From contig NJBF01000087.1 in NCBI GenBank assembly GCA_003144275.1, positions 1 through 7,016 on the forward strand: a DNA stretch of 7,016 nucleotides, read 5' to 3'. The notes under the pieces are model-generated. The model was not told the origin of the DNA. It did not search any database and saw nothing but the letters and a program-made list of their open reading frames with translations. The number at the start of each line of letters is the position of its first letter. Positions within the stretch are counted from its first letter, which is position 1. The stretch comes from Candidatus Heimdallarchaeota archaeon B3_Heim. GTDB taxonomy: Archaea; Asgardarchaeota; Heimdallarchaeia; Hodarchaeales; Hodarchaeaceae. A program made the translations under genes and the position numbers. This document shows, one piece after another, positions 1 to 7,016 of this stretch.

Positions 1-340
1 CTTCTATTCTAGTTGTCGGATTCATGAGAGGAACGTGCCCTTAGTACGAGAGGAACAGGGTATGGGCGCCTCTAGTGTACGGGTTATCCGGAAGGGTACT
101 GCCCGGCAGCCACGCGCTAACCGATAAATGCTGAATGCTTTCATTAAAAGAAAGCACGAAACGGACCTCGAAAAGACGAATCCATTTTATCATCGACGTT
201 ATGTCATAGGGGCTGATGTCGGTGACCATGAGTGGGTAAACGAGTGCTGGGATAGAATATTCCGTTGATAGAGGAGCAGTGTACGCATGGAGGTTTTTCG
301 ACATGTTTAGTGGTTCTAACAAACTGCCACTCCTCGCACA
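1..340 (+). rRNA. rrl: 23S (LSU) rRNA, 3' portion (domain VI, H94-H101), truncated by the window start; 3' end approximate
   Basis: Sarcin-ricin loop AGTACGAGAGGAAC at 43-56 (archaeal/eukaryotic GAAC form). H94 pairing GGATTC 18-23 / GAATCC 178-183. H96-like CTAGTGTACGGGTT...TGCCCGGCAGC, H97 GATAAATGCTGAA...AGCACGAAAC, H100 TGGGA-TAGAATA-TTCCG 248-264, GTTGATAG and GTGTAC...GTTTAG of H101. The likely H99 pair GTGC 244-247 / GCAC 336-339 sets the approximate end. Confidence 0.95.
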
Positions 341-430
341 GGGGCTAGTTCTTGGGAGAAAAGTGAAAATTATCTGTCCTCTCGTTTTTTTAGAAAAGAA
401 GCCTTAAGAAGTCCAAATGAGTGTGTGTTG
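328..430 (+). repeat. Repeat copy C1 (~105-nt direct repeat) overlapping the 23S 3' end and trailer
   Basis: Blocks TCGCACA-g-GGGCTA (334-347), TCCTCTCG, CCTTAAGAAGTC (402-413) and GAGTGTGTGTTG. The head is 19/20 and the tail 28/30 identical to C3. Confidence 0.93.
385..391 (+). terminator. Possible oligo-T terminator of the rRNA transcript (inside C1)
   Basis: T7 tract about 45 nt after the inferred 23S end; archaeal intrinsic termination uses oligo-T. Function is inferred only. Confidence 0.3.
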
Positions 431-706
431 TTTTCTTGAGAAACTTCTGCTCTTATGTCGGGTGATATTGTCTCTAAAGTTCATCGCGATTGGTCTTTAG
501 CCATGAATTATATTAATAAAAATATCGAAAAAAGCTGTAGTAAAGTTACCCCCTATGTTCTACCTACTTGTAAGACTAATGGGAAGATGTTTAGGCGATT
601 CTCCATCATAAAGATGATACGGGGAGGAAGAATGTCTCAATAGGTTTTAAGAGAAAAAAGAAAAAGCTAGCGGTAAAATTTTACTTAGTGCTTCATTTAT
701 GACTGT

Positions 707-2677
707 TCAACTACCTCCGAAAAGAGCTTTTCGAAAAAAAGCTACTTCTTTAGTAAGTGAATCAATATTGCTCTCTTTTTTCCGAAACCCATGACCCTCA
801 CCCTCATATTCCACGTATTCATATAAAATTCCTTTTCTCTTCAGTACGTTTACCATTTCTCGAGAAATTTCGGGGGTGACAACTTTATCTTCTTTTCCTT
901 GAAATAAGATCATTGGTGATTTCAACTTATCTAAATGATTGATCGGAGAACGTTCTTTGTAAATTTCTTCCCCTTCAATCGAATCTAATGATGCTCCCAT
1001 AAGCCAATCAATGTAACGTGATTCAAATTTGTGAGTTAATTTTGTTAAAGTAACTAGGTTTCCTATACCAAAATAACTAGCCCCCACTTGAAACGTATCG
1101 GGAAATAAGGTCAAAGCACGTTGCACAGCATATCCACCTGCACTTCCACCCGTAATGGCGACTTTAGGTGCAACTAGATCCTGTTTTACCAAATAATCAA
1201 CAGCATCTTTCACATCTTGAGCATCTATTACACCCCATTGAGTCTTTAATGAATCTCGGTATCGTCTCCCAAATGAGGTACTCCCACTATAATCAACATC
1301 AAAAAGGGCATACCCTTGATTCGTCCTAAACTGTTTTGATAATAGATACTGGCAATTAGTTCTTCCAGTAGGTCCCCCGTGAACCATCACAATCAGGGGG
1401 GGTCGTTCTCCTTCAGGAACACGATAATTCTTGTTCTTAGGTAAATATAATTTGCCATAAGCTTTTCTACCATCTGAGGTAGGATATTCTATCTGTTGTG
1501 GGATAGAAATGTCTTGTTCAGTCATTGGATTTGAAAAACTTGTTTTAATAACCTCATACTCCATGGTTTGGAGATCAAGCACAACTAAAGCAGCGGGTTT
1601 TTGAAAACTATGTCCTATAAAAACTATTTCATGTTCAGAATAAGTTTGGAGGGAGATGTGGTCATCAAAGGGAGAATTGAGTGATTCTAACACGTTCGTT
1701 ATGGGGTCGATTAAAGCAAGAAATCCTTTTCCTTCTTTGTCGTAATTTGCGACAATTCGACCGCTAGGTAAGAAATCCCAACTAATAAATCGAAACACCC
1801 ACATAGGAAGACCAAATTCTACATTCTCTTGTGTGATTGCTCGAATTTCATCATTCTCATATTGATAAAAATTCCACCAGTTTCTTGGACTATCTTCAGG
1901 TTGATCCTCTTCATCTAAGACAAAATAGAGTCGTCCTTGTTTATCAAATCGGATACTACCAATAGATATCCCTTTTCCTCCCGCAATGATCTTTTCTGAC
2001 CCTGTTACGACGTTTCCATTCTCAAAGTTGGCCATTACTAACTCTGTGGAATTCCATGGCATATTAGGATGATTATACTGCAGCCAAGCAAGCTGATGGC
2101 CCTCCGTTGAGATGATTGGGTCAAAATAGAAGTCTTTTCCTTCCACAATTATCGTTGGTTCCTGAATTGAGTTTTTGGTAATATCAATGACTGCGATATA
2201 ATTCTCATTTTCTTTGTCAGCAAATTCCTTTTCATATACAAAAATTAGTGTTTTACCATCTGGTGTTAAGAGTGGAGCAGCATACTTACCCAATGATCCA
2301 TCTATATTTTTTTCCGGCGTTAATGGAATAGGGGCCTCATCTGCTATGATTTTTTTTCTATAAAGTCGTTGGTCCACAAAATTTACATAGTAGATATACT
2401 CTTCATCTACTTCCCAACAAAAACCCCCATATTCATGAACCCGACTTCGAACATTTACCTCTTCAGGCAAGATATCAAAAATTCTTCCCTCTTTACTCCG
2501 ACAAACAATAGCTATCCTACCATTCTCAGCAGGACGGAGTTCAGACCAGTAAATATTATTGTTAACTATCTTAACGTTATAAAAAGAGATAGTTTCCTCG
2601 AAAACCTGTTCAGGAGTAATATTAGAAACCCATTTGTGATAGGGTGTATTGTTTTGGAGTTTTTCCATTCCTAACAC
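707..2677 (-). CDS. S9 (prolyl oligopeptidase family) peptidase, acylaminoacyl/dipeptidyl aminopeptidase-like; the true start may be ATG 2668
   Basis: N-terminal propeller-like region with S9-type motifs (RSRVHEYGG, AWLQYNHPNMPW) and HGGPT. Catalytic triad motifs GGSAGG (Ser), QGKEDKVV (Asp) and EGEGHGF (His) are intact. An AGGTG SD-like motif precedes ATG 2668. Confidence 0.95.
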   Translation of the reverse strand: MLGMEKLQNNTPYHKWVSNITPEQVFEETISFYNVKIVNNNIYWSELRPAENGRIAIVCRSKEGRIFDILPEEVNVRSRVHEYGGFCWEVDEEYIYYVNFVDQRLYRKKIIADEAPIPLTPEKNIDGSLGKYAAPLLTPDGKTLIFVYEKEFADKENENYIAVIDITKNSIQEPTIIVEGKDFYFDPIISTEGHQLAWLQYNHPNMPWNSTELVMANFENGNVVTGSEKIIAGGKGISIGSIRFDKQGRLYFVLDEEDQPEDSPRNWWNFYQYENDEIRAITQENVEFGLPMWVFRFISWDFLPSGRIVANYDKEGKGFLALIDPITNVLESLNSPFDDHISLQTYSEHEIVFIGHSFQKPAALVVLDLQTMEYEVIKTSFSNPMTEQDISIPQQIEYPTSDGRKAYGKLYLPKNKNYRVPEGERPPLIVMVHGGPTGRTNCQYLLSKQFRTNQGYALFDVDYSGSTSFGRRYRDSLKTQWGVIDAQDVKDAVDYLVKQDLVAPKVAITGGSAGGYAVQRALTLFPDTFQVGASYFGIGNLVTLTKLTHKFESRYIDWLMGASLDSIEGEEIYKERSPINHLDKLKSPMILFQGKEDKVVTPEISREMVNVLKRKGILYEYVEYEGEGHGFRKKESNIDSLTKEVAFFRKALFGGS

Positions 2678-2768
2678 CTATTTATGATGAAACTAGTGTA
2701 AATTCACCATAGCCGTGCTTGTTAATAAAAGCTAATCCTTCTCGATATTTTCTATAAACACACTTTCC

Positions 2769-2947
2769 AAACGAGTGCTGGGATCTTTCTTAAAAGAAAT
2801 ACGAGTGGAGGTTTTCCGACTTGTGTAGTGTTTAGTACACACTACCACTCATCGCACAAGGGCTACTATTCTAATAATAGTGTGGAAATTAGCAATCCTC
2901 TCGTTTTTTCTTAGAAAAACGCCTTAAGGAGTCAAATAGAGTGCGTT
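2769..2947 (+). repeat. Repeat copy C2, extended at its 5' side with 23S-derived sequence (core 2846-2947)
   Basis: 2769-2784 is identical to 238-253 (16/16). 2806-2865 vs 288-347 is 49/60 ungapped. TCGCACA-a-GGGCTA at 2852-2865; CCTTAAGGAGTC at 2922-2933. Confidence 0.93.
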
Positions 2948-3057
2948 ACTGAGTTTTATGGTACGTTTGGTGGTCACACTTTTGTCGTATATTCTCAGGA
3001 TGCTTTATACAGTCTTCGTCTTGGGATAACCTTCGATTAATCAAAATAAAAAATTAA

Positions 3058-3549
3058 TCATTCTTCTGATAAATTTGGCGCTAAAATAGTCATCAACTCT
3101 CTGGGGTTTTGACCTGGTACCCACTGGCTTTTGGCTTGGGCTACTCTCTGCCTTTTATATTCCCAATATTTCGTGGAATTCTCGTCCTCCTCATCAGGAA
3201 CATCCTTGTTGTCTTTTTGAGCTTCAATTAATGATAAATTTCTGGTAATTTGGGTTTCTAAGTGGATTAAATACCCCTGAAGACGTTCGGAAATCGTTGG
3301 ATCGGATTCAAAATGACCAAGAATTTTCTCTAATACTTCCTGCCGATGGTCTTTCATAAATTGCCATAGAAGCTGAGATAATGGATTGATTTCGAAATAA
3401 AAGGTTTTTAATGCCATCATTACCTTATTTAAACTTGAAGCATCCAGTTTTGTAATACCTGGAGTTGTTTCGACAAGAACTGAGTCTTTAGTATCACTTA
3501 CTTCAATGATAATATGTTCTGTTAATTTCATCAATGAAACCTCACTCAT
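3058..3549 (-). CDS. Hypothetical protein (163 aa)
   Basis: Clean ORF with protein-like composition filling the space between C2 and C3; no recognised motif. Confidence 0.75.
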   Translation of the reverse strand: MSEVSLMKLTEHIIIEVSDTKDSVLVETTPGITKLDASSLNKVMMALKTFYFEINPLSQLLWQFMKDHRQEVLEKILGHFESDPTISERLQGYLIHLETQITRNLSLIEAQKDNKDVPDEEDENSTKYWEYKRQRVAQAKSQWVPGQNPRELMTILAPNLSEE

Positions 3550-3737
3550 CTAGATCCTAGAGATCAGAACAGCAACAATTCTTTAAAATTTTCTAAGCTC
3601 AGTAAGAACTAGAGGGGAATCACGAAAAAATATCCATTCACATCCATAGGGCCTCCTGACAAGAGATGATACAGCAAGGTTAGATTTTGGAGCCATTGTA
3701 AGATTTAGATGATATGATTGTTATTTTTTAGGCCTCT

Positions 3738-3841
3738 CACTCCTCGCACATGGGCTATTATTCTCAGAATAATATGGAAAGTGCCAGTCCTCTTGTTTTT
3801 TTTGAGAAAAAGCCTTCAGGAGTCCAAATGAGTGTGTGTTG
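3738..3841 (+). repeat. Repeat copy C3
   Basis: TCGCACA-t-GGGCTA at 3744-3757; dyad TATTATTCT-C-AGAATAATA at 3756-3774; CCTTCAGGAGTC at 3813-3824; tail GTCCAAATGAGTGTGTGTTG identical to C1. Confidence 0.93.
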
Positions 3842-3912
3842 CGTCTTTCTGATCTAAAGCCTTCTTCGAAGTTTCTCCTTGAGAGAGCCTTTAATTCTTA
3901 TTAGTCGTTTTA

Positions 3913-4428
3913 TTATTTGTCACTTGATATCACTTGTTTAGCTAATATCCGTAATATTTCCTCAATTTGCGTATTGTCTGTGATTTCGGTTTCAAAGTAG
4001 TGAGAATTTAATTTCTTTGCTAGCTGTTTTCCTTCTTCTGTCGTAATTGCCTCTGTCTCTGCTTTAATACCCACCACCGCAATAGGAATTGGACTAGATA
4101 TAACTTTCTTAAACTCTTTGTGGAATGTAGTGACCTTAGTGAATGCCTTCCGATCATTTTTCTCAAACAAGATTATTCCTGCTACTGACCCCCGATAATA
4201 AGAGGAGCGCTGTTTACCGAAGAATTCCTCTCCTGCAATTATTACCAAAATGAGCGTTACTTGATTATTGTCGACATCTATTTTCTTGGTAGGGATATCT
4301 ACTCCGTGTGTCGGTAAATAGTCTGTATCGAATACATTGTCTGCAGTCAATCTACCAAATTTCAAATTTATTTTCGTATTATTGCCAAAAATACTAATTT
4401 TCAATAAATATTCATTCTTATTTGTCAT
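3913..4428 (-). CDS. Rab/Ras-like small GTPase-fold protein with degenerate G motifs (probable pseudo-GTPase)
   Basis: Retains Rab-like YLPTHGVD (G2), SYYRGS, IILFE, PIAVVG, EEGKQLAKKL and YFET. G1 lacks GK[ST], G3 DxxG reads IIAG and G4 NKxD reads IKAE. Confidence 0.88.
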   Translation of the reverse strand: MTNKNEYLLKISIFGNNTKINLKFGRLTADNVFDTDYLPTHGVDIPTKKIDVDNNQVTLILVIIAGEEFFGKQRSSYYRGSVAGIILFEKNDRKAFTKVTTFHKEFKKVISSPIPIAVVGIKAETEAITTEEGKQLAKKLNSHYFETEITDNTQIEEILRILAKQVISSDK

Positions 4429-4521
4429 GTCCAGCTCTCGTTCACGGAGTCTATTTGTACTGGTTGAGAAAAGATAAAGGATTATCTAGAGAAATTCTCC
4501 GGATATTTCATAGCTATCTGT

Positions 4522-4626
4522 TACTAATCGCACACGGGCTACTATTGTTAGAACAGTGTGGAAATGGGCAGTTCTCTCGTTTACTTCGAAGTAATAACCT
4601 TCAGGAGTCAAAGAGAGGGCGTGTTG
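4522..4626 (+). repeat. Repeat copy C4
   Basis: TCGCACA-c-GGGCTA at 4528-4541; perfect 14-bp palindrome TTACTTCGAAGTAA at 4581-4594; CCTTCAGGAGTC at 4598-4609. Confidence 0.9.
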
Positions 4627-4639
4627 TCGAATTTTCTTT

Positions 4640-4807
4640 TTATTGTTTTTTATTCTCTAATTCTTTTATTTTAATTGAAGCCTCGTGAGCGTCTTTTATT
4701 TTCTCTAATTTCTTGAGGAGTTGTTCCTTTTTTCCCCAGATATCCCTTCTATTTGGCTGAATTTCAAGAATTCTCTTAAGCAAGTAAGGATGCATAGTGG
4801 TGGTCAT
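4640..4807 (-). CDS. Small hypothetical protein (55 aa), not in the ORF track
   Basis: Hand translation: MTTTMHPYLLKRILEIQPNRRDIWGKKEQLLKKLEKIKDAHEASIKIKELENKKQ*. The C-terminal half has a coiled-coil-like heptad pattern. The stop lies 13 nt from C4, matching the gene-then-repeat pattern. Confidence 0.6.
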   Translation of the reverse strand: MTTTMHPYLLKRILEIQPNRRDIWGKKEQLLKKLEKIKDAHEASIKIKELENKKQ

Positions 4808-4930
4808 CGGAGGTCAATTATTCAAAAACTTAACGTGTCAAACGAACACCCACTCGAAAGCGATAAGCATAAGAATCCCAATATCCATTGATGATGCTCG
4901 TTCACTAGATAATATTAATCAAAATACAAA

Positions 4931-5545
4931 GTGATAAAAATGAAAATTAAACATAATACCCGTTTGGTTGTTCTTATCGGGGCACTTATTGGAATAACCG
5001 CTCTCTCTATGTTGATTATCGGTTTTGGTCAACATGTGAATGCCTCTACACTCGAAACTCAATATCCTAGCTTCACTTCAATCTCAATGAATCTATTTTA
5101 TGAGGGTGTCGATGGTGAATCAATAATAGCTGGTCGTGAAAATTCAATAACTGTACTTGGCTATTCCCATAGTATCAGTAATCCGTACGACCGACTTACG
5201 GGAGACCTTACTGGTAAACAGCATTCTCCCCTTAGGATAATGAAATTAATTGACAAATCGACTCCAAAACTATATGAAAAATGTGTCAAAGGGAATATTG
5301 CTCCCTCGGTCATCCTACGTTTTTATTTCGAACCTACTGGGTTGAATTTTTATACTATTGAGCTCATCAATGTAAAGATCACTTCTGTTCAAGGATATGG
5401 AACCATAAGTGTCAACGAAATCCCTAGAGAAACCGTTTCTTTCACCTATACAACCATAAAATGGACTTACACTGAATATGCTGCGGATGGAACAGCCAAG
5501 GGTAATATTGAAGCTCAAGATGATTGGATCGACGCACCTAACTGA
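4931..5545 (+). CDS. hcp: Hcp/TssD family (type VI secretion tube) protein with an N-terminal signal peptide or TM segment; the true start may be ATG 4940
   Basis: Hcp motifs in order: GVDGES, ITVLGYSHSI, GKQHSPLRIMKLIDKSTPKLY..CVKG, FYTIEL.NVKITSV and ETVSFTY..IKWTY. N-terminus is basic MKIKHNTR, then about 20 hydrophobic residues, then VNA|S. A GTGAT SD-like motif precedes ATG 4940. Confidence 0.92.
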   Translation: MIKMKIKHNTRLVVLIGALIGITALSMLIIGFGQHVNASTLETQYPSFTSISMNLFYEGVDGESIIAGRENSITVLGYSHSISNPYDRLTGDLTGKQHSPLRIMKLIDKSTPKLYEKCVKGNIAPSVILRFYFEPTGLNFYTIELINVKITSVQGYGTISVNEIPRETVSFTYTTIKWTYTEYAADGTAKGNIEAQDDWIDAPN

Positions 5546-5556
5546 CGTGAAGCAGT

Positions 5557-6222
5557 ATGAAACCAAAGAATGTGTCATTAGTATTTCTATTAGTACTACT
5601 ATCATTTGGTTCATTTTCCTTCCTTACTCTTACTGGTGCGATTCTTCTCGATACTGATGTCTCAATTTCAAAAGTAACTCAAAACGGATCGAGTTTCTGG
5701 ATTACTCTTGATTACGATTTTTCTGTTGCCCCAGCTAGAGAAGAAACGGAATCATTGGTGGTTCTTATCTTACTTACGCTCCCGTTAGGTGATACAAATC
5801 AGTATGTTGGATCATTGTTATTTTTCCGTACCACTACTGGAAATAATTTACTGTTCTGGATGCTTGGTGACCCATACGCCAGCGTTGGCTTATGGCAATC
5901 GGGAAGTGAAGATGAGCATTTTCAAGTGGCTTATAACCAGCTTTCTTTGATATTCATTGAGTGCCCAGATATGGACGATCCCGATCTGAGTATTATTTCT
6001 CTGGCGAAGCTATTAGAGATTGGCACTATCGACCAAATTACTGTTGATTTTCAGCCAATCCTGAATACGTTTCTACCTGACTTACAATCCATAGAAGTAA
6101 TTCACCTGGATAGTACTTCAACAACCACAACAAAAGCCAAAGGATTTCCAGGTTTTCTTCTTCCCGTAAATCTGGGAATCTTGATTCTCATCGGGTTAAA
6201 ACACAGGAAGAAGACCCCTTAA
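5557..6222 (+). CDS. Secreted surface protein with a PGF-CTERM-like (archaeosortase-type) C-terminal sorting signal
   Basis: Signal peptide MKPK + hydrophobic stretch + LTGA|. C-terminus has the STSTTTT linker, PGF, a hydrophobic helix and the basic tail KHRKK. It starts 11 nt after the hcp stop. Confidence 0.85.
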   Translation: MKPKNVSLVFLLVLLSFGSFSFLTLTGAILLDTDVSISKVTQNGSSFWITLDYDFSVAPAREETESLVVLILLTLPLGDTNQYVGSLLFFRTTTGNNLLFWMLGDPYASVGLWQSGSEDEHFQVAYNQLSLIFIECPDMDDPDLSIISLAKLLEIGTIDQITVDFQPILNTFLPDLQSIEVIHLDSTSTTTTKAKGFPGFLLPVNLGILILIGLKHRKKTP

Positions 6223-6225
6223 ATC

Positions 6226-6356
6226 ATTGAAAGACAATTGAGGACTAGGGGAACTCATCCTCTTTCTCCCTCATTTTTGCTGTCACATTTTAGTAGAATA
6301 ATGTGAAAAGGGTCAGTCCTTTCATTTACCCACTTCTGATCTGGTGGTCTTTCAAT
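6226..6356. other. 131-bp intergenic element bounded by a perfect 10-bp inverted repeat, with nested stems
   Basis: ATTGAAAGAC 6226-6235 / GTCTTTCAAT 6347-6356; AGGACT 6241-6246 / AGTCCT 6315-6320; TCACATT 6283-6289 / AATGTGA 6300-6306. It lies between convergent genes. Confidence 0.6.
6295..6320 (+). repeat. Partial repeat copy C5
   Basis: AGAATAATGTGAAAAGGGTCAGTCCT vs C3 3766-3791 AGAATAATATGGAAAGTGCCAGTCCT, 22/26 ungapped. Upstream AGGACTA (6241-6247) resembles the AGGGCTA block. Confidence 0.6.
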
Positions 6357-6383
6357 TTTCTATTAATAAAAGTTTTTTTACTT

Positions 6384-6608
6384 CTACCATCGTCCTGTGC
6401 GCTTTTTACTCCGAGGATGTTGTTTTTTACTGCGAAACATACTGAGCTTCTTTCGTCGCTTATCACCTTTATTTCGCTTCTTATAATGGACGACTTCCCC
6501 CCGTCTTAATCTTCTTCCCATTTTTTTTTCTGCTACCTGTCGCGGTTCCGATTTTCCTGAGTCTCCAAACCGTTTATCCCCTTTTTTATTCCTAAAAATC
6601 CTCACCAT
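6384..6608 (-). pseudogene. HNH endonuclease-like ORF (HNH_3-type) with substituted catalytic residues; pseudogene, inactive derivative or sequence errors
   Basis: RQVAEKKMGRRLRRGEVVHYKKRNKGDKRRKKL...H follows the spacing of the HR.VAE..LGR.L...EVVHH.N.NK.DN...NL consensus, but key His and Asn positions read P, Y, K, K and K. Confidence 0.7.
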
Positions 6609-6630
6609 CTAAATCTCTTCCCTTTCCATT

Positions 6631-6762
6631 TTATCTTTTTGATTTCCTGTGAGTTGGATTCAGTTGATTTGCTCTGTTGTTCCTGTCGGCTTTATAACTG
6701 CTATTCATTGGATTTTTTACATTCCCCCTCTGATTACTACCTTTTCTTTTACCCATCTTCAT
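6631..6762 (-). CDS. Small basic protein (43 aa) with an NNRANQLNP motif, not in the ORF track
   Basis: Hand translation: MKMGKRKGSNQRGNVKNPMNSSYKADRNNRANQLNPTHRKSKR*. It contains an internal pseudo-repeat (NQRGNVKNP / NNRANQLNP) and ends 22 nt before the HNH ORF start. Confidence 0.6.
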   Translation of the reverse strand: MKMGKRKGSNQRGNVKNPMNSSYKADRNNRANQLNPTHRKSKR

Positions 6763-7016
6763 TCACTATCATGACTAGATTTGTCAGACAACTCTTGAAA
6801 AGAGTTCTGGACAGGATGAGTCACACATCCGCTATCCGGCAGATTAGCACCACTAAAAGGGTTACTATTCATTGGGACTACTTGAAGCGTCCTTACTGCT
6901 GATATCCCCAGCGCTAATACCTCTCACGTCTAAAGGGTCATTCTTCTCTTGCCTTTGACGGGTAACTCGTCTCACGTAGTTACAAGTGAATAAGACCCAA
7001 GAAGTTAGGAATTTTT

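Follow-up and report, generated by a model that had tools for sequence, protein, structure and literature searches.

A fast-changing island of accessory genes separated by copies of the 23S rRNA gene tail in an Asgard archaeon and its congeners

The archaeon Candidatus Heimdallarchaeota archaeon B3_Heim and its close relatives keep long, fast-changing arrays of accessory genes in which the gene blocks are separated by same-direction spare copies of the tail of the 23S rRNA gene, and in two congeners such an array starts at a genuine 23S 3' end. No integrase is nearby, and an rRNA gene end therefore seems to serve as a gene-capture site in the way that tRNA gene ends do elsewhere. We found no paper describing this arrangement.

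Repeats and cargo in the window

The window is a 7,016-nt stretch of DNA (contig NJBF01000087.1 of assembly GCA_003144275.1, positions 1 to 7,016). The original prediction, made from this sequence alone, described four direct repeats of about 105 nt derived from the 23S 3' end and trailer, with one substantial gene between consecutive copies, and this observation is confirmed. The four repeats are real (E 1e-24 to 1e-30) and lie where they had been placed: an nhmmer search puts them at 324-428, 2842-2946, 3734-3839 and 4518-4624, with E 2e-24 to 3e-26, and a covariance model gives E 3e-26 to 1e-29. Their shared sequence blocks and the spacing of these are also as had been described. One ORF of at least 160 aa lies between consecutive copies, all on the minus strand, and a 55-aa ORF abuts copy 4. 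The Rfam archaeal LSU match ends at 342, such that copy 1 overlaps the rRNA-like end by about 15-19 nt. The features of the window are as follows, where G numbers denote the genomes compared and C numbers contigs.

1-342 (+): stand-alone "long" copy, a 23S rRNA domain VI fragment (plus trailer) with the sarcin-ricin loop at about 41-58, in which the canonical loop GCATCTAAGC is replaced; positions 1-13 are a degenerate junction, not intact 23S (Rfam LSU_rRNA_archaea 2708-2987, 165 bits).
324-463 (+): repeat copy 1 (rRNA tail), comprising the 23S 3' end, hairpin A, the core with half of the bulge-helix-bulge (BHB) motif (about 361-384), hairpin B, the stem block GCCTTAAGAAGTC (401-413) and a tail.
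707-2677 (-): cargo 1, an S9 prolyl-oligopeptidase-family serine peptidase of 656 aa (Pfam PF00326, E 1e-41); the same block sits between other neighbours in G013 and in metagenome run X1.
2769-2962 (+): repeat copy 2, with a 75-nt 23S-like 5' extension (2769-2841); core about 2880-2903.
3058-3549 (-): cargo 2, a 163-aa protein of unknown family (weak PqqD/RRE-like match below cutoff); homologues lie in the arrays of G020, G003 and G018, and it is absent at this position in G013.
3730-3855 (+): repeat copy 3; core about 3773-3795.
3913-4428 (-): cargo 3, a Ras-family small GTPase-like protein of 171 aa (Pfam PF00071, E 1.5e-24); the match covers profile positions 21-160, so the N-terminal P-loop region is not matched.
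4512-4629 (+): repeat copy 4; core about 4556-4579. Homology with G013 starts inside it, at the GCCTT block.
4640-4807 (-): 55-aa ORF of uncertain coding status, with only a weak Pfam match; the region is conserved in G013 at about 92-95% nt.
4931-6222 (+): cargo 4, an Hcp-domain protein (4931-5545; Pfam PF05638, E 9e-28) and a 221-aa protein with no family match (5557-6222), which travel as one block with the 55-aa ORF; colinear with G013 C70:9935-7663 and with a metagenome contig.
6284-6329 (+): degenerate fifth repeat copy (core only; nhmmer E 5e-4, same orientation); G013 has a copy at the matching place.
6768-7016 (+): left part of a roughly 410-nt MITE-like element with terminal inverted repeats, an insertion in the array that caused the contig break. 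It continues in C50:1-157, after which the array goes on for three more copies; its depth is 150-520 in four metagenomes.

In addition to the fifth copy and the 5' extension of copy 2, the units run about 30-40 nt further 3' than the original prediction had proposed. The prediction also took copy 1 to overlap the mature end of the 23S gene, but window 1-342 is not the true 23S gene. Its first 125 nt are identical to an internal copy, C65:12749-12625, whose upstream flank shows at most degenerate 23S-like similarity for about 20 nt and then none, and metagenome contigs branch at window position 14 into true 23S sequence and other flanks. The proposed rule that every gene is antisense to the rRNA and followed by a repeat holds only in this window.

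Arrays across the genus and the origin of the repeat

The window is part of something larger. This MAG holds 24 copies, of which all but one weak match lie on four short contigs. We mapped 140 copies on 37 contigs of six congeners, and orientation is never mixed within a contig. The family was found only in this genus, in 16 of 21 congeners and in 0 of 39 other genomes searched. In G004 a genuine 23S is followed by a tail copy and then a further direct copy (C44: 23S end plus trailer at 2061-2245, repeated at 5822-5989), and in G007 (contig C8) a genuine 23S is followed by at least 9 copies over 51 kb. As the true 23S of the MAG studied here is not assembled, this anchoring is shown only in congeners.

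The repeat unit is the 23S 3' end plus the 3' strand of the pre-23S processing stem, including half of the BHB cut signal; copies share the 3' part and reach 20 to about 330 nt back into 23S. In G007 the repeat blocks CAGTCCTCTCG and GCCTTAAGGAGTC and the GUGUG-GAA-AUUU segment pair with the 23S leader as a BHB processing stem (helix, 3-nt bulge, 4-bp helix, 3-nt bulge, helix; cofold of the genuine leader and trailer -83 kcal/mol), and the leaders of G016 and G001 carry the complement. The copies in the window conserve the same blocks, although the 23S leader of this MAG itself is not assembled. Hairpin B covaries, with 81% of cells paired and with UA to CG and UA to AU swaps; no shuffle of 500 reached the observed value on four of five measures (4 of 500 on the fifth), and slid controls were lower. 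Hairpin A has 96 distinct sequences that mostly still fold.

The cargo consists of unrelated accessory genes in either orientation, with 94 sense and 77 antisense ORFs of at least 100 aa inside the arrays, in blocks of median length 1.7 kb that mostly hold one or two genes. Most blocks are unique to one genome, while shared blocks are 87-97% identical at the nucleotide level between genomes but have different neighbours. Metagenome contigs from another study carry the peptidase block between other flanks, and carry the G013-type join. Homology breakpoints lie inside the repeats at several different positions, although this sample is small (17 informative pairs). No PF00589 tyrosine recombinase lies on any array contig in 22 genomes of the genus, and G003 (36 copies) and G013 have only the conserved high-scoring tyrosine recombinase that every genome carries, which we take to be XerA-like. 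Among the 46 array ORFs scanned against profiles there was no recombinase, serine recombinases included, and no viral or plasmid backbone gene.

Proposed mechanism of accretion

The original prediction interpreted the repeats as an integron-like gene-capture platform that uses the LSU rRNA 3' end as its landing site, with the recombinase in trans, and this interpretation is partly supported. Derivation of the repeat from the 23S 3' end and trailer, its delimitation of unrelated blocks, its confinement to arrays, the start of an array at a genuine 23S 3' end in two congeners, the variation of block content and order between relatives and the absence of a recombinase in cis are all supported. 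The integron analogy fails, copy 1 does not sit on the real 23S gene, and a dedicated recombinase acting in trans is not shown, as the dispersed breakpoints fit homology-dependent exchange at least as well. The alternative offered with that prediction, a dispersed terminator or ncRNA family, is rejected, as is a scattered MITE- or REP-like repeat, because 23 of 24 matches lie on four array contigs and every copy within a contig has the same orientation.

With moderate confidence, we consider that the window is an internal stretch of a hypervariable accessory-gene island, at least 35-50 kb long, which in this genus starts at the 3' end of the 23S rRNA gene, and which grew by serial accretion and shuffling through recombination within rRNA-tail homology. 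In this view the tail is the last 20 to about 330 nt of 23S plus about 140 nt of trailer. A new block would arrive on DNA that carries its own rRNA tail, for example a circle excised from the array of another cell, and would recombine with the resident tail or with any spare copy, such that one crossover inside the tail homology adds the block plus one more tail copy; recombination between copies would later delete, excise or reshuffle blocks. The conserved blocks of the repeat would be conserved because functional tails must pair with the 23S leader, and the two variable hairpins would be lineage-specific bulged helices. The layout of the arrays, their polarity, the leader pairing, the hairpin covariation, the different neighbours of shared blocks, the position of the breakpoints and the lack of a PF00589 match on array contigs are shown by our data, whereas the route of entry, the crossover mechanism and the nature of the enzyme are inferred, and no excised circle or empty site was seen. 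We lean only tentatively towards general homologous recombination over an unlinked site-specific recombinase, which remains a somewhat less likely possibility. Copies are only about 75-85% alike, with identical stretches of 14-22 nt, which is short for efficient homologous recombination. Further, the 5' limits of 16 long copies, each with a different upstream flank, fall in a 25-nt window at the domain V/VI junction, which pure homologous recombination does not predict and which hints at a site- or structure-specific step, while other copies start at many positions.

The strongest competing account, which we regard as possible but unlikely, is a site-specific capture system in which an unlinked recombinase (XerA, or an enzyme on a virus or plasmid outside the bins) recognises the conserved core of the tail and inserts or excises tail-bearing cassettes, as IntI does with attC or Xer does with IMEX elements. 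The 22-nt core is nearly invariant in 105 copies, polarity is strict, the 5' limits of long copies are narrow although their flanks differ, two junctions break at the same GCCTT block, and no recombinase lies in cis, as in CALINs. However, pairing with the 23S leader already explains the conserved core, breakpoints occur in at least three different intervals of the repeat, the ssDNA fold is neither attC-like nor consistent, gene orientation is random, and G003 holds its 36 copies with only the XerA-like enzyme. Less likely again, the arrays may be the decayed remains of ordinary integrative elements, viruses or plasmids with their own integrases, that targeted the 23S 3' end one after another, each carrying a replacement gene end, and later lost their integrases and most other genes. 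This is consistent with the geometry of tandem islands at tRNA/tmRNA genes, in which a regenerated gene end is accompanied by a displaced direct repeat, with the sharp 5' limit of long copies, as a fixed attP homology limit would give, and with cargo such as VapBC and Fic that is typical of mobile elements. Yet about 245 kb of arrays in six genomes holds no integrase, not even a fragment matching PF00589, the short blocks usually hold one gene, and backbone genes were absent from the ORFs scanned. Very unlikely is in-place insertion with long target duplication, in which staggered breaks at the heavily transcribed rRNA 3' end are filled in after ligation of foreign DNA, so that each event duplicates 100-440 nt of the local target. 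Long direct duplications do flank each insert, and this mechanism has been proposed for rRNA operons and restriction-modification genes in bacteria (Lim et al. 2012, PMC3457768), but adjacent copies are only 67-89% alike by pairwise identity and carry different hairpin alleles with compensated stems, which is not expected from duplication of one local target followed by neutral decay, and the same hairpin-B alleles recur across genomes.

A bolder proposal, doubtful on present evidence although not excluded by it, is that the 3' end of the large-subunit rRNA gene is a dedicated gene-capture site in archaea, served by an unidentified recombination activity that acts on the rRNA tail and processing-stem sequence, possibly at the domain V/VI junction and in the trailer, and thus a counterpart of integrons without IntI or attC. 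If rRNA gene ends are regular landing pads for accessory genes, a large part of strain-level gene flux in Asgard archaea and other archaea passes through a locus that short-read assemblies and binning routinely lose; here the island is shattered into four contigs and the 23S gene itself is missing from the bin. Small Ras-like GTPases, often discussed as eukaryote-like signature proteins, would then be mobile cargo, with three of them in the arrays of this MAG, which bears on how such families spread. The system would also offer a testable case of cassette exchange without a dedicated integrase, and the rRNA tail would be a natural neutral insertion site that could be tried as a genetic tool once members of this group are cultured.

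Comparison with known systems

Genomic islands and integrative elements at tRNA/tmRNA gene 3' ends include tandem arrays, integrase-less cis-mobilisable elements and the tycheposon islands of Prochlorococcus. As in these, the landing site is the 3' end of a stable-RNA gene, the gene end is regenerated with the old end displaced as a direct repeat, serial accretion gives co-oriented partial gene copies separating accessory cargo, and content is hypervariable between close relatives. Here, however, the target is the 23S rRNA tail plus the processing-stem strand rather than a tRNA, repeats are 105-470 nt, blocks are 1-2 genes long, no integrase lies in or beside about 245 kb of arrays, and the breakpoints in the small sample of informative pairs are not at a single position, although the 5' limits of the 16 long copies fall within 25 nt.

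Chromosomal integrons and CALINs, including archaeal integrons (Ghaly et al. 2022, PMC9668308), likewise have long arrays of small unrelated cassettes separated by polar repeats about 100 nt long, with TA modules, GNATs and orphan genes as cargo and an order that varies between strains, and CALINs also have no integrase nearby. In contrast, the arrays described here have no IntI. They also lack the attC architecture, an imperfect palindrome (R''-L''...L'-R') that folds as one ssDNA hairpin with a GTTRRRY core: ssDNA folds of three copies on both strands show no common end-to-end hairpin, with z-scores of -0.1 to -2.2, and the repeat instead has a conserved linear core derived from rRNA and two small internal hairpins. 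Integron cassettes are mostly promoterless and co-oriented with the repeat 3' of the gene, whereas here genes lie in either orientation and so probably have their own promoters, and the array is anchored at an rRNA gene rather than an attI.

Insertion with long target duplication and partial rRNA-operon duplications in bacteria (Lim, Furuta and Kobayashi 2012, PMC3457768) also place foreign DNA between long direct duplications of rRNA-operon sequence with no known enzyme, but those cases are single events with near-identical duplicates, while here dozens of diverged copies carry lineage-specific compensated hairpins and blocks are exchanged between genomes. Finally, the conserved part of the repeat is the 3' strand of exactly the archaeal pre-rRNA processing stem with its BHB motif, but in the array this strand is present without its leader partner, and the spare copies therefore probably act as DNA homology, not as processing sites.

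The repeat array and its distribution in the genus

The window is C9, a whole 7,016-nt contig of a 3.95-Mb, 103-contig MAG with 36% GC. The observation of four direct repeats made in the original prediction was confirmed, as all four lie where they had been placed, with a profile built from them recovering each at E 2e-24 to 3e-26 and a covariance model recovering them at E 3e-26 to 1e-29. Between the repeats lie genes for an S9 peptidase, a 163-aa orphan and a Ras-family GTPase-like protein, and a 55-aa ORF follows copy 4, with all four on the minus strand. We considered that the 163-aa protein might be a recurrent array gene, but it is a single family with one copy per genome. Copy 2 carries about 75 nt more of 23S-like sequence at its 5' side, and the array does not stop at 4807. 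The features of the window to which we refer below are:
1-342, a domain VI piece that is not the 23S gene
323-2954, the block of the S9 peptidase gene (minus strand)
3913-4428, minus strand, Ras-family GTPase-like protein, whose Pfam match starts at profile position 21 and so misses the N-terminal P-loop region
4557-6766, the block from copy 4 onward
4931-5545, plus strand, protein with a type VI secretion Hcp domain (PF05638, E 9e-28) and a hydrophobic N-terminus
5557-6222, plus strand, 221-aa protein with hydrophobic N- and C-terminal stretches and no family match
6284-6329, degenerate fifth copy of the repeat
6330-6767, pyrimidine-rich stretch of about 440 nt with no convincing ORF, partly conserved in the related genomes G013 and G018
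6768-7016, part of a MITE-like element of about 410 nt

We initially considered that the end of the window (6200-7016) was rRNA-like, but it has no Rfam match at E up to 1, and contains instead the MITE-like element, which has roughly 20-nt terminal inverted repeats (CATGA..GTCAGAC), 30 or more full or internally deleted copies in the MAG in both orientations, and very high depth in four metagenomes. This element is inserted in the array and broke the assembly, continuing at positions 1-157 of contig C50. That C9 and C50 are neighbours is indicated by their overlap of 44 nt, by the position of this overlap inside the MITE, which explains the contig break, and by the presence of the same blocks on one contig of the close relative G013.

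The MAG holds 24 copies of the repeat, and all but one weak match lie on four contigs, with 5 on C9, 3 at the start of C50, 7 on C65 and 9 on C79. The covariance model finds the family in 16 of 21 other genomes of the same genus and in none of 39 genomes of other genera, although the model is specific to this genus and so says little about analogous arrays elsewhere, and a class-wide LSU search that scored only three candidates per genome gives no conclusion on other genera. In two other genera of the class, contigs carrying 23S (the end of G033:C1, at 136836, and the start of G044:C49) stop at LSU model positions 2717 and 2702, the same domain V/VI junction at which long copies of the repeat begin, and no domain VI is assembled in either bin, as would be expected if domain VI is multi-copy there too. 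We mapped 140 copies on 37 contigs of six genomes, and every contig has a single orientation, for which the chance would be about 2^-103 if orientation were random. Spacers have a median of 1.7 kb, and 60 of 106 hold exactly one ORF of at least 100 aa. ORFs of at least 100 aa inside the arrays are sense 94 times and antisense 77 times, and the all-antisense arrangement described in the original prediction is therefore local to the window.

Origin of the repeat and its relation to the 23S gene

The 5' end of the repeat is the last 15-20 nt of 23S. Many copies reach further back, and 15 "long" copies contain the whole of domain VI (Rfam positions 2721-2973). The genuine 23S of the congener G004 ends in the same sequence, and its trailer carries the same core. 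In the congener G007 both the leader and the trailer of the genuine gene are available, and cofolding them gives a long processing stem (-83 kcal/mol) in which the repeat blocks CAGTCC..TCG and GCCTTAAGGAGTC pair with the leader, and in which GUGUG / GAA / AUUU forms the trailer half of a bulge-helix-bulge motif. Leaders of G016 and G001 carry the matching complement. The two variable segments of the repeat are small hairpins. RNAalifold on the raw MAFFT alignment of 20 copies gave no structure, and the structure was therefore supplied by hand and tested on an alignment fitted to the model, which leans towards that structure. On this alignment hairpin B is paired in 81% of cells, with UA to CG (31) and UA to AU (16) exchanges, no shuffle of 500 reached the observed value on four of five whole-structure measures (4 of 500 on the fifth), and slid controls score about half. 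Hairpin A has 96 different sequences in 105 copies, most of which form 5-8 bp stems. The unit is therefore the rRNA tail, consisting of the 23S end plus the 3' strand of the processing stem. Several helix tips of the spare domain VI copies (window 130-160, and long copies in loci L016, L046 and L053) are replaced or extended by small TTTC..AAAGAAA-type hairpins of the same style as hairpins A and B. High-scoring (215-227 bits) stand-alone domain VI fragments also occur in species whose trailers lack hairpins A and B (G010:C12:515019-515329; G001:C52 and C45; G002:C184; G012:C390), one of them following a gene that is probably of PIN/VapC type, as judged from the sequence only, and the long-copy phenomenon is therefore wider in the genus than the covariance model shows.

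Window 1-342 is not the 23S gene. The MAG holds no complete 23S, as a genome-wide LSU search lists only two internal fragments on C65, and the window's own cut-off match and a partial copy at C65:1-116 are also domain VI pieces. The first 125 nt of the window equal an internal copy on C65, whose upstream flank shows at most degenerate 23S-like similarity for about 20 nt and then none. Contigs from four metagenomes branch at window position 14, some continuing into true 23S sequence (GACAGGTCGGACTTTATCTATTGGACG) and others into unrelated flanks. The window's copy also replaces a canonical loop.

Anchoring at a real 23S gene was observed in two congeners. In G004, a 23S that runs unbroken across the domain V/VI junction is followed by its trailer, and the last roughly 20 nt of 23S plus about 165 nt of trailer recur 3.75 kb downstream at 89% identity. 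In G007, contig C8 ends inside the genuine 23S, with domain V and domain VI contiguous and the 5' part of the gene on C9 of that genome, and an array of at least 9 copies over 51 kb follows directly. The genuine 23S of G007 has a roughly 320-nt insertion relative to G004 (G007:C8:54309-54628, locus L076), about 40 nt upstream of the domain V/VI junction where the long copies begin, which may be an rRNA intron. The single-contig genomes G009, G015 and G006 gave no 23S match at all, and so did not contribute to this comparison. The interpretation in the original prediction, of a gene-capture platform with the LSU rRNA 3' end as its landing site, is thus supported in part, as the platform idea holds in these congeners but for this MAG would rest on analogy with them, and its analogy with integrons fails beyond the layout.

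Turnover and cargo of the arrays

G013 shares blocks with this MAG at 92-96% nt, but in another order. The peptidase block (window 323-2954) and the block from copy 4 onward (4557-6766) are both present, but the 163-aa protein and GTPase-like cargo are not between them, and about 6.5 kb of other blocks and a long copy lie there instead. Across six genomes most inter-repeat segments are unique, as only 19 clusters among 164 segments are shared, and shared ones have different neighbours. A 6.1-kb contig from metagenome run X1 carries the peptidase block between unrelated flanks, and a 5.3-kb contig from the same run has the G013-type join. We relied only on these two long contigs, since most repeat-to-repeat joints in the metagenome contigs have sides of only 20-77 nt inside repeats, may be other copies aligning chimerically, and are not evidence of excision. 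An exact-match scan of metagenome contigs with the core found only three short contigs. Fine alignments place the switch from about 95% to about 75% identity inside the repeats, twice between hairpin B and the GCCTT block, once in the 23S-like extension, and in other cases between the 23S end and hairpin A or between hairpin A and the core. On average, in a small sample of 17 informative pairs, the downstream cargo is linked to hairpin B and the tail, the upstream cargo is linked to the 23S-like part, and hairpin A is linked to neither.

No PF00589 match lies on any array contig in 22 genomes. The congener G003 has 36 copies and G013 has 10-11, and each has only the one high-scoring tyrosine recombinase that nearly every genome of the genus carries, which we take to be XerA-like. 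The 46 array and flanking ORFs of this MAG that we scanned encode two VapBC-like pairs, an ArsR / permease / DsbD / thioredoxin block, Fic, an ABC ATPase, a GNAT, methyltransferases, three Ras-like GTPases, TPR proteins, P5C reductase and an FAD oxidase, and none is a recombinase, transposase or replication protein. The 551-aa ORF beside the array on C50, which we had considered as a possible Rep-like transposase, is an FAD-linked oxidase. Three Ras-family small GTPase genes are array cargo in this MAG (window 3913-4428; L017:4767-5327 and L017:11097-11609), and eukaryote-like GTPases here behave as mobile accessory genes. An Hcp fold as array cargo in an Asgard archaeon is unusual.

Inferred mechanism and comparison with known systems

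Our data establish a polar, rRNA-tail-delimited island with block turnover and intra-repeat breakpoints, while the manner in which this island is built remains an inference. In the model that we infer, blocks enter with their own tail copy and recombine within the tail homology, as in Campbell-type integration, and recombination between copies then shuffles and deletes blocks. This model explains why spare copies look like functional tails of different lineages, with compensated hairpins and conserved leader-pairing blocks, and also why breakpoints sit in the conserved stretches. It does not explain why 16 long copies with different upstream flanks all begin within 25 nt of the domain V/VI junction, which points to some site- or structure-specific step. 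The motif GTGTTG, which occurs both at the 5' limit of long copies and near the 3' end of the repeat, was considered as a recombination core, but similarity continues past it in most copies, and this possibility was rejected. In-place target duplication fits poorly, because neighbouring copies are only 67-89% alike and carry different hairpin alleles.

Full-text literature searches found no description of rRNA-tail cassette arrays in archaea, although absence from the library searched is not proof. Lim et al. 2012 describe single partial duplications in bacterial rRNA operons, and propose insertion with long target duplication. Integrons and CALINs resemble the array in layout, but they fail three of four defining features. 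The closest known kind is the tandem accretion of islands at tRNA/tmRNA gene ends.

What the first reader, a model, noticed from the sequence alone, without database searches (positions are those of the whole stretch)
4931..5545. Orphan T6SS Hcp tube protein with a Sec-type signal peptide in an archaeon
Seen: a full Hcp domain preceded by a tripartite signal (basic, hydrophobic, VNA|S) and a short linker, with no other tss or phage-tail gene in the window. Established: canonical Hcp lacks a signal peptide, stacks into hexameric rings in the cytoplasm and is expelled by sheath contraction; T6SS is a bacterial system. Inference: a domesticated tube protein exported via Sec that may build extracellular rings, filaments or channels independently of a contractile machine, probably acquired from bacteria.
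Basis: partly seen in the sequence, partly recalled or inferred. Interest (0 to 1): 0.8.

Follow-up and report, generated by a model that had tools for sequence, protein, structure and literature searches.

The report
Exported Hcp with anchored partner, Asgard
An Asgard (Hodarchaeales-type) archaeon encodes a true Hcp tube-protein fold behind a conserved secretion signal, always next to a surface-anchored partner and with no contractile injection machine in the genome, which suggests the Hcp fold has been reused as a cell-surface module.

Summary
The ORF at 4931-5545 (likely start ATG 4940) is a true Hcp: PF05638 E 9e-28, TIGR03344 above its cut-off, and a predicted fold with TM 0.84-0.91 to solved Hcp. 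A conserved, selected N-terminal signal precedes it (basic, about 21 hydrophobic residues, V-N-A|S).

- **Obligate partner.** In every Asgard locus examined, including paralogous cassettes and a distant family, Hcp is followed by a roughly 220-aa gene with no known family. It has a signal peptide, a β-sandwich ectodomain, a Ser/Thr stalk and a PGF-type C-terminal sorting signal. Two orthologs pass the curated Heimdall-CTERM model. The heimdallarchaeosortase is present in 22 of 22 genomes of the genus.
- **Not only archaeal.** Planctomycetota, Verrucomicrobiota and Dehalococcoidia relatives, and about 100 of the 149 nearest metagenomic representatives, also carry signal-like N-termini.

No sheath, VgrG, PAAR, gp25, gp19-tube or baseplate-J gene was found in the own genome (94% complete). 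No sheath gene was found in any of the 22 genomes of the genus.

Best reading: a Sec-exported Hcp held at the cell surface by a sortase-anchored partner. Ring formation, signal cleavage and Hcp-partner binding are inferred (complex prediction: weak support only). The direction of transfer is unresolved. No paper describing this was found. A first-stage note of this scan had already flagged the same two-gene module on this stretch.

The parts
4910..4919 (+). A/T-rich TATA-like element (taatattaat) about 21-30 nt upstream of ATG 4940; possible archaeal promoter for a short-leader or leaderless transcript
   Evidence: Read directly from the sequence. Inference only, because the region is AT-rich (genome GC 36%). 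The bacterial-type promoter scan is not informative here.
4940..5545 (+). Hcp gene: 201 aa from ATG 4940, or 204 aa from the alternative GTG 4931; stop TGA at 5543-5545
   Evidence: ORF list; PF05638 and TIGR03344 above their cut-offs; homologs begin at the ATG position.
4940..5044 (+). N-terminal Sec-type signal: n-region MKIKHNTR, h-region of about 21 residues, c-region GQHVNA. Predicted cleavage after Ala (5042-5044), or alternatively an uncleaved signal anchor
   Evidence: Pattern conserved in 22 + 10 homologs, with V/A at -3 and A/T at -1; dN/dS 0.16-0.47 in this segment; modelled as helix 3-32. Cleavage itself is inferred.
5045..5086 (+). Short polar linker (STLETQYPSFTSIS) between the predicted cleavage site and the Hcp domain
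   Evidence: Alignment A1; low model confidence here (pLDDT 53-69).
5087..5542 (+). Hcp β-barrel domain, from Met53 (equivalent to Met1 of canonical Hcp) to the C-terminus
   Evidence: Pfam match at residues 57-180; Foldseek TM(target) 0.84-0.91 to 7fcf, 8yun, 1y12, 3eaa and 4tv4; profile search of PDB sequences, best hit 7fcf at 104 bits.
5557..6222 (+). Partner gene (221 aa), starting 11 nt after the Hcp stop codon: signal peptide, β-sandwich ectodomain, Ser/Thr stalk and C-terminal sorting signal. No Pfam or NCBIfam family
   Evidence: Immediately downstream of Hcp in all Asgard loci. AF2 ectodomain pLDDT 85-93. No convincing fold relative.
5557..5640 (+). Partner signal peptide (MKPKN..., hydrophobic core, LTGA|I)
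   Evidence: Read from the sequence and from alignments A2/A3. Inference.
6142..6219 (+). Partner C-terminal tripartite sorting signal: GFPGF, a hydrophobic helix, then KHRKK (PGF-type, Heimdall-CTERM-like), preceded by a TSTTTT stalk
   Evidence: Gly of PGF is invariant in A3. Ortholog tails reach the NF045529 Heimdall-CTERM cut-off in L016 (26.6) and L002 (24.4), and fall below it in L004 and L017; the window's own tail is not scored. The same tail type ends at least 26 other ORFs of the genome, and 5 of 6 tested pass NF045529.

Best explanation
The window carries a two-gene cell-surface cassette of Heimdall/Hodarchaeota-type Asgard archaea. Gene 1 is a genuine Hcp-fold protein made with an N-terminal Sec signal, so the Hcp domain ends up outside the cytoplasmic membrane, probably released by signal peptidase after V-N-A. 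Gene 2 is very probably co-transcribed (11-nt gap). It encodes a secreted β-sandwich protein on a Ser/Thr-rich stalk that ends in a PGF-type C-terminal sorting signal. That signal is most likely processed by the genome's heimdallarchaeosortase, which would leave the protein anchored to the membrane. The proposed mechanism is that the anchored partner holds the exported Hcp at the cell surface, where Hcp probably forms the hexameric ring typical of the fold. The pair would then act as a structural, adhesive or ligand-holding surface element, with no sheath, spike or baseplate involved. Shown here: the fold, the conserved and selected signal, the strict gene pairing, the sortase system, and the absence of detectable contractile-machine genes. 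Inferred: signal cleavage, ring formation, Hcp-partner binding, sortase processing of this particular tail, and the physiological role.
For: Hcp identity and fold.

The signal is real and translated. It is conserved in 22 homologs and 10 divergent Asgard copies. The first 52 codons have dN/dS of 0.16-0.47. Orthologs L016, L018 and L019 have no Met at the canonical Hcp start, so they can only start upstream.

The pairing is strict. A partner-profile hit lies directly downstream of Hcp in the window and all 18 fetched Asgard loci L002-L019 (some of which overlap), and in none of the 27 bacterial loci. The same 17 of 21 genomes of the genus have both genes. Second paralogous cassettes (G061, G064, G067, G072) and a different family (f19: G134, G137) keep the pair. 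Surrounding genes are otherwise unrelated.

Anchor system. NF045528 heimdallarchaeosortase scores 278 bits against a cut-off of 130 in the own genome and is present in 22 of 22 genomes of the genus. Heimdall-CTERM is matched above its cut-off by two partner orthologs. At least 26 other ORFs in the genome end in PGF-type tails, and 5 of 6 tested pass the model.

No contractile machine. VipB, phage sheath, gpD/VgrG, gp25, PAAR, gp19 tube and Baseplate_J all give 0 matches in the 94%-complete genome. Sheath and VipB give 0 of 22 in the genus, which includes single-contig genomes.

Binding. Complex prediction of mature Hcp with the partner ectodomain gave weak support: score 0.36 against a best control of 0.00. 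That mark was reached by 58 of 80 solved complexes and 2 of 110 mismatched pairs, but scores of 0.60 or under were reached by only 7 of those 80 and by both mismatches that passed. The runs agree in at least 82% of contacts, and the partner's pLDDT is at least 83.
Against: No experiment or expression data exist for any family member. The roughly 21-residue hydrophobic core is long for a cleaved signal and could be a permanent membrane anchor. The window partner's own tail does not score against NF045529. The complex prediction is only weak support, which by the tool's own calibration is more often wrong than right unless the pairing was likely beforehand. Ring formation was not modelled. The partner fold has no informative relative, so its role as a tether rests on gene order alone. 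Four genomes of the genus (70-88% complete) lack both genes, so the module is not essential.
Confidence: 0.55

Rival explanations
1. The N-terminal hydrophobic segment is not cleaved. It would be a signal anchor that holds the Hcp domain on the outer face of the membrane by its own helix (type II topology). The partner would then be a neighbour in a membrane-proximal complex rather than the tether.
For: The hydrophobic core is about 21 residues, which is the length of a transmembrane helix, and it is modelled as one continuous helix at residues 3-32. The segment is more conserved than most signal peptides (dN/dS 0.16-0.47).
Against: All homologs keep small or neutral residues at -3 and -1 (V/A-x-A/T) after a Gly-containing break. 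That is the signal-peptidase I pattern, and it survives even where the N-x-S/T sequon is lost. Archaeal Sec signals often have long cores (general knowledge, not tested here). No dedicated predictor was available.
Confidence: 0.25
2. The exported Hcp and its partner form a soluble or surface-bound binding module, for example a carrier for a small protein, glycan or other ligand. It would use the Hcp fold as a scaffold and would not build rings, tubes or channels.
For: The weak fold resemblances of the partner are to CBM9/DOMON-type ligand-binding sandwiches (Z 5-7). Bacterial signal-bearing relatives fuse Hcp to dockerin-like or other C-terminal domains, like modular extracellular proteins.
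Against: Those fold scores lie in the tool's stated noise range. Every solved member of the family that matched is a ring-forming Hcp. No ligand-binding residues could be identified.
Confidence: 0.15
3. It is a conventional cytoplasmic Hcp that starts at Met53 and serves an undetected or highly divergent contractile injection system elsewhere in the genome.
For: Met53 is invariant in the closer homologs and aligns with Met1 of canonical Hcp. The genome is a 94%-complete MAG in 103 contigs.
Against: The upstream 52 codons are open, conserved and under purifying selection in all homologs. Three orthologs lack that Met. Seven contractile-system markers are absent from the own genome, and sheath genes are absent from 22 of 22 genomes of the genus, including single-contig ones.
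Confidence: 0.03
4. The 7-kb contig is a bacterial contaminant mis-binned into an archaeal MAG.
For: The contig is short (7016 bp), and Hcp is overwhelmingly a bacterial family. MAG contamination is estimated at 3.9%.
Against: The same cassette lies on records titled Heimdall-/Hodarchaeota, including closed chromosomes of 3.2 and 4.9 Mb and contigs of 113-547 kb. The partner carries an Asgard-specific sorting signal. A Ras-family GTPase gene sits on the same contig.
Confidence: 0.02

Closest known systems
T6SS tube protein Hcp/TssD (PF05638, TIGR03344; e.g. P. aeruginosa Hcp1 1Y12, PDB 7FCF)
   Same: The sequence scores above the curated cut-offs, and the predicted β-barrel fold is the same (TM(target) 0.84-0.91). 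The N-terminal M-x-[LF]-x-[IV]-x-G-[IV]-x-GE motif of the domain is retained.
   Different: It has a conserved Sec-type signal and linker ahead of the domain. No TssB/C, VgrG, PAAR, gp25 or baseplate genes occur in the genome or genus. It is paired instead with a sortase-type anchored surface protein, and it lies in an archaeon. Canonical Hcp has no signal peptide and polymerises in the cytoplasm inside a sheath (established knowledge).
Signal-bearing bacterial Hcp homologs (Planctomycetota SP-Hcp-dockerin-like; Verrucomicrobiota SP-Hcp plus a C-terminal domain of about 100 aa; Dehalococcoidia lipoprotein-like SP-Hcp), seen here only as unannotated database sequences
   Same: An N-terminal signal lies directly before a complete Hcp domain. 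They share 30-37% identity with the window protein, and no T6SS genes are among the immediate neighbours tested.
   Different: They have no partner gene of the Asgard type. Anchoring or targeting seems to be built into the same polypeptide instead (a dockerin-like tail, an extra C-terminal domain, or a lipobox-like Cys).
Archaeosortase/exosortase C-terminal sorting systems (ArtA with PGF-CTERM in Haloferax; NCBIfam heimdallarchaeosortase NF045528 with Heimdall-CTERM NF045529)
   Same: The partner has an N-terminal signal, a Ser/Thr-rich stalk, and a PGF motif followed by a hydrophobic helix and a basic cluster at the extreme C-terminus. The cognate sortase is in the genome.
   Different: The window copy's tail is divergent (PGFLLPVN...KHRKK rather than PGFE...RRKR) and does not score against the model. 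Processing has never been shown experimentally for the Heimdall system, as far as the held literature shows.
Extracellular contractile injection systems and phage tail tubes (Afp1/gp19-type tubes)
   Same: They belong to the same broad tail-tube superfamily as Hcp (established knowledge).
   Different: No gp19-type tube, sheath, gp25, baseplate-J, spike or PAAR gene was detected. Those tubes are assembled in the cytoplasm and are not exported by Sec.

Membership tests
Hcp / TssD (PF05638, TIGR03344) | Sequence match above the curated thresholds | tested here: met
   PF05638 97.6 bits (cut-off 23.5). TIGR03344 78.7 bits (cut-off 58.9).
Hcp / TssD (PF05638, TIGR03344) | Hcp β-barrel fold | tested here: met
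   AF2 model with domain pLDDT mostly above 90. Foldseek probability 1.00 and TM(target) 0.84-0.91 to solved Hcp.
Hcp / TssD (PF05638, TIGR03344) | No signal peptide; made and polymerised in the cytoplasm | tested here: not met
   A conserved, selected N-terminal basic/hydrophobic/V-N-A|S segment precedes the domain.
Hcp / TssD (PF05638, TIGR03344) | Encoded in a genome with T6SS core genes (TssB/C sheath, VgrG, TssE/gp25, PAAR) | tested here: not met
   0 matches for VipB, gpD/VgrG, gp25 and PAAR in the own genome, which is 94% complete. VipB 0 of 22 in the genus.
Hcp / TssD (PF05638, TIGR03344) | Assembly into hexameric rings that stack into a tube | not tested
   No homo-oligomer prediction was run, because the single complex job went to the Hcp-partner question. 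This needs EM, SEC-MALS or a multimer prediction.
Sec (class I) signal peptide | Basic n-region, hydrophobic h-region, and a c-region with small residues at -3 and -1 | tested here: met
   By inspection of alignments A1 and the Asgard set: K/R in the first 8 residues, a core of about 21 residues, and V/A-x-A/T before S/T in all members.
Sec (class I) signal peptide | Actual cleavage by signal peptidase I (as opposed to a signal anchor) | not testable with these tools
   SignalP and DeepTMHMM are not available, and there are no proteomic data.
Heimdall-CTERM / heimdallarchaeosortase sorting system (for the partner, 5557-6222) | Cognate sortase encoded in the genome | tested here: met
   NF045528 at 277.9 bits (cut-off 130) at G000:C57. 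Present in 22 of 22 genomes of the genus.
Heimdall-CTERM / heimdallarchaeosortase sorting system (for the partner, 5557-6222) | C-terminal domain matching NF045529 above its cut-off (24 bits) | tested here: inconclusive
   The window tail gave no hit. Orthologs scored 26.6 (L016) and 24.4 (L002), which pass, and 15.4 (L004) and 14.8 (L017), which fail. The tail aligns column for column with the passing ones.
Heimdall-CTERM / heimdallarchaeosortase sorting system (for the partner, 5557-6222) | N-terminal signal peptide, and the sorting signal at the extreme C-terminus after a low-complexity stalk | tested here: met
   Seen in all 17 partner orthologs printed and in 7 divergent ones.
eCIS / phage contractile tail | Sheath, gp19-type tube, baseplate (gp25, gpJ) and spike genes | tested here: not met
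   PF04984, PF06841, PF04965, PF04865 and PF05954 all gave 0 matches in the own genome. Sheath 0 of 22 in the genus.
DOMON / CBM9-type β-sandwich (for the partner ectodomain) | Fold match clearly above background | tested here: inconclusive
   The best VIA-align Z scores are 7.0 and 6.7, and several DOMON/CBM9-type chains score Z 4.7-5.4. The tool states that a best Z of 7-8 is typical for models with no true match. Atlas TM is at most 0.50.

The most novel reading that the evidence does not exclude
Hcp rings, known only as the inner tube of cytoplasmic contractile injection machines, also exist as a large undescribed Sec-dependent branch. In Heimdall/Hodarchaeota-type Asgard archaea, that branch would build a sortase-anchored extracellular ring or tube assembly on the cell surface together with a dedicated partner protein. 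This would be a new kind of archaeal envelope structure in the closest prokaryotic relatives of eukaryotes, operating with no sheath, spike or baseplate.
Probability: 0.35. Interest if true: 0.8.

Novelty: new variant of a known kind. Interest (0 to 1): 0.62.

Why it matters
Hcp is a textbook example of a protein secreted without a signal peptide by a contractile machine. A conserved, selected, Sec-targeted Hcp with a dedicated anchored partner, in genomes with no detectable contractile machine, would show that the tail-tube fold has a second, machine-independent life outside the cell.

The data also reveal a much wider set of signal-bearing Hcps in Planctomycetota, Verrucomicrobiota, Chloroflexota and metagenomes. 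I found no description of these in the held literature.

For Asgard biology, the envelope is almost uncharacterised and cell-cell contact is central to models of eukaryogenesis. The cassette gives a defined, testable two-protein candidate for a surface structure, plus a concrete candidate substrate for the uncharacterised heimdallarchaeosortase.

Tried and rejected
- **Met53 start, cytoplasmic Hcp.** Rejected on conservation, dN/dS, and the three orthologs that lack that Met.
- **Type IV pilin-like (class III) signal.** Considered from the sequence and rejected. The residue before the hydrophobic core is R or K with no G/A at -1, and the core is followed by a V-x-A|S site.
- **V-N-A-S conserved as an N-glycosylation sequon rather than a cleavage site.** Less likely. 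Four homologs lose the Asn but keep the -3/-1 pattern.
- **Pfam Exosortase_EpsH (PF09721) and archaeosortase A (TIGR04125).** No match, or only 21 bits, in the own genome. The right model turned out to be NF045528.
- **Partner function by homology.** No Pfam or NCBIfam family. Foldseek against PDB found nothing at E <= 0.001. The ESM Atlas structure and feature searches gave TM of at most 0.50 and no usable feature hit. VIA-align wide gave only noise-range Z.
- **Donor direction.** A 53-row ML tree on 159 columns did not make Asgard one clade (at least 4 changes forced by starred branches). It is unrooted, has long branches, and its bacterial sampling is biased by the search patterns, so no donor is claimed.
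- **Expression.** No RNA holder was listed among public runs.
- **Bacterial promoter/terminator scan.** At background level, and not applicable to archaea.
- **Literature.** Searches on Hcp with Asgard, signal peptide, Sec-dependent or Hcp-like, and on Heimdall-CTERM, found no description of this protein class. The Zhang/Aravind 2012 toxin survey mentions Hcp1 only in a T6SS context.
- **PDB 7FCF.** The molecule name "Fimbrial protein" looked like a lead, but the entry title is "T6SS Hcp protein".

Full report
**1. What is there.** The window is the whole 7016-bp contig C9 of a 3.95-Mb MAG in 103 contigs. The MAG is 94% complete, 3.9% contaminated, and has 36% GC. The flagged ORF at 4931-5545 (+) exists. 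It matches Pfam T6SS_HCP (E 8.7e-28, residues 57-180) and NCBIfam TIGR03344 TssD (78.7 bits against a cut-off of 58.9). An AlphaFold2 model built on 22 homologs has a mean pLDDT of 84, with the Hcp domain mostly above 90. It superposes on solved T6SS Hcp subunits (7fcf, 8yun, 1y12, 3eaa, 4tv4) with TM(target) 0.84-0.91. A profile of the family finds 7fcf as the best solved sequence, at 104 bits. The Hcp assignment is therefore secure.

**2. The N-terminal signal is real.** Thirty-three homologs of about 200 aa were found at 44-92% identity. All 22 that I aligned keep the same layout: Met-Lys, basic residues, about 21 hydrophobic residues, a Gly-containing break, then V/A-x-A/T followed by S/T, then a short polar linker and the Hcp domain.
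- Homologs begin at the position of ATG 4940 rather than GTG 4931.
- Met53 aligns with Met1 of canonical Hcp, which raises the possibility of a downstream start.
- Three results argue against a downstream start. The 52 upstream codons are open in all homologs. Their pairwise dN/dS is 0.16-0.47, against 0.08-0.26 for most Hcp-domain comparisons. Three orthologs (L016, L018, L019) have Ala or Phe in place of that Met.
- Ten further divergent Asgard copies from other families, and second paralogs, all carry an equivalent signal.
- Cleavage after V-N-A is inferred from the -3/-1 rule. The core is long, so an uncleaved signal anchor remains a live alternative. Either way the Hcp domain faces outward.

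**3. Organism.** Homologous loci come from records titled Candidatus Heimdallarchaeota, Hodarchaeota, Hodarchaeum mangrovi and "Promethearchaeota", plus one "Thorarchaeota" MAG. They include two closed chromosomes. A Ras-family GTPase gene lies on the same contig. Mis-binning of a bacterial contig is therefore very unlikely.

**4. It is an orphan with respect to contractile machines.** The own genome has a single Hcp match. It has no match to VipB/TssC, phage sheath, gpD/VgrG, gp25/TssE, PAAR, gp19-type tube or Baseplate_J. Each of these models fired in control genomes, although gp19 did so only below its cut-off. Sheath and VipB are absent from all 22 genomes of the genus, including single-contig assemblies. 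Neighbourhoods on contigs of 79-547 kb show only unrelated housekeeping genes.

In every neighbourhood the only conserved neighbour is a gene of about 220 aa that starts 11-60 nt after the Hcp stop codon.
- A profile of this protein hits the ORF directly downstream of Hcp in the window and in all 18 fetched Asgard loci, some of which overlap. It hits nothing in the 27 bacterial loci.
- In a 400-genome scan of the phylum, Hcp was found in 26 genomes and the partner in 20.
- Within the window's genus, the same 17 of 21 other genomes have both genes.
- Second, divergent cassettes in four genomes, and cassettes in another family (f19), keep the pair. At least one further downstream ORF that the profile missed has the same architecture.
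- The partner has a signal peptide and a confidently modelled β-sandwich ectodomain (pLDDT 85-93), followed by a Ser/Thr stalk. It ends in (P/S/N)-G-(F/L/Y), then about 18 hydrophobic residues, then a Lys/Arg cluster.
- It has no Pfam or NCBIfam family. It has no convincing structural relative: Foldseek found nothing at E <= 0.001, and VIA-align gave a best Z of 7.0, with several DOMON/CBM9-type chains at Z 5-7. That lies in the tool's stated noise range.

**6. The anchor system.**
- A 257-aa ORF on contig C57 matches NCBIfam NF045528 "heimdallarchaeosortase" at 278 bits against a cut-off of 130. The family is present in 22 of 22 genomes of the genus.
- The companion model NF045529 "Heimdall-CTERM" is matched above its 24-bit cut-off by the tails of two partner orthologs and below it by two others.
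- The window's own tail (GFPGFLLPVNLGILILIGLKHRKKTP) is not scored at all, although it aligns column for column with those that pass.
- At least 26 other ORFs in the genome, most with N-terminal signals, end in PGF-type tails. Five of six tested pass NF045529.
- The partner is therefore best read as a somewhat divergent substrate of this sorting system. Processing itself is inferred.

**7. Do the two proteins bind?** One complex prediction was run, with mature Hcp residues 39-204 and partner residues 29-186, each supplied with its alignment. It gave weak support: score 0.36 against a best control of 0.00. The mark was reached by 58 of 80 solved complexes and 2 of 110 mismatched pairs. Scores of 0.60 or under were reached by only 7 of those 80 and by both mismatches that passed. 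The runs agreed in at least 82% of contacts, and the partner's pLDDT was at least 83. Given the strict gene pairing, the prior was already favourable. I treat the result as a mild addition, not a demonstration.

**8. Signal-bearing Hcp is not an archaeal peculiarity.** The nearest named bacterial relatives (30-37% identity) include several with signals:
- Planctomycetota proteins with a signal peptide, Hcp and a dockerin-like tail.
- Verrucomicrobiota proteins with a signal peptide, Hcp and a C-terminal domain of about 100 aa.
- A Dehalococcoidia protein with a lipoprotein-like signal and a Pro/Thr linker before Hcp.

Their immediate neighbours include no T6SS genes. An exhaustive search of 1.84 billion cluster representatives returned 3019 hits. 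Of the 149 nearest, 100 are single-domain Hcps with a basic and hydrophobic N-terminus, 13 look canonical, 13 have a non-hydrophobic extension, and 23 have several Hcp domains. One caveat is that the query included the signal peptide, which favours signal-bearing hits in the ranking.

A maximum-likelihood tree of 53 named sequences interleaves Asgard and bacterial signal-bearing Hcps. It is unrooted, short (159 columns) and biased in its sampling. Acquisition from bacteria remains plausible but is not shown.

**9. Mechanism proposed.** The steps, marked as shown or inferred, are:
- Sec export of both proteins. The sequence features are shown; export is inferred.
- Release of Hcp by signal peptidase (inferred).
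- Membrane anchoring of the partner by the heimdallarchaeosortase (inferred from the family models).
- Capture of Hcp at the cell surface by the partner ectodomain, probably as the hexameric ring typical of the fold. This is inferred from gene order and from weak complex support.

The role could be structural, adhesive or ligand-holding, and nothing here discriminates between these. The rivals are a self-anchored Hcp (0.25), a non-ring binding module (0.15), a cytoplasmic Hcp serving a hidden machine (0.03) and contamination (0.02).

**10. Novelty and score.**
- No paper in the held library links Hcp to Asgard archaea, or describes Sec-type Hcp or the Heimdall sorting system. Databases simply name these proteins "Hcp family type VI secretion system effector".
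- The protein passes the sequence and fold tests for the Hcp family. It fails two defining functional-context features: the absence of a signal peptide and a T6SS context.
- I class it as a new variant of a known kind.
- Interest is moderate to high (0.62). It would surprise T6SS specialists and offers a concrete handle on the Asgard envelope, but every functional step is still inference.
- A first-stage note of this scan (e1-5443946) had already flagged the same two-gene module on this stretch. My analysis reached the pairing independently and agrees with it.

Noticed in passing
P0045, P0046, P0047, P0053, P0054, P0056, P0062, P0075, P0076, P0081 (and P0052 with 7, P0134 with 5): Giant metagenomic proteins (1066-2164 aa) carry six tandem Hcp domains in one chain (P0045: PF05638 E 8.6e-231, 6 stretches, plus Big_13 and a faint dockerin match). 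That number equals the subunits of an Hcp ring, which suggests single-chain pseudo-hexamers. Several begin with a planctomycete-style ...LExRxLLS motif.
   Followed up: partly
L020:5893-6531, L022:5866-6588, L023:5872-6513: Planctomycetota Hcp homologs have a signal peptide and a C-terminal dockerin-like motif (D-x-N/T-G-D-G-x-V-D/N-L-L-D). The weak Dockerin_1 hit has E 0.003. Neighbours tested were an integrase, a POTRA protein, a radical-SAM enzyme and a T2SSE ATPase, and none was a T6SS gene.
   Followed up: partly
L031:5767-6504: A Dehalococcoidia (Chloroflexota) Hcp homolog has a lipoprotein-like signal (…LIVAC) and a Pro/Thr-rich linker before a full Hcp domain (PF05638 E 2.8e-42). Its C-terminal motif IKWTYTEYD…GKAKGNVEA is strikingly close to that of the Asgard family.
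   Followed up: partly
L024:2301-3092 and L037:909-1700: Verrucomicrobiota proteins of 263 aa combine a signal peptide, Hcp and a conserved, unassigned C-terminal domain of about 100 aa.
   Followed up: no
window 3913-4428 (-): A Ras-family small GTPase homolog of 171 aa (PF00071 E 1.5e-24) matches the profile only from position 21. By eye, the P-loop (GNNTKINLK instead of GxxxxGK[ST]), the DxxGQ motif (IIAGEE) and the NKxD motif look degenerate, so it may be a pseudo-GTPase.
   Followed up: no
window 707-2677 (-): A 656-aa prolyl-oligopeptidase-family (S9) serine peptidase with an N-terminal propeller-like region (PF00326 E 1.2e-41). It appears unrelated to the cassette.
   Followed up: no
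window 3058-3549 (-): A 163-aa ORF with only a sub-threshold PqqD-like hit (E 0.0017, 19.1 bits against a cut-off of 23.4).
   Followed up: no
G000:C57:77088-77687 (L047:1126-1899): The single heimdallarchaeosortase gene of this genome (NF045528, 278 bits). About half the genomes of the genus carry two copies.
   Followed up: partly
G000 genome-wide, e.g. C87:43124-52273 (3049 aa), C51:147-3416, C36:12403-14868: At least 26 ORFs end in a PGF(E), hydrophobic, Arg/Lys-rich tail, and most have N-terminal signal peptides. This gives a sizeable predicted Heimdall-CTERM surface proteome that includes very large proteins.
   Followed up: partly
L004:11650-12939 and L005:1750-3039: In one lineage, an IS605 OrfB/TnpB (Cas12f-like) gene sits directly downstream of the Hcp-partner cassette.
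   Followed up: no
window 6223-7016: There is no convincing gene, tRNA or repeat after the partner gene, only short low-complexity ORFs. A T-run at about 6270-6280 may end the transcript.
   Followed up: no
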